From Longimicrobiales bacterium (GTDB lineage Bacteria; Gemmatimonadota; Gemmatimonadetes; Longimicrobiales; Gaopeijiaceae), in the NCBI GenBank assembly GCA_965116905.1, contig OZ220732.1:960001-1024000 (forward strand): DNA of 64,000 bases, read 5' to 3'. A program made the position numbers and the translations under genes. Below are positions 1-64,000 of the stretch, piece after piece. A model generated the notes under the pieces. The model did no database searches. It saw only the letters and a list, made by a program, of their open reading frames with translations, and was not told the origin of the DNA. Within the stretch, counting starts at the first letter, position 1, and each line of letters begins with the position of its first letter.

Positions 1-1770
1 AAGTCGTTCCAGGGCGCCGATGCACTGCTCCGGCGTTGCCTCCGAGATCTGTGCCAACTCGGCCGCGCTGGCCGTGCCCCGGAGCACCGCCAGCGCGTAC
101 AACACCTGCCTGGCGACGGCATCCAGCCCGGCCAGGTGCCGGTCGACGATGTGCTCCACCGACAATGGGACGGAGACGTCCCACTCGTCCGGTTCCGGCA
201 GTTGCTCGGGCCGGTTGGCGAGTTCCAGGACGAAGAGCGGGTTGCCGCCGGCCAGCCTGGACATCCGGGAGAGCCAGCCGTCGCCGAGAGTGATCGGAGA
301 TACCGACCGGGCCAGGCGGATCGCGTCGGTGGGGCTCAGCTCGCCGAGGCGGATGGACTCGGCGTCAGGGCTGCGCGCCAGTTCATCGGTGAAGCGGGAG
401 AGACGCCTTCTCCGGGCCAACTCTTCCGGGCGGTAGGCAACGACGAGGCTGAAGTAGCCCTGTGACCAGCGCCGGTGCAGGTACTGGAGCACCATGGCCG
501 ACTCGCTGTCGATGAAGTGGAAGTCGTCCACCACGAGCAGAATCGGCTCGGTCTTCGCCATGGTCGAAAACAGTTGGAGGAACGCATCGCCGGCGTACCG
601 GGACGGGTGGCCATCGGGCAGGGGAACGCGCCGGGGCATGTGGGTGTCCTCGGCGAACTGGGGCAGGATCGACAGCATGATGGAACGCCAGGGATTGCGC
701 ATTTCCCGCAGAAAGGGGAGCACCCAGGGCGCCTTCAGTCCCTGGGCGAGCGAACTGAGGGGGACGTCCGCAGCCAACTCCTCGGGCCGTATGCGGATCA
801 CCCGGACCTGGCGAGAGGACAGACCCTCGAGCACCTCTTCCAGGAACCTGCTCTTGCCGACTCCGGCGGCCCCGCGCACGGTGATCGTGCCCCAGGGACG
901 GACATCCGGGCTCTGCAACAGGCGCTTGGTCAGACTCGCGGTCTCGGTGTCGCGGCCAAGGAAGGGAATCTTCCTCCCACGGCTCGTGTAGGGAGCGGAG
1001 GTGAGCGGGGCGCCCTTGCCGTAGACGGCCCTGAGCGCCTTGAGGAGCGCCCTCGTCTCCGGCTGCGGCACCCAGTCGTCCTCCACAAGGGCCCGTTCGG
1101 CGAATGTCCGGTAGACGGACTCCGCCTCGCGAACCGACCCGTACTGCGCGCGGGCATGCATCGCCCTCCTGAGTGCTTCCTCCTCGTTCGGAGACAGCTT
1201 GAGGAGCGTGCCCACGGCCTCTTCGGCGACCATGCCGTCCCGGGTCAGCTCGGCGTTCTTCCAGCTCGTGTGGGCTGCGGCCTCCAGTTTGGTCTGGAGG
1301 GCGACCTGCCGGCCGCGGATCCAGTCCGAACAGGATTCGACAAACTTCTTCGGCAGCGCGGAAAGGAACCCGGATTCCAGCAATGCGGTAGCCGCCTTGA
1401 AGTCCTCCAGGCCAATCAACTCGTCGAATTCCTGCAGATCGGTGAGCACCTTTTCGGGGTGGGCCCGAACCAGTTCGCCATCGAGCGACACGACCGTGGC
1501 TCCGCACCGGTGGTTGGTCTGGTAGACCAGTTGGCTGAGCCGATGGCGCACCGCCTTCACGTCGGCTTCGCCCCAAAGAAGTCCCTGCACGGTGGAACGG
1601 GGCGTTTCCGCCGTCGGAAGCCCGTACGCGATAGCGACCAGTCCGCTCTGGAACGGCGAGAGCTTGATGGGGCTGCCGTCACGAATCACGACGGGTCCGC
1701 CGAAAAGGCGGATCACCAGCCTGGATTGTCCGTCAGCACCCTCGCCGTTTGCCACGGGTGTCCTTCTCAT
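1..1770 (-). CDS. SARP-like (wHTH/BTAD) + AAA ATPase transcriptional regulator, runs off the left edge
   Basis: Not in the ORF track; translated by hand from ATG 1770 (ATGA overlap with the AraC stop): LVIRLFGGPVV, LLWGE...RHRLSQLVYQ, FLGRDTE, Walker A GAAGVGKS, Walker B LLVVDDFH, GGNPLFVLEL. Confidence 0.85.
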   Translation of the reverse strand, partial: MRRTPVANGEGADGQSRLVIRLFGGPVVIRDGSPIKLSPFQSGLVAIAYGLPTAETPRSTVQGLLWGEADVKAVRHRLSQLVYQTNHRCGATVVSLDGELVRAHPEKVLTDLQEFDELIGLEDFKAATALLESGFLSALPKKFVESCSDWIRGRQVALQTKLEAAAHTSWKNAELTRDGMVAEEAVGTLLKLSPNEEEALRRAMHARAQYGSVREAESVYRTFAERALVEDDWVPQPETRALLKALRAVYGKGAPLTSAPYTSRGRKIPFLGRDTETASLTKRLLQSPDVRPWGTITVRGAAGVGKSRFLEEVLEGLSSRQVRVIRIRPEELAADVPLSSLAQGLKAPWVLPFLREMRNPWRSIMLSILPQFAEDTHMPRRVPLPDGHPSRYAGDAFLQLFSTMAKTEPILLVVDDFHFIDSESAMVLQYLHRRWSQGYFSLVVAYRPEELARRRRLSRFTDELARSPDAESIRLGELSPTDAIRLARSVSPITLGDGWLSRMSRLAGGNPLFVLELANRPEQLPEPDEWDVSVPLSVEHIVDRHLAGLDAVARQVLYALAVLRGTASAAELAQISEATPEQCIGALERL

Positions 1771-2630
1771 CGGGCGTTCGCAAGCGAACGCGTGGCATGC
1801 CGTCTGGCGGACGCAGGGGGTCTGGCCGCGCCTTCGGCTACGGAAGGCCGGGAACGAAGGACGTTCGACGTAACGCCGCCGCTGGCCAACTCGCGAAGCA
1901 GCCAGCACTCGAAGACCCATTCCCAGCCGTACCGCTCGCGCGCGTGCTGGGGGCGGATGCCGCAAAGGCGCTGCATCTGGTTGCTCATGGAGAAGCCGTC
2001 GGGGTAACCCAGCGAGGTGGCTACCTGGAAGAGGCTCTCGGTGGTGTTCTGCAGTCGGAGGATCACGCGCAACAGGCGCGCGATGTGAAGCCAGTGGGAC
2101 GGAACGGGAAGACCGCTGTTGAGGAGTCTGCGGCCCAGAGCCCGCCGGGACACGTAGAGGTTTCTGGCCAGTTCGGTGATGGTGCTGAGCCTGGCGCTGA
2201 GCTCGAAAATGCGTTGAATGATGTTCTTGGTGGTCGGATCCACCGAGAGACCCCGCCAGGCCATGTAGTCCGTGACACTGGACGCCAGAGAGACCGGTGG
2301 CCGGCGTATGACCTGCGCGATCTCGCGGGAACGCGGTGTCTCGTGGTAGGGCAGAACCGCCTGGGGCCTGGTCTTCTGAACGGCCCGGAGAATCGGCACC
2401 AGCGGGACGCGCTCACCGTTGTCGGGCAGAATGATCGCGAGAGCCACGCCGGCGGATCGGCTCGCGACCAACTCGGCGGCGTGGCTCCACCCGTCGGCCT
2501 CCAGGTCCCAGGCCATGATCCAGCCGCCTCCGCGCGGCCGAACCGGATCGGCGAGGTCGATTTCCTGAAGGCAGCTGTACGGTGGTCCCAACAGGGATAC
2601 CGCACTACGGCGGCTTCGGCTGTTCGGCAT
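1767..2630 (-). CDS. AraC-family HTH transcriptional regulator (start uncertain)
   Basis: TITELARNLYVSRRALGRRL and LFQVATSLGYPDGFSMSNQMQRLCGIRP double HTH. Confidence 0.85.
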   Translation of the reverse strand: MPNSRSRRSAVSLLGPPYSCLQEIDLADPVRPRGGGWIMAWDLEADGWSHAAELVASRSAGVALAIILPDNGERVPLVPILRAVQKTRPQAVLPYHETPRSREIAQVIRRPPVSLASSVTDYMAWRGLSVDPTTKNIIQRIFELSARLSTITELARNLYVSRRALGRRLLNSGLPVPSHWLHIARLLRVILRLQNTTESLFQVATSLGYPDGFSMSNQMQRLCGIRPQHARERYGWEWVFECWLLRELASGGVTSNVLRSRPSVAEGAARPPASARRHATRSLANAR

Positions 2631-2936
2631 TTTCGATGGTTGCTCCTGGCATGGGCGGTTACTTTGCCCAGTCAGGCTAGTTTGCAACCATCACTGACCG
2701 ATCACCGCCACCCCACCCCTCTTCCCACTTACAGAGACACAGGGGAGCGCGGTTGCGCTGAAAACGGGCGGGTTGCGGGTTTGTTCGGACGCCCTTCGTG
2801 TCTCGCGGTCATTGATTCCCATGCCTCGGCGTGCAACTTGCGCTCGATCCGTGAACGAATGGATCTTGCTGGCTCAAGCGTACCTTTAGTTGCCCGTCAG
2901 CCCGCCCTTGATTCCAACATTGAGTGACCGCCGAAA

Positions 2937-4556
2937 TTGCCTGAGATAGCCACAGTTTCCGCCGCCGAGCCCGACACGACGCTCCTGACCGCGCTGCGCC
3001 GCCTGAGGGGCCGCGCCACCCTTGGCGACGTCGTGTCGTCCACCGGCATGCCCGAAGACGAGGCCGAGACCACGCTCAAGGGCCTGCTCGAGACCCACAG
3101 AGGCCACCTGGAGGTCTCCGATTCGGGAGACCTCCTGTACCAGTTCGACCCCAAGCTGATCGAACGGGCCCGGGATCCCTTCGGAGTGCGTTTTCGAAGG
3201 GCCGCGTGGTCCGCGTTCAAGACCGGTTTCAAGGTCTGGACGGCCGTCATGCTGGTCGTGTATTTCGTCGTCTTCGTCGCCCTGATCATCGCGGCCATGA
3301 CCGCGAACCGGGACGGGCGCGGCATCGGCCGCCGTGGCGGTTTCGGCCTCGGGGACCTCTTCATCCTCCATTGGCTCATGGGCGGCAGGGGATGGAACCG
3401 GGGAAGCCTCTACTACGGACACAGCCACGCCAGACGGCTGCCGAAGAACGCCCGGCCTCCGTTCTACAAGAAGGTCTTCGCGTTCATCTTCGGTCCCGAG
3501 GAGCCGCAGCCCACCCAGGTGCAGAAGGACAGGAGCGCGCTCCAGCTGATTCGGGCGCGCAACGGCGTGCTTACTTCGGCCGAGCTGGTTGAACACACGG
3601 GGCTGGCACTGCCCGACGCCAACGAGGAGATGGGACGCCTCACGGGCGCCTACGGGGGCGACCCCCGGGTGTCGGAGCGGGGCGAGGTGGTCTACGCCTT
3701 CCCCGGGCTGATGAAGAGCGCCCACGGGAAGGTCAGGGCGCGTGAACCCAAGCCGGCCTGGCTTCGCCTGGAATACCCGAAGAAGCTGACCGGAAACAAC
3801 GCCGGGGCGAACTGGGGGATCGGCGCGATGAACGGCTTCAACCTGGCGGCGGCCACGGTCATCGGGCTGGGTCCGGCGCTTCAGACCACGACCGCGGCGG
3901 TGGTGCCCGTCGATCCGCTGTGGTTCTGGGGGCTCGGCGTCGTGCCGCTGGCGTTCAGCAGCATGTTCTTCGGGATACCGCTGGTGCGCTCGCTGGGGCT
4001 CAGGCGCGAGAACGCCGGACGCCTGCGCCGCAACGTCCGCCGCCTGTTGATCGGCCTGGTCTACGGCCGCAGCGTCGGAGCCGTGCGCTGGGTGACCGTC
4101 GGCGATGCGATCGGGCATGTGACGCAAAGGCTGAAGGACTGGAACGTCAGCCCGCGGGTCGTGCTCAGGGAGCTGGAGACGCTCGCCGCCGAGTTCAATG
4201 CCGATGTCGAGGCGGTCGACGACGGCTTTCGGTATCGTTTCCCCGCCGTCCGCGAGACCTTTGTCGAAGCCGAACTGACGCGCCGCGCGCTGAAGCTTCG
4301 GGACCAGAAGCTCGGCCGGATCGTGTATGCGACCGCGGACACGAGTGCGGAGGCCTCGAAGCGGGACATGGAGGCGTTCGACCGCGAACTGAAGCGGGCC
4401 GAGGTGGATGTCTCGCGCTACCTGCCGTCTCCGGGCGAGGTGGGCTACGAGGAGGACTTCGAGCTGGTGATGGAGGAGAAGAAGGCCCCCGCCCGGGTCA
4501 GGTCCCGTTCCCGGGGTCGCCCGTCCCGTCCTCGTTCTCGGCCCCAATGGCGGTAA
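2937..4556 (+). CDS. Conserved membrane protein resembling the cyanobacterial/plastid At5g03900-like family
   Basis: RATLGDVV...GHLEVSDSGDLLYQF and GGDPRVSERGEVVYAFP repeated motifs, several TM helices; family recalled from memory. Confidence 0.6.
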   Translation: MPEIATVSAAEPDTTLLTALRRLRGRATLGDVVSSTGMPEDEAETTLKGLLETHRGHLEVSDSGDLLYQFDPKLIERARDPFGVRFRRAAWSAFKTGFKVWTAVMLVVYFVVFVALIIAAMTANRDGRGIGRRGGFGLGDLFILHWLMGGRGWNRGSLYYGHSHARRLPKNARPPFYKKVFAFIFGPEEPQPTQVQKDRSALQLIRARNGVLTSAELVEHTGLALPDANEEMGRLTGAYGGDPRVSERGEVVYAFPGLMKSAHGKVRAREPKPAWLRLEYPKKLTGNNAGANWGIGAMNGFNLAAATVIGLGPALQTTTAAVVPVDPLWFWGLGVVPLAFSSMFFGIPLVRSLGLRRENAGRLRRNVRRLLIGLVYGRSVGAVRWVTVGDAIGHVTQRLKDWNVSPRVVLRELETLAAEFNADVEAVDDGFRYRFPAVRETFVEAELTRRALKLRDQKLGRIVYATADTSAEASKRDMEAFDRELKRAEVDVSRYLPSPGEVGYEEDFELVMEEKKAPARVRSRSRGRPSRPRSRPQWR

Positions 4557-5283
4557 AGGCGTCACGCCACCACGCGAGGGGCTGGGCGCCCACCAGTGGC
4601 ACCCCGTTGACCAGGAACGACGGGGTGCCCCGCACGCCGAGACGGGCTCCGGAGAGGATGCCGCTTCGGACTCTGGGCCTGGGGCGTTCCTCGGCCACGC
4701 AGGCCTGAAACTCCGCAGCGTCCACGCCGACCTCGCCAGCGAGTTGCTCGAGGGCGGCGCTCGGGTCCCCGAGGCCCTTCCAGTCCGCCTGGCGCTCGTA
4801 GAGGAGCTTGCTCATCGGCGCAAAGAGGTCCTGTTCGCCCGCGCACTCCGCCGCATAGGCCGCGGGCATGCCGTTGGCGAACATCCCGCTGACATAGGTC
4901 ACGTACTTCCAGCGAACCTGCCCGGTCTCGACGTATTCCTCCAGAAGGGTGGGGAAGGTCTCCGTGTGGAACCGGCGGCAATAGCCGCAGCCATAGTCGC
5001 TGAACTCGACCACGGCGATGGGGGCGTCCTCGGACCCGAAATCGAACCCGATCTCGCCCAGCTGGAATTCCTGGGCCGGCGGTGTGACCGTCGTGCCGCC
5101 GTCGGACAGCATCGAGGTCGGGATCGACTGGGACATGCTCCCCGATGCCGTGCCGCCGTCGCCGGCCTCCGTCCCTTCGCCTGCGTTGCCGGGAGCGCCG
5201 CCGCTGCTGCCGCCGCCCTCACACCCGAGCGTGACGAGCAGCGCAACGACGGGCGCGACCGCCTTGTTCGTTCCTGTTCTCAC
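4498..5283 (-). CDS. DsbA-family thioredoxin-fold lipoprotein
   Basis: Lipobox TLGC, EFSDYGCGYC active site, GVRGTPSFLVNG cis-Pro loop. Confidence 0.9.
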   Translation of the reverse strand: MRTGTNKAVAPVVALLVTLGCEGGGSSGGAPGNAGEGTEAGDGGTASGSMSQSIPTSMLSDGGTTVTPPAQEFQLGEIGFDFGSEDAPIAVVEFSDYGCGYCRRFHTETFPTLLEEYVETGQVRWKYVTYVSGMFANGMPAAYAAECAGEQDLFAPMSKLLYERQADWKGLGDPSAALEQLAGEVGVDAAEFQACVAEERPRPRVRSGILSGARLGVRGTPSFLVNGVPLVGAQPLAWWRDAFTAIGAENEDGTGDPGNGT

Positions 5284-6278
5284 GATTGCCGTCCTCCTGT
5301 GTCTTTCGGCGTCGCGTCGGCGATGTCCCGATCGACTCCGGCGATGTCTGCCGAACTCGAATCCTGACGCCGCCCGACCTGTTCCGCCACCCCCTCATCG
5401 TAGACGCGGCCCGCGTGCAAACGGTTGGGCACGCGTTCGCGGATCACCACGGTCTCGGTGATCTTGTCGTGGATCGCCTGCCGGTTCGGATCCCACCATA
5501 CCTGCGCGAATCCGAGCAGGCCGGTCGCGAGGCCGGCCATGTAGCCACCGGCCCGTTCGAGCGACATGTACAGCCCCAGCGGCTCGCCGTTGAGCCTCAC
5601 CACGCGCAGCCCCATGGCCTTCTTGCCTGGCGTTCGCCCCTGCCACAGGGCGAGGAAGAGGGTGAGGTAGACGGTGCCCCACCCGAACACCAGGCCGGCT
5701 TCGTCGGCGGCGTCGCGGACCCAGGTGAAGAGGGTGGACCGCGACTCGGCCTCGGCCAGTTGCTCGCGCAGGTCGTCGTTCTCCTCGCGGCTGTCGGCGA
5801 GGTCGTCTTCAAGGTCGTCCACGCGGACGAGCAGCGCGGCGACGCCGTCGTCGATGCCCACCGCCGCGTCGGTTTGCTGCGGTGCGGCGTCCTCTGCCGG
5901 CGGTGTGCTCAAGCCGCCCACGGCCGCGGGCACGGCCACCTCGCCGTCCGGTTCCCCGATCATGCGTATCAGGGGCGGCATGACCGTGGTGACCCCGATG
6001 GCGACCACGAAGACCATCGCTCCCGCGCACCCCAGCGCGAACTTCTGCCCGCGCGTCGCGGTCGCGCCCTCCGTGCGCCTTGTCGCCATTCGCAGGAGCA
6101 CCAGGCCCGCGATCCCTCCCAGGACCCGCCAGCCGAGCAGTTGCAGGAACCCGATGAGGACCAGGTCCAGGAGCAGGGCGACCAGGCGGCGCCAGGGTTC
6201 CGCGAGCGGCGTCCCGAGAAGGTCGGGGGTGACCGAAAACGCGTCGGGCGTGACGATCGACCTCGGGTCGCCGTTCAT
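5280..6278 (-). CDS. RDD-family membrane protein
   Basis: LAEPWRRLVALLLD, GRTPGKKAMGLRVV, RQAIHDKITETVV. Confidence 0.9.
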   Translation of the reverse strand: MNGDPRSIVTPDAFSVTPDLLGTPLAEPWRRLVALLLDLVLIGFLQLLGWRVLGGIAGLVLLRMATRRTEGATATRGQKFALGCAGAMVFVVAIGVTTVMPPLIRMIGEPDGEVAVPAAVGGLSTPPAEDAAPQQTDAAVGIDDGVAALLVRVDDLEDDLADSREENDDLREQLAEAESRSTLFTWVRDAADEAGLVFGWGTVYLTLFLALWQGRTPGKKAMGLRVVRLNGEPLGLYMSLERAGGYMAGLATGLLGFAQVWWDPNRQAIHDKITETVVIRERVPNRLHAGRVYDEGVAEQVGRRQDSSSADIAGVDRDIADATPKDTGGRQS

Positions 6279-6307
6279 CGGATCGTCATGGGCCCGTCAT
6301 CGGCCTG

Positions 6308-6766
6308 TCATCGCCGGCGGAGGATGCCGCCCAGGATCAGGCCGGCGGCCACTCCCGCCAGAGCGGTGACGACCAGGAGGGTCTCCAGGCTGCGGGTCGG
6401 GGTGGCGGGTGCGTCCGCGGTGGCGGGGTCGCGCGTGGCGGGGTCGTGCGCGGCGGAGTCGCCGCCGGCGGCGGGTGGTTCCACGATGGTGGGGTCAAGC
6501 GCCGCTTCCTCCAGGCGGGCAAGAACGTGCTCCCTGTCGTCCTCGAGTCCGCAGGCCGGACACGTTACGAAGCCGCGTTCGCGCGCGGTGCGGTTCGTGA
6601 ACGCGAGTTCGCCGTCGCCGCGGGGGCACGGCAGGCCTGCAGGGAGCGGGGCAATGATCTCGTACAGAGTCCCCTTCGACAGATCCAGTTCCCGCGCCAG
6701 CTGGTTCACACCGGCATCGGAGTTCCAGTACCGCTCGTTCGCCTGCGTGACCACGTCGTCCGTCAT
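6308..6766 (-). CDS. Hypothetical protein: HTH-like N-terminus, Cys motifs, C-terminal TM helix
   Basis: VNQLARELDLSKGTLYEII, CPRG...CPACG, hydrophobic C-terminus; ATG at 6766. Confidence 0.65.
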   Translation of the reverse strand: MTDDVVTQANERYWNSDAGVNQLARELDLSKGTLYEIIAPLPAGLPCPRGDGELAFTNRTARERGFVTCPACGLEDDREHVLARLEEAALDPTIVEPPAAGGDSAAHDPATRDPATADAPATPTRSLETLLVVTALAGVAAGLILGGILRRR

Positions 6767-6917
6767 ATGTTTCCAGGCACTTGGGAGTTCGTCGACCGCG
6801 CTGCCCATATCGAGGGGGAGCGCTACCCATAAAGGTACAGCGGGCGATACGATGTATACACGGGGCGGCGTGGCGCCGTTCGTCCAGCCCCGGGCACGCC
6901 AGCCGGCAAGGGGAAGC

Positions 6918-7175
6918 ATGCGCTCAAGAGCGAAGGTCATCGGGAGCCTGGAACGGGTCTACCGGGAAGCATTCGAAAAGGCGGCCGAGTCGAAGGACCA
7001 GGCACGTATGGACCGGCTCGATTTCGGCTTTCAGAGGGACCAGGTCCTCCTTGAGGCGTTGCTCGATGTGCGCGAGTGTCTGGTCGGCTTGCGCCGCGAC
7101 GAGGCCCCTGACGAGCCCAGTCTGCTGGACAAGGCCATGGCCATCCGCAACCTCACGAGGCTGAGGCCGCGGTGA
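6918..7175 (+). CDS. Small hypothetical protein (85 aa)
   Basis: MRSRAKVIGSLERVYREAF...; purine-rich upstream, stop overlaps the next GTG (GTGA). Confidence 0.7.
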   Translation: MRSRAKVIGSLERVYREAFEKAAESKDQARMDRLDFGFQRDQVLLEALLDVRECLVGLRRDEAPDEPSLLDKAMAIRNLTRLRPR

Positions 7176-7723
7176 AGATCTATACACGGCGCGGCGACAG
7201 CGGCAGCACCGGCCTGTTCGGAGGCGGGAGGACGAGCAAGGACGACGTGCGGGTTGAAGCGTACGGCACCGTGGACGAACTGAACGCGGTCATCGGCAGT
7301 GCGCTCAACCACGTCATGGAGCCGGCAATCGGGCGGCGCCTGAAGCGCGTTCAGTCCGACCTCTTCGCGATCGGCGCCCATCTTGCCACTCCGCCTCCCA
7401 CTGGACGGCGGCGGCCCCCCGAGCTGCCGGAGCTGCCGGTGGAGCGCGTCGCGGCCATGGAATCGTGGATCGACGAGGCGATGTCCGCCACGCCGGCACT
7501 GCGCAACTTCATCCTTCCGGCGGGCAATCCCGGCGCCAGCGGGCTGCACGTGGCCCGAGCGGTCTGCCGAAGAGCCGAGAGGCGCGTTGTGACGCTGGCC
7601 GCCTCCTCGCACGTCGCCCCCGAGATCGTCCGGTACCTGAACCGGTTGTCCGACTACCTCTTTGCCGCGGCTCGCCGGGAAAACGCTGCCGCCGGTGAGA
7701 CGGACATCGAATGGCAGGCATGA
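7172..7723 (+). CDS. pduO: PduO-type cob(I)alamin adenosyltransferase
   Basis: KIYTRRGDSG, EAYGTVDELN, VCRRAERR, YLNRLSDYLF. Confidence 0.95.
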   Translation: MKIYTRRGDSGSTGLFGGGRTSKDDVRVEAYGTVDELNAVIGSALNHVMEPAIGRRLKRVQSDLFAIGAHLATPPPTGRRRPPELPELPVERVAAMESWIDEAMSATPALRNFILPAGNPGASGLHVARAVCRRAERRVVTLAASSHVAPEIVRYLNRLSDYLFAAARRENAAAGETDIEWQA

Positions 7724-8571
7724 CCGGGCCGGTGATCCACGAACGGGGCGAGACCACGCCGCCCCACGGCGACGTCATCCGCCTCGACGTCCGCCGCCCG
7801 GCTCGCGGCGAGCCCCGCACGGCTGTCCTGGTCGCCCACGGCTTCAAGGGGTTCAAGGACTGGGGATTCTTCCCCTGGCTCTGTGAGCGGCTCGCGCAGG
7901 ACGGGCACCTGGTCGTGTCGTTCAACTTCTCGCTCAACGGCACGGGACCGGAGCTGCTCGAGTTCACGGATCTCGACGCCTTCGGCCGCAATACGCTGTC
8001 CCGCGAACTGGACGATCTGCGCTGGATGGTGGACCGGATGCGTGCCGGCGACTGGAGCGATGGGACGGCGCAAGAGTCGGTGGGGCTTCTCGGTCACAGC
8101 CGCGGCGGGGGCACGGGCTTGATCACGGCTGCCGAGCACCAGGGAGTGTCCGCGCTCGTGACGTGGGCCGCGGTCGCGACGTTCCACCGCTGGAGCGAGC
8201 AGCAGGTGGCGGATTGGATGTCAAGGGAGGTGACCTGGGTATCCAACGCCCGCACCGGACAGGAAATGCCAATGTACAGGACCTTCTGGGAGGACCTGGG
8301 GGACAATCGGGCACGGCTGGACGTGCTTGCCGCGGCGGCGCGGGTGCGCGTGCCCTGGCTCATCGTCCACGGTTCCGAGGACTCGACGGTCCCCGTCGCG
8401 GAAGCCCGGCAGTTGCACGAGTCGGGGTCGGCCTCGTCGCTGCGGGTCGTCGACGGTTCCGGCCATGCCTTCGAGGCCGTTCACCCGCCAAAGGAGGCCA
8501 CTCCCGGCCTGAATGCGGCGGTTGACGCCTCCCTGCTGCACTTTCGGGAATCTCTTCGCGGCGGCCGGTAG
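7720..8571 (+). CDS. Alpha/beta-fold hydrolase
   Basis: HGFKGFKDWG, GHSRGG nucleophile elbow, HGSED, GSGH. Confidence 0.9.
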   Translation: MTGPVIHERGETTPPHGDVIRLDVRRPARGEPRTAVLVAHGFKGFKDWGFFPWLCERLAQDGHLVVSFNFSLNGTGPELLEFTDLDAFGRNTLSRELDDLRWMVDRMRAGDWSDGTAQESVGLLGHSRGGGTGLITAAEHQGVSALVTWAAVATFHRWSEQQVADWMSREVTWVSNARTGQEMPMYRTFWEDLGDNRARLDVLAAAARVRVPWLIVHGSEDSTVPVAEARQLHESGSASSLRVVDGSGHAFEAVHPPKEATPGLNAAVDASLLHFRESLRGGR

Positions 8572-8685
8572 TGGAGAGCGTCAGGGTTGCGACCCGGGTA
8601 CCATTCGACAATCATTCTCGACGGTTGCCGAGTCCCGTCGAAGGACAGACAGGATGACCAGAAACAAAACATCCAGAGGTGTCTG

Positions 8686-8919
8686 GTGACATACATCATT
8701 ACCGAGCCCTGCATCGGAACGAAGGATGCGAGTTGCGTCGAGGTCTGCCCGGTCGATTGCATCTATGAGACCGAGGACCAGTACCTCATTCACCCCGACG
8801 AGTGCATCGACTGCGGTGCCTGCGAGCCGGAGTGTCCCGTTCAGGCGATCTTCCCGGACACCGATGTCCCGCCCGAATGGAACGACTACATCGAGAAGAA
8901 CATCTCCTACTTCGAATAG
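8686..8919 (+). CDS. Dicluster (7Fe-type) ferredoxin
   Basis: GTG start after [21 protein letters not shown] and [12 protein letters not shown]. Confidence 0.93.
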
Positions 8920-8994
8920 GTCCGGGCCACACGCGCGGCGCGGCCCGTGAAAGCGGGGGCGGCCCGAGACTTGGGCGCGGCCCCGTGAAACGCA

Positions 8995-9035
8995 CAAGGG
9001 GGGCGACCGGTGACCGGTCACCCCCCTTGCTTTTT
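8995..9035 (+). terminator. Rho-independent terminator after the ferredoxin gene
   Basis: Stem caaggggggcgaccgg-tga-ccggtcaccccccttg followed by cttttt. Confidence 0.8.
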
Positions 9036-9133
9036 GCTTCGGGTTCGCTCGGGGATGGGATCTTCCATCCCTGGCAGAACCGCCCGGCCTGCGTTGGCGC
9101 GACGCTGCACGGGCTCCGGTTCGCCAGAGATCT

Positions 9134-9313
9134 CTAGATCCCCAACTCCCTCAGCTTCTCCAGCCGGATCTTCCCGGGAATGGTCTCGCCGGGCGGAACC
9201 CTGTCGAGCTTGGTCTCGACGGGCTCCGGCTTTTGATTGCCCTGCCGGAGAAGCGCGACGCCCGCGGCCATCAGAGCGGCCGCACCAAGCAGGTTGACAG
9301 TGGACTTTCGAAT
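9134..9313 (-). CDS. Unannotated 59-aa small membrane/secreted protein with an ATT start
   Basis: AGGAGG (9324-9319), 5 nt, then ATT; (M)RKSTVNLLGAAALMAAGVALLRQGNQKPEPVETKLDRVPPGETIPGKIRLEKLRELGI*; no in-frame upstream ATG/GTG/TTG before the stop at 9422-9424. Confidence 0.6.
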   Translation of the reverse strand: MRKSTVNLLGAAALMAAGVALLRQGNQKPEPVETKLDRVPPGETIPGKIRLEKLRELGI

Positions 9314-9377
9314 CGCTCCCTCCTGTTGTCCAGAGTGTGAATGCCGATATCCTTCACGCGAACGACATATAATATCG

Positions 9378-9392
9378 GCAATATCCGTGCCA
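9378..9392 (-). promoter_or_regulatory. Sigma54 (-24/-12) promoter
   Basis: Minus strand TGGCACGGATATTGC matches TGGCAC-N5-TTGC. Confidence 0.7.
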
Positions 9393-9534
9393 ATGGTCTC
9401 GCCAGTGGGTGCGGACAGGACTCAACGTCCGCTCCTTCATGGATTTATCTGCGGTCTTGACGAAACGGGGCCGGGCGGCCGCCGCGCCGCTGCAGGCTGT
9501 TCCGTGTCCCACTTTCCTGACGAGCAAACGAAAA

Positions 9535-10737
9535 ATGGACTCACACATCACTCAACGGGCCGATCCCGTCGACATGACACGCAGGCTGGTTCGCACGCCT
9601 TCGGTCAATCCCGGCCTGGAAAAAGGCGGTGCCGGGGAACGCGCCGTCGCCGAGCTGGCAGCGGGGTGGCTTTCCGGCTGGGGATACGAAACGGTGGTCA
9701 CCGAAGTGTCGCCGGGACGCTCCAACGTGGTCTCCCGACGCGGCGGAGGATCGGGCCCGTCTCTGCTTCTTAACGGCCATCTGGACACGGTCGGCGTGTC
9801 CGGAATGACCGAACCGTTTTCCGGCGCTGTGCGTGAAGGCCGGCTGTACGGCCGCGGCGCCGCCGACATGAAGGCCGGCGTGGCGTGCATCCTGGCCGCC
9901 GCGGCCGAACTGGCGGCCGAGCCGGCCTCCGGCCCTATCCCCGGTGAGCTGATCGTGGCCCTCACCGCCGACGAGGAGCACGCGTCCATCGGCATGGAGG
10001 CGCTGGTCGCGTCGGGAGTGGCGGCCGATGCGGCGGTCGTCTGCGAGCCCACCAGCCTCGCCGTCATGCCGGCGCACAAGGGGTTCCTGTGGATCGACGC
10101 GCGGGTGACGGGTCGTGCGGCGCACGGGTCCCGGCCCCATGTGGGGGTGGACGCGATCGCGCACATGGGCCACGTCCTGGTCGCGTTCGAAGAGGAGGCG
10201 GAACGCCTTGGACGGGAGACCGGACACGCACTGCTGGGGCCCGCGTCGCTTCATGCCGGCACGATCCGGGGCGGGAGTGCGCCCTCGGTCTACCCGGACC
10301 GGTGCGATCTGGTCGTGGAACGGCGAACGCTGCCGGGCGAAACGGCGGCGTCGGTCATGGGCGAGACGGAGCGGGTGGTGGCCGCGGCGCGGCAACGCTG
10401 TCCGGAGTTGAACGCGAGCATCGAGCCGGGACTCTTCCGCGCGGCGACCGAAGTGCCGGTCTCGTCACCGCTGGTGACCGGGCTCCGCCGGGCCTGCGCC
10501 CGCGCCGGACTTCCCGGCGATGTCAGGGGGATGTCCGCGTGGGTGGACGCCTGCTTCCTGAACGAGAGCGGCACCCCGGCCGTCTGCTTCGGACCGGGAT
10601 CGATCGCGCAGGCACACACGGCCGACGAATGGGTGAGCGTGTCCGAGATCGAGACCTGCGCCCGGGTGCTAGGCGACTTTTCGCGCCGATTCCTGGCCGG
10701 TAAAGCGAGCGCGCCGGGTAAAGCGAACGCCGGGTGA
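9535..10737 (+). CDS. M20 ArgE/DapE-family deacylase
   Basis: LNGHLDTV, GRGAADMK, DEE, VCEPT, AHTADE. Confidence 0.92.
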   Translation: MDSHITQRADPVDMTRRLVRTPSVNPGLEKGGAGERAVAELAAGWLSGWGYETVVTEVSPGRSNVVSRRGGGSGPSLLLNGHLDTVGVSGMTEPFSGAVREGRLYGRGAADMKAGVACILAAAAELAAEPASGPIPGELIVALTADEEHASIGMEALVASGVAADAAVVCEPTSLAVMPAHKGFLWIDARVTGRAAHGSRPHVGVDAIAHMGHVLVAFEEEAERLGRETGHALLGPASLHAGTIRGGSAPSVYPDRCDLVVERRTLPGETAASVMGETERVVAAARQRCPELNASIEPGLFRAATEVPVSSPLVTGLRRACARAGLPGDVRGMSAWVDACFLNESGTPAVCFGPGSIAQAHTADEWVSVSEIETCARVLGDFSRRFLAGKASAPGKANAG

Positions 10738-10751
10738 AGCGAACGGCCGGG

Positions 10752-11156
10752 CTACCGCGCCCGGCTCGTCACAACGATGGCGCCCCCGGGGAAGTTCGTC
10801 CCATACCGCATCGTGGCGTCCGAAGCGTTGAGATACCGTATCGATTCGATGTCGGAGACGGCGATCGAGCGCAGCGCGTTCTCGGGATCCCCGAGCCGGG
10901 CGCCGTCCTGCAGGACCTGGGGCCGGTTCGCGCCTGCCGAGCCCTGGCCACGCCCGGTCAGCCACCGGGGCCGGAGGCGCCGGACGACATCGAGGGCCGA
11001 GAGGGTGGCGTATTCGGTCAATTCCTCGGCGGTGATGAGATTGGGGTCCCGCCGGGGACCACTGGGGCGTCCCGTGCTGGAACAAGCGGCGAGGGCCGTT
11101 ACCACGCCGAACGCGATAATGAAGCTCAACGTCATGTGCGAACGATTCAGGCGCAT
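10752..11156 (-). CDS. Small lipoprotein with a TonB-receptor plug-like domain
   Basis: Lipobox LAAC; LRSIAVSDIESIRYL...YGTNFPGGAIVVTS. Confidence 0.75.
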   Translation of the reverse strand: MRLNRSHMTLSFIIAFGVVTALAACSSTGRPSGPRRDPNLITAEELTEYATLSALDVVRRLRPRWLTGRGQGSAGANRPQVLQDGARLGDPENALRSIAVSDIESIRYLNASDATMRYGTNFPGGAIVVTSRAR

Positions 11157-11253
11157 ACCCTACTCCTTTGTTGGCGGGGAGTGACCCTGGTATTGGGGCC
11201 ACAGCCGGGACATCCCCGGGGCGGACATTGTAAGTCTCCGGGAGCGGCGGCTG

Positions 11254-12480
11254 TCAAGACGTCAGCGCGGGGAGAGGGATTCTCACGACATACGGGACGT
11301 CCAGTTCGTCCAGAAACCACGCGTAGATGTTGCCATTGCGAATCCGCAGCGGTCCCCGTGGAGTCCCGCCCAGCACCAGGCGCAGGGAGCCCAGGTAGTC
11401 CCCCTCGTGGGTGAAGAGATCGTAGAAGGACGGCTCGTCGCCTCCGGTGACGCGCTGGACCCAGAGCCATCCGCCGGGATCGACGAAAACGCCTCGCAGA
11501 ATCGGCTTCACGTCGGGCATCAGGTCCGCGATCGCTTCGGCTGCGCGACGGCTCTCCGGATCGCGCTCGACCATCTCACGCACGAAATCGGCCCGGTCCT
11601 CGTCCGTCACGGGATCGACGGGCAGATCGGCCTCGATCACCAGCACGGTGTCTCCTGCCTCATCCGTCCGCGCCAGGCGGTACGAGGCCGTGTTCGCGTG
11701 CCACAGCCCTCCCGCCGGAATCACGCGCACAACCCGGCCGCCCTCGAAGGGAATGCCCCGGTAGGACCAGCCGCCGCCCTCCTCGGAAATGTACGACCGC
11801 CCCGAACTCTCCCCCGTGTAGACCGAATCCGTGTCCTCCGTGGCGGGGTCGTACCACTTGAAGTAGGTGCGAAAGGAAGACTCGACGAGCCCCGTCTCCG
11901 GTGGCCAGGACCGCTCTTCGTCGGAGTGGCTCGTGGCCCTCCACAGGCGTCCGCGGTCGTCCCACACCGGGTCCCAGATATACCCGTAGCTGCGGACCGG
12001 GAAGGGGAACCGCGCGACCTCGTCGCCGGCGAGGTTGACGCCGATGATGTCCATCTGCCCGTGATCGTTCATCCAGAGGAGACTGTCGCCCTGGAGAAAG
12101 ATGCCGTTGGCCTCCCTGATCTCGCCCGGCCCCTCGCCCTGGGACGCCAGCACCTCGATGAACGTGCCGTCGGGGGCGAACGCCCTGACCTCGGAAGCCT
12201 GGTAGTCCAGCACGTAGATCGTGCCGTCGCCGGCGGCCTCGACGCCCCGGATGTCGCCGAAAATGTAGTTGGGGTCGCCCTCGAGGACGCCGACCTTGAG
12301 GTCTGCACGCGCGTCGGCCACCGACGGAGCGGCGGCGTCAATGGGCGGGAGAGCCGTGTACCTTATGAGCCATGCGCCGTTGGGGAGCGTCTCACGCACG
12401 GCGTTGGTGGCCGTGGAGGTTTCCGAGGCGCACGACCAGGAGGCCGAAATGGCGACGAGGACGGGAAGCGCGCGGGGCAT
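11254..12480 (-). CDS. Secreted 6-bladed beta-propeller (NHL-like) lipoprotein
   Basis: Signal peptide with Cys; DGTIYVLD...FAPDGTF...QGEGPGE repeats. Confidence 0.75.
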   Translation of the reverse strand: MPRALPVLVAISASWSCASETSTATNAVRETLPNGAWLIRYTALPPIDAAAPSVADARADLKVGVLEGDPNYIFGDIRGVEAAGDGTIYVLDYQASEVRAFAPDGTFIEVLASQGEGPGEIREANGIFLQGDSLLWMNDHGQMDIIGVNLAGDEVARFPFPVRSYGYIWDPVWDDRGRLWRATSHSDEERSWPPETGLVESSFRTYFKWYDPATEDTDSVYTGESSGRSYISEEGGGWSYRGIPFEGGRVVRVIPAGGLWHANTASYRLARTDEAGDTVLVIEADLPVDPVTDEDRADFVREMVERDPESRRAAEAIADLMPDVKPILRGVFVDPGGWLWVQRVTGGDEPSFYDLFTHEGDYLGSLRLVLGGTPRGPLRIRNGNIYAWFLDELDVPYVVRIPLPALTS

Positions 12481-12583
12481 TGGGGACTTGCTCGGGGCTG
12501 CGAGTCGACGAATGGATAGAATGGACGAATGGATACAATGATTGTATCGGAGAAGTGACGTCGATGTTCCCAATGGCCATGTC

Positions 12584-13066
12584 ATGCGCTACCTGACTCC
12601 CGACACCGCCCACGAGGCGCTGGGGCGGACGTTCGTGTCCGACTGGATCGAGGTCGACCAGGAACGCATCACCACCTTCGGCCACGTCACCGAGGACCTG
12701 GATCCGCACCATGTGGACCCTGCGTACGCCGCGGAGCACAGCCCGTGGGGCGGCACCATCGCCTTCGGTTTCCTGACCCTGTCGCTGATGACCCCGATGT
12801 TGTACCAGGTCTACCGGTACCGGATGGACGGCGGGCGCGAGGACGGATATCCGGCCAGCTACGGTTTCGACAAGGTGCGATTCGTGTCTCCCGTTCCCTC
12901 GGGATCGCGGATTCGGGGGCATTTCACGGTCAAGGACGTCACCGAGCGCAAGCAGGGTCAACTTAAGATTACCTTTGATTGCCGCGTGGAGATCGAAGGC
13001 GAGGAAAGGCCCGCGCTTGTGGGAGAATGGCTTTCGCTGTGGCTGACGCCGCCCGCGGGGGAGTGA
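12584..13066 (+). CDS. MaoC-family dehydratase
   Basis: DQERITTFGHVTEDLDPHHVDP, GTIAFGFLTLSL, YGFDKVRFVSPV. Confidence 0.9.
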   Translation: MRYLTPDTAHEALGRTFVSDWIEVDQERITTFGHVTEDLDPHHVDPAYAAEHSPWGGTIAFGFLTLSLMTPMLYQVYRYRMDGGREDGYPASYGFDKVRFVSPVPSGSRIRGHFTVKDVTERKQGQLKITFDCRVEIEGEERPALVGEWLSLWLTPPAGE

Positions 13067-14709
13067 CCCGCCCCGGGTGCGGGTCCAGGGTGCCGACCAA
13101 CGCGACCCTCCTCGCCGAGCGGGCACGGACCCATGCCGACAAGCTCTTCCTGCGCTTTCGCGAGGCGGACTTCACCTATGCGGACTTTGATCGCCGCGTC
13201 GGGTGGCTGGCGTCGGGGATCCGGGCGCACGGCCTGGGTGGGGTGATCCCGACGCTTCTTCCCAACTGTGCCGACGCGGTCGCGCTCTGGTTTGCCGCCA
13301 ACCGCGCGGGAGCGGTCTGGGCCCCGCTCAACACCGGTTTTCGCGGAATCGGACTGGCGCACGCGGTCAACCTGACGGGTTCCCGCGACCTGATCGTGGA
13401 CCAGTCGCTGGTGGACCCCCTTCTCGGCGCCGCCGACCGCCTGGAACACGTGGAAAGGCTCTTCGTCCGCGGCCTGGACGAGGAGGCATCCCGGGCGCTG
13501 TCACGAGCGAGCCGCCGTTTCACGGTGCTGCCGTTCGAGGCCATCGTGCGCGCCGATGACGGTGCGCCGGCCCACGGTGCGTCGGCCCACAGTGCGTCTC
13601 CCCACGGTGCGTCGCCCCACCGTCCGGCGTCGCCGGCGGATCCGTCCCTACTCATCTACACGTCGGGCACCACGGGCGCGTCGAAGGCCTGCGAGCTGTC
13701 CCACCGCTACGTCCTGGGCCAGGCCGCACAACTCGCCCGCGCCGCCCGCATGCGTTCGGACGACGTGATCTTCTGCCCGTATCCCGTGTTTCACTGGGAC
13801 GCCACGATCGGAACGGTGGGCCCGGCCCTGCACCTCGGAGCGACCGCCGTCATCACGGAGCGTTTCAGCGTTTCCCGCTTCTGGTCGGACGTGCGCAGCT
13901 ACGGAGTGACGGTGTTCGACTTCATGGGCGCGACGCTGACCTTCCTCTACAATCAGGAGCCCCGCGAGGACGACGCGGACAATCCCGCGCGACTCGGATG
14001 GGGCGTCCCGATGCCGGCGTTCCAGACCGATTTCGAGCGGCGTTTCGGCCTCAGGCTTGTCGAGGGCTACGGATCGACGGAGCTGGGCGTCGCCGTGTTT
14101 TGCGACCTGGAAGACACCCGTCCGCCACCGCCGGGCTCGTGCGGCCGATGCCTTCCCGAGTTTCGGCTGCGCATTGTGGACGACGACGGTCGACCGCTTC
14201 CGCCGGGGAGCGTGGGCGAGATCGCGGCGAGGCCTGCGGCTGCCGACGACCGGCACCTGATGATGACGGGGTACTATCGCATGCCCGAGGCGAACCGCGA
14301 GGCGTTTCGCGACGGCTGGTTCCACACGGGCGATCTGGGCCGCCTGGACGAGGCGGGCAACCTGTACTTCGAGGGCCGCAGGAAGGACGCGATCCGACGG
14401 CGGGGCGAGAACATCTCGGCCTTCGAAATCGAGCAGGTGATCGAGTCCCACCCGGCCGTCGTCGAGGCGGCGGCCTACGGCGTGCCGAGCGAATTCACGG
14501 AAGAGGACGTTGCCCTGGCGGTGGTGGTCAGGGACGGTCGCCAGCTCGGCGCCGACGAGATCCTGGAGTACTGCCGCGGGCGGATGGCGCGCTACATGGT
14601 TCCGGACCACGTGCGCTTCCTGGACGCGTTGCCGAAGACTCCCACGGAGAAGATCTCCAAGCAGCTTCTCCGCGAATGGCATGTTCCCCCGGCTGGACCG
14701 AATCGCTAG
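13063..14709 (+). CDS. AMP-binding acyl-CoA ligase (CaiC-like)
   Basis: YTSGTTGASK, EGYGSTE, WFHTGDLG, LPKTPTEKI; GTGA overlap with the MaoC gene. Confidence 0.92.
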   Translation: MTRPGCGSRVPTNATLLAERARTHADKLFLRFREADFTYADFDRRVGWLASGIRAHGLGGVIPTLLPNCADAVALWFAANRAGAVWAPLNTGFRGIGLAHAVNLTGSRDLIVDQSLVDPLLGAADRLEHVERLFVRGLDEEASRALSRASRRFTVLPFEAIVRADDGAPAHGASAHSASPHGASPHRPASPADPSLLIYTSGTTGASKACELSHRYVLGQAAQLARAARMRSDDVIFCPYPVFHWDATIGTVGPALHLGATAVITERFSVSRFWSDVRSYGVTVFDFMGATLTFLYNQEPREDDADNPARLGWGVPMPAFQTDFERRFGLRLVEGYGSTELGVAVFCDLEDTRPPPPGSCGRCLPEFRLRIVDDDGRPLPPGSVGEIAARPAAADDRHLMMTGYYRMPEANREAFRDGWFHTGDLGRLDEAGNLYFEGRRKDAIRRRGENISAFEIEQVIESHPAVVEAAAYGVPSEFTEEDVALAVVVRDGRQLGADEILEYCRGRMARYMVPDHVRFLDALPKTPTEKISKQLLREWHVPPAGPNR

Positions 14710-14795
14710 CATTCCATTGGCCGTGTGCGGGGAAGCGTCACGAACGGAACGGGTGACGGCGGTCCCCGCGCTCCAAGGTCCCATCCGGAGACGAG

Positions 14796-15404
14796 ATGCG
14801 GAAACAGCTCGCAGCGCTGATTGCGCTGGGCATGATCCTGATTCCCACGGGGGTCGCTCAGGCCCAGTACGGTTTCGGGCTGATCGCCGGTGTCGGGCGG
14901 ACCGCGTTCACCGGTGCCGGCTCTACCGACGTGCCCTGGAGAACATCCGCACTGGCCGGTGCACTGGTCGAGATTCCCGCGGACCGGCTCCTGTCCCTGC
15001 GGGTGGAGCTGTACGTCGCGACCAAGGGATCGCCGCAGGTGCGATCGGGGCTGGGAGATGGGCTTCGCCAGGATGCGCTGAAGCTCGCCTACGTGCAGCT
15101 TCCGGTGCTGGTGCAGCTGCAGACCCCCCTGGGCGTGCCCCTCCGGTCGCGCACCTTCATGGGCGTGTCTTCCGCCGTGCCCGTGCGTTGCAGGGTGGCC
15201 AACCAGAGTTGTCGCGGGGTCGATCATTTCCACCTCGTGTCCTACGATTTCGGCATGCTGTTCGGTGCCGAGATCGACTTTCGCGGGTTGGGGATCGGCG
15301 CCCGCTACGAGGCCGGCCTGACCTCCGTGCTGCCCGCGGCGACCGGCGGGGACGTGAGGAACGGGATGCTTGCGTTCACGATGCGGTATACGTGGGGGCG
15401 CTGA
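14796..15404 (+). CDS. Outer-membrane beta-barrel (porin-family) protein
   Basis: Signal peptide, LAYVQLPVL, ARYEAGL, C-terminal aromatic beta-signal. Confidence 0.7.
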   Translation: MRKQLAALIALGMILIPTGVAQAQYGFGLIAGVGRTAFTGAGSTDVPWRTSALAGALVEIPADRLLSLRVELYVATKGSPQVRSGLGDGLRQDALKLAYVQLPVLVQLQTPLGVPLRSRTFMGVSSAVPVRCRVANQSCRGVDHFHLVSYDFGMLFGAEIDFRGLGIGARYEAGLTSVLPAATGGDVRNGMLAFTMRYTWGR

Positions 15405-16116
15405 AGAACTCGGACAGGAAGTCCGTTGCCGGCCGGGCGGCCAGGTCTTCGGGCGGACCGCTTTGCACCACGCGCCCCCCTTCGAGCGCATATACGGTCG
15501 GCTGCCCCAGGGCCTGAATGTCACGGACATCGTGCGTGACCACGATTGCGGGCATGTTGCGTTTCGCGAGGTGGCGGGCGAGGTACCCGCGGAATCGGCG
15601 CCGCGCGGCCGTGTCCATCGCGGCCAGGGGCTCGTCGAGGAGCAGCAGGTCGGGCTCGGGAAGGAGTGCCCGGGCCAGTGCGACGCGCTGTTTCTCGCCG
15701 CCGGACAGCGTGGTGGGAAGACGGCGCGACAAGTGACCGCATTCGATCCGGTCGAGCACGCTTGCGGCGGTGGCCAGACGGTCCGCGCGGGGCGGCCTGG
15801 GCCGGGTTGCGGCGAGCCCGAAGGCGACGTTCTCGACGACGGTGAGGTGTGGGAACAGACCGTAGCCCTGAGGCACGTAGCCGACGCGGCGCTTCTCCGG
15901 CGCGAGGGAGATGCCCTGGTCGGAATCGTGCAGAACCCGATCGCCCACCCGGATTCGGCCGGCGGTGGGCTGGTAGGCACCCGCGATGACTCGCAGCAGG
16001 GTGGTCTTCCCGGAGCCGTTGGGGCCAATCAGGAGCACCGGCGTGCCCCCGCCCTCGATGGTTGCGTTCAGATCGAAGGAACCCGCCCGCACCTCGACTC
16101 CGACCGACCAGTGCAC
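15376..16116 (-). CDS. modC: Molybdate ABC transporter ATPase
   Basis: GPNGSGKTT, LSGGEKQ, LLDEP; operon context. Confidence 0.88.
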   Translation of the reverse strand: MHWSVGVEVRAGSFDLNATIEGGGTPVLLIGPNGSGKTTLLRVIAGAYQPTAGRIRVGDRVLHDSDQGISLAPEKRRVGYVPQGYGLFPHLTVVENVAFGLAATRPRPPRADRLATAASVLDRIECGHLSRRLPTTLSGGEKQRVALARALLPEPDLLLLDEPLAAMDTAARRRFRGYLARHLAKRNMPAIVVTHDVRDIQALGQPTVYALEGGRVVQSGPPEDLAARPATDFLSEFFSAPTYTAS

Positions 16117-16121
16117 GGCAG

Positions 16122-16994
16122 TCAGGCTCCCCTGTTCGGGGGTGGGGGGGGCGCGGCCGCGACCGTACGTTCCCGGGGTGCCACGGCCCCGCCGAATCGG
16201 CGTGCGAGCAGGGAAGGCACCGTGCGCAGGGGCACCAGCAGCAGCGCACTCGCCGCGGCCAGCACGAGGGCCAGCGCGACGGCGACCCGCGTGTCGGACT
16301 CGAGCGCCGTGTAGATCGCCAGCGGCATGGTCTGGGTGGAGCCCATGAAGTTCCCCGCGAAGAAGAGGGTCGCGCCGAACTCACCCAGCGCGCGGGCCCA
16401 GGAAAGCGCCGCGCCCACGGCGAGGCCGGGGAGGGCCAGGGGTACGGCCACACGGAAGAACGCACCCCTGGGCGACTGCCCCAGCGTGCGTGCGACGATG
16501 AGCAGGTCCTCGTCGACGCGCCGAAACGCGGCTGCCGCGGCCTGCACGTAGAAGGGCGCGGAGACGACCGTCTGCGCCACGACCACGGCCGCGGTGGTGA
16601 AGGGGATGTGGACGCCCAGGGCCGACATCGCGGGGCCCAGCAGCCCCTCCCGTCCAAACGTCTGCAACAGCGCGATCCCCATGACGGCCGGGGGGATGAC
16701 GATCGGGAGGTCGACCACGATTTCCACCACCCGGGTGCGCCGGGAGGTCCGGTTCGCCATCCACCAGGCGAGCGGCGTGCCCGTGATCACGACGACCAAC
16801 AGGCTGGCGGCGGTTGTGCGCGCGCTGAGCCACAGAGCGGGACCGAACAGGGGATGCCGCGCGCCCGCGGCGATGTCGGCGGGCGCGGAGGCGCCGGCCA
16901 GCGCGATCAGGGGGACCGCGAGGAGCGCCAGCATGGGAACCGCGGCGAGGATGCCCCACCGCCCCGCCCCCAACCCCCCGCCCGGCTCCCTCAT
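16122..16994 (-). CDS. modB: Molybdate ABC transporter permease
   Basis: [26 protein letters not shown] overlap with modA. Confidence 0.92.
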
Positions 16995-17776
16995 CGCGCG
17001 GGCGCGGAGCCGGCCAGGAAGCCGCGGCGCGTCATGATGTCCTGGCCGGCGGGCGACGCCGCGAAGTCGATCCACAGCTCCGCGCCCTCCGGGTTGGCGG
17101 CCGCGGTGAGGGCGCCCATCAGGTAGTCGGCGCGCACGTTCACCTCGTCCGGGAGCGGTATCACGCGCACGCGGCCCGGGACGGCGTCGGTGCGGTACAC
17201 GATGGCGGCGTCGGCCACCCCAAGCTCGACCTTGGCGCGGGCGAGACGGACGTTGCTCTCCTCCGACACGACGCGCCCGAGGACGGCGGCTTCGAAGTCC
17301 GTGCCGTGCCGCGTGGTGGCCCTTCGCAGGGCCATGCGTGCGTATCTGCCCGCCGGGACGTGTTCGGTCCCGATCACCAGGCGCCGCGCGCGGGGAAGGT
17401 CCTCGAAGGCCGCGATGGCGGCGGGGTTGTCGCGCGGCACGATGACCACGAGCTCGTTCTCCGTGAACACGCGGCTGCCGGTGATCAGGCCCGCCCGCGC
17501 CAGCGCGTCCACGTGCCGCTGGTCGGCCGAAGCGAACACGTCGGCACGCGCTCCCTGCTCGATCTGGAGCCGCAGCACCTGGCTGCCCGCGAAGACCGGC
17601 ACCACGTCGATCTCCGGGTAGGCGTCCTCGAAGGCTCCCGCCATTTCCTGGAACGCTTCGGTCAGCGACGAGGCGGCGAAGACCCGCAGCACCTCACCCT
17701 CCGGGGCGCTTCCGCCGCACCCCGCGAGCAGGATCGCCGCGAGCGAGGCCGTTCGCGGCGCCAACGCCGATTTCAC
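16991..17776 (-). CDS. modA: Molybdate-binding lipoprotein
   Basis: LAGC lipobox, [32 protein letters not shown]. Confidence 0.93.
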
Positions 17777-18885
17777 GCGGCTTCCACCGTGGTGACCTGT
17801 CCGCTGAGGGATCCGTCGTACCCCGGGAGGTGTTTCATTTCGGCCTGGAAATCCGGATCGTCGAGCGTTTCGAGCAACCGCGAAACCGGCGGCCTTGAAA
17901 CGCTGCCGGCCGGCAGTACGAGGTCGAAGCGCTCCTCCGTGAGGGGCACGAAGTCCAGCCCCTCGGCCAGCGCCGCAGCCTCGATCGCGATGCCGGCATC
18001 GGCGGCTCCCCAGTGCACCAGCCGCGCCACGTCGCGGTGATTCGCGGCCAGTGGCCCGTTGTCGTCCGGCAAATGCCCGCCGGCTTCCGCGGTCAGACGC
18101 GCGGCCAGGTCGTGCGCCCCGGACCCTTCTTCGCGGCGAACGACACGCAGTTCGTCGCGGAGCAGATCGGCGCCGCCGGTGATTCCCAGCGGATTGCCCG
18201 CGCGCACGACCAGGCCCTGGCGCCAGCTCGTCAGGTTGGCCACGAGCAGCCGCTGGTCCGGGAGCGCGCGCCGGGCGGCCGCCACCGTGTCGCCGTCGGG
18301 ATCGTCGCTCGATCGGTGGAGACCCGCGATGTGCACGAGCCCGTCACCGAGCAGATCCATCGCGTGGCGGTTCCCGGCCGACACCCATGTCACGCGCGCG
18401 TCTCTGAAACGGCGGTCCACGCGGTGTGCCAGCGCCCCCAGCAGGGGCGCACAACCGGCGACGAGGACGTTCTGGCCGAGCTGTGTCGTCGTGCCGAGGG
18501 GACGCACCGTGACATCCGCGCCGTTCCCCTCGGAGGTGATGATCCCGTCGGCGGCGCTGGTCGCGTGCGTGGGCAGGCGGTGCGCGACCCAGCGGTCCCC
18601 GATTCGGCCCAGGGCCACGCGCGACCCGCCGCCATTCGCCTCGGCGGACGGCGCGAGGCGAGCGCTGACCCCGCTGTCGGCGGCCAGTCGGAAGATCTCC
18701 TCGATCCCGCATCCCAGCGAGTAGGCGATCCGCAGCGCGAGCCGGGTGGACGGAACGTTGCGGCCCGCCTCGATCGCGAGAATGGCCTGCCGGGATACCC
18801 CGACCTGCTCGGCCAGCGCCGTCTGGGACAGCCTGGCTTCCTTGCGCCGGGTCTTGAGCTGGTTTTCGAACCCGTGCTCGCTCAT
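17773..18885 (-). CDS. XRE-HTH + PBP-like (molybdate-sensing) regulator
   Basis: LSQTALAEQVGVSRQAILAIEAG; VHIAGLH, RREEGSG, DFVPLTEERFDLV. Confidence 0.88.
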   Translation of the reverse strand: MSEHGFENQLKTRRKEARLSQTALAEQVGVSRQAILAIEAGRNVPSTRLALRIAYSLGCGIEEIFRLAADSGVSARLAPSAEANGGGSRVALGRIGDRWVAHRLPTHATSAADGIITSEGNGADVTVRPLGTTTQLGQNVLVAGCAPLLGALAHRVDRRFRDARVTWVSAGNRHAMDLLGDGLVHIAGLHRSSDDPDGDTVAAARRALPDQRLLVANLTSWRQGLVVRAGNPLGITGGADLLRDELRVVRREEGSGAHDLAARLTAEAGGHLPDDNGPLAANHRDVARLVHWGAADAGIAIEAAALAEGLDFVPLTEERFDLVLPAGSVSRPPVSRLLETLDDPDFQAEMKHLPGYDGSLSGQVTTVEAA

Positions 18886-18939
18886 AACATTTCTCCTGTG
18901 CTGGATGGGGACCGGGTCGCCGCAGGACCGGGTTGCCGC

Positions 18940-18980
18940 AATGTAACGTCTACATTACACAGTGTAAACTAAAGTTGACT
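18940..18980 (-). promoter_or_regulatory. Sigma70-like promoter of the mod operon with overlapping inverted repeats
   Basis: TTTACA-N17-TACATT on the minus strand; AATGTA-N5-TACATT and TTACAC-A-GTGTAA palindromes in an AT-rich patch. Confidence 0.6.
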
Positions 18981-19144
18981 TTTTTTGACGACGTGCACCC
19001 TCTACCAGCGGCGCGCACCCTCTATCGGCAGAGCGCACCTGCGGGGTGGCGGGCGGAAGGCCCGAAGAGAGGGTGCCCGAAGAGGGGGGTGGGTCCGCTA
19101 CGTCTGACGCCGGACCGGGGCCGGCTCCCGGAGCCCGTGGACTC

Positions 19145-19798
19145 CTATGCCATGTGGGGGCGGATCGCCTGCGCGAGCGAAACCTCGATATCCCACACCG
19201 CCGCGGTGACCGCGCGGCCGATCAGGTCCATCTTGCGGATCAGCTCGATGCGCGGGAGCACCGTGCGCAGTTCGCGCTTCGAGAGCAGCTCCGCGAAGAT
19301 GCCGCAGGCGTCGGCCAGGCCGATGATGACGACATCGCGAGGGGTGGGAACGATGTCGCTGAAGAGGACCTCCATGAGACGCAACTTCACTTCGCGTTCG
19401 GCCTTGCCGTCGATCACCGGGTAGCGCCGGGACCGGAAGACCCAGAGAAAGCGGTCCTCGCGGCGCTCCAGGATCCCGCGCTCGATGAGGCCGTCGATCG
19501 CCGCTTCGCGAACGTCGTCGGACATTCCGGAAGCCCGCTCCACCCAGAAACGGGCGTCGCGCTGGTGATCGTGCGCGGCGATATCGGCCAGCACCGGATC
19601 GAGGATGGCGTCGTCCAACGGGGTTGGGTCGACCAGGATGAGCTTCTCCATGTCGGTGTCGATCCGGTCTTCGAGCGCGAGATCCATCAGGACCGCGCCG
19701 CCGAGCGCGTAACGCAGGGACCAGTCGGGCACCCGAATGAACTTCTCCTCGTCGTCGTCGAGGAGGAGCAGCATGATTTCTTCCGCGAATCTGAGCAT
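19145..19798 (-). CDS. GPP34 (GOLPH3/Vps74-like) family protein
   Basis: AEEIMLLLLDD, GGAVLMDLALEDRI, FLWVFRSRRYP. Confidence 0.85.
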   Translation of the reverse strand: MLRFAEEIMLLLLDDDEEKFIRVPDWSLRYALGGAVLMDLALEDRIDTDMEKLILVDPTPLDDAILDPVLADIAAHDHQRDARFWVERASGMSDDVREAAIDGLIERGILERREDRFLWVFRSRRYPVIDGKAEREVKLRLMEVLFSDIVPTPRDVVIIGLADACGIFAELLSKRELRTVLPRIELIRKMDLIGRAVTAAVWDIEVSLAQAIRPHMA

Positions 19799-19801
19799 GG
19801 T

Positions 19802-20980
19802 CTAAAAGATATTGACTTCGGCCTCCTGGCGCTCCTCCTGAAACCGGGTGTGGCGAAAAGCCGTGACGTCGAGCGTGTGGGAGTGGCCGTCGGCGACCAG
19901 TTCGGAGACCGCGAGTCCGGTCGCGGGCGAGTGCATGATCCCGTGTCCGGAGAACCCGCACGCGTCGATCCATCCGTCGGTCCCCGGGTGGAGGCCGATC
20001 ACGGGGCTGTTGTCGGGGGTGACCCCATAGTACCCCCACCAGCTGCCCTGGCGGTCGACCCCCAGGTCGGCCCACCACGGGTAGCGCTCGACGCCGGTGA
20101 TCAGCACCTGCTCCAGCCAGCTCCAGTCGATGCCTTCGGTGAACCCGTCGTCGGCGTGGGCATCGAGACCGAAGAGGATGCGGTCGCCCTCGCTCCTCAG
20201 GTAGACGCCGGTGCCGAGATCGATGGTGAGCGGGTAGACGCGCTCGTCCGCGATGGGCGCGCTGAGGAAGATCTGAATGCGCTTGGGCCGCACGGGCACC
20301 TCCAGTCCCGCCAGGCGCCCGACAAGGCCCGACCAGGCGCCGGCGGCGTTCACGACATGGCCGCAGGCGAAGGATTCGCCCCCCGCCTCCAGCGTCCAGC
20401 CGCCGCCTTCGCGCCGTGCCGCACTCACGGCGTGGCGGAAGCGGTAGTCCACTCCGCACCGGCGCCCCATGGTAACCCAGGCGTGGGTGGCCATGTGGGG
20501 ATCGATGATGCCGTCCCAGGGGCCGTAGGTCGCCCCGCCGAGGTCGTCCGTTTCCATGGGAACGTACCGGCGCGCGTCGGCGGGTTCCAGCACCTCGACG
20601 GGAGCGCCGAGGCTGTGCTGGAGCGCCACGGATTCCAGGTGGGCGTCCCAGCGGTCCGGGGGAACGAGCAGCAGGTAGCCGATGTCGCGGTAGCCGATCT
20701 CGAAGCCGTGGCGTTCCCGGAAGTCGCGGTAGACGGGCAGGGAGTACATCGAGAACGCGACGTTGGGGCGCGTGGTGAACTGGACCCGCACCCCGGCTGC
20801 GCTGCGTCCCGTCGAACCGAGAGCGGGTGCGGCTTCGCGCTCCAGAACGGTGACCGACAGCCCGCGCCGGGCCAGGTGGTACGCGCAGCTGGCCCCGACG
20901 ATGCCGGCACCGACCACGACGACGTCGCCGGTGCGGGTGGCCGCGCCGCCGCTCCGGGCGGGTGGGTGGGCGGGGGTCAC
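19802..20980 (-). CDS. FAD-dependent oxidoreductase (sarcosine oxidase beta/DAO family)
   Basis: VVGAGIVG, GSTGRSAAG, VTPDNSPVIG, GFSGHGIMHSP. Confidence 0.9.
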   Translation of the reverse strand: MTPAHPPARSGGAATRTGDVVVVGAGIVGASCAYHLARRGLSVTVLEREAAPALGSTGRSAAGVRVQFTTRPNVAFSMYSLPVYRDFRERHGFEIGYRDIGYLLLVPPDRWDAHLESVALQHSLGAPVEVLEPADARRYVPMETDDLGGATYGPWDGIIDPHMATHAWVTMGRRCGVDYRFRHAVSAARREGGGWTLEAGGESFACGHVVNAAGAWSGLVGRLAGLEVPVRPKRIQIFLSAPIADERVYPLTIDLGTGVYLRSEGDRILFGLDAHADDGFTEGIDWSWLEQVLITGVERYPWWADLGVDRQGSWWGYYGVTPDNSPVIGLHPGTDGWIDACGFSGHGIMHSPATGLAVSELVADGHSHTLDVTAFRHTRFQEERQEAEVNIF

Positions 20981-20993
20981 GGAAGCGGTGCCC

Positions 20994-22520
20994 TCACCGC
21001 CTCGTGAACGCGACGCTCCCTTCGATCTCCGCGTGCAGAACCGCGACCTTCCCGTCGGTGCCGATCTCGAAGCGCAGGAATTCCCGCTGGTTGACCGCGT
21101 CCGACCAGTTGCTGCGGAACGTGTCGTAGTGCCAGTGCTCGAGGGTGCCCTCGAACCCGGCCCCGAAGGCGGCGTGCAGCACCCCACCGTTCTCGGTCAC
21201 GACGATTTCGCCGTACATGTCGCTCTCGTAGGTGCCGGCGTACTCGGCGAGCGCCAGCGTCGGGGACGTGCCCTCGGCGCGGCCGTCCTCCACCTTCTGC
21301 GCCTGCTCGCGGGCCTGCTCCTGCAGTTGGGCGAACGTTTCCTTCATCATGTCGTTCCACGGCAGCTGCTCACCGCCCTCGAAGCGGTCGACGAGATGAT
21401 GCGTGAGAGCGCTCGTGAATCCGTTGGCGCCGTTCAGGTTGGTGAGGATCACCCAGCCGTAGTCGCTTTCGGGAACCAGGACCACCAGGGCCGTCATCCC
21501 GTCGATGTTGCCCCCGTGGGACACCATCTTGATGTGGCGGTAGTCGGTGAGGAACCAGCCCAGGCCGTACAGCAGGAAGTCCGACGCGGGGAAGACCGCG
21601 GCCCACAGGCCCTCGGGCCGAAGGAACATCTGGGCGGTGTGCATCTCGTTGACCGCCGCTTCGGATATCAGCCGCTCGCCCTCGTATTCGCCGTCGGCGA
21701 GCTGCAGCCGCACCCACTGGGCCACCTGCATGACGCTGGAGTTGATCGAGCCCGCGGGGCCCGCGTTGTCGATGTCCCGGTAGGGCACCGGCACGAGTTC
21801 GCCGTCGGGGGTCTCGATGTGCGGCTCGGCCACGTTGTCCAGCCTGCCGAGCGGCCCGATCAGGGTCGTGCTGCGGGCCATGCCCAGCGGCCTGAAAAGG
21901 CGCGCGGCCACGAAGTCGTCCCAGGTCATTCCCGAAACCGCCCTGATGACCTCGCCGGCCGCGATCCACGTCGTGTTGTTGTACTGGAAGGTCGAACGCA
22001 GCGGGAACGTGACCGGCTGGTGGCGGACCCGATCGAGAATCTCCGTGCGGGTGAGCCCGCTCGCGTACCAGATGCGGTCGCCGCGCAGGAGCCCGGTGTT
22101 GTGGCTCATCAGGTCGCGGATGCGGATGTTGCGGGTGATGTAGGGATCGCTCAGCTGGAACGTGGGCAGCTGATCGACCACCCGGTCATCCCAGGCCAGC
22201 TTGCCCTCGTCGACAAGCATCGCGATCGCGGCGGCGGTGAATGCCTTCGAGGAGGAGCCGATTGCGAAGATCGTGTTTTCGTCGACGGGATCGGAGCCCC
22301 CGACCTTCCTGACGCCGAACCCCCTGGCGTAGGTGACCTCGTCGCCCTGCACGATGGCGATACCCATGCCCGGGACATTCCAGTCCTGCATCATCTCCAG
22401 GATGGTCTCGTCCAGGCCGGCCAGCGGATCCTGTCCGGAGGCCGGGGCCGCGGGGGCGAGGAAAAGGAGCAACACCGCCGTCGTCGCAAACAGCCTGTCG
22501 CGGATTCGTAGCACGTCCAT
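20994..22520 (-). CDS. Secreted serine hydrolase (beta-lactamase class C fold) with DUF3471-like C-terminus
   Basis: SSSK (SxxK), YNN, HGG motifs; signal peptide. Confidence 0.9.
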   Translation of the reverse strand: MDVLRIRDRLFATTAVLLLFLAPAAPASGQDPLAGLDETILEMMQDWNVPGMGIAIVQGDEVTYARGFGVRKVGGSDPVDENTIFAIGSSSKAFTAAAIAMLVDEGKLAWDDRVVDQLPTFQLSDPYITRNIRIRDLMSHNTGLLRGDRIWYASGLTRTEILDRVRHQPVTFPLRSTFQYNNTTWIAAGEVIRAVSGMTWDDFVAARLFRPLGMARSTTLIGPLGRLDNVAEPHIETPDGELVPVPYRDIDNAGPAGSINSSVMQVAQWVRLQLADGEYEGERLISEAAVNEMHTAQMFLRPEGLWAAVFPASDFLLYGLGWFLTDYRHIKMVSHGGNIDGMTALVVLVPESDYGWVILTNLNGANGFTSALTHHLVDRFEGGEQLPWNDMMKETFAQLQEQAREQAQKVEDGRAEGTSPTLALAEYAGTYESDMYGEIVVTENGGVLHAAFGAGFEGTLEHWHYDTFRSNWSDAVNQREFLRFEIGTDGKVAVLHAEIEGSVAFTRR

Positions 22521-23219
22521 TTACCAGCTCCCGAGTTCACCTGCGCGTGCGATGACCCCGGAAAGGCGGGCCGCGGCGTTGCGCCAGTTGGTCCGCACCG
22601 AGGTCTGGGCCAGTTCAGAGTCGCCGGCCTCGATTGCGTCGACGATGACCTGGTGTTCCTGCACCGACACCGCGATCTGGTCCAGCAGGGCGTCGACGTA
22701 GAGCCGTGTATACCGCTCGGCCTGTGGCTTGATGGCGTCGTGAAGAGCGAGCAGCCTGGGGCCGGCCCCGCCTTCCACATACGTTCGATGAAAACGATTG
22801 TCGAGTTGAAAGATCCACTCGCGCGACGGCGTGGTTCCCTCGGCCTCGGTCAGCAGTTCGGCGTTCGTCTTGTTCAGGTCCGTGACCAGCTCCCCGCGGT
22901 CGTCGCGGCTGGCGGCGCTCCAGGCCGCGAGCCCCTCCATCTCGCCGACAATGTGAAGCAGTTCGAAGGCGTCGTCCTGCGTGAGCGGCGCCACGTAGGG
23001 ACGGCTCTGGCGGCCCGTGCCGGGGTCGCTGATGTAGCCTTCCTGCATCAGGCGCTGCAATGCGCTTCGCACCGGGGTCCGGCTCAGGCCCAGGCGTTCG
23101 GCGACCTCCGTCTCGATCAGGCGGGAGCCCGGCGCCAACCTGCCGTGAACGATCAGTTCGCGAAGGTGCTGGTAGGCTTGGGTCCCGCGGTCACTGGTGC
23201 CGGTTTTCGCAGGCGACAT
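22521..23219 (-). CDS. GntR/FCD transcriptional regulator
   Basis: AYQHLRELIVHGRLAPGSRLIE...LSRTPVRSAL; DNRFH, QEHQVIVDAI. Confidence 0.92.
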   Translation of the reverse strand: MSPAKTGTSDRGTQAYQHLRELIVHGRLAPGSRLIETEVAERLGLSRTPVRSALQRLMQEGYISDPGTGRQSRPYVAPLTQDDAFELLHIVGEMEGLAAWSAASRDDRGELVTDLNKTNAELLTEAEGTTPSREWIFQLDNRFHRTYVEGGAGPRLLALHDAIKPQAERYTRLYVDALLDQIAVSVQEHQVIVDAIEAGDSELAQTSVRTNWRNAAARLSGVIARAGELGSW

Positions 23220-23401
23220 GTCTCCGATCCGTGAAGTTGTGGCCTTCTCCCCACTACGAGGACAGCCACGGAAAATAACATGTTGGTATGTATCGCAGTT
23301 TTGTTCCCACTTTTGGATACCTTGCCGTATCCGATGCCACGCTGTACGATGCCGCACCGGAAGACTCCTGGCAAATTGCCGTTCACAGCCCTGGGAGCGC
23401 C

Positions 23402-24280
23402 ATGGCCGACCTCGCGACGCAGCCCTCGGAACCCGTCCTGACCCCTGTCGAGGGGTCTCCCCGCGACGGGCAGGCGACCGACGATGCACAGATCGAGATT
23501 CGTGCCGCGAAGACGCGGGCGGACTTCGAGGCGTGCGTCGAGCTGCAGCGCGATACCTGGGGCGCGTCGTTCTCGGAGGTCGTTCCGGTCAGCATGATGC
23601 AGGTCACCTGCAAGATGGGCGGGATCTGCCTGGGCGCCTTCGCTCCCGGCGGCGAGATGCTGGGCGTGGTGTACGGTGTGACCGGCGTGCGCAACGGCGA
23701 ACTCGCCCATTGGTCCCACATGCTGGCGGTGCGGCCGCGGGCGCGGAACATGGGGATCGGCAAGCGGCTGAAGCTCGCCCAGCGGGAAACGTTGGTGGCC
23801 CAGGGCGTCAACACGATGTACTGGACCTACGATCCCCTGGTGGCTCGCAACGCGCACCTCAACCTCAACCTCCTCGGAGCGGCGATCGACCGTTTCGTGC
23901 CCGACATGTACGGCGCATCGGACAGCGACCTGCATCGTCTGGGCACCGACCGGTTCATCGTCCGGTGGGACCTGCACGGCGAGCGCTCGGCCGCGGCCCG
24001 TGCCCGCCGGGAATCCCGGGCCAGGCGTGGCGGCCCGCGGCCGATGCTCGGGATCCCGGGTGACAAGACCCGGGTGCCCCTTGGTCGGGAAGCCGTCGAG
24101 GTGGTCATCCCGCGGGACATCGAGGCCGTCGAGGCAAGGTCCTTCGACGAGGCGCTCGGGTGGCGGCACGCATCACGCCGCGTGTTTCGGCAGCTCCTGG
24201 GCGGCGGTTACGAGGTGAGCGGATTCATCGCGGGACGCAAGCACGCCCGATACGTGGTTTCGCGTGTGGCGGGACGGTAA
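23402..24280 (+). CDS. GNAT acyltransferase (COG3375-like)
   Basis: HWSHMLAV...GIGKRLKLAQR, WTYDPLVARNAHLN, TDRFIVRW. Confidence 0.88.
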   Translation: MADLATQPSEPVLTPVEGSPRDGQATDDAQIEIRAAKTRADFEACVELQRDTWGASFSEVVPVSMMQVTCKMGGICLGAFAPGGEMLGVVYGVTGVRNGELAHWSHMLAVRPRARNMGIGKRLKLAQRETLVAQGVNTMYWTYDPLVARNAHLNLNLLGAAIDRFVPDMYGASDSDLHRLGTDRFIVRWDLHGERSAAARARRESRARRGGPRPMLGIPGDKTRVPLGREAVEVVIPRDIEAVEARSFDEALGWRHASRRVFRQLLGGGYEVSGFIAGRKHARYVVSRVAGR

Positions 24281-24298
24281 TGACGTAGCCGAGTGGCG

Positions 24299-24389
24299 AT
24301 GCCACGGTCAAGCGGCATGGCCACGGCCGGGCGGCATGCCACGGTCGGGCGGCATGCCACGGTCAAGCGGCATGCCACGGTCAAGCGGC
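24299..24389. repeat. Intergenic tandem repeat, 5 x about 18 bp (ATGCCACGGTCAAGCGGC)
   Basis: Units at 24299, 24317 (19 bp), 24336, 24354, 24372. Confidence 0.9.
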
Positions 24390-24407
24390 AATGAAAGGAG
24401 CTTTTCC

Positions 24408-26522
24408 ATGAACGGGACGCTGATGCGGATAGCCCCATGGCAGCTGGCCGCTGCGATGGTGCTGGTGTGTCTGTCGCCGGCCCGCGGCCAGCAGGGCCTC
24501 GACGTGCTGACCGCGCGCGATGTCTTCGACCTCGAATTCGTGAGCGATCCACAGGTCTCTCCCGACGGGTCGCGGGTCGTCTTTGTGCGCCAGTGGTCCG
24601 ACCCGCAGACCGACCGCAACTATTCGAATCTCTGGATCATGAACCGCAACGGTTCGGGGTTGCGTCCGCTGACGTCGGGCAAGCACTCCGACAGCTGGCC
24701 CCGATGGTCTCCGGACGGGGGCCGGCTCCTGTATCTGTCGGACGCGCACGCATCCGGGGGCAACGCGTCCGGAGTTGGCGGCGTTGCCGGGCCGCCGCAG
24801 ATCACCATCCGCTGGATGGACACCGGCCAGACGCAGCGGATCACCGACCGCACGGAGGGACCGCGGGTGCCGGCCTGGTCCCCGGACGGCACGATGATCG
24901 CCTTTTCGTCCTTCGTGCCGGATGCCGGCATGCAGCTGATCTCGATGCCGGATCCGCCGGATGGCGCCGAGTGGGCTGAACCGGCACGCGTGATCCACGA
25001 ACTGGTCCACCGCTTCGACGGAGCCGGGGACCTCGAGCACGGATTCACCCATCTCTTCGTCCTCCCGTCCGAGGGCGGGACGGCCCGGCGGATTACCAGC
25101 GGTGACTTCCATCATGGCGGATACGTGGGCCGCTCGGGCCGGGGACAGCCCGTCTGGTCGGCGGACGGCGAGTCGGTCCTGATCACGGCCAACCGGCACC
25201 CGGACTGGGAGCTGGAGAACCGCAACACCGAGATCTACGAGGTTTCGCTCGGCGGCGAGATCCGCGCCCTCACCGACCGCAAGGGTCCCGACGCGGGTGT
25301 GGCGGTTTCGCCAGACGGGCGCCGGATCGCCTACACGGGCTTCGACGACCGCTACCAGGGATACCAGGTGACCGGGCTCTACATGGCGAACCGCGACGGC
25401 TCGGGTGCGCGCCAGGTCGCGGCGCAGCTGGACCGGAGCGTGGGCGGGCTGGCCTGGGCACCGGATTCCGAACGTCTCTACTTCTCCTATGCCGACATGG
25501 GCAACACGAAGATCGCGTACGTGGAGCCGGGCAGCGACGAGGTGCATGTCGTGGCCGAGAACATGGGCGGCTCGGGCTCGGCCTACGGCGGCGGCAGCTT
25601 CTCGGTGGGGCCGCGGGGGACCTTCGCCTACACCGTCTCGACGCCCACCGTGCTCAGCGAGGTCGCGATCGGGGCCGACCGCGGCACCCGCGTGATCACG
25701 GCGGTCAACGACGACGTGTTCGCCCACAAGACGCTCGGCGAGGTCGAGGAGATCTGGTGGCCCTCGTCGCACGACGGACGGCAGATCCAGGGGTGGATCA
25801 TCAAGCCGCCGGGCTTCGACCCCGGTCGGAAGTATCCGCTCATCCTCGAGATCCACGGCGGGCCGTTCGCGGACTACGGCGACCGGTTCGACATCGAGAA
25901 GCAGTCGATGGCTTCCGCAGGCTACGTCGTGCTCTACACCAACCCGAGGGGGAGCACCTCGTACGGCGAGGAGTTCGGCAACCTCATCCACCACTCCTAT
26001 CCCGGCAACGACTTCTACGACCTGGATTCGGGCGTGGACGCCGTGATCGACCTCGGGTACGTGGACCCGGAGCAGCTCTACATCACCGGCGGGAGCGGCG
26101 GCGGCGTCCTGTCGTCGTGGTCCATCGGGAAGACGGACCGCTACAACGCGGCCGCGGTTCTGTACCCAGTGATCAACTGGTACAGCTTCGCGGTCACCTC
26201 GGACATTCCGATCACGGTGGCCAAGTACTGGTTCCGGGCGATGCCGTGGGAGGACCCCGAGCACTACATGGAGCGCTCGTCGATCTCGCTGGTCGGCAAC
26301 GTGACCACGCCGACGATGGTGATGACCGGCGTGGAGGACTACCGAACGCCCATGTCCGAGTCGGACCAGTACTTCCAGGCCCTGAAGCTGAAGGGCGTGG
26401 AGACGGTGCTGGTCAAGGTGCCCGGCGAGCCGCACGGGATCCGGGTCCGGCCGAGCCACTTCATGCAGAAGATCATGTACATCATCGGGTGGTTCGACCG
26501 GTACCGGGGGATGGCGAGTTAG
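24408..26522 (+). CDS. Secreted S9 (acylaminoacyl/prolyl oligo-) peptidase
   Basis: AAGGAG RBS; PD40 propeller repeats, IHGGP, GGSGGG, DYRTP, HG. Confidence 0.93.
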   Translation: MNGTLMRIAPWQLAAAMVLVCLSPARGQQGLDVLTARDVFDLEFVSDPQVSPDGSRVVFVRQWSDPQTDRNYSNLWIMNRNGSGLRPLTSGKHSDSWPRWSPDGGRLLYLSDAHASGGNASGVGGVAGPPQITIRWMDTGQTQRITDRTEGPRVPAWSPDGTMIAFSSFVPDAGMQLISMPDPPDGAEWAEPARVIHELVHRFDGAGDLEHGFTHLFVLPSEGGTARRITSGDFHHGGYVGRSGRGQPVWSADGESVLITANRHPDWELENRNTEIYEVSLGGEIRALTDRKGPDAGVAVSPDGRRIAYTGFDDRYQGYQVTGLYMANRDGSGARQVAAQLDRSVGGLAWAPDSERLYFSYADMGNTKIAYVEPGSDEVHVVAENMGGSGSAYGGGSFSVGPRGTFAYTVSTPTVLSEVAIGADRGTRVITAVNDDVFAHKTLGEVEEIWWPSSHDGRQIQGWIIKPPGFDPGRKYPLILEIHGGPFADYGDRFDIEKQSMASAGYVVLYTNPRGSTSYGEEFGNLIHHSYPGNDFYDLDSGVDAVIDLGYVDPEQLYITGGSGGGVLSSWSIGKTDRYNAAAVLYPVINWYSFAVTSDIPITVAKYWFRAMPWEDPEHYMERSSISLVGNVTTPTMVMTGVEDYRTPMSESDQYFQALKLKGVETVLVKVPGEPHGIRVRPSHFMQKIMYIIGWFDRYRGMAS

Positions 26523-26537
26523 CGGAATCGTTGTTAG

Positions 26538-26557
26538 ACTAGTTTATTCAACTAGTT
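26538..26557 (+). promoter_or_regulatory. Probable toxin-antitoxin autoregulatory operator
   Basis: Two ACTAGT palindromes 7 bp apart in an AT-rich patch upstream of the antitoxin gene. Confidence 0.55.
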
Positions 26558-26583
26558 GTCACACTCGGGCTGGAGAAACTCCA

Positions 26584-26823
26584 ATGACCACGGTAGGTGC
26601 GTTCGAAGCCAAGACCCACCTCTCGTCCTTACTCAACAAGGCGGCACGGGGCGAAGAGGTGTTGATCACCAGGCGGGGGGTCCCGGTGGCGAGACTCGTT
26701 CCCGTGGACGCGGCGGATCGAGGGGATATCGCCGATGCGATTGATGAACTTCGGTCGATTCGGGAAGGGGTCTGTCTGGGGGGCCTGAACTGGAGGGAAA
26801 TGCGGGATTCGGGGCGCCCGTGA
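26584..26823 (+). CDS. Phd/YefM-family antitoxin
   Basis: VGAFEAKTHLSSLL...GEEVLITRRGVPVARLVP. Confidence 0.93.
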   Translation: MTTVGAFEAKTHLSSLLNKAARGEEVLITRRGVPVARLVPVDAADRGDIADAIDELRSIREGVCLGGLNWREMRDSGRP

Positions 26824-27269
26824 CGGGTTTCGTGCTCGACTGCTCCGTTGCGGTTGCGTGGCTGTTTCCCGACGAGGGCACGCCCGAGACCGAAGCGCTG
26901 CTCGACCGGCTGAAGAAGGAAGAGGCCTTGGTCCCCGGCATCTGGCACCTGGAAATCGGGAACGTCCTGGTGCGTGCCGAGCGGAGCCAACGCATTGCCA
27001 GGTCGAAGGTCCCGGCCTATCTCAGTCTTCTGCGGAGGCTGGCGATCGCAACCGACAGCGAAACCGATGAGCGGGCACTGCGAGAAACACTGATGCTGGC
27101 GCGTGAGTGCGGGCTCAGCACCTACGATGCGGCATATCTCGAGTTGGCCATGAGACGGGGGGTCCAGCTCGCAACGCTCGATCGCGCGCTGATGCGCGCC
27201 GCTCGGTACATGCAGGTGGAGACCGTTCCGAAAACGAATCTTCAGGTACATGAGAAGCCACATGATTAA
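26820..27269 (+). CDS. vapC: VapC PIN-domain toxin
   Basis: VLDCS, EIGN, STYDAAYLELA, ATLD; GTGA coupling to the antitoxin gene. Confidence 0.92.
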   Translation: MTGFVLDCSVAVAWLFPDEGTPETEALLDRLKKEEALVPGIWHLEIGNVLVRAERSQRIARSKVPAYLSLLRRLAIATDSETDERALRETLMLARECGLSTYDAAYLELAMRRGVQLATLDRALMRAARYMQVETVPKTNLQVHEKPHD

Positions 27270-28479
27270 GGACAGGAAAACGTCGCGGCCCTCGGCAGCC
27301 CCGTCCCGCCGCGCCGTCCTCAAGGCCGCCGCCGGAGCCGCCGGCCTGACCCTCGCCGCCCCGTTCATCAACCGGGGGCGCGCTGTCGTGCAGGCACACG
27401 GCCGCGGCCGGACGGCGACCCCCCAGGAATACTCGACCCGCTGCATCGATCTGGTGACGGGATCGCTCGTGATCGACATGTTGTCGCCGCTGGTCATCGC
27501 GCGCTCCATTCAGCAGCGCTGGGGTCCGGACCTGAGCGGCATGACAGCCGAGGAGGAGCAGGATTTCCGGGACTCCGAGATCGACGTCTTCCACATCGCG
27601 GTCGGCGTGGGCGGGCGCGACTTCGAGGACCAGTACGAGAACACGCTGCTCTTCGTCGCGGGCTACAATGCGATCATCGCGTCGCGGCCCGATCTCTTCG
27701 TGCGGATCGATTCGGCGGAGGATCTGGCGAACGTGCATGGGTCGGGGCGCGCGGGGATCCTGATCGGATTGCAGACCTCGTCCCACTTCCACACGCTCGA
27801 CGACGTCAACCAGTTCTACTGGCTCGGACAGCGGGTATCACAGCTCACCTATAACTCGCGCAACATGATCGGCAACGGGGCCACGGAGCGGGTCGACGGG
27901 GGCATCTCGGACTTCGGCGTCGCGATCGTCGAGCGCATGAACGAGATCGGGATGGCGGTTGACGTCTCGCACTCGGGCGACCGCACGACCCTCGATGCCT
28001 GCGAGGTCTCGTCGCGGCCCGTCCTCTTCACCCATTCCAACAGCCGGGTCCTGTCGGGCGGCCACCCCCGCACCAAGACCGACGAGGCCATTCGAGCCAT
28101 GGCGGCGACCGGTGGCGTGATGGGGATGACGGGCGTGCGCATGTTCGTGAAGGACAGGGAGCCCACGACCATCGAGGATTACATCGACCACTTCGACCAT
28201 GTGCGCGACCTGATCGGCGTGGAGCACCTGGGCGTGGGCAGCGATGTCGACCTGCACGGCTACGACGACATGCCGCCCGACGAATACGAGGCGCTGAAGG
28301 CCGCGTACAAGGACTCGTACGCGTTCCGCGACAAGATAGACATCGAGGGCGTGGACCACCCGAAGCGGATGTTCGATTTGACCGAGGCGCTGATCCGGCG
28401 GGGATACACGGACGATCACATACGCGGGATTCTGGGCGGCAACTTCCAGCGCGTGCTGGGTGAAATCTGGGAGGTGTAA
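27262..28479 (+). CDS. Tat-exported M19 membrane dipeptidase
   Basis: SRRAVLK Tat motif, QLTYN, DVSH, FTHSN, GVGSD. Confidence 0.9.
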   Translation: MIKDRKTSRPSAAPSRRAVLKAAAGAAGLTLAAPFINRGRAVVQAHGRGRTATPQEYSTRCIDLVTGSLVIDMLSPLVIARSIQQRWGPDLSGMTAEEEQDFRDSEIDVFHIAVGVGGRDFEDQYENTLLFVAGYNAIIASRPDLFVRIDSAEDLANVHGSGRAGILIGLQTSSHFHTLDDVNQFYWLGQRVSQLTYNSRNMIGNGATERVDGGISDFGVAIVERMNEIGMAVDVSHSGDRTTLDACEVSSRPVLFTHSNSRVLSGGHPRTKTDEAIRAMAATGGVMGMTGVRMFVKDREPTTIEDYIDHFDHVRDLIGVEHLGVGSDVDLHGYDDMPPDEYEALKAAYKDSYAFRDKIDIEGVDHPKRMFDLTEALIRRGYTDDHIRGILGGNFQRVLGEIWEV

Positions 28480-28482
28480 ACA

Positions 28483-29721
28483 GTGCGATTCACAAGATGT
28501 AAACCAGAGTTGACACTCGGGGTGCTCTCCGTGGCGCTCGGCGGGCTTGTGCCGGCCGTCATGGCAACCGCGGCGGGAGCGCAGGAAGCACCCGTCGCGC
28601 TGGTCGGCGCGCGTATCCACACGGCTGCCGGGCCCGCCATCGAGAACGGCACGATCGTCTTCGCCGACGGCGTGATCACCGCCATCGGCGCGGACGTCTC
28701 GCCGCCCGGCGGCGCAGAGGTGGTCGACGTGAGTGGCATGGTCATCATGCCCGGGATGCTGGACAACCACTCCCACATCGGCGCCGACAGCCGCGACCTC
28801 AACGAATTCCCGGTCCGGTTCGGCCCGCAGCACCGTATCCGCGACGTGCTATCGCCCGACGACGCGTTCTGGAAGGGCGCCGTCAAGGGCGGCGTGACCA
28901 CGGTCATCACCGGGCCCGGGAGCGGCGAGGTCTCGAGCGGGCAGGCGATCGTGATCAAGACGTGGGGCGAGACAATAGACGAACGAGTCGTGAAGGAGCG
29001 CGGCGGGCTCAAGATCGCGATGGGCCGCAAGCGCCCGGACCAGTCACCGACGACCAGCATGGCGGTTACCGCGCTGCTGCGCGCCAAGTTCATCGAGGCG
29101 CAGGAGTACCAGGCCCGGTGGGACGCGTGGGAGGAAGGCGGCCAGGAGGGACCGGCCCCGCCGCGCGACCTCGGCATGGAAGCCGTGGTCCGGGTGCTGA
29201 CCGGCGAGGATCGCATCCGCGCCCACGTCCACCAGGCGCACGACATCCTCGCGATCATCCGGCTGTCGCAGGAGTTCGACTTCTCCCTCGCGATCCACCA
29301 CTCGACCGAGGCCTACAAGGTGGCCGACGAAATCGCCGAGGCCGGTATCGACGTGGTGGGGATGCCGCTGTTCACCCGCATCGCGCTGTCCGACGAGGTC
29401 ATGGCCACGGGCACCGTGATGAACGAAATGGGCGTGCGCTTCACCTTCCACACCGACGACCCGGTGGTGGGCTCCAAGTGGCAGCGCGGCAACGCCGGGC
29501 TCGGGATCCGCTACGGGATGACCGAGCAGGACGCGCTCGAGGCGGTGACGATCAACCCGGCCGCGATCGCCGGGGTCGAAGACCGTGTCGGGAGCCTGGA
29601 GGTGGGCAAAGACGCCGACATCGTCGTGCTGAACGGGACGTGGTACGAGGTCAGCACGCTGGTGACACGGGTGTACGTCAACGGGATGGTCGCGTACGAC
29701 AGGGAAGGAGAGGTGCCATGA
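28483..29721 (+). CDS. Secreted amidohydrolase
   Basis: PGMLDNHSH, LKIAMG, AHVH, HTDDP, GSLEVGKDAD. Confidence 0.9.
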   Translation: MRFTRCKPELTLGVLSVALGGLVPAVMATAAGAQEAPVALVGARIHTAAGPAIENGTIVFADGVITAIGADVSPPGGAEVVDVSGMVIMPGMLDNHSHIGADSRDLNEFPVRFGPQHRIRDVLSPDDAFWKGAVKGGVTTVITGPGSGEVSSGQAIVIKTWGETIDERVVKERGGLKIAMGRKRPDQSPTTSMAVTALLRAKFIEAQEYQARWDAWEEGGQEGPAPPRDLGMEAVVRVLTGEDRIRAHVHQAHDILAIIRLSQEFDFSLAIHHSTEAYKVADEIAEAGIDVVGMPLFTRIALSDEVMATGTVMNEMGVRFTFHTDDPVVGSKWQRGNAGLGIRYGMTEQDALEAVTINPAAIAGVEDRVGSLEVGKDADIVVLNGTWYEVSTLVTRVYVNGMVAYDREGEVP

Positions 29722-30989
29722 TCAGGGCGATCGGGGTGGCCGTATTGGCCATGGCCGCGCTTGGTGGCGGACGGGCCGATGTCCAGGCACAGGCCGTTGC
29801 CCTCACCGGGGGGCTGGTTTATCCCATCTCATCGGAACCCGTTGAGGGTGGGACCGTGCTCATGGTGGATGGCCGGATTGCCGCGGTGGGCGCCGACGTG
29901 GACATCCCCGTGGGCGCGGAGGTCGTGGACGTGACCGGGAGCGTGGTGATGCCCGGGATTATCGACGCGATGAGCTACTACGGGATCGCGGGCGAGGACA
30001 TGAACGAGGTGCCGAATCCGCTGACGCCCGAGCTGCGGATCATCGAGGCGTTTGCGCCGTTCGGGACGTTCGGGTCGGGAGAGGCCGGCGAGATTCGGGT
30101 GCGCGAGCTGCTGTCGGGGGGCGTGACGGCGACGTACATCGGGCCGGGAGATGCGACCGTGGTCGGCGGACAGGGTGCGGTGGTGAAGACGGCCGGCGCG
30201 CGTTTTGACGACCTGATCGTGCGCGAGCCCGCGGCGATCGACATCACGCTGGGCGGCCGGCCGGCGTCGACCTACCGCGAGCAGTCGCGGTCGCCCTCGA
30301 CGCGGATGGCGGTCGTGGCGCAGCTGCGGGATCTGCTGGTGAGGACGCAGGAGTGGATGGCGACTTGGGACGCAGCGGACCCGGCCCCCCGCAACCTCGG
30401 AATGGAGGCGCTGGCACGGCTGCTCCGGGGCGAGATCCCGGCGCGTGTGCAGGCCAACGCGACGCGCGACATCCGGGTGGCGATCGAGCTGGCCGAGGAG
30501 TTCGGCTTCGAGTTGGTGATCGATGCCGGCGCGGGCGCGCACCAGATGCGCGACGAGCTGGCCAACCGCGGGATTCCGGTCGTCCTGGGCCCGATCTCGC
30601 ACCCCTACATCTCCGGCGAGGAGATTCCCGACCCCGGCGACTACGGCGGCGTCGACGAGCGCAATGCCGTGTGGCTCAACGAGGCCGGGGTGCACGTCTC
30701 CCTGGCGAGCTTCTCGCGGGGCTTCGGTCGGTTCGGTCCCGGCGTGGCCGGCCAGTGGCTGCTGATCGATGCTTCGATCGCGCGCGGGCACGGGATGAGC
30801 GAGGCCGACGTGTTGCGGGCGGTTACGCTGAATCCGGCCGAGGTGCTGGGCGTGGCCGACCGACTCGGCAGCCTGGAGGCCGGAAAGGACGCGGACGTGG
30901 TGGTGTTCGACGGCGATCCGCTGAGCATTCGGACCTGGGCGACCCGCGTGTACGTGGGCGGGCAGCTGGTCTACGAGCGAGAGAACTGA
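29718..30989 (+). CDS. Secreted amidohydrolase-fold paralogue lacking metal ligands
   Basis: ATGA overlap; PGIIDAMSY, GSLEAGKDAD. Confidence 0.85.
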   Translation: MIRAIGVAVLAMAALGGGRADVQAQAVALTGGLVYPISSEPVEGGTVLMVDGRIAAVGADVDIPVGAEVVDVTGSVVMPGIIDAMSYYGIAGEDMNEVPNPLTPELRIIEAFAPFGTFGSGEAGEIRVRELLSGGVTATYIGPGDATVVGGQGAVVKTAGARFDDLIVREPAAIDITLGGRPASTYREQSRSPSTRMAVVAQLRDLLVRTQEWMATWDAADPAPRNLGMEALARLLRGEIPARVQANATRDIRVAIELAEEFGFELVIDAGAGAHQMRDELANRGIPVVLGPISHPYISGEEIPDPGDYGGVDERNAVWLNEAGVHVSLASFSRGFGRFGPGVAGQWLLIDASIARGHGMSEADVLRAVTLNPAEVLGVADRLGSLEAGKDADVVVFDGDPLSIRTWATRVYVGGQLVYEREN

Positions 30990-30993
30990 GGGA

Positions 30994-32754
30994 GTGATGA
31001 GGAATAGAGCGAAGTTGCGGGCGCCGGCGTGCCTCGTTGCGCTTGGCGTGCCGGTCTTGCTGTGCGCCTGCGTGGAGGGCGGCGCCCCTGGCTCGGCAGG
31101 TAGCGGCCCGATGGACGTGGTCATCGAGGGCGGCCGCGTCGTGGACGGCACGGGTGCGGCCTGGTTTCATGGCGATGTCGGCATTCGCGGCGACCGGATC
31201 GCGGCGGTGACGCCTGCGGGCGGCCTGGCGGGCGTGGATGCGGGCGAGCGGATCGACGCTTCCGGGAAGGTGGTCGCGCCCGGCTTCATCGACATCCTGT
31301 CGCACGCGCGGGGCCCGTTGCTGAACGGCGACGGTCGGCTGCTGGGCAAGGTCACGCAGGGCATCACGACCGAGATCATGGGCGAGGGGTGGACGAACGC
31401 GCCGGCCAACGCGAATACCGACGCGGGTGCCGGGCTGGTCGACCCCGAGGCCCAGGGCGAGCGGCACGACTTTTCGGGTCCGAGGGGCTTCGACGCGTGG
31501 CTGAACGCGATGCTGGCCAACGGCGCGTCGCCCAACTTCGGGTCGTTCGTGGGCGCTACGACCGTGCGGGTCTACGCAATGGCCGAGGCGGCCGGGCCGG
31601 CGAGCGAGGCCCAGCTCGACTCGATGCGCAAGGCGACCCGCTGGGCGATGGAGGGCCGCGCGTTCGGCGTGGCCAGCGCCCTCATCTACCCGCCGGGCAA
31701 CTTCGCGAGCACCGAGGAGCTGGGCGAGGTCGTCGCGGCGTCGGCGCCCTATGGCGGCGTGTACATCACGCACATGCGCTCCGAGGCGGACCGGTTCCTG
31801 GAAGCGATCGACGAGGCCATCGAGATCGGGGAGCGGGGCGGCGTGCCGGTCGAGATCTACCACCTGAAGGCGGCGGGCGTGCGCAACTACCACAAGGCCG
31901 CGCTGGCGATCGCCAAGATCGATTCGGCGCGCGCGGCGGGGTTCGACGTGCAGGCCAACATGTACCCCTACACGGCGGGCGGCACCGGGTTGCCTGCGCT
32001 GCTTCCGCCCTGGGCTTCGGAGGACGGCGCGCTCCTGGACAATCTGCGCGACCCCGAAATCCGGCAGCGCATCCACGACGAGGTGCTGGCGGACACGGCG
32101 GACTGGGAGAACCTGGGCGTGCTGTCCACGCCGGAAGGCGTCATGATCACGTCGGTGGCCGAGGTGGGGCCGGACGGCGAGCCCACTGGCGCGAGTGGCT
32201 TCGTGGGCATGCGGGTCGCCGAGGTCGCGGAGCAGATGGGCGTGGACTGGGTGGACGCGGCGATCGAGGTGATCCTCATGACCGGCGGCCAGGCGGGCAT
32301 GATCGTCTTCATGATGGACGAGGCCAACGTCGCGCTGCAGCTGCGGCAGCCCTGGATCAAGATCGGGACCGACGCTTCCGGCTTCGACCCCGACAGCGCG
32401 ACCGCGATGGTCCACCCCCGGTCGTACGGCACCTATCCGCGCATCCTGGGCAAGTATGTGCGGGATGAAGGCGTGATCACCCTGGAGGATGCCATCCGCA
32501 AGATGACGTCCGCGGTTGCCACGCGGCTTTCGATCCAGGACCGCGGCCTCATCAGGGTGGGGATGTATGCGGACGTGGTCGTCTTCGACCCCGGGACCGT
32601 GGCAGACCGGGCCACCTTCGAGGATCCGCACCAGCTCTCGGTCGGCGTCGAGGAGGTGTTCGTGAACGGGGTGGCGGTGTTGCGCGGTGGAGAGCATACG
32701 GGCGCGAAGCCGGGGCGGATCGTGAGAGGGCCCGGGTACAGGCCTGCCGGCTGA
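30994..32754 (+). CDS. N-acyl-D-amino-acid deacylase (D-aminoacylase) lipoprotein
   Basis: GKVTQGITTE, YITHMRSE, YPYTAG, IGTDA, HPRSYGTYPR. Confidence 0.9.
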   Translation: MMRNRAKLRAPACLVALGVPVLLCACVEGGAPGSAGSGPMDVVIEGGRVVDGTGAAWFHGDVGIRGDRIAAVTPAGGLAGVDAGERIDASGKVVAPGFIDILSHARGPLLNGDGRLLGKVTQGITTEIMGEGWTNAPANANTDAGAGLVDPEAQGERHDFSGPRGFDAWLNAMLANGASPNFGSFVGATTVRVYAMAEAAGPASEAQLDSMRKATRWAMEGRAFGVASALIYPPGNFASTEELGEVVAASAPYGGVYITHMRSEADRFLEAIDEAIEIGERGGVPVEIYHLKAAGVRNYHKAALAIAKIDSARAAGFDVQANMYPYTAGGTGLPALLPPWASEDGALLDNLRDPEIRQRIHDEVLADTADWENLGVLSTPEGVMITSVAEVGPDGEPTGASGFVGMRVAEVAEQMGVDWVDAAIEVILMTGGQAGMIVFMMDEANVALQLRQPWIKIGTDASGFDPDSATAMVHPRSYGTYPRILGKYVRDEGVITLEDAIRKMTSAVATRLSIQDRGLIRVGMYADVVVFDPGTVADRATFEDPHQLSVGVEEVFVNGVAVLRGGEHTGAKPGRIVRGPGYRPAG

Positions 32755-32767
32755 TGGATTTCTTCTC

Positions 32768-34003
32768 ATGCGGGTAGGCGTCGTGGGCGGTGGGGTAATC
32801 GGCCTCTGCACCGCCTGGTACCTGAAGGAGCTCGGCGCGGATCCGGTCGTGATCGAGTCCGCGACCCTCGGCGACGGCTGCTCGTTCGGCAACGCGGGTT
32901 GGGTCTGCCCGTCGATCTCGAGTCCCCTGCCCGCGCCCGGCCTCACGCTCAAGTCACTCTCCTGGATGCTGCGGCGGGACAGCCCGCTGTACATCAAGCC
33001 CACCGCGCTGCCCGGTCTGGCCCCGTGGCTGCTGCGCTTCCGTTCGTTCTGCAACCACGCGGATCAGAAGCGCGGGATCGAGGCTATCGCCGGGCTCAAC
33101 CGGTTCACGATGGAGCGCTACGACGAGTTGGCCGCCGCCGGCGTGGAGTTCGAATGCCACGAATCGGGCGTGCTGATGGTCTTCCGCGACTCCGACAAGG
33201 CCGCGGCGGCCGAGAAGGAGGTCAAGCTGGTCACCGCGGCCAGCGCGACGAGCTGCACCGATCTGACCGAGGCCGAGGTGTACGAGCGGGAACCCATGCT
33301 GCGTCCCGGGTTCCGGTTCGGGCTCTTCGTCGGCGCGGATCGGCACGTGCGGCCCGATTCGCTGACGGCGGGGCTGGGTGCGGCATTGCGTGAAGGCGGG
33401 GCCGAGATTCACGAGCGGACCCGCGTGACCGGATTCCGGGACCAGGGACGGCGCGTGCGCGGGATCGTGACCACGAAGGGCGAACTGGGAGTCGACGCGG
33501 TGGTGCTGGCCGCGGGCGCGCGCACCGGGACCCTCACACGCATGGCGGGGTGGCCAATCCCGCTGACCGCCGGAAAGGGCTACTCGGTCACGATCGACGA
33601 GCCCAGGAACCAGCTCCGCCAGCCGCTCTACCTGGGGGGCGCCAAGATCGGCCTGACGCCCTTCCGGGGCGCGCTCCGGTTCTCGGGAACGATGGAGCTG
33701 TCCGGGATCAACCGGCGCATGGATGTGGGACGGATCCGGTCGCTCCGGCGCATTGTCGGGCGCGAGGTGGACATCCCGGAAGCGGCGTACGGAGGCCGTG
33801 AATGGGTGGGGATGCGCCCGGTCGTGCCGGACTCGCTCCCCGTGATGGGAAAGTTGCCGTCGCGCGACAACATGTACGTGAACACCGGCCACCAGATGCT
33901 GGGCGTGACGCTCGCCGCGAGCAGTGGTTGGGCGCTCGCGGGGCTGATGCTGGAGGGGAAGCCGGGGGTGGGGCTGGAGGCGTTCTCGCCGGAGCGGTTC
34001 TGA
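32768..34003 (+). CDS. D-amino-acid dehydrogenase-like FAD oxidoreductase
   Basis: GGGVIG, CSFGNAG, GKGYS, WVGMRP, NTGHQMLG. Confidence 0.9.
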   Translation: MRVGVVGGGVIGLCTAWYLKELGADPVVIESATLGDGCSFGNAGWVCPSISSPLPAPGLTLKSLSWMLRRDSPLYIKPTALPGLAPWLLRFRSFCNHADQKRGIEAIAGLNRFTMERYDELAAAGVEFECHESGVLMVFRDSDKAAAAEKEVKLVTAASATSCTDLTEAEVYEREPMLRPGFRFGLFVGADRHVRPDSLTAGLGAALREGGAEIHERTRVTGFRDQGRRVRGIVTTKGELGVDAVVLAAGARTGTLTRMAGWPIPLTAGKGYSVTIDEPRNQLRQPLYLGGAKIGLTPFRGALRFSGTMELSGINRRMDVGRIRSLRRIVGREVDIPEAAYGGREWVGMRPVVPDSLPVMGKLPSRDNMYVNTGHQMLGVTLAASSGWALAGLMLEGKPGVGLEAFSPERF

Positions 34004-34085
34004 GGAGCGATTCCGTCGCGCCGGGTTGCGACTCGGGGCCGCCCAAGCGTAGAGTGCTGAAGGCCCGTATCCGACTCGGCCCATC

Positions 34086-34538
34086 ATGACAGGAGTTGTC
34101 CGGATGAAGAAGGAAGGGAAGGACCTGGGATTCATGGCACTGATCGCCGGCTCAGGCGCCGTGGGCGTTCTGGCGACCCTGTTCGCAGTCGTGGTGACCC
34201 GCGGGCCGGCGCCCCCACCTGCCCCGGCGGCCCCACCCGCGCCGGCCTCGGCACCCGTGCAGGTCGAAGTGAGGCAGCAGGCGGTCGAGAATGTGTCGGA
34301 GCGCGTGCCAATGATCAGGATCCGCGGCTCGGCGTCCCTTGGGATGCGCGCCGAACCGATCGTCTATATCGATGGCGTCCGCGTCAATGGTGACAGAAGC
34401 GGGTTGTCGAAGCTGGTCAGTCCCGACCAGATCGACCGTATCGAGGTGATCAAGGGTGACGCCGCGAAGGAGCGTTACGGCAGCGAGGCCGCGAACGGCG
34501 TGATCCAGATCGTCACGAAGCCCAAAGAGGGTTCCTAG
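34086..34538 (+). CDS. Membrane-anchored TonB plug-like domain protein
   Basis: TM helix, Pro-rich linker, IRIRG...PIVYIDG...IDRIEVIKG...YGSEAANGVIQIVTK; no barrel. Confidence 0.8.
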   Translation: MTGVVRMKKEGKDLGFMALIAGSGAVGVLATLFAVVVTRGPAPPPAPAAPPAPASAPVQVEVRQQAVENVSERVPMIRIRGSASLGMRAEPIVYIDGVRVNGDRSGLSKLVSPDQIDRIEVIKGDAAKERYGSEAANGVIQIVTKPKEGS

Positions 34539-35677
34539 GGGCCTGCGGGCTCCTGGCGACCTCCCGCCAGTGGCAGCACCTCGTTCACCAGGGTCATCAG
34601 CATTCGGCCCGGCTCTTCGAACATGATCATGTGTGAGCTGCGTTCGAAGGTCACGAACCGTTTGTGGGGGGCGTCGATGCGGTTGAAGTAGTCGAGGGCG
34701 CTCTCGTACGGCGTGTGCAGGTCGAAGCGGCCGTGGAGCATGACCACGGGGACTTCGAAGCGCTCGACCATCCCGCTTCGCCGGGATTCCGGTGCACCGT
34801 CGATCAGGTGCCGCTCGGCCCACGCCATCGCCGGGAGGAGGCTCGCCACCTCGTCCTCGGTGTACTCGGGTCCCCACTCGGGGAGTGCGAAGTACAGGTC
34901 GAAGGTGGGCTTCCCGTACCAGCCGCCGTCGTACTCGCGGGCCCATTTGCGGGCGGCCAGGAGCTTGGCGACGGCGCCGGTGCCCGGCGGCGGCGGGTAG
35001 GGCTGGAGGGCCTCCAGTTCGCGGATCGCGACCGTGTCGTTGGCCGCGCGGACGCGCTCCATGAGCGTGGAATAGAGTTGCGCCTCGCTGCCCGGACCTC
35101 CCGATTGGCCGAGCCCTACGTACGCGTGAATCCGGTCCGGATGCTGGTCGACTAGGCGGGGGCCGATCGAGCTTCCGTAGGAGTATCCGAGCACCACGAG
35201 CTTCTCCTGTCCGAACCGGGACAGCAGGCGTTCGACGACCACCAGGGCGTCGTCCACGTGCTGCTGGAGGGTCAGCGTCGGCGCGAGCCGGGCGGAATCC
35301 GCGGCGGCGAAGCTCTTGCCCACGCCCCGCCGGTCCCAGTTGACCACCGTGAAGAAGTCTTCCCACGGCTTCTGGTATGCCCACGCCATCCCCATGACCG
35401 GGCTGCCGGGTCCGCCGTGGAGCACGAGGAGGATCGGATTGGCGCGGTTCAGGCCACGGATCGAGATCCACTGGGTCGAGCCGTTGACCTCGATCGGCTC
35501 CAGGACCTCGACCCCTTCCGGTGTGTGGATCGCTCGCAGGTCGGCCAGGCGGGCGGTGATCGAGTCCCTGGGCATGGCGGTGCTCGGGGCCGGGGCGTCG
35601 CAAGCGGCAGCCAGGAGCGCGAGTGCGAGAATGGCGAAGGAAACAGGTCCGGATCTGACGGCTGCTGGCAGGCTCAT
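34535..35677 (-). CDS. Alpha/beta hydrolase lipoprotein (proline iminopeptidase-like)
   Basis: HGGPG, WDRRGVGKS, GYSYG, SSH. Confidence 0.88.
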   Translation of the reverse strand: MSLPAAVRSGPVSFAILALALLAAACDAPAPSTAMPRDSITARLADLRAIHTPEGVEVLEPIEVNGSTQWISIRGLNRANPILLVLHGGPGSPVMGMAWAYQKPWEDFFTVVNWDRRGVGKSFAAADSARLAPTLTLQQHVDDALVVVERLLSRFGQEKLVVLGYSYGSSIGPRLVDQHPDRIHAYVGLGQSGGPGSEAQLYSTLMERVRAANDTVAIRELEALQPYPPPPGTGAVAKLLAARKWAREYDGGWYGKPTFDLYFALPEWGPEYTEDEVASLLPAMAWAERHLIDGAPESRRSGMVERFEVPVVMLHGRFDLHTPYESALDYFNRIDAPHKRFVTFERSSHMIMFEEPGRMLMTLVNEVLPLAGGRQEPAGP

Positions 35678-35777
35678 GGCAGACTTCCTTCGCGCCTGGT
35701 CGGGCGTTCGTTCTCTCGGGCGGCCAGCCCCGGCGTGACCGACTGGCGCGCCCGGCGGCTCCGTTGCCTAATGGATG

Positions 35778-36030
35778 TCAGGTATGGGACACTACACCAG
35801 GCACGGCCGCCCGCTCGGCCACGATGATCTCGCTGGCGCGGACACCTCCGGTCAGCCGGGCTGCCGGTACACCCAGAAAGCGCTCGACATCAAGAGGTTT
35901 ACGAGGCGGGGCCGCAACGCCCCGACTCAGCAATTCGGCTACGGCGGGGTCTGCGCCGGGACCGTCAACGCGACAGGGCTCGATTCTCATCTGACCATAA
36001 TGACCAGGTCGATCTGGTGTAACAAGCGTC
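35778..36030 (-). pseudogene. Possible degenerate Phd-type antitoxin remnant
   Basis: TLVTPDRPGHYGQMRIEP...ELLSRGVAAPPRKPLD...ASEIIVAER loosely resembles the middle and C-terminus of Phd antitoxins; no N-terminal motif or toxin seen. Confidence 0.3.
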
Positions 36031-36097
36031 GAGCGTGTGGCCGCTGGGCCAGCATTCGCGGCCCCGCGCGAGCGCCTGTCATGGGAAAGGACACAAG

Positions 36098-37369
36098 ATG
36101 ATCGACGCACAGGCGAACAACTCCATACTCCGCTCAGCGGGGCTGCACCTCGCGGGCCTGGGCATTCTTGTCGCCGCGGCCTGCGGCCCGGCGGCGGATT
36201 CGAGCGGGGACCCGGCGGCCGAATCTCAGCCCTCGCTGTCCCCGCCAGCGGCCTCGGCGCTCGCCGAGCGCTTTCAGGCCGAACTCGACGCGGCGTGGGC
36301 TCAGGCGCAGGATACCGACGAGAACTTCCCCGGGGCGACCGCGGCGTTCATTCTCCCGGATGGCAGCGTCCAAGGCTTCGCAACCGGCGAGTCGGACATG
36401 GACGACGACATCCCGATGACCCCGGACCTGCGCATGCCGTCGGGCAGCATCGGCAAGACGTACGTCGCGGCGGTCGCCCTGCGGCTGGCGATGAATGGGG
36501 AAATGGGCCTCGACACGCCGGTCTCGACCTGGCTCGGCGGCGAGGACTGGTTCTCGCGGGTCCCCAATCACGCGGACCTGACACTGCGCAACCTGCTCAG
36601 CCATACGGCGGGCATGATCCAGCCGTACTTCGAGGACCCCGACTTCGCGGCCCGGCTGGCCGAGTTCTTCGGCGACCCCGACGCCTACATGACCCCGGAG
36701 CAGTTCATCGCCGAGGCGGTGCTGGACGCCGAGCCGCTCTTCCCCGCGGGCGAGGGTTACCACTACAGCGACGTCCACTACACGCTGGCGGGCCTGGCGA
36801 TCGAGGCGGCGACGGGCCGCGACTACTACGACCTGCTCGACGAGATGTTCCTGGATCCGTTCGGTCTCGACCTGACCCTGCCTGCCGATCGGCGCGACCT
36901 GCCCGGGCTGGCGCAGGGCTACGCGCACGCGAGCGTCCGGCTCTTCGACACGCCGCTCGAGATCGTGGTCGACGGCCAGCTGGTGGTCCACCCGCTGCAG
37001 GAGTGGACGGGGGGCGGCGTCGTGAACAACCCGCAGGCGCTGGTGCGCTGGGCGAAGCTGCTATACGAGGGTGATGCGATCGAAGGGGACGACCTGCCCG
37101 ACCTGTTCCGGATCGGGTTTCCGACCGACGACACGAAGCCGCATCTGGGGTATGGGCTGGGGGTGGCCGTCGCCGAGAGCGAGCACGGGCTGACCTACGG
37201 CCACGGGGGCTTCTTTCCCGGGTACAATTCGCTGGTCACGTACTATGCCGACCATGGCGTCGCGGTGGCGATCCAGATCAATTCGGACGATTCACGGATG
37301 GGCGACCACCTGCCGAAGCTGGCGGACGTGGTGATCGAGGCGCTGACGCCCCCTCAACCAGCGTACTGA
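36098..37369 (+). CDS. Serine hydrolase lipoprotein (beta-lactamase/D-Ala-D-Ala carboxypeptidase fold)
   Basis: SIGK, LLSHTAG, YSD, HGG. Confidence 0.9.
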   Translation: MIDAQANNSILRSAGLHLAGLGILVAAACGPAADSSGDPAAESQPSLSPPAASALAERFQAELDAAWAQAQDTDENFPGATAAFILPDGSVQGFATGESDMDDDIPMTPDLRMPSGSIGKTYVAAVALRLAMNGEMGLDTPVSTWLGGEDWFSRVPNHADLTLRNLLSHTAGMIQPYFEDPDFAARLAEFFGDPDAYMTPEQFIAEAVLDAEPLFPAGEGYHYSDVHYTLAGLAIEAATGRDYYDLLDEMFLDPFGLDLTLPADRRDLPGLAQGYAHASVRLFDTPLEIVVDGQLVVHPLQEWTGGGVVNNPQALVRWAKLLYEGDAIEGDDLPDLFRIGFPTDDTKPHLGYGLGVAVAESEHGLTYGHGGFFPGYNSLVTYYADHGVAVAIQINSDDSRMGDHLPKLADVVIEALTPPQPAY

Positions 37370-37371
37370 AC

Positions 37372-39267
37372 ATGTCAATACGTAGAATACATAAAATACG
37401 TAAAATACGCATTTTGACCTGGGTCGTCGTCGGATCGCTGCTGGCGCCGGGAGTCGCTGGAGCGGTCCAGGCCCGGCAGACGGACGTTCAGCGCCGCATT
37501 GTGGTGAGCCCGGATTACCTGGTGAGCAGGGACGGGGACCGGCCACACGTCGAGATCATGGCGGCCGCGAACCCTCGCAACGCGCGCAACCTGCTCGCGG
37601 GCGCGATCACGTTCACGCGGCGCGACGGGGGCAGCGCGACCAAGGCCTATGTGAGCCGGGACGGCGGCATCGTCTGGGACGACATCATCTTCCCGGAGCA
37701 GCGCGAAATGGGGGGAGCCGATCCGCAAGTGGCGTTCACCGCAGCGGGGACGGCGCTCTTTCTCACCCTCAATACGGCACCCGATGAGACCGGCCGTACG
37801 CGCGCGTTTCTGCACTCGTACCGTTCAGAGGACGAAGGCGTGACTTGGTCGGATGTGTACAACCTGGGCGCGTCCTACGACCACCCCATGCTGGTGGCCG
37901 ACCAGACGACGGGTCCGTTCGCGGGGCGGGTGTACGTGAGCGTGCTGTACGGGGGCCTCAAGTACAGCTTGGGCGTGTTCCGCTCGGAGGACGACGGCCG
38001 AAGCTGGATCGGGCCGGTGAAGTTCATCGACGGCGCGGGGGAGCGCGGGCTGAACGTGGATCCGATGGTCGTGTTTGCCGACGGAGCGATCATGGTGCCG
38101 TTCGTCGACTTTCCGTTTACGCCGGAGCAGACGGCCGAGTGGGACGGGTCGCGGATCTGGACGGTGGTGTCGACCGACGGTGGGGTGACGTTTTCCGAGC
38201 CCCGGGCGGGGCCCTTGAAGATGACCGGGGACGAGTTGCGCGGGGCGAGGGAGGGTCTCGAGCGGTTTCGCGGCGGGTCGTGGGTGATGTACGCCGTGGA
38301 TCGGAGCGAGCGGTATCGGGACCGCGTCTACGCGGTGTGGCCGGACTACTCGGGGGGGCTGCCGCGGGTAGTGCTGGCGAGGACGGATGATCGGGGGTCG
38401 ACCTGGAGCGAGCCGACGTCGGTGGCGCCTGACGCGACCCGGGGTGTACAGCAGTTCCAGGCCGCCGTGGCCGTCAATCGGGACGGGGTTCTGGGGGTGA
38501 CCTGGTACGACACGCGCGAGGCGCCGTCGGAGTTCGCGTTTCATCAGTATTTCGCGGCGTCGTTCGACGGTGGCGGGACGTTCACGGCGCCGCAACGGGT
38601 TTCGAGCGCGCTCTCGCGGCCCATGGGCGCGGGGAACCTGCTGCCGGCCCCGGCGACCTTCAGCGGACCGGAGGGAGAGCTGCGGGTCGCGCTGCTGTCG
38701 GCGGCTTCGCGCTGGGTGAACGGCGGCGACTACATGGGGCTCACCGCGTCGGCCGACGGGCACTTTCATCCGGTGTGGGCGGACGCGCGGTCGGGCACCT
38801 ACCAGGTGTACACGGCGGAGGTTCGGATCGAGGAGGGGGCGGCGGTGGCGGGTGAGCTGACGCATGGCGGGCCCGCGGTGGGCGAGCCGGTCGACGTCAC
38901 CGGCCGGATCGAGCTGGTGAACGATCCCGGTGCCTATGACGCGGAGACGGGCGTGCTCGACCTGTGGATCCGGTTGAAGAATGTGTCCGCCACACCGATC
39001 GCGGGACCGATCGAGGTCGAGATCCGGAAGTTCGGGAGCGGCATGGACGACACGTTCGCCGAGCTCGCTCCGGAGGTCCTGAACGCGGACAACGGGATGA
39101 GGGGCGGTGGAGCGCGGTTCGTGTATGATGACGCCCTGGGTACCGAGGGCGTGCTCCCGCCCGGCGGTGTGAGCGGCGCGATGCTGTGGCGGCTCAGGCT
39201 GGTGGAGCCGATTCGCGTCCCCAATCTCCACGTGTATGTGACGGGGCGGGAGGTGGCGACACGCTGA
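37372..39267 (+). CDS. Secreted BNR/Asp-box (sialidase-like) protein
   Basis: Repeated SxDxGxTW Asp boxes, GDYMGL. Confidence 0.85.
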   Translation: MSIRRIHKIRKIRILTWVVVGSLLAPGVAGAVQARQTDVQRRIVVSPDYLVSRDGDRPHVEIMAAANPRNARNLLAGAITFTRRDGGSATKAYVSRDGGIVWDDIIFPEQREMGGADPQVAFTAAGTALFLTLNTAPDETGRTRAFLHSYRSEDEGVTWSDVYNLGASYDHPMLVADQTTGPFAGRVYVSVLYGGLKYSLGVFRSEDDGRSWIGPVKFIDGAGERGLNVDPMVVFADGAIMVPFVDFPFTPEQTAEWDGSRIWTVVSTDGGVTFSEPRAGPLKMTGDELRGAREGLERFRGGSWVMYAVDRSERYRDRVYAVWPDYSGGLPRVVLARTDDRGSTWSEPTSVAPDATRGVQQFQAAVAVNRDGVLGVTWYDTREAPSEFAFHQYFAASFDGGGTFTAPQRVSSALSRPMGAGNLLPAPATFSGPEGELRVALLSAASRWVNGGDYMGLTASADGHFHPVWADARSGTYQVYTAEVRIEEGAAVAGELTHGGPAVGEPVDVTGRIELVNDPGAYDAETGVLDLWIRLKNVSATPIAGPIEVEIRKFGSGMDDTFAELAPEVLNADNGMRGGGARFVYDDALGTEGVLPPGGVSGAMLWRLRLVEPIRVPNLHVYVTGREVATR

Positions 39268-39297
39268 CCGGTCGCGCGGCCTCTGGACCCCGGACGC

Positions 39298-40764
39298 TTA
39301 CGGAGTCCGGTCCCTCCTGACCTCCTCCAGCAGCCCGTCCAGCTCGTACCTGCCGAAAACCCGCCCGTTGGCGACGACCAGGACGATGCCCCGGGTGTTC
39401 GCGATCGCGTCGAGCGGACTGGCCTCGAGCAGCACGAGGTCGGCCAGCTTCCCCTCGGCGACGGCGCCCAGCGAGTCGGACGCGCCCAGGAACTCGGCGG
39501 GCGCGGTGGTCGCGGCCACGAGGGCTTCGCGAGGAGAAAGCCCCGCCTGGACGAGTAACTCCAGTTCGTCGTGGAGGCTGAATCCCGGGTAGACGAAGGG
39601 GTTGGGCGTGTCGGTTCCCGCGAGAATGCCGACCCCGGCCGCCGCGGCCATCCCGGTCACCGCGAGTTGGCGGGTGAGAAACGCTTCGCGGGTCTCGATG
39701 TCGGCCGGTGTGTCCGTCTCGGTCCCCGGGAACGGCACCTGCCAGCCCGCCGTGATCGCCTGCGGCATGTACTGCAGGCGCGGATCGTCGTCCTCCCGGA
39801 GCCGGTGGAGATAGGCCAGGTTGTTGAGGATCGCGAGCGTGGGCGTCAACCAGGTGCCGTTGGCGGCCAGGTGCGCCAGAAGCTCGCCGCACACCTGGTC
39901 GTCGGCCGCATCGAGGATGGTGCGGTAGAGTCCGGTGTCGAAGAAGGGGTTGGTGAACTCGTCCCCCGCGGCGCGCATGGCCATCCACTCCGCCCGCGCC
40001 GCCCGGACCTCGGCGTCGTTGGACGAGCAGCCCTCGATGACGCCGAACATGTGCGTCATGCTCCGCATCCCCGCGTCCGACGCGTCACGTGCCGGAACGG
40101 TGAAGGGAACGTGTCCGGCGACGTCCACGCCCCGTGCCGTGGCCTGTTCCGCTATGGCGGCGAAGGCGTCCGCTTCGAGCGCGGAGTAGACCTTGATGAA
40201 GCCGGCACCCGCGTCCACCAGCGAATCGACCACGAAACGGGCGCGCTCGGGGCTGTCGGCGATCACCGATCCGGGGAACCAGGCGTTTGCCCCATCCGTG
40301 ATGTTGCCGGACGTCACGGCGCGCGGCCCCACTCGCTCGCCGGCCGCAATGCCCTCCCGGGCCTCGCGCGCCACGGGCAGTTCGCCCCACATGTCGCGCA
40401 CGCCGGTCACCCCGTTGGCGATATAGACCGGCAGAGCAGGGGGGAAGAAGGAGGAGAACTCGTGCACGTGCATGTCCCACAGCCCCGGAATGAGATACCC
40501 GCCGCCCCCGTCGATGCGCTCGACGCCCTCGCCGAGCAGCAGATCGTCGGGCGCGGACACGGCGGCAATCCGGGTGCCCTGGACGACCACGGTGCGTCCG
40601 TCGGCCACGGTGCCCGCCGCAGGATCCACGACGGATACGTTCTCGATCGCGGTGCCGGAGTCGAATTCGCGTGGGGGTGGGCCGCAGGCGACGGCGAGCG
40701 CGGTCACCGCTGCAACGAAGCAGACACGCAGTCTCATGAGGAACCTCTCGGTGGCGGGAGTCAT
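39298..40764 (-). CDS. Amidohydrolase lipoprotein
   Basis: PGLWDMHVH, FIKVY, AGTD, GKLADLVLL. Confidence 0.9.
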   Translation of the reverse strand: MTPATERFLMRLRVCFVAAVTALAVACGPPPREFDSGTAIENVSVVDPAAGTVADGRTVVVQGTRIAAVSAPDDLLLGEGVERIDGGGGYLIPGLWDMHVHEFSSFFPPALPVYIANGVTGVRDMWGELPVAREAREGIAAGERVGPRAVTSGNITDGANAWFPGSVIADSPERARFVVDSLVDAGAGFIKVYSALEADAFAAIAEQATARGVDVAGHVPFTVPARDASDAGMRSMTHMFGVIEGCSSNDAEVRAARAEWMAMRAAGDEFTNPFFDTGLYRTILDAADDQVCGELLAHLAANGTWLTPTLAILNNLAYLHRLREDDDPRLQYMPQAITAGWQVPFPGTETDTPADIETREAFLTRQLAVTGMAAAAGVGILAGTDTPNPFVYPGFSLHDELELLVQAGLSPREALVAATTAPAEFLGASDSLGAVAEGKLADLVLLEASPLDAIANTRGIVLVVANGRVFGRYELDGLLEEVRRDRTP

Positions 40765-40856
40765 GGCCCAACTTGCGCCATCGGCACGCCAGGGGAAAGC
40801 TTGCCGTTGGCAGCTGCGGGACGGATTGGACCTCCGGAAAGAGGAGCGCAGGGAAC

Positions 40857-43016
40857 ATGTTCAAGGTGAGGAAACGCGGTGCGCGCGGGGCTTCCCGTGT
40901 CGCCGGAATGGCGGGGTGTATGATGGTGCTGGGCGCGTGCGGTGAGCCGGCCGCCGAACCCATTGAAGTCGCAACCAGTCCCCTGTCGCTTGAAGGCACG
41001 AGCCCTGTCGAGTGGACGGGCCATGAGCGGTCCTCACATTTCGTCGCGGCGTCCGACGGCGTGCGGCTGGCGGTCGACGTGGTGCTGCCGACCGGGTATA
41101 CGGGCGAGGGCGAGGCGGCCACCGCCTTCCCCGTGATCTTCCGCTACACGCCGTACCACCGCACGTCGATCAACCCGGAGACGGGCGAGGTAGGCGTGGC
41201 GCCCTACGAGTTCTTTCTGTCCCGGGGCTACGCCTACGTTGCGGCCGACATGCGGGGGAGCGGCGCCTCGTTCGGGTGGAACGACGTGATGACTCCCATG
41301 ATGATCGAGGACGGCGGGGCGATCGTCGACTGGATCGCCGCGCAGCCGTGGAGCGATGGCAACGTGGGCATGTTCGGCGGCTCCTACGAGGGCTGGTCGC
41401 AGTTCGCGGCCGCGGCTGCGAAGCCGGAGGCCCTCAAGGCGATCGTGCCGGTCCACACGGGCTGGGACGGCCTGCTGGTCAGGCCCGGCGGGGTCTTCAG
41501 CTATGCCTTCATGGAGATGTGGACGGCCATGACGGATTTCATCAACCACAACAACGTCTTCCCCACCTTCCCCATCCCGCCCGTCACCCCGGTGCTGGAC
41601 GAGGATGGGGACGGCGAGTTGCTCGACGAAATCCCCGTGGATGCGGACGGCGACAGCTGGTTTACCGATGACTATGCCTGGCCGGTCGATCCCGCGAATC
41701 CTCCGCAGTATCCCGACGGGGCCGAGCGCACGGAGCATGCGTACTTCAACGCCACCATGGAGCACATCGCGCACCCGGACGGCGCGCCCGGGAACTACGA
41801 CGCAGTGACCAGCATACGGTCGCAGCACTACTTCGACAGTCCGCGCAAGGCCGACGGACTCACGCCGCCGGACATGAACTGGGCGATGGTGCCCGACATC
41901 ATCGAGTCCGGCGTGGCGATCTACAACTTCGCCGGGTGGTGGGACGCCTTCGCGCGGAGTTCGTTCGAGGTGTACGCGACGCTTGCCGAGACGAATCCGT
42001 CGCGGATCGCCGCGTGGCCGATGTATCACCAGGGGATTTCCCCGGCGGCCTCATTGGGGATCGGAGCGGACCCGACCCGGGAGAACGTCTACACTCCGAC
42101 CTACCTGGGTGAGGCGCTGCGGTGGTACGACCGTTGGCTGAAAGGGGTCAGGAACGGCATCGAATACGAGCCCCCGGTGCACATCTTCCTGCATAACGAG
42201 GGGTGGCGGGCGGAACAGTCGTGGCCGCTGGCGCGGGAGGTGCCCACGCGATTCCATCTGGGCGACGGTGGTGCCCTGGTGCGCGCGTCCGGCGATCCCG
42301 GAAGCGACGACTACACCGCGGACTTCACCCACGACGCATCGTTCGGCCCGCCACTCGACGCTTCGCAAATCTCCGTCGCGAACGCCATGAAGGGGAGGCC
42401 GCCCTTCAACGCGCCCTCGTTCGGCCATTCGCGGCAGCAGATGTTCGGCGTTCCGGGGGACCTGCCCTACCGGACGGACAAGGCCGAACAGGTCCTCACC
42501 TACACCAGCGCGCCGCTGGCGGCGGACACCGAGGTGACCGGGCATCCGATCGTCAGTGTCGCGGTGTCCTCGACCGCCGACTACGGCGACCTCTACTTCT
42601 ATCTGGAAGATGTCGATCCGGAGGGCAATGCGATCCTGGTGACCGAATACCAGCACCGCGCAGGCTTCGACCGTCTCGTCGACAACGACCTCATGATCCC
42701 CGGCAACACCGGGATCGACGTGAAGCCCGATCTGCCCTGGCACGGCTTCCGCGAGGCCGACTACACCGACCGGGTCTTTGCGGACGGGGCGATCGTGAGG
42801 GTGACGACGTCGCTTTATCCGACGTCGTGGCTGTTCAGGGCGGGACACAGCATCCGCGTGTCGGTCGCGGCCGCGGACTGGCCCGTCTTCGACCTGCACC
42901 CGGAGCTGTCACCGCAGAATCGGCCCGACGCCGACGACAACCTGGTGCCGACGATCACGATTCACCGGGGCGGCGAGGAGGGATCCTACGTGGAACTGCC
43001 GGTGATTCCGCGGTAG
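40857..43016 (+). CDS. CocE/NonD (S15) hydrolase lipoprotein
   Basis: DGVRLAVD, TPY, DMRGSGAS, GGSYEG, GWWD. Confidence 0.92.
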   Translation: MFKVRKRGARGASRVAGMAGCMMVLGACGEPAAEPIEVATSPLSLEGTSPVEWTGHERSSHFVAASDGVRLAVDVVLPTGYTGEGEAATAFPVIFRYTPYHRTSINPETGEVGVAPYEFFLSRGYAYVAADMRGSGASFGWNDVMTPMMIEDGGAIVDWIAAQPWSDGNVGMFGGSYEGWSQFAAAAAKPEALKAIVPVHTGWDGLLVRPGGVFSYAFMEMWTAMTDFINHNNVFPTFPIPPVTPVLDEDGDGELLDEIPVDADGDSWFTDDYAWPVDPANPPQYPDGAERTEHAYFNATMEHIAHPDGAPGNYDAVTSIRSQHYFDSPRKADGLTPPDMNWAMVPDIIESGVAIYNFAGWWDAFARSSFEVYATLAETNPSRIAAWPMYHQGISPAASLGIGADPTRENVYTPTYLGEALRWYDRWLKGVRNGIEYEPPVHIFLHNEGWRAEQSWPLAREVPTRFHLGDGGALVRASGDPGSDDYTADFTHDASFGPPLDASQISVANAMKGRPPFNAPSFGHSRQQMFGVPGDLPYRTDKAEQVLTYTSAPLAADTEVTGHPIVSVAVSSTADYGDLYFYLEDVDPEGNAILVTEYQHRAGFDRLVDNDLMIPGNTGIDVKPDLPWHGFREADYTDRVFADGAIVRVTTSLYPTSWLFRAGHSIRVSVAAADWPVFDLHPELSPQNRPDADDNLVPTITIHRGGEEGSYVELPVIPR

Positions 43017-43073
43017 CGAGCGTGTGGCGCCCGGCGCCAGGCGCGCGGCCCCACGCGGACCCGGCCGCGCCTC

Positions 43074-43805
43074 TCAGTCGGCGTAGTCCTGCCCCTGGTG
43101 ATCCAGCAGCGCCTTCATGCCGTCGAGGTAGCCGATTTCGCCGAAGCCATCGGGCGCGGTTGCGGCCACGGCGTCCGCGACCTCGACGGGCACCTGCTTC
43201 ATGTGGCCGCCGGCGGCCCGGACCATCCACTCGGTCATGCAGGCGCGTTCGAGCGACACCAGGTGGAGCATGGCCACCTCGATCGAGGCGGCTGCGACGA
43301 GCGCGCCGTGGTTGGCCATGATGAGGGTGCTCCTGCCACCGAGCGCCTCGGCCATGTGCTCGCCCTCCTCATCCTCGGTCACGATCCCCTCGTATTCGAA
43401 ATAGGCGATGTTGCCGTGAAACACCCCGGCGAGCTGGCCGCCGCGGGTGTCGAGCTGCCAGCCGTCGGTCGATGCGAGGGCGGTCACGTACGGTGAATGC
43501 ACATGGAGGGCGCAGTTCAGATCCGGACGGGCGCGGTACAGGGGCGCGTGGATGGCCCAGGCGCTGATATTGGGGACGCCGGTGCCCTCGACGACCTTGC
43601 CATCCGGGTCGGTCATGAGCAGGCTGGATGCGGTGACACGCGAGAAATGAGTGTGGCCGGGAGAGAGCAACAGGTGGCCGGGGCGGCCCGGAACCGTCGC
43701 GCTGAAGTGGTTCCACGTGCCTTCGTGAAGCCCTTCGAGTACCGTGATGCGATGCGCGGCCGCCAGATCGACGCGAGTCTGCCGGATCAGTTCGGAAGGA
43801 TGCAT
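43074..43805 (-). CDS. Class II aldolase/adducin-family protein
   Basis: EGTWNHFS, AIHAPLY, LHVHS, MANHG. Confidence 0.9.
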   Translation of the reverse strand: MHPSELIRQTRVDLAAAHRITVLEGLHEGTWNHFSATVPGRPGHLLLSPGHTHFSRVTASSLLMTDPDGKVVEGTGVPNISAWAIHAPLYRARPDLNCALHVHSPYVTALASTDGWQLDTRGGQLAGVFHGNIAYFEYEGIVTEDEEGEHMAEALGGRSTLIMANHGALVAAASIEVAMLHLVSLERACMTEWMVRAAGGHMKQVPVEVADAVAATAPDGFGEIGYLDGMKALLDHQGQDYAD

Positions 43806-43877
43806 GACCGGAGAATGCCGTTGGCGGCGTCGGCGGCGCAAGCGAGACAGAAGCGGTAACATCCAGTCGGGATTGCC

Positions 43878-45164
43878 ATGAAAATGAACAAATTCGGGTA
43901 CCACGCCCGTCCGCCGGGCGCAGTCACTGTTTTCCTCCTGGCGGCCGTCGTGCTTCCGGCCACCGCCGCCGTTACCGCCCAGGCCCAGGATCTCGTTCTC
44001 ACCAACGCCCGGGTCGTCGATGTGACCACCGGCGCGGTTTCGGAGCCGGCCACCGTGATTGTCGAAGACCGCAGGATCGCCCGGATCGTCGAGGACGGCT
44101 CGGGGCAGGGTCCGGCCGGTGCGGTCACCGTCGACCTGATGGGACGGTATCTTGCGCCGGGACTGATGGATGCCCACGTCCACGTTTCCTCCGCGGCGAA
44201 CGCGCGGCGCGCACTCCACACCGGCGTCACCACGATGCGCAGCATGGGCACATCCCACTACGTCGACGTGGGGCTCCGGGAACTTCAGGCGGGCGGGCAC
44301 CTCGAAGCGCCCGCGTACCTGGCTGCGGGCTACCATGTCCGGCCCCCGGCGGCCGAGGCCTTCTTCCAGGACCACCCCGAGCTGGGGCACCTGTACGGTG
44401 AGGGGGTGCGCGGCGAGGACGCGGTGCGGGCGATGACCGCGGCGATCGTGTCGAGAGGGGTCGACGTCGTGAAGACGAACGCGACGGAGCGCGCGGGGCT
44501 GCCGGAGACGGATCCGCGACGGCAGTTCTACTCGGAGGCCGAGTTGCGGGCCATCGTGAGCGAAGCTGGAGCGGCGGGCATTCCGGTCGCGGCCCACGCC
44601 CACGGGGACGCTGGCGCGAGGGCGGCGGTAGAGGCGGGGGTGCGGAGCATCGAGCACGGCACCTACATCAGCCCGGAGACGCTCGCGCGCATGGTCGAAC
44701 GGGGGACTTTCCTGGTGCCCACGATCGCGATCGTCAGCGATCTTACCATCCCGGGTGGCGACTACGACAACGCCCTCCTCAACATACGGGGCCGCCACAT
44801 GCTGCCTCGCGTCCGGGAGATGGCGCGGCGGGCCCACGAGATGGGCGTGAAGATCGTTGCCGCGACCGATACGGGGTACGGCCCGGAGAGCACGACCACG
44901 CTTGCCCACGAACTCCTGGAACTGGTGGGGGTTGGCATGAGCCCGCTTGAAGCGCTACGCGCGGCGACGACCACCGCGGCAGAATTGTTCGGGCTCACCG
45001 GTCAGGTCGGCGTGATCGCACCCGGACTCGAAGCCGACCTGATCGTGCTGGAGCGGAACCCGCTCGACGACATCGGGGTCGTGCAGGACGTGCTCATGGT
45101 GGTGAGCGACGGCAAGGTCGTGGTGCAGCGCGGCGACTGGCCCGGTCAGCGTCCGGTGTCGTAG
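43878..45164 (+). CDS. Secreted amidohydrolase (Xaa-Pro dipeptidase-like)
   Basis: DAHVH, AHAHG, SIEHG, ATD. Confidence 0.9.
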   Translation: MKMNKFGYHARPPGAVTVFLLAAVVLPATAAVTAQAQDLVLTNARVVDVTTGAVSEPATVIVEDRRIARIVEDGSGQGPAGAVTVDLMGRYLAPGLMDAHVHVSSAANARRALHTGVTTMRSMGTSHYVDVGLRELQAGGHLEAPAYLAAGYHVRPPAAEAFFQDHPELGHLYGEGVRGEDAVRAMTAAIVSRGVDVVKTNATERAGLPETDPRRQFYSEAELRAIVSEAGAAGIPVAAHAHGDAGARAAVEAGVRSIEHGTYISPETLARMVERGTFLVPTIAIVSDLTIPGGDYDNALLNIRGRHMLPRVREMARRAHEMGVKIVAATDTGYGPESTTTLAHELLELVGVGMSPLEALRAATTTAAELFGLTGQVGVIAPGLEADLIVLERNPLDDIGVVQDVLMVVSDGKVVVQRGDWPGQRPVS

Positions 45165-45193
45165 TGGCTCTGGGACATCTCAGCTGAAACCCG

Positions 45194-45784
45194 ATGTCGC
45201 CGACCCCTCCCTCGCGGCCGGATGTTGGCCGGGACGGCCGCCTTGCGGCCCGCACAAGGTCCCTCATCCGCACGGTGCCCGACTTTCCCATACCGGGCAT
45301 CCGTTTCCGCGATGTGATGGGGCTGGTGGAGGATCCCGACGGCCTTCGGGCGGCGACAGCGGGACTGGTGGACCGTTTCCGGGATTGCGCGCCCGAGGTC
45401 GTGGTCGGAATCGAGGCGCGGGGCTTCATCTTCGGGGTGCCGGTGGCGCAGGAACTCGGCGTGGGGTTCGTCGCCGTGCGGAAGGCGGGCAAGCTGCCGG
45501 GCGAGGTGGCGGGCGCCGACTACGACCTGGAGTACGGGAGCGCGCGTCTGGAGTTGCAGGCGGCTGCCCCGATCTCGACCGGTACGCGCGTGCTGCTCAT
45601 CGACGACCTGCTCGCGACCGGCGGCAGTGCGGCGGCGGCGATCAGGCTGATTCGGGGAATGGGCGGGGACGTGGTGGGGGCGGGGTTCGTGGTGGACCTG
45701 CCGGAGTTGCCGGGTGCGGGGCGGTTGCGGGAACTGGGGGTGGAGGTGTTCGCGCTGTGCGAGTTTTTGGAGGATGAGGGCTGA
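45194..45784 (+). CDS. apt: Adenine phosphoribosyltransferase
   Basis: PDFPIPGIRFRD, EARGFI, RKAGKLP, IDDLLATGGS. Confidence 0.96.
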   Translation: MSPTPPSRPDVGRDGRLAARTRSLIRTVPDFPIPGIRFRDVMGLVEDPDGLRAATAGLVDRFRDCAPEVVVGIEARGFIFGVPVAQELGVGFVAVRKAGKLPGEVAGADYDLEYGSARLELQAAAPISTGTRVLLIDDLLATGGSAAAAIRLIRGMGGDVVGAGFVVDLPELPGAGRLRELGVEVFALCEFLEDEG

Positions 45785-45831
45785 GGTGGCTGCGCGGCGG
45801 AGACGCTTTTTATCGGCGACCTGAGCGGGGT

Positions 45832-46035
45832 CTACAGGCCAATCAATTCGGGCGAAGTCGGCTCAGGGACCGGAAGACCATCCTTCTCGAGTTCTTCGAT
45901 GTAGAGTTGTATGGCTTCGCGAATCAGGGTAGTGACTTCCTCGCGGGTTTCGGCAGCGGCGACACAGCCGGGGAGTTCCCGGACATGGGCTCCGTAGCTG
46001 GTGGGCCCTTTCTCGATCACGACGGTATATTGCAT
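45832..46035 (-). CDS. hicB: HicB-family antitoxin (short form)
   Basis: MQYTVVIEKG...ELPGCVAAAETREE...EAIQLYIE. Confidence 0.9.
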   Translation of the reverse strand: MQYTVVIEKGPTSYGAHVRELPGCVAAAETREEVTTLIREAIQLYIEELEKDGLPVPEPTSPELIGL

Positions 46036-46157
46036 CAGGTATTCCTCGCCTCCAGGCCCGCTTGCTTCAAGATGCTCTTCCATGTCCCCAAGGGTAGGTC
46101 AATCCCAGGGTTCCCCGCGACAACCACGATTCCTCTCTTGAGCGGATGCTTGAAAAT
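46035..46157 (-). pseudogene. hicA: 5'-truncated hicA toxin
   Basis: Hand translation IFKHPLKRGIVVVAGNPGIDLPLGTWKSILKQAGLEARNT*; TGATG overlap with hicB; in-frame TAG immediately upstream. Confidence 0.8.
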
Positions 46158-46169
46158 CTACCGACGTTG

Positions 46170-49100
46170 CTAGTGGAAAAATCGCCCTCGCCCCACGAAC
46201 GACTCTGCCGAATCGCCACCCGGCGTCCCCAGCTCGTCAAGCCAGTCGTTCAGCGAGGTCACCCGCTCGGCGATCACGTGGATCACCCCGTCGACCTTCT
46301 GGACCTTGCCGCGGCAGAGCATCAGCCGCGCGGTGAGGGTGTCGCGGCGCTGGTTCTCGTAGATGGACGGGAAGACGACCAGGTTGGCGGTGCCGGTCTC
46401 GTCCTCCAGGGTGACGAACATCACGATCCCTTTCCCGGGGCGCTGCCGGGTCAGGACGATTCCCGCGACGACGGCCCGGTCTCCGTCGGACAGCCCCTCG
46501 AGACCCTCCGCGGAAAGCACGCCCCGCTCGTTCAGGCGCCGGCGCAACAGCGCAACCGGGTGGTGCTTGAGAGACAGGCCCGTGGTCCGGTAGTCTGCGG
46601 CCACCTGTTCGCCGGCGGACATGGCAGGGAGCGCCGCGTGATCGTTGCCGCCCGGATCGCCCTCCACCGATTCGAACAGCGGCAGCGGCCCCGCTTCGCT
46701 CAGCGCCCGCACCGCCCAGGCGGCCTGGCGGCGGTCCAGCCCCGTCGAGGTGAAGGCGTCGGCGGCGGCCAGACGAGTCAGGACCGCTGACGGAAGGCCC
46801 GTTTGCCGCCACAGGTCGAGGGGCGAGCGGTAGGCGGGGGCGGAAGCCGAGGTCGAGCGGGCAGCGGTCGGGTGGATCGCGAACAGCCGGCCGGCCGTCA
46901 CCTGCTCGGCGTCCTTCTCTTTCAAGCCGCGGACCTGGCGAAGGCCGAGGCGAAGGGCGAGGGGGCCGTCGGCGGTCGGCTCCAGCGTGCAGTCCCACTC
47001 CGAGTGGTTCACGTCCGCCGGGCGCACCTCGACACCGTGGTCGCGGGCGTCCCGCACGATCTGCGCCGGCGCGTAGAAGCCCATCGGCTGGCTGTTCAGG
47101 AGCGCGCAGGCGAAGACTTCCGGATAGTGGCACTTCAGCCATGACGAGACGTAGGCGAGGTGGGCGAAGCTGGCCGCGTGGCTTTCGGGGAAGCCGTATT
47201 CGCCGAAGCCCTCGATCTGCCGGAAGCAGCGTTCGGCGAATTCGCGGTCGTAGCCGCGGTCGGTCATGCCGTCGATGAACTTGTCGCGAAAACAGTGGAC
47301 CGTACCCGGACTGCGGAAGCTGGCCATGGCACGCCGCAGCTGGTCGGCCTCGGCGGGGGAGAAGCCGGCCGCGACGATGGCGATCCGCATGACCTGTTCC
47401 TGGAAGAGGGGCACGCCAAGGGTCTTTTCCAGCACCTGGCGCAGCTCTTCGGACGGGTATTCGACGGGCTCGAGCCCCTGACGCCGACGCAGGTAGGGAT
47501 GGACCATGTCGCCCTGGATCGGCCCCGGCCGCACGATCGCCACCTCGATCACGAGGTCGTAGAAGGTCGATGGCTTCAGCCTCGGCAGCATCGCCATCTG
47601 GGCCCGGCTCTCGATCTGGAAAACCCCGACCGTGTCCGCCCGCTGAATCATCGCATACGTGGCCGGGTCTTCGTGCGGTACGCTCTCAAGCGTGTAGCGA
47701 AGGCCGTACTTCTCCTCCAGCAGGGCGAAGGCCTTGCGGATGCACGAGAGCATCCCGAGCCCGAGCACGTCGACCTTGATCAGTCCCAGCGCCTCCAGGT
47801 CGTCCTTGTTCCACTCGATGACCGTGCGGTCCTCCATGGCCGCGTTCTCGATGGGAACGATCTCGCACAGTGGCCCGCGTGATATCACGAAGCCGCCGGT
47901 GTGTTGGGACAGGTGTCGGGGAAATCCGCACAGCTCGCGGGCCAGCTTCATGGTGAGCGCCAGACGCCGGTCGGAGGGATTGAAGCCCTCCTCGCGGGCC
48001 CGTTCCTCGTCCACCGGACTCGATCGCCATGAGACCATGGACAGCAGCCGCCCGATCACGTCCTCGCTCAGACCCATGGCCTTGCCCACGTCGCGCAACG
48101 CGCTCCTGGCACGGTAGGTGATGACCGTCGCGGTCAGCCCGGCCCGGTTGCGTCCGTACTTGCCGTAGATGTACTGGATGACCTCTTCGCGGCGCTCGTG
48201 CTCGAAGTCGACGTCGATGTCGGGCACCTCGTTCCGCTCGACGGAGATGAAGCGTTCGAAGAGCAGGTCGATCTGCGCGGGGTCGACGGATGTGACGCCC
48301 AGGCAGTAGCACACCGCGGAGTTGGCGGCCGAGCCGCGTCCCTGGCAGAGGATGTCCAGCTCGCGCGCCTTCTTCACGATGTCCTCGACGGTGAGGAAGT
48401 AGGGCTCGTAGTCCAGCTGCGCGATGAGCGCGAGTTCGTGTTCGATCGTCGCGCGCACCCCGGGCGGAATGCCGTCCGGGTAGCGCTTGGCGGCGCCCGC
48501 CCAGGTCAGTGCCGCCAGCGTCTCGCGGGGGGTGCGGCCGTCTTCGGCGACCTCGTCGGGGTACTCGTAGCGCAGTTCGGCCAGGGAGAAACGGCAGCGT
48601 TCGGCGATCGCGACGGTGTTGGCGAGGGCGTCCGGGTGGTTTCGGAAGAGCCGGGCGAGTTCGGCGCGGGGCTTGAGGTGCCGCTCGGCGTTGGCCTCCA
48701 GGCGCCAGCCGGCGTTGTCGATGGTACAGTGCTCGCGGACGCAGGTGAGCGTGTCGTGAAGTCGTCGCCGGGCGGGATCGTGCTGGTGGATGTCGCCGGT
48801 GGCGACCAGGGGGACGCCGTGCGCGGCGGCGAGGTCGGCGAGGCGGGCCAGGCGGCGGTCGTCATCGCCGCGGTGGTAATGGGTGGCGGCGAGGTGGAGG
48901 GGGGCGGCGAGGCGGTCGCGGTACCAGGCGAGGTCGTCGGCGAAGTCGTCGCCGGGCGGGACGGGCGGGACGGCGATGAACACGTGGCCTGTGGGGTCGG
49001 CGGCCGCGGCCACGTCCGCCCGGGTGAGATGGCATTCTCCCTTGGGTGCGCGCCGGCGTCCCGTGGTGATCAGGCGGCAGAGGGCGCCGTAACCGTGCCG

Positions 49101-49358
49101 GGTGGTGGGGAGGCAGAGCAGGCTGGGGCCGTCGCCGAGATCGAGGCGGGCGCCGGGGATGAAGTGGAGACCGGTGCGCTGTGCGGCCTCGTGGGCGCGC
49201 ACAACCCCGGCCAGCGTGTTGCGGTCGGTGAGCGCGAGGGCGCGGTAGCCCAGTTCGGCAGCGCGCTCGACCATCTCCTCGGGGTGGGAGGCGCCCCTCA
49301 GGAAGGAGAAGTTGCTGGTGACCTGGAGTTCGGCGTAGGCGGTGGCGTAGGCGGTCAC
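46170..49358 (-). CDS. dnaE2: Error-prone DNA polymerase III alpha (DnaE2/ImuC)
   Basis: SNFSFLRGASHPEE, QGRGSAANS, PDIDVD, YGFPESHA, LNSQPMGFY, C-terminal RFFH. Confidence 0.96.
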   Translation of the reverse strand: MTAYATAYAELQVTSNFSFLRGASHPEEMVERAAELGYRALALTDRNTLAGVVRAHEAAQRTGLHFIPGARLDLGDGPSLLCLPTTRHGYGALCRLITTGRRRAPKGECHLTRADVAAAADPTGHVFIAVPPVPPGDDFADDLAWYRDRLAAPLHLAATHYHRGDDDRRLARLADLAAAHGVPLVATGDIHQHDPARRRLHDTLTCVREHCTIDNAGWRLEANAERHLKPRAELARLFRNHPDALANTVAIAERCRFSLAELRYEYPDEVAEDGRTPRETLAALTWAGAAKRYPDGIPPGVRATIEHELALIAQLDYEPYFLTVEDIVKKARELDILCQGRGSAANSAVCYCLGVTSVDPAQIDLLFERFISVERNEVPDIDVDFEHERREEVIQYIYGKYGRNRAGLTATVITYRARSALRDVGKAMGLSEDVIGRLLSMVSWRSSPVDEERAREEGFNPSDRRLALTMKLARELCGFPRHLSQHTGGFVISRGPLCEIVPIENAAMEDRTVIEWNKDDLEALGLIKVDVLGLGMLSCIRKAFALLEEKYGLRYTLESVPHEDPATYAMIQRADTVGVFQIESRAQMAMLPRLKPSTFYDLVIEVAIVRPGPIQGDMVHPYLRRRQGLEPVEYPSEELRQVLEKTLGVPLFQEQVMRIAIVAAGFSPAEADQLRRAMASFRSPGTVHCFRDKFIDGMTDRGYDREFAERCFRQIEGFGEYGFPESHAASFAHLAYVSSWLKCHYPEVFACALLNSQPMGFYAPAQIVRDARDHGVEVRPADVNHSEWDCTLEPTADGPLALRLGLRQVRGLKEKDAEQVTAGRLFAIHPTAARSTSASAPAYRSPLDLWRQTGLPSAVLTRLAAADAFTSTGLDRRQAAWAVRALSEAGPLPLFESVEGDPGGNDHAALPAMSAGEQVAADYRTTGLSLKHHPVALLRRRLNERGVLSAEGLEGLSDGDRAVVAGIVLTRQRPGKGIVMFVTLEDETGTANLVVFPSIYENQRRDTLTARLMLCRGKVQKVDGVIHVIAERVTSLNDWLDELGTPGGDSAESFVGRGRFFH

Positions 49359-50992
49359 GCGAAAACCCCATGCAGGAACCAGCGCGGCCCGCTCCCCTCC
49401 CGGAACAGCCAGTAGCGGCGACCCGCTTCATCCACGACCAGGTAGTAGTCGCGGGACGGAGCCTCCTCACGCCACCACTCGCACTCCAGCCGCTCGGGCC
49501 CTTCCACCGCGCGCACCTGGTGGAGCCGCCCCTGCCGGTGAAAGCCTCGCAACCGGCGACGCGAATCACTGTTGCTCGAGGTGCGATCCGGGACCTCGTC
49601 ACCGGTCGTGGCGGGAGGTGGCCCGCCGTTTTCCGCGATGACGACATTCACCGGCTCCGGAGGCGAAAGCAGGCGCAGCGGCCGCAGGCGATCCTCCGGC
49701 CAGTTCGCGACCGATCCGGGTTGCGCGGCGGCCCATCCCGCCGCCCGCTCCGGCAGCCAGCTCTGACGCGGCACCGGCCGCCCGATGCGGCCGAAGCCGA
49801 AGCGGTTCCCCAGCCGGTCGAGAAGATCCGCCAGTTCCTCCTCATCGGCGGCCCGGTATCCCCCCGCGGTCTCGCCGGAGCAGTCGATCTGAAGTTCGTC
49901 GACGGTCTCGACCACGTCGGCGGCCAGAACGATCTCGTCGATCCCGAAGCCGGGCTCGACCTGCTCCAGCTTCTCGGCGAACAGGCCCATGAGAGGCCTC
50001 TTCCGGCGCAGCGGACGACTGGTGCCGATGGTCACGGTCCGCCTACCGCCGTCCACCCGGTTGCAGGTGAGGTGCAGCCGTCGTGCACCCTCGCCGGACC
50101 GGCCGAGCCCCAGACAGAGATCGTCCAGCAGCCCGTCGAGCGCCGCACGCAGATCCGCCGGTCTGGAGATCGGTTCGGCGAAAGCACGGTGGGCCTCGCG
50201 CGGGGACAGGGGCCGCAGCGGCTCGATCGGTTCGTCGATGATCCCCAGGGCCTGCTCAAGCCGCCTGACCGGTTCCATCCCGAAGCGCCGGATAAGTTCA
50301 ACGGATTTTATGACAAATAGTGCGGAGATTTTGTCCAGCCCGAAGGAAGCAAGCCCGTCCGCCACATCGGCGCTCAGACGCAGGGCGGCTACGGGCAGTT
50401 CGGCCAGCGCATCCCTCAGGCCGGACGGCCCGGCGCCGGCCGGTGCCACGGCCGGATCCTCGGCGCCGTAGTGCGCCAACGCCCACGCGGCTCCGGGAGT
50501 GTCGGCGAGGGCCAGCCGCACGGTCAGCCCGAAGTCTTCCAGCGCGGCCCGCAGCGACGCCGTGAGCGCCTCCTCGCCGCCGAAGAGACGCGTGCAGCCG
50601 GCGATGTCGAGGAAGAGCGTGTCCACGCCGTCGGGCATGACGCGCGGCGTGAAGCGGTCCGCCCACCGGGCGAGTTGCTCCAGCGCCAGGGCGTCGTCCG
50701 CGGGGTCGGCGGGGCGGACGACGACATCGGGTACGACGGCCCGCGCGTCGGCCAGCGGCATGCCGTGGTTGAGGCCCGCACGGGTGGCGAGCGGGTTGGC
50801 CGCGCCGATGATCAGCCGGTTGCGGCTCTCCGCGACGGTGACAAAGGGATGGGTGCGCGCCTCGGGCCGGTGCCGGGCGAGCCTCTCGGTGGGCCACCAG
50901 GGAAGCCAGGCGGCGAGGATGCGCCGGGAGATGCGCGGGCCCCATCGGGCAGGCGCACCGGATTTGATCGAGGCCGTTCGTTCACGAGACAT
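49355..50992 (-). CDS. imuB: ImuB (inactive Y-family polymerase)
   Basis: GMPLADARA, RFTPRV...LFLDIAGC, LADTPGAAWALA, GPERLECEWW...RDYY; coupled to dnaE2. Confidence 0.93.
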   Translation of the reverse strand: MSRERTASIKSGAPARWGPRISRRILAAWLPWWPTERLARHRPEARTHPFVTVAESRNRLIIGAANPLATRAGLNHGMPLADARAVVPDVVVRPADPADDALALEQLARWADRFTPRVMPDGVDTLFLDIAGCTRLFGGEEALTASLRAALEDFGLTVRLALADTPGAAWALAHYGAEDPAVAPAGAGPSGLRDALAELPVAALRLSADVADGLASFGLDKISALFVIKSVELIRRFGMEPVRRLEQALGIIDEPIEPLRPLSPREAHRAFAEPISRPADLRAALDGLLDDLCLGLGRSGEGARRLHLTCNRVDGGRRTVTIGTSRPLRRKRPLMGLFAEKLEQVEPGFGIDEIVLAADVVETVDELQIDCSGETAGGYRAADEEELADLLDRLGNRFGFGRIGRPVPRQSWLPERAAGWAAAQPGSVANWPEDRLRPLRLLSPPEPVNVVIAENGGPPPATTGDEVPDRTSSNSDSRRRLRGFHRQGRLHQVRAVEGPERLECEWWREEAPSRDYYLVVDEAGRRYWLFREGSGPRWFLHGVFA

Positions 50993-51001
50993 GGCCCGTG
51001 T

Positions 51002-51030
51002 AGGATAACCGAATATATACCGAAGATCAA
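51002..51030 (-). promoter_or_regulatory. imuB promoter with candidate damage-response operator
   Basis: TTGATC-N17-TATCCT, 9 nt to the ATG; spacer TTCGGTATATATTCGGT. Confidence 0.7.
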
Positions 51031-51078
51031 ATTTCCGGGCCATGGACGATTCCCTTGACCGAGCCCGTCCCATCCCGA

Positions 51079-53056
51079 CATGCCGGTGTCCCTGGATTTG
51101 CCGCGGAAACGCGGGACTCACGCGGCCTGGGCGGGCGGTGGGGGATTGTCCTCGCGTCTGCGGCGGTCCGGAACCTCGGGTCTGCGGTCGGTTCTGCGCT
51201 CGGCCATGCCGGCCTGCTCCACCGCCTCGCTTGGCTCGCCGGCCTGCTCCACTGCCTTGTCGGGCTCGCCGGCCGCCTCGCCCGCCTCCGGTGCCTGCTC
51301 CACCGCCTCCCTCGCCGCGGCCTCGATCTCCCATGGGATCGCCGAGTCCAGGAGTCGTGCCGCTCCGTTGTACATCTCGCCGGGGGCGAGCGGGGGCGGG
51401 GGCGGCAGAGGCAGCTTCGGCTCCGGCAGCGGGGGCGCGCTCGCGACCGCCGCCCCGCTGCGCGCGAAGAACACCGCCCGGCCGCGCCGGTCGAGCGCCA
51501 TCCGGACCCTGCCCTCGTGCACGAGCCGGTGATGCCGCCGGCACAGCAGCACCGTGTTCGCCAGACTCGTCTCGCCGCCGTCGGCCCAGTGCCGGACATG
51601 ATGCGCCTCGGTGAACCGGCTCCCGCAGGCCGGGTACCGGCAGCCCCGGTCCCGTTCCTCGAGCGCCCGGCGGAGGTGCGGCGGGATGGTCCGCGTCTTC
51701 CGCCCCACGCTGACGACCTTGCCCTCCCGGTGCAGCATCCCCACCAGCGACGCATCGCACGCCATGCGCCGCGACGTCTCGGCGCTCACCCGCACCCCGT
51801 CGAGCTCCGACCGGCCCCCCTCGCCGTCCTCCTCCAGCGTGGCCATCTCGGTGTGCACCGTCACCTGGTACCGCTCGGCCCGCGTCCCGCTCGGCGTCGC
51901 CTCCGCGTCCCCTTCCCCCGCGTCGACCCCAGTTCCCGCGTCGGCCCCCTCTCTCGCGTCGGCCCCCGCCCCCAGCCCCGCCGCCAGCGCCCGCTCGGCG
52001 ACGAGCCCCATCGCATCGGCCCTGCGCTGGCGGCTCCGTGGCCGCGCATCGGGGTCCTCGCCCCGGTACAGCGCGTCGCTCGCGGCCTCGATGGCCCGCA
52101 TCAGCACGGCACCCGCCTCGGGCTCGAGCCGGCCCCGCACCACGTACGTCCCGTCCGCGGCGATGACGACCGACAACGTGCGGGCCCGGTGCCGGGCCTC
52201 TTCGGCCCCGATCTCGCCGTCGCGCGACAGGTGCTTCACCCCCCGCACCATGCGCTCCACCGCCGCGGCCGAGCCCTTGCGGGCGTAGTCGAGGAGTTCG
52301 GCCTCGGTCCGGGACGTGGCCACCCGGGTGATGGCCCGGGCCTTGGCGTAGGAGAGCCGCCCGGCCTTCATCTCGGCCGAGGTGGCGGGCAGGTCCTCGA
52401 GCGCATGCGCGACGCGCACGTTCTCGCGGCAGGTGGCGACCGTGCGCCCGGTCCGCCAGGCGAGCCACTCGGCGCAGGAGTCGAAGGCGTCGGCCCACCC
52501 CTCGCGGCGGTCGAACTCGGCGACGAGGGTGAGCATCTCGTGGGTGGCGATGTTGATCCGGGCGGCGAGTTCGGCGATCCGCTCTCCGAGTTGCGTGGTG
52601 TTCATGTGATCCTCCAGGTTCAAGTCCGGCAACGGCTTATGTGTGGTGAGACTGTCGCACCTGAAATTTAACCATGGATTTTTCGGCCTTCCGTACGGCC
52701 GCAGGACGCACGATCTCGGGGCAAAACGACGTGGAAGGGCCGCCGAAGCCCGTTCGCCCGTCAGCGGGCCGCCGGTGGCTCCTGGGGGCCACTCGCCAGC
52801 GGGTCCCGGACCTCGCCGTAACCGCCATTTCAAAACCCGTCTATAGCAGGATCGGCCTGTGTTTCGACGGTTTGGGACAGGGGGGGTTGGAGAGCGCGAT
52901 CCCGGGATCGGTCCGGGGGGATGGGCTGCGGAGATGGGCCAATGGGCTAACGGATGTTGCCTCAGTCTGGCCTGCGGCTGGCCGGGGCACCGAGGTGGCG
53001 GCTGCCGCGGATCGCCCCCCCCACGTTTCCGCGGCAAATCCAGGGACACCGGCATG
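51079..53056. mobile_element. Candidate transposase-less element: DUF222-HNH gene bounded by 33-bp perfect inverted repeats
   Basis: 51079-51111 CATGCCGGTGTCCCTGGATTTGCCGCGGAAACG is the exact reverse complement of 53024-53056; extends to 37 bp with one mismatch. Confidence 0.6.
51118..52605 (-). CDS. DUF222-like domain + HNH endonuclease
   Basis: GGAGG RBS; SCAEWLAWRTG, GRLSYAKARAITRVA, QRRADAM, RRMACDA, RDRGCRYPAC...AHHVRHWADGGETSLANTVLLCRRHHRLVH. Confidence 0.9.
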   Translation of the reverse strand: MNTTQLGERIAELAARINIATHEMLTLVAEFDRREGWADAFDSCAEWLAWRTGRTVATCRENVRVAHALEDLPATSAEMKAGRLSYAKARAITRVATSRTEAELLDYARKGSAAAVERMVRGVKHLSRDGEIGAEEARHRARTLSVVIAADGTYVVRGRLEPEAGAVLMRAIEAASDALYRGEDPDARPRSRQRRADAMGLVAERALAAGLGAGADAREGADAGTGVDAGEGDAEATPSGTRAERYQVTVHTEMATLEEDGEGGRSELDGVRVSAETSRRMACDASLVGMLHREGKVVSVGRKTRTIPPHLRRALEERDRGCRYPACGSRFTEAHHVRHWADGGETSLANTVLLCRRHHRLVHEGRVRMALDRRGRAVFFARSGAAVASAPPLPEPKLPLPPPPPLAPGEMYNGAARLLDSAIPWEIEAAAREAVEQAPEAGEAAGEPDKAVEQAGEPSEAVEQAGMAERRTDRRPEVPDRRRREDNPPPPAQAA

Positions 53057-53130
53057 CTCCTATGGGCGCCCGCCCGCCGACGCGCCGCTCCCGCCGCCGC
53101 TCCCGCCCGCCGACACGCCCACCCTTGGAC

Positions 53131-53176
53131 GCGCTCCCCCCGCCAGCGCAACGGCGCTCCCCCCGTCAGCGCAACG
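53131..53176. repeat. 23-bp tandem duplication in low-complexity DNA right of the element
   Basis: GCGCTCCCCCCG(C/T)CAGCGCAACG x2. Confidence 0.8.
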
Positions 53177-53583
53177 GCGACCCACCAACCAAATCGACCG
53201 ACCGCCAGGTCCACCGGCCAGCATGCCGTTGCAAGCCAGAATGTGACGAGCCCGCCCTCTTCCGAATCGACGAGACCACCCTGACGTAACGTTAGGGTTA
53301 GCGGAAAACAAATCTCTCGCGGACCCGGAACACCTGTCCATGACTTCTCCAGGGCCTGATCCGGATCGACGACCTGGCGCACGCGCCCCTGAAGTCTGCG
53401 GATCGGGCGGGGTCAGCGTCCCGTTGCGGCCCCGGCCTGCCGTTGCAACATTTGTTCCAGGCTTCCGGCTGGGCTGCATCGCCCTGGGCTGCATCGCCGG
53501 CCTGCCCGGCACTGGACCGGGGACCGGGGAGCGGGAGCCGGACGCCGGACCCGCGACCCGACATACGGAGCGGACCGCATGCC

Positions 53584-54603
53584 ATGAAGAAGAGGAGCCG
53601 CGCACCGAGCCCGTTTGGCATTGCGGCGCTGGACCTGTTTGCGTCGGCCCTCGGCGCCTTCATTCTGATCGCGGTCGTCATCTTCCCGATGATCGGGGAG
53701 GCCGTGCCGGACATTCCGGCCCCGCCCGCGCCGACCGTCATGGCGGTTCCAACGCCCGACTCGGTCATATGCCCGGTGTGCCCTACATGCCCGGTCGTCG
53801 CCGCCGTCGTGGAGCCGATCGCCTGCCCGGTGTGCCCCACATGCCCGGTTCCGGAACCCGTGCCGGAGACGATCTGCCCGGCAGTTGCCGTACCCGACCC
53901 CGTGGAGTGCCCGGTCTGTCCCACGGTGCCTGCCACGGTGCCTGCACCGGTCATCTGCCCGGAGCCCGCCCCCGCGCCCATCCAGGTAAACGCTCCGCAG
54001 TTCCGGTTCCCCCATCTCGACATCATCATCGCGCTGGACGTCACCAACAGCATGGGCGGGCAGGTCGCCAACCTCAAGGCGGAGGTCGAGCAGCTTGCCG
54101 TCCTTCTGAACCGGATCTCGCCCAGCTTCGGCATCGGGATGGTGGCGTTCGGAGATCGCCGGTGGGAGAGCCCGCTGTTCCTGTTCCCGTTGCGGGAGCT
54201 CTCCGGTCCGGCCGCGAACCGCGATGCGTTCCGCACGTTCGTGAACGGCCTGTCGGTCGGCATGGGAACCGGAAGAGGCAGCAACCCCGACAGTCCCGAA
54301 GCCTTCTACGACGCGCTTTCGGCGGCGTCCCGCATGACCTGGCGGCCGCGATCCGAGCGGAGGGTCGTCGTTCTGGTGACCGACAACCCGGCATACAGCG
54401 ACGAGATCGACCGATCCATACAGGTCGCGACCGGCATCGGACGCCCCGAAGGGCATCGGGTCTCCACGGTCTACGTCAGGACGGGGGGCACGAACACCGC
54501 CACGGAGGAGTTTCTCCAGAGCGTCGCCGACGCCGGCGGTGGTCAGTACGTGCGGGACGTAGGAGGCTCGCTGACGGTCAACCTGCTTCTGTCCCTTTTC
54601 TGA
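53584..54603 (+). CDS. vWA-domain protein with MotB/ExbD-like N-terminal TM and Cys-Pro-rich linker
   Basis: AALDLFASALGAFILIAVVIFP TM with Asp; CPVCPTCP repeats; MIDAS DVTNSM, VLVTD. Confidence 0.85.
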   Translation: MKKRSRAPSPFGIAALDLFASALGAFILIAVVIFPMIGEAVPDIPAPPAPTVMAVPTPDSVICPVCPTCPVVAAVVEPIACPVCPTCPVPEPVPETICPAVAVPDPVECPVCPTVPATVPAPVICPEPAPAPIQVNAPQFRFPHLDIIIALDVTNSMGGQVANLKAEVEQLAVLLNRISPSFGIGMVAFGDRRWESPLFLFPLRELSGPAANRDAFRTFVNGLSVGMGTGRGSNPDSPEAFYDALSAASRMTWRPRSERRVVVLVTDNPAYSDEIDRSIQVATGIGRPEGHRVSTVYVRTGGTNTATEEFLQSVADAGGGQYVRDVGGSLTVNLLLSLF

Positions 54604-54679
54604 CCGGTCCCGCCTGGCTGGCGGCGCGGGCGCGGACCCGTTGGCCCCTGGCCGACGCCGACATCGGGAGCGGGCCCCG

Positions 54680-55594
54680 CTACCCCCGGCCGGAACTCCG
54701 CTCCTCGTGCAGCCTGTTCGACAGATTGCCGAGGCAGTACTGGCCGATCCTGTTCAGGGCACCCTCTTCCTTCTCCTGAATGATGTGCATCGCGAACATC
54801 AGCACCGCCGATTGCAGCAGGGCGAGCAGGGTCGTGTAGAACGCAACCCCGAGGTCTCCCGTCAACTGCTCCATCATCTCGGGTCCGATCGACCCCTCCA
54901 CAATGCTGGCGCCCGCGAACATGAACCCGGCGCTACGCATCGCGAACGCGATCCCCAATACGGTTCCGATGAAGCCGAGCGTCGGTATCAGCCAGACGAC
55001 GTAGCGCAGCATGTTGTACCGCAACTCGATTTCGTGCTGGTAGAGTTCGAGCGACCCGTTGGTCATCGAGTTGACCTGGTCCACCGACCCGCTGTTGCGG
55101 AACTGCAGAAGCGCGCCGGTCAGCAGGCGTTGCAGCAGGTACCGCTTCTCCGGGTCGGACTCGACCACCCGTTGGTAGATCGGGGCCAGGTCGCGTTTGC
55201 GCAGAATGGTCTCGTCGTCCTCAGGCAAAAGCCCCAGGCGAACCTGCTCGCCTTCCCGGCGGCCGGCAAGATGGCGCACCACCAGCTCTCCGGCGGCCGC
55301 GCAGAAGGCGAGCCACATCACGTTCTGTATGGTGAACGGGTAGGGGAAGATCCGGGTGTTCCTGTCGACCAGCAGTTCGGCGGCCATGCTGTTGTCGCCG
55401 GCCGGGAACACGTACGACAGAGCCCCCACGAGGACGATCCCGGCCAGCAGCGAGACGAAAAGGGTCACGGCCCGGAACGGTACCTGCTCGCCCCTCTCCG
55501 CGGGCCGCTGCGAGGTGCGCGTCCACTCCGAAGTCGACCCCGAAGGCTCCGAAGTCGACCCCGAAGGCGCGCCCGCGTTGTCGCTGTCGCTCAT
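54680..55594 (-). CDS. MotA/TolQ/ExbB proton-channel family protein
   Basis: WLIPTLGFIGTVLGI and LGVAFYTTLLAL; ATGA overlap with the LRR gene. Confidence 0.9.
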   Translation of the reverse strand: MSDSDNAGAPSGSTSEPSGSTSEWTRTSQRPAERGEQVPFRAVTLFVSLLAGIVLVGALSYVFPAGDNSMAAELLVDRNTRIFPYPFTIQNVMWLAFCAAAGELVVRHLAGRREGEQVRLGLLPEDDETILRKRDLAPIYQRVVESDPEKRYLLQRLLTGALLQFRNSGSVDQVNSMTNGSLELYQHEIELRYNMLRYVVWLIPTLGFIGTVLGIAFAMRSAGFMFAGASIVEGSIGPEMMEQLTGDLGVAFYTTLLALLQSAVLMFAMHIIQEKEEGALNRIGQYCLGNLSNRLHEERSSGRG

Positions 55595-57036
55595 GGCCGC
55601 CCGCACTCCGGAAGGCGAACCCCGCCCAGTTGGGGATTGATGCCGGACTCGAAGCGCATCAGCGGCTTCGGTATGCATCCCGACAGGCGATTGTTGCTCA
55701 GCGTCAACCGTTTCAGGCTGGTCAGGTTGGCCAGTTCGCCAGGTATCTGCCCGGAAAGCTGGTTGCCATTGAGGGCGAGGAGTTCGAGTTGCCGCAGTCT
55801 GCCGAGCTCGGGCGGTATCCGGCCGGCGATCTGCGTGCGGGACAGGCGCAGCCGCTTGAGGCTCGCCAGGTTTCCGAGTTCGGGAGGGATGATCCCGGTC
55901 AGCGGGTTGTTGTACAGGTGCAGGTCCTCAAGGCTCGATATCGCACCCAGTTCGGCCGGAATTTGACCCGAAAGCTGGTTGTTCTCGAGGAACAGCGCCT
56001 TGAGTTTGCGCAGCGAGCCCAACTCGGCCGGAATCGCGCCGGAAAGCTGGTTTCCACCCAGGTTGAGGAGCTCAATCTCCGCCAGGCGCGCGAGGCGGGT
56101 GGGAATCACGCCCCCCAGATTGCGCGCGTTGAGATCGAGCCCCACTACGTTGTCGCCCCGAGACCGAACACCCGTCCAGGATCGCCGGTTCAGGGCGAGG
56201 CGCCAGTTCAGGTCGCCGGTGGTCCCGGCCAGATCGTTTCTCGCGGCGAGCAGCAGCTGGTCGTCGGTGAGCCGCTCTTCGGTGCGTCGCCGCGCCGCCT
56301 CCATGGTCTCGGCCTGTCGCTGCTGCCGGTTCCCCAGCCGCTCGGCTGCGGTCCGGCGCGCCTCGTCCAGCCGCGCCGCCTCCGCCTGACGCGCCTGCTC
56401 CGCCAGGCGGGCTTCCTCCGCCAGCCGTTCCTGCTCGGCCAGGCGGGCTTCCTCGGCCAGGCGGGCTTCCTCGGCAATCCGCTCCATCTCGCGGCGGGCC
56501 TCGTCGGCGAGCCGCTCCTCCTCGGCCAGACGGGCCTCTTCCGCCAGCCGCCGCTCTTCCTCACGCCGGGCGGCGTCGCGGCGGGCCTGTTCCGTGACCC
56601 GCTCCTCGCGAGCGATCCGGCGTTCTTCGGCCAGCCGCTCTGCCTCGGCCTCCAGCTCGTCCAGGCGGCGCTCCTCCTCCGCCTGCCTCTCCGCCTCCCG
56701 GCCCGCTGCCAGCAGTTCCGACAGGCTGGTGCGGTCCAGGTATCCGGTGGCCTCGATACCCCGGTCGGTCTGCCATTCGCGGAGTCCTTGACGGGCTTCG
56801 GGTTCCAGCACGCCGTCGGCGTCGCCGGAGTAGCGGCCTTCGGCGGAGAGTCCCATTTCCACCAGCGCCACGACATCGGTGCCAAGCCCGAGCCGGGCCT
56901 CCAGGGCGGCGGCGCGCTCCTCGGGCGTGAGGGTCCGGTTCCGTGCCACGAACACCATGAGGGCAGCTGCGCCCACGATGATGGTGACGCCGGCGGCATA
57001 TGAGAGACGACGAAGAGCTGCCCCGGGGCGGCGCAT
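55591..57036 (-). CDS. TM + peptidoglycan-binding domain + EARLAE coiled coil + plant-type LRR protein
   Basis: YSGDADGVL...REWQ...ATGYLD; (EEARLA)n; about 7 LxxLxLxxNxLSGxIPxELG repeats. Confidence 0.85.
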   Translation of the reverse strand: MRRPGAALRRLSYAAGVTIIVGAAALMVFVARNRTLTPEERAAALEARLGLGTDVVALVEMGLSAEGRYSGDADGVLEPEARQGLREWQTDRGIEATGYLDRTSLSELLAAGREAERQAEEERRLDELEAEAERLAEERRIAREERVTEQARRDAARREEERRLAEEARLAEEERLADEARREMERIAEEARLAEEARLAEQERLAEEARLAEQARQAEAARLDEARRTAAERLGNRQQRQAETMEAARRRTEERLTDDQLLLAARNDLAGTTGDLNWRLALNRRSWTGVRSRGDNVVGLDLNARNLGGVIPTRLARLAEIELLNLGGNQLSGAIPAELGSLRKLKALFLENNQLSGQIPAELGAISSLEDLHLYNNPLTGIIPPELGNLASLKRLRLSRTQIAGRIPPELGRLRQLELLALNGNQLSGQIPGELANLTSLKRLTLSNNRLSGCIPKPLMRFESGINPQLGGVRLPECGRP

Positions 57037-58106
57037 CACCGGCTCCAGACGAGACCGATCTCGGTACGGCCCAGGGCGCGCCTGATGAACAGATCCGGTC
57101 CGCCCTCGGCCACTGTGGTTCCCTGCCGCGACGGCAGCGCGGTCACGCGCGAGATCGCCTCGATCTCGGACTTCTTCCTCGACCCGAGCACCCAATCGAC
57201 CGCTCCCCAGACTCCGAGCACGCTCCCCACACCGATGAACCAGTTGTTTGCGGTTTCGGTCCGGTCCCGCCTGTGCACCGCGGACAGGTACTGCCACTCC
57301 GTGTCGTAGTCCGCCCGATCCGGAACGCCCAGCCAGGGCAGCCACCTCACCGTCGCGTAGGAGCCGCCCGCCATGATGGTGCCCCAGAGGAACTTCCTCT
57401 TCCCCGACTCGCGCCTCGCGGTGGCGTCCCTGTATTGCTCCTCGAGAGCCGGACTGGCCAGCGTGGGGAGCTCTCCTTCCATCGTCTCCATGTCACGCCT
57501 TCCCAGGATGTAGTCGGCGGCACCCCATGAGAGGAGGCCGGCACCACCCAGCAGGACGGCATTCCTGACGGTCCTCGCCGTGGCGTGTCTGTCAACGGCG
57601 GCTTGATGGGAGGCCGAGTCGGCATAGGCGTCCTCGTCTCCCGCCTCGAACACGATCCCGGTTGTAGCAATGGCGACGACGGCCAGCGTCCCTCCCCAGA
57701 ACCACCTTTTCAGGCCCGACGACCGACGCGCCTTCGATCTCTCGTATTGCGCGTGGATGTCCGGGATCACGGACCCCGTCGCTGGGGGCTGCGCTCCGGC
57801 GGACACGGTTCCCACGACCTCGACTTCCGTAGCGAGGACATATCCGATCAGGTCGTCTTCGCCGGGCTGGCCGGGTATCGACACGATATGGTACGGACCC
57901 GACTCTCCGATCCAGTCCAGCGTCGCACCGGCCGCCAGGTTGGCGACGACGGGGCTGGAATCGGACGGATCGAGCCGGACGGCCGCGCCATTGCCGAGCG
58001 CCCTGACCTGTTGGGCCGAAGCGAGCCCGTGTCCGATAGCGGGTGCTGCGAAGGAGACTCCGAGAAACATGAGGCCAGCGCCGACCAGGCCGTGCTTCAG
58101 CTTCAT
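57036..58106 (-). CDS. Secreted SH3-domain protein with duplicated hydrophobic hairpin
   Basis: Signal peptide; VRLDPSDSSPVVANL...GYV SH3b-like segment; two internal repeats; TGATG overlap with the LRR gene. Confidence 0.7.
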   Translation of the reverse strand: MKLKHGLVGAGLMFLGVSFAAPAIGHGLASAQQVRALGNGAAVRLDPSDSSPVVANLAAGATLDWIGESGPYHIVSIPGQPGEDDLIGYVLATEVEVVGTVSAGAQPPATGSVIPDIHAQYERSKARRSSGLKRWFWGGTLAVVAIATTGIVFEAGDEDAYADSASHQAAVDRHATARTVRNAVLLGGAGLLSWGAADYILGRRDMETMEGELPTLASPALEEQYRDATARRESGKRKFLWGTIMAGGSYATVRWLPWLGVPDRADYDTEWQYLSAVHRRDRTETANNWFIGVGSVLGVWGAVDWVLGSRKKSEIEAISRVTALPSRQGTTVAEGGPDLFIRRALGRTEIGLVWSR

Positions 58107-58299
58107 TCTCGCTATTTGCTTCCTCGCGCTGTCTGATCCGCCACCGGCCGGCGGACCAGTCCCGCTCTCGCGGGCGGTTGGTTGCTTGGTCGAACTTAGC
58201 GGATCGGCCCGATGTGGTCTAGCAGCCCGTGGACAAAATCCCCCCGGCATTCGAGCGGCGATGCATCCGGGCCGGATGCTCGGCCTCACCTCCTCGCGC

Positions 58300-58317
58300 T
58301 GTAAACCAAAGTTTACA
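58300..58317. promoter_or_regulatory. Perfect palindromic operator-like site
   Basis: TGTAAAC-CAAA-GTTTACA in the AT-rich divergent intergenic region. Confidence 0.55.
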
Positions 58318-58527
58318 ATATGTCATGTTTACTATACGTCTTGGTTTGTCGGGCCCGCACTCTGCGTTGCTCCTCGGGCCCGTAGCGCTGCTACTGGCCC
58401 TTCGTCGCGCCTTGCCGGCCCGGCGCCTCACCGCTCTCGGTGCTCGGGCGGCTTTGTCCACGGACTGCTAGCATTGGAATCGGGCGGTTTCTCACCGTTG
58501 AAGGGATCTCACAACCCGCGTTAGGAC

Positions 58528-59094
58528 ATGACCTCACACGGAACCTCGGCCACGACCTGGCTGGCGCTGCTTCGCGGCATCAATGTCGGCGGCAGGAACG
58601 TGATCCGGATGGCCGAACTGCGGGAGTGCTTCGAGTCGGAAGGTTTCCGCGATGTCGTGACATACATCCAGAGCGGGAACGTGATCTTCCGTTCGGTGTC
58701 GTCCGGGCCCGGTGCACTGACGACGCGGATCGAAGGGATGCTGGCGGGGGCGTTCGACTACAGGGCGAAAGTCACGTTGCGGTCACGCGGGCAGATGCGG
58801 GCGGTGGTCGACGAAGCGCCGGAGGGGTTCGGCGTCCGGCCGGATGTCTACCGTTACGATGTCCTTTTCCTGATGCCTCCGCTGATGGCGGCCGACGCCA
58901 TGGAGCATGTCGGCACCAGGCCCGGCGTCGACGAAGCCTGGGCGGGCGAAGGTGTTCTCTACTTCTCCCGACTCATCGCCAGGGCATCCCGGAGCCACCT
59001 CGGCCGTATCGCCTCGATGCCCGTGTACCAGAGCATGACGATCCGCAACTGGAAGACGACGAGCCGGCTGCTGCAGCTCATGGAGGGGCACTAG
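58528..59094 (+). CDS. DUF1697-family protein
   Basis: ALLRGINVGG, TYIQSGNVIF, TIRNWKT. Confidence 0.92.
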   Translation: MTSHGTSATTWLALLRGINVGGRNVIRMAELRECFESEGFRDVVTYIQSGNVIFRSVSSGPGALTTRIEGMLAGAFDYRAKVTLRSRGQMRAVVDEAPEGFGVRPDVYRYDVLFLMPPLMAADAMEHVGTRPGVDEAWAGEGVLYFSRLIARASRSHLGRIASMPVYQSMTIRNWKTTSRLLQLMEGH

Positions 59095-59756
59095 CAGCCC
59101 GGACTGCCGAGAGTGAGGGTCCACTCCGCCGGCCTTCCGCCGCGGCAGTGCTGCAGGGCGACGCGCCACTTCGTCCCGTCTGGAGCCGCCGTGACCCGCC
59201 AGCGGCTGACGGCGGCCCGCACCCCGGCCTCGGCTCCGCGCGACAGCATCAGTCCCAGCACGCCCGTCCCCTCGGCGGCCAGCATCAGGCGGCGCCCCGC
59301 TGCCAGGCCGGTCCCCCCGGTCTCGGCCACTACCCCCCGCACGGCCCGGCAGCGAAGCGCTTCCTCCATGGCCCACAGCATGTCGTCCCGGCGGCGCAGC
59401 CCCGACACGACCAGCAGCTGTCCCGCGCGGATCCCGTAGCGGACCAGCCCGGGAGCGTACAGGTCGTCGTCCCGGGCGAGCCACAGCAGCGCGCCGCGCC
59501 CGCCGCGCCTGCCGCGCGAGCCGCCGCATGCACGCGCCAGCAGAGCCGCGCAGAACCCGGTGGCGGCCTCATCTCCCGCCACCTCGTGGATGCAGCCCAG
59601 GCGCAGCCCGCCACCAGGGAGGGCGTGATCGATCTCGGGTACTCCCAACGGCAAACGCGGTTGCTCCGGCGATCCGGCTTCCTCGATTCCGCGGATCGCC
59701 CGGCGGAGCGCTTTCGCGGTGTCCCGCCGGCGCCGGTCCAAGGGTAAAGTGACCAT
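59091..59756 (-). CDS. imuA: ImuA (RecA/SulA-like mutagenesis protein)
   Basis: LGVPEIDHALPGGGL...IHEV, LYAPGL, LWAMEEALRC, RRLMLAAE, RWRV. Confidence 0.9.
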   Translation of the reverse strand: MVTLPLDRRRRDTAKALRRAIRGIEEAGSPEQPRLPLGVPEIDHALPGGGLRLGCIHEVAGDEAATGFCAALLARACGGSRGRRGGRGALLWLARDDDLYAPGLVRYGIRAGQLLVVSGLRRRDDMLWAMEEALRCRAVRGVVAETGGTGLAAGRRLMLAAEGTGVLGLMLSRGAEAGVRAAVSRWRVTAAPDGTKWRVALQHCRGGRPAEWTLTLGSPGC

Positions 59757-59765
59757 GGACCGGGC

Positions 59766-59794
59766 AAGATACCGAATAAATACCGTAATAGCAA
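59766..59794 (-). promoter_or_regulatory. imuA promoter with candidate damage-response operator
   Basis: TTGCTA-N17-TATCTT, 9 nt to the ATG; contains CGGTATTTATTCGGT. Confidence 0.7.
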
Positions 59795-59855
59795 GTCCAA
59801 CCGGGTTCGCCCCATGTTAGGAACCACATGTATTCCCCTCAGTCGGGAGACCCCA

Positions 59856-60278
59856 ATGTTGATCAGAGTTCTGCTGGGCGTGGCCCTGACGTTCACCTCG
59901 GGCTGCTCCCTCGCCCTTGTGAAGGGACCGCCGGACTTCATTCCCGCCGACGAGCCGGTGCCCCCTGAGTCGTGCACGATCGAGAGGGCGCTTCCCTTCC
60001 TGGACGCCGTCGGCGCCGGAGCCTTTCTCATCACGGCGCTCACCAGCTCCGACGGGGATGCCGTGAGGTTTGGCGCGGTCGGTAGCGGTGCGCTCGGCTT
60101 CTCGTCCTATACGGGCTTTCGCAGAGTGAAGCAGTGCAGGGAACGCATGTTCCAGATGCTGGAAACGCCTTCCCCCGATACCCTGTTCCCGAGATCGCTG
60201 GTCGAGATCGCCGATCCGCTTCTGGGTGCACCGCGGCCGTTCCGCGTCAACGACGGATCGCCGGACCGGTCCCGGTAG
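59856..60278 (+). CDS. Hypothetical lipoprotein
   Basis: GGGAG RBS, TSGC lipobox, hydrophobic hairpin flanked by a Cys pair. Confidence 0.65.
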   Translation: MLIRVLLGVALTFTSGCSLALVKGPPDFIPADEPVPPESCTIERALPFLDAVGAGAFLITALTSSDGDAVRFGAVGSGALGFSSYTGFRRVKQCRERMFQMLETPSPDTLFPRSLVEIADPLLGAPRPFRVNDGSPDRSR

Positions 60279-60291
60279 GCGCCGGCCGCGC

Positions 60292-61710
60292 ATGGGGAAG
60301 CCCGGCGTGAAGGAGAGCCGCTCGGCGTCCGGCCGCCGCACAGTCGTCGCTTCGCTCCACGACGAACTGCGCGACCGCTTCGGCGAGCGCTATTCCACCG
60401 CGGCCGCCGTCCGCGATCACCACGGCAAGGACGACTCGCACCACCCCGTGATTCCGCCCGACGGTGTGGTTTTCGCCGAGTCGACGGAAGAGGTTGCGTT
60501 CGCGGTGCGGGTTTGTGCGCGGCATGGAGTGCCGGTGATCCCGTTCGGGGCCGGCACCTCGATCGAGGGACACGTGCAGGCGGTGTGCGGCGGGATCTCG
60601 ATCGACATGAGCGGCATGAATCGCGTGCTGGCGGTCCGGCCGGACGACATGGATGCGACGGTCGAAGCGGGGGTGACGCGGATGCAACTCGACAGGGAGC
60701 TCCGCGGCACGGGCCTCTTCTTCCCGGTCGATCCGGGCGCCGACGCGACGCTGGGCGGCATGGCGGCCACGGGCGCGTCGGGGACCACCACCGTGCGGTA
60801 CGGCACCATGCGCGACAACGTGATCTCGCTCACCGCCGTGCTGGCGAGCGGCGAGGTAGTGCAGACCGGGGGACGCGCGAGGAAGTCGTCGGCAGGGTAC
60901 GATCTCACCAACCTCCTGGTCGGGTCGGAGGGGACCCTGGCGGTGATTACCGAGCTCACGGTGCGCCTGCACCCGGTCCCCGAGGCGATGGCCGCCGCCG
61001 TGTGTTCCTTCCCGGGACTGGATGGAGCCGTACGTACGGTGGTCGAAGCCGTACCCATGGGTGTCCCGCTCGCACGTGCGGAATTGCTGGATGCGACGGC
61101 GATGCGTGCGGTCAACCTCTACTCGGGATTCGACTATCCGGAGGCGCCCACCATGTTCTTCGAGTTCCACGGATCGGAGGATGACGTGCGGGCCCAGGGC
61201 GCCATAATGGAAGAGATCAGCCGCGGCCTCGGAGGGACCGCGTTCGAGTACGCGCGCAGACAGGACGAACGGGCCCGGTTGTGGAAGGCGCGCCACGACG
61301 CCTACCCGGCGCTGCTGGGGCTGAGGCCCGGCTGTCACGGCCTGACGACCGACGTCTGCGTACCCGTCTCACGTCTGGCCCGCTGTATTGCCGAGAGCGA
61401 GGAGGACCTGAAGACGGCTTCGATGCCGTGGGGCGTGGTGGGTCACGTCGGCGACGGCAACTTCCACGCGGTCTTCATCATCGACCCGGACTCGGAGGCG
61501 GAGCTGGCCGAAGCCGAAGCAATCAACGAGCGCATCGTGCGGCGCGCGATCGCCATGGAAGGCACCTGCACCGGCGAACACGGAATCGGCCTGGGGAAGA
61601 TCGGCTTCCTCGAGTCCGAGTTCGGGGCTTCGGGGTTGGCGGCGATGCGGGCTGTGAAGGCCGCGCTGGACCCTCAGGGGATCATGAATCCGGGGAAGGT
61701 CGTGGCCTGA
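60292..61710 (+). CDS. FAD-linked oxidase (D-lactate dehydrogenase/GlcD family)
   Basis: PFGAGTSIEG, PVDPGADA, GSEGTL, GHVGDGNFH, GEHGIG, NPGK. Confidence 0.93.
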   Translation: MGKPGVKESRSASGRRTVVASLHDELRDRFGERYSTAAAVRDHHGKDDSHHPVIPPDGVVFAESTEEVAFAVRVCARHGVPVIPFGAGTSIEGHVQAVCGGISIDMSGMNRVLAVRPDDMDATVEAGVTRMQLDRELRGTGLFFPVDPGADATLGGMAATGASGTTTVRYGTMRDNVISLTAVLASGEVVQTGGRARKSSAGYDLTNLLVGSEGTLAVITELTVRLHPVPEAMAAAVCSFPGLDGAVRTVVEAVPMGVPLARAELLDATAMRAVNLYSGFDYPEAPTMFFEFHGSEDDVRAQGAIMEEISRGLGGTAFEYARRQDERARLWKARHDAYPALLGLRPGCHGLTTDVCVPVSRLARCIAESEEDLKTASMPWGVVGHVGDGNFHAVFIIDPDSEAELAEAEAINERIVRRAIAMEGTCTGEHGIGLGKIGFLESEFGASGLAAMRAVKAALDPQGIMNPGKVVA

Positions 61711-63055
61711 GCCGGGGCAGCAGCACGCAGATGGAAATCAGGATCAGAGCGGCCGCAGCCGGCAATCCGGCCTGCGTTGCCCCGCCGGCGGGGGCGGCCG
61801 GCTCGAAGACGGGCACCTGCTCCCAGTCCACCTGAGCCACCGGTGTGGCCGAGAACAGGAACGGCTGGAAATGTTCCTTGAGGCGCTCGTGGTACCCCCG
61901 AACCGCTTCCTGGTAGGCGAGTTGGGTACCCAGGTCGGCTGAGGAGAGGCGGTCGAGCGCGATCTGGGTTGCAAGCGGCGGGACCAGCAGCGACCACCGG
62001 CGGGCCCACTCGTCCCGCCGTGTCAGGACCTCTCGGTAGGCGCGCGAGGCGTCCCGGGCGGCCTGGTCGCCCCGGTGATTCATCGCGTAGTACCACGCCC
62101 ATGTAAACTCGTCTTCGGGAACGGTCCGGTCGCTCCACTGCGGGTAGTCCTCGAAGAAGGACTCCATCGTTTCGGCCTTAGGAAGATCCCACGCTTCGTG
62201 ATACCCCTGGCGCTGGCGCACGGTCAGTTCCAGAGCTTCGGGGACGGGGTGCAGAATCGCATTCGTCAGGCTCAGGACCGCGGGAGCCAGAAAGGTGAGT
62301 GCCACCCAGACGCCGACCAGGATCATGGCATTGGCGGTCGAGGAGCGGCGTCCGCCGGCGATGCCCAGGCAGAGCGCGAACCAGAACAGGGCGTGGAGGG
62401 CGATCAGGGTGAATGCCCAGCCTGCACGGCCATCGGCGTCGACTCCTGCAAGGGACGCCCCGGCCAGGACCAGTGACGCGACCAGGCCCGCCGCGAGGAT
62501 CACACGCGCGGCGATCTTTGCGGCGATCAGCCGCCGGGGTCGGGCGAAGAGCCGGGCCATCCGCCACGTGCCCCGCTCCCGCTCGCCCGAAACGATGTCG
62601 TAGGTGACGGCTATGACGAAGAGCGGAAGCAGGGCGATGAGGATGAAGGTCAGGTCGATGTGCCCGGCGGCCGCGAGGCGCGGATTCAATGTCTCGTGTT
62701 CGTAGAGCTGTCCTTCGAGCGCCAGCAGCCGTATCCGCAGGCTGGCCGTCTCGACCGCCGTTCTGCCGCTCGCCAGTGCCGACAGTCGGGACGGTGGCTG
62801 GGGTGCCGGGAAGGCCAGGTAGTAAAGCGGTTCGCCCGCTTCCGTAGTCGGGGGATAGATGGACGACAGATACGCGAGCTGATCCCGGTAGGCGGTTTCG
62901 GCCGCTGCCGTGGCGGCTTCGGCGGCCTGGATTCTCTGCTTCGCCTGCCAGCCCGCATACACTCCCAGCCCCAGCAGGAGCAGCACCGCGGCCGCGGTGC
63001 CGCCGGAGCGGACCACCCGGGCGAATTCAAGCCGGATCAGGCGCATCCACGCCAT
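61682..63055 (-). CDS. DUF3526-type ABC-2 permease
   Basis: NPRLAAAGHIDLTF, SGERERGTW, large soluble loop. Confidence 0.85.
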   Translation of the reverse strand: MAWMRLIRLEFARVVRSGGTAAAVLLLLGLGVYAGWQAKQRIQAAEAATAAAETAYRDQLAYLSSIYPPTTEAGEPLYYLAFPAPQPPSRLSALASGRTAVETASLRIRLLALEGQLYEHETLNPRLAAAGHIDLTFILIALLPLFVIAVTYDIVSGERERGTWRMARLFARPRRLIAAKIAARVILAAGLVASLVLAGASLAGVDADGRAGWAFTLIALHALFWFALCLGIAGGRRSSTANAMILVGVWVALTFLAPAVLSLTNAILHPVPEALELTVRQRQGYHEAWDLPKAETMESFFEDYPQWSDRTVPEDEFTWAWYYAMNHRGDQAARDASRAYREVLTRRDEWARRWSLLVPPLATQIALDRLSSADLGTQLAYQEAVRGYHERLKEHFQPFLFSATPVAQVDWEQVPVFEPAAPAGGATQAGLPAAAALILISICVLLPRLRPRPSPDS

Positions 63056-63084
63056 CGCGCGTTCGGATCTCGTCGGGCCGGCCC

Positions 63085-64000
63085 TCACGATCCGGAGCCG
63101 TCCACACCCACACGGGGCAGACGCTTGCGACCCAGCCCGAGACCCGCGAGAGGAAGAACGATCCACAGCCCCAGTGCAGCCAGCGACTGAGGACGATCCG
63201 CCAGTGCCCGGCGTAGAGTCGGCGGTTCTGGCTGGAATACGGGGAATCGTGTCCATTCCTGGCGCGCGATGCGCTGGGCGCGGTCGTTCTCGTACCTGAT
63301 CTCGTGGACGTGGAGGTCGTTGAGGCGCTGGATGATGTCATACCGGTGGGCCTCGGCCTGCACCCGGAAAGCTTCGACGGCCTCCGCCCCGGTGCCCGCT
63401 GCCCCCATCGACAGGTCCCGCGCCGCCAGATAGGGAGAGAGCAGCCCGAGCCAGGCCATGACGCGGTCCTGTCGTCGTTGGGCGGCGAGCAGTTCCTGCT
63501 GTTGTTCCTCGTTGATCCGGCTGGTGACCTCCTCGCCCTCGCGGCTTACGACCCCTCCCCAGTTGATCGGAAGTTCCTCGACGGACTCCACCCCGTAACG
63601 CGCCAGGTACTCATCGCGGAGTGCCCTGAAGAAGGGGTCGTCCGGGTTGTGGCTGTCCCCCACTCCCCTCTGCGCCTCCTCGACCTGGGCGGTGAACTGC
63701 GCACGCGACGGTATGGGATGAAGTGTGCCCGCGAGGGAAGCACCGAGGCGCGGAGCGGCAACGCACAGCGCGACCCATATCGCAACGAGCTGGGCCAGAG
63801 CGGCCCGGGAAGAGGCTCTGCGTGACGAGATCCAGACGGTCAGCAGCACCCACCCGGCAAGATACACCGCGTAGGCTACCGCGAGCGCCAGCAACCGTGT
63901 GGCCGAGGCCTGGCCCTCGCCTCCGACAGCGACGAATGCGGCCGTGACCAGCCCGATCGGAAGGGCTGCCGCCGCGGCTACCGCTCCGACGGCCAGCACC
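63085..64000 (-). CDS. Second DUF3526-type ABC permease, 5' end outside the window
   Basis: DSHNPDDP, YGVESVEELPIN, SMGAAGT, QAEAHRY. Confidence 0.85.
   Translation of the reverse strand, partial: VLAVGAVAAAAALPIGLVTAAFVAVGGEGQASATRLLALAVAYAVYLAGWVLLTVWISSRRASSRAALAQLVAIWVALCVAAPRLGASLAGTLHPIPSRAQFTAQVEEAQRGVGDSHNPDDPFFRALRDEYLARYGVESVEELPINWGGVVSREGEEVTSRINEEQQQELLAAQRRQDRVMAWLGLLSPYLAARDLSMGAAGTGAEAVEAFRVQAEAHRYDIIQRLNDLHVHEIRYENDRAQRIARQEWTRFPVFQPEPPTLRRALADRPQSLAALGLWIVLPLAGLGLGRKRLPRVGVDGSGS

Follow-up and report, generated by a model that had tools for sequence, protein, structure and literature searches.

The window analysed here, a stretch of 64,000 nt from the genome of a Longimicrobiales bacterium (Gemmatimonadota, a group that has received little study), carries the genes of a mutasome cassette on its minus strand, with imuA parted from imuB-dnaE2, and raises the question of which regulator, if any, would act on the nearly identical elements that lie in front of the two parts.

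The split cassette and its promoters

The error-prone DNA polymerase gene dnaE2 (imuC; 46170..49358, 1062 aa) was recognised with 1438 bits by NF004225 (cut-off 939) and overlaps the stop of imuB (49355..50992). The latter encodes a Y-family polymerase homologue of 545 aa, which matches Pfam IMS (E 5e-18) and has alphaproteobacterial proteins as its best plasmid matches (37-41%). The product of imuA (59091..59756, 221 aa) was found by NF033429 ImuA with an E value of 2.8e-17, its 63 bits staying below the cut-off of 150, and showed no Pfam match. In related genomes the cassette genes are annotated as ImuA, Y-family polymerase and error-prone polymerase. Relatives of imuA occur in 50 of the 52 genomes of the genus, as does imuB, which was found in only one of 48 others sampled in the family. 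The 8 kb that part imuA from imuB include a DUF222-HNH element with 37-bp terminal inverted repeats (51079..53056, minus strand), which stops some 50 bp short of the imuB -35 element and carries no box. As a source of the imuB promoter this element was considered and discarded, since 51079 marks the end of its inverted repeat and a further full copy runs into unrelated DNA.

Both parts are preceded by predicted sigma70-type promoters. That of imuB (51002..51030, minus strand) comprises a -35 element TTGATC (51030-51025), a spacer of 17 nt and a -10 element TATCCT (51007-51002), followed after 9 nt by the ATG at 50992; that of imuA (59766..59794, minus strand) has TTGCTA (59794-59789), the same spacer length and TATCTT (59771-59766), again 9 nt from its ATG at 59756. 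All of these features, which the earlier note had described, are present. A consensus promoter scan lists neither promoter, because both agree at 8 of 12 bases and the cut-off is 9; the two calls are predictions based on conservation of the arrangement TTG...TATnnT-N9-ATG at both promoters in relatives within the genus. Near-leaderless mRNAs, also proposed before, are plausible from sequence, as within the genus the ATG follows the box after 15-16 nt at 29 of 30 loci of imuA and at 22 of 29 of imuB, and the genome-wide distance between -10 and ATG peaks at 5-9 nt. Three sequencing runs, a sponge metatranscriptome and two whose kind is not stated, consisted of contigs only, with 30 of 30 bins covered and flat cover in the metatranscriptome, and gave no information on expression or start sites.

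A direct repeat shared with lexA and recA

The 15-mers ACCGAATATATACCG (51008-51022) and ACCGAATAAATACCG (59771-59785), which had been reported as a motif common to both promoters, are identical at 14 of 15 positions. Of 200,000 upstream-region pairs drawn at random, 223 (0.11%, repeats included) had a 15-mer in common with at most one mismatch, and CGGT[AT]7CGGT occurs at only two places in the 4.2-Mb genome, namely these two sites. When one mismatch was allowed, the window had 7 occurrences of ACCGAA-N5-ACCG against an expectation of 5.6 from shuffles, which is no enrichment. The conserved unit turned out to be a 16-mer in a slightly shifted register, T(T/A)CGG-N6-TTCGG. The 11-bp period proposed earlier stood, while the proposed frame T(T/A)CGGT-N5-TTCGGT did not, its final T being outside the consensus of a matrix built from other genomes' sites. 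The frame CGGT-N5-TTCGGT matched 14 times genome-wide and never at lexA or recA; it was dropped, since TTCGG-N6-TTCGG finds both genes. In this register the predicted LexA operator of imuB-dnaE2, TTCGG-TATATA-TTCGG, lies at 51009..51024 and that of imuA, TACGG-TATTTA-TTCGG, at 59772..59787, both on the minus strand. Each fills 16 of the 17 spacer bases and is conserved in the genus, and with the same matrix they rank third (imuB, 26.0 bits) and fourth (imuA, 23.7 bits) in the genome. The box is found at 29 of 30 imuA loci of the genus (source genome included), and 26 of 29 imuB loci have a box of their own, the other three having imuA directly upstream. No such box was seen for dnaE2, where the best upstream matrix score was -5.4.

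The earlier note had predicted the motif upstream of lexA and recA, and it was found there: the source genome has two copies in the lexA upstream region and one in that of recA. Among relatives, TTCG-N7-TTCG is present in 80 of 80 lexA upstream regions and came out at the top of an unbiased dyad count. For recA, 40 of 50 upstream regions contained the box with at most one mismatch when the spacer was set to 6, whereas nine other spacer lengths gave 1-6 of 50 and shuffles 10 of 500; within the same class, it was found in 40 of 43 regions and missing from three. The box fills the predicted spacer between -35 and -10 at lexA as it does at imuA and imuB; the second lexA copy sits downstream of the -10 element, and at some recA and lexA promoters the orientation is reversed.

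Absence of the motif from other repair genes and from orthologous promoters had been named beforehand as part of an outcome that would speak against an SOS box, and this was not what we found: the top five matrix sites in 4.2 Mb lie at the repair genes recA, a PA0069 radical SAM gene, imuB, imuA and a uvrC-like gene. Of the sites with at least 17 bits, 11 of 14 are non-coding, compared with 10.7% non-coding DNA in the genome. The expectation did not hold for uvrA and recN, which, like ruvB, ssb, uvrD, recQ and recF, had no site within 250 nt of their rough gene starts, these genes having been located by short signature patterns and a rough gene caller, with several patterns matching unrelated genes or nothing. 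Further afield, 6 of 21 Gemmatimonadota dnaE2 loci were without a box in the roughly 2 kb of upstream sequence covered. Plasmid 1 of Gemmatirosa kalamazoonensis has the box about 2.4 kb before dnaE2; the Gemmatirosa plasmid gave four pattern matches against five control matches, so that only the box before its dnaE2 locus counts. The predicted regulon comprises lexA, recA, imuA, imuB-dnaE2, the radical-SAM repair gene, the uvrC-like nuclease and two DUF222-HNH genes.

The protein that would bind the repeat

The source genome, a single contig that is 97% complete, encodes one LexA with the expected features, LexA1 (C1, 2293093-2293695), which matches TIGR00498 above the cut-off, is the sole S24 peptidase in the genome and has an intact self-cleavage site (Ala-Gly, Ser and Lys kept); a search against plasmids returned no informative relatives. 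In its recognition helix, position 44 is Glu, as in 80 of 80 relatives with a TTCGG box, whereas 8 of 8 genomes of other classes have Lys there and a TTCGC-type repeat each. Among 47 distinct lexA-fusion loci, those with Glu have (T/C)TCGG in 19 of 20 cases and those with Gln in 10 of 10, and TTC(T/G)A is found at 16 of 16 loci with Phe and at the only one with His (1 of 1). The last base of the box thus tracks one helix residue, with Glu or Gln pairing with GG, Lys with GC, and Phe or His with xA, a pairing that rests on few related clades and not on independent events. This co-variation points to LexA as the binder and exposes one LexA-DNA contact to testing with point mutants. Together with the boxes at lexA and recA and the position in the spacer, it supports the earlier suggestion of a LexA-type SOS operator, and both repeats are very likely operators of the host LexA repressor, the binding itself being a prediction.

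It is unusual for a symmetric LexA dimer to read direct repeats, and a different regulator might therefore bind here, such as a WYL-domain activator (PafBC or DriD type) or some other protein that responds to damage, with LexA merely among its targets. The TCGG core followed by TAnnnT, which we take to resemble the mycobacterial PafBC promoter motif, could be counted in favour of such an activator. We nevertheless consider this very unlikely: the genome gave no match to PF13280, the last base of the box changes with LexA residue 44 across lineages, and the occurrence of both orientations and of a site past the -10 fits a repressor and not an activator of fixed geometry. The chance is slimmer still that the repeat is a core promoter element of stress genes, such as an extended -10 or the signature of an alternative sigma factor, and not a repressor site. 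It does adjoin the -10 at imuA, imuB and lexA, but its distance to that element varies (0 nt at imuA, 1 nt at imuB), the TTG and TATnnT boxes are conserved separately, and neither the reversed copies nor the second lexA copy agree with such a role. An equally slight chance is left to a second LexA-like protein (C1, about 3,061,600-3,062,300), alone or with LexA1. That protein carries Glu at the equivalent place in the helix (TVSEHL) of its LexA DNA-binding domain, but it has no S24 domain and hence no possible self-cleavage response to RecA, no box upstream in the stretch read and no place among the top 45 matrix sites.

With LexA1 as the preferred binder, a LexA dimer on TTCGG-N6-TTCGG would sit between -35 and -10, block RNA polymerase and shut off imuA and imuB-dnaE2 until DNA damage occurs. 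Cleavage of LexA, set off by RecA filaments on single-stranded DNA, would then allow near-leaderless transcripts of imuA and imuB-dnaE2 to be made, and their products would form an ImuA-ImuB-DnaE2 mutasome for translesion synthesis.

Probable import of the cassette and comparison with known systems

Another phylum is the likely source of the cassette itself. Alphaproteobacterial enzymes share 66-67% identity with the DnaE2 core, whereas those of Gemmatimonadota beyond three genera of the family reach 57% at most. In the tree, this DnaE2 is nested within proteobacterial rows, all of which came from plasmids, with a support of 100/98, and monophyly of the Gemmatimonadota rows was rejected (p-AU 2.6e-5); a quick mixture tree of 37 rows and a careful LG+G4 tree of 22 of those agree. 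The donor was probably a member of the Alphaproteobacteria, a placement with a support of only 93/95. In plasmid cassettes, 6 of 8 alphaproteobacterial imuA promoters have GAAC-N7-GAAC or its reverse complement, and the TTCGG box was found in 0 of 10 proteobacterial imuA promoters. The imported cassette would therefore have swapped the box of its donor for that of the host, which appears to be repeated wherever the cassette is split: as insertions separate imuA from imuB, each part would need its own promoter and operator. To the explanation as a whole, host LexA operators keeping imuA and imuB-dnaE2 off until DNA damage on a rewired, imported proteobacterial cassette, we assign a probability of about 0.92. 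More tentatively, and at a little below even odds, we propose a wider reading in which the LexA proteins of a broad clade that takes in Gemmatimonadota, Patescibacteria and their kin use a one-residue code at helix position 44 (Glu/Gln for TTCGG, Lys for TTCGC, Phe/His for TTC(T/G)A), an alphaproteobacterial mutasome was rewired to the host box in the genus, and a 45-bp promoter-operator-ATG module was copied before imuB and dnaE2 at each insertion split. If this is true, SOS boxes of uncultured phyla would be predictable from the LexA sequence and switchable by one mutation.

To call the repeat a new SOS box, as the earlier note did, is too strong. A direct-repeat LexA motif of Patescibacteria (Sanchez-Osuna, Barbe, Erill 2017, PMID 28618189) is cited as published in the accessible part of PMC7739468, and our box is probably identical with that consensus. 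The repeat TTCGG-N6-TTCGG is found in front of P0138, a LexA fusion with a Candidatus Paceibacterota member in its 90% cluster, the only cluster with a taxon name; the box is also present at locus L251 (100% to P0138) and at 29 of 30 Glu/Gln loci, and P0138 shares the recognition helix TVHEHL with LexA1. The differences are the phylum and the fusion of those LexA proteins to methyltransferases. Since lexA fusions that are likely patescibacterial have the same repeat in front of them, the box is probably no novelty and apparently undescribed for Gemmatimonadota only. No LexA box of this phylum was found in the literature searched, which left most subscription journals outside its coverage, and the term 'Gemmatimonad' is absent from the accessible parts of PMC7739468 and PMC8565304; our analysis offers the phylum an SOS box and a short predicted regulon.

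The alphaproteobacterial LexA box, GTTC-N7-GTTC (PMC8565304, accessible part), which a reference title in PMC7739468 also reports for Acidobacterium capsulatum, is likewise a direct repeat with a TTC core and period 11, and precedes imuABC in 6 of 8 plasmid cassettes. In the box described here, however, G makes up 4% at the position ahead of TTC in the first half-site, where C or T dominate, and 44% in the second, where the base is mixed; GG follows TTC, and neither site of the window has G before TTC in both halves; the cassette is alphaproteobacterial in type and yet carries the TTCGG box. The validated LexA direct repeat of Balneolaeota, TTACACATATTTTWTACATA, controls lexA, recA, translesion polymerases and a radical SAM gene according to the accessible part of PMC7739468, a regulon much like the one predicted here, while half-site sequence and phylum differ.

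PMC3901139 and PMC3919608 describe LexA-regulated imuA-imuB-dnaE2 cassettes, contiguous or split with a box per locus; they also report that LexA captured the cassette once it had been acquired and that dnaE2 spread horizontally. The cassette of the window has the same ImuA, Y-family ImuB and error-prone DnaE2; it differs in that no Gemmatimonadota box appears in the accessible parts of those two papers and in that import and repeated splitting are traceable here within one genus. The locus would thus record an imported mutagenesis cassette adopting the operator of its host and, each of these themes having precedent, is a well-founded new case within a known type of switch and not a new type.

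The repeated motif at imuA and imuB

Re-reading of the sequence bore out the paired motif described in the earlier note. The 15-mers at 51008-51022, upstream of imuB (49355-50992), and at 59771-59785, upstream of imuA (59091-59756), are identical to each other at 14 of 15 positions, and both lie inside a TTGnnn-17-TATnnT frame in which the -10 is followed by 9 nt and then the ATG; dnaE2 (46170-49358) comes after imuB. Across the 4.2-Mb genome, CGGT[AT]7CGGT in its strict form has no matches other than these two, and among 200,000 upstream-region pairs drawn at random, 223 had such a 15-mer in common; with one mismatch allowed, the window showed no enrichment (7 versus 5.6). Both promoters were missing from the promoter scanner output. 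Genome-wide, -10-to-ATG distances peak at 5-9 nt, so very short leaders are ordinary here; many ATGs are preceded at 5-9 nt by TAnnnT, itself often preceded at 16-18 nt by TTG, a layout that points to frequent leaderless transcripts.

The proposed frame, T(T/A)CGGT-N5-TTCGGT, held as a direct repeat, but not in its exact unit. Upstream of lexA and recA, where a check had been suggested, this genome carries two CCGAA-N6-CCGAA sites and one TTCGT-N6-TTCGG site, respectively, and the unit is therefore TTCGG-N6-TTCGG, placing the predicted operators at 51009-51024 and 59772-59787; the first half-site at imuA is TACGG. On the opposite strand, a gene without a Pfam match (59856-60278, +) begins at a distance of 68 nt from the imuA box and might be co-regulated.

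The box at lexA and recA and its predicted binder

The LexA of this genome, LexA1, shares 93-95% identity with proteins from Longimicrobiales and Gemmatimonadota assemblies. Among the best 80 of 539 lexA loci, TTCG-N7-TTCG was present in all 80 and came first when spaced word pairs were counted without bias; most of these loci carry the repeat twice, in the promoter spacer and again just downstream of the -10. The recA set comprised 50 upstream regions (30 top-scoring loci and 20 chosen across families), one of the 50 coming from an unpublished genome, G156. Allowing up to one mismatch, 40 of them contain the box; nine alternative spacers gave 1-6 of 50, and shuffled sequences 10 of 500. Within these 50 regions, the recA box was missing in 3 of 43 genomes of the same class; for recA of other Gemmatimonadota classes, the TTCGG form was absent in 7 of 7 and the TTCGC form was seen in none.

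LexA1 scores above the TIGR00498 threshold, retains the Ala-Gly site and the Ser-Lys pair, and is the sole S24 peptidase of the genome. A second LexA-like gene (L002:1465-2169, minus strand) encodes a LexA DNA-binding domain but lacks both an S24 peptidase match and an upstream box. A WYL regulator of the PafBC or DriD kind would be a rival binder; none was found in the genome.

The recognition helix, SLATVHEHL, is unchanged in 80 of 80 relatives, and its Glu44 aligns to Glu45 of a solved 202-aa LexA, a base-reading residue of E. coli LexA. A lexA search in ten Gemmatimonadota genomes outside this class, two of which gave no match, recovered eight genes (L231-L235, L238-L240), all combining Lys at position 44 with a repeat of the TTCGC-N6-TTCGC type in the promoter. 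Of 80 metagenome loci related to P0138, a LexA-methyltransferase fusion of likely Patescibacteria, the LexA start was covered in 56, which gave 47 distinct loci; among these 47, (T/C)TCGG repeats accompany Glu in 19/20 and Gln in 10/10, while TTC(T/G)A repeats accompany Phe in 16/16 and His in 1/1, pairings that come from a few related clades and are not independent trials. The pairing of residue 44 with the repeat ties the site to LexA. We infer that LexA binds the box and that induction follows; the window repeats are taken to be real operators, and the probability that LexA is their binder is put at about 0.92. As a side observation, at L251-L330 (likely Patescibacteria) LexA is fused to methyltransferase-like domains and operators change with the helix residue; many of them adjoin a TGTGGATAA sequence, presumably a DnaA-box-like word.

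Predicted regulon and arrangement of the cassette

A scoring matrix trained solely on lexA, recA and dnaE2 sites of other genomes ranked recA, a PA0069-family radical SAM gene, imuB, imuA and a short UvrC-like nuclease gene first to fifth, followed by two DUF222-HNH genes, two intragenic sites, both lexA sites and a cytosine methyltransferase gene. Eleven of the 14 sites scoring at least 17 bits are non-coding, the non-coding share of the genome being 10.7%. Judged from rough gene starts, uvrA and recN, also suggested for checking, gave background scores only, as did ruvB, ssb, uvrD, recQ and recF. A second DUF222-HNH family (42% to that of the window) has a box 62 nt upstream at positions 1145823 (L246) and 3587720 (L245) of the genome contig C1; DUF222 corresponds to the 13E12 family. 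Their boxes are reminiscent of mycobacterial 13E12-family genes, described as LexA targets in PMC3381160. Radical SAM and UvrC genes are listed among SOS members in PMC8565304.

Among the best 30 imuA loci of the genus, the box stands 15-16 nt ahead of the ATG in 29. For imuB, the best 30 loci were considered, reduced to 29 by one with too little upstream DNA; 26 have their own box (ATG 16 nt behind in 22), and the three without it have imuA directly upstream. Where dnaE2 is separated from imuB, it has its own promoter-box-ATG module, near-identical to that of imuB; this is clear at L145, L150, L155 and L160, and the detached dnaE2 of L139 and L158 probably bears it as well. The modules are alike down to GGCC(C)ATG, a sequence likeness that may reflect copying rather than independent origin. 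Split cassettes with a box at every locus are already known (PMC3901139).

The 8 kb between imuA and imuB in the window hold a 2-kb DUF222-HNH element (51079-53056) with 37-bp terminal inverted repeats, 97% complementary. With three further copies at 84-94% identity (C1 ~319-321 kb, 634-638 kb, split, and 4179-4181 kb), it looks recently mobile; no transposase was seen with it. A 250-bp repeat (58215-58472) is bounded by imperfect inverted ends of 31 bp, and at least seven more copies exist (82-91% identity); contigs from three sequencing runs lack it here, and it is therefore likely a miniature mobile element. The same interval also holds VWA, MotA/ExbB and peptidoglycan-binding LRR genes (53584-56958), which have a paralogous block at C1 ~3446-3448 kb.

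Origin of the cassette and relation to known LexA boxes

Of 52 genomes in the genus, 50 have the ImuB type of the window, compared with 1 of 48 sampled elsewhere in the family. Identity of the DnaE2 core (440 aa) is 81-90% inside three genera of the family and does not exceed 57% in the rest of the 151 phylum genomes compared; with alphaproteobacterial plasmid enzymes it is 66-67%. In both DnaE2 trees, the window sequence falls together with those of G123 and G079 inside the proteobacterial rows (100/98), adjoining Alphaproteobacteria (93/95), all of these proteobacterial rows being plasmid-borne, which limits donor assignment accordingly; monophyly of all 13 Gemmatimonadota rows was rejected (p-AU 2.6e-5). 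GAAC-N7-GAAC occurs in 6 of 8 alphaproteobacterial cassettes and CTGT-N8-ACAG in 2 of 2 betaproteobacterial ones, none of which carries the TTCGG box, present at 15 of 21 Gemmatimonadota dnaE2 loci. The DnaE2 placement, along with donor-type versus host boxes, suggests that the cassette was likely imported and then acquired the box of its host. PMC3901139 and PMC3919608 give general accounts of dnaE2 spreading horizontally and coming under LexA control.

No Gemmatimonadota LexA box was found in the literature searched. Direct-repeat LexA boxes are known in Alphaproteobacteria (PMC8565304) and Balneolaeota (PMC7739468), and the latter source cites them for Patescibacteria and Acidobacterium. 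Judged from the matrix, the box of the window differs from the alphaproteobacterial GTTC-N7-GTTC. It is the same as the repeat before a LexA whose cluster includes a Candidatus Paceibacterota protein. Put forward at first as a candidate new SOS box, it is probably the Patescibacteria box already in the literature, or a close variant.
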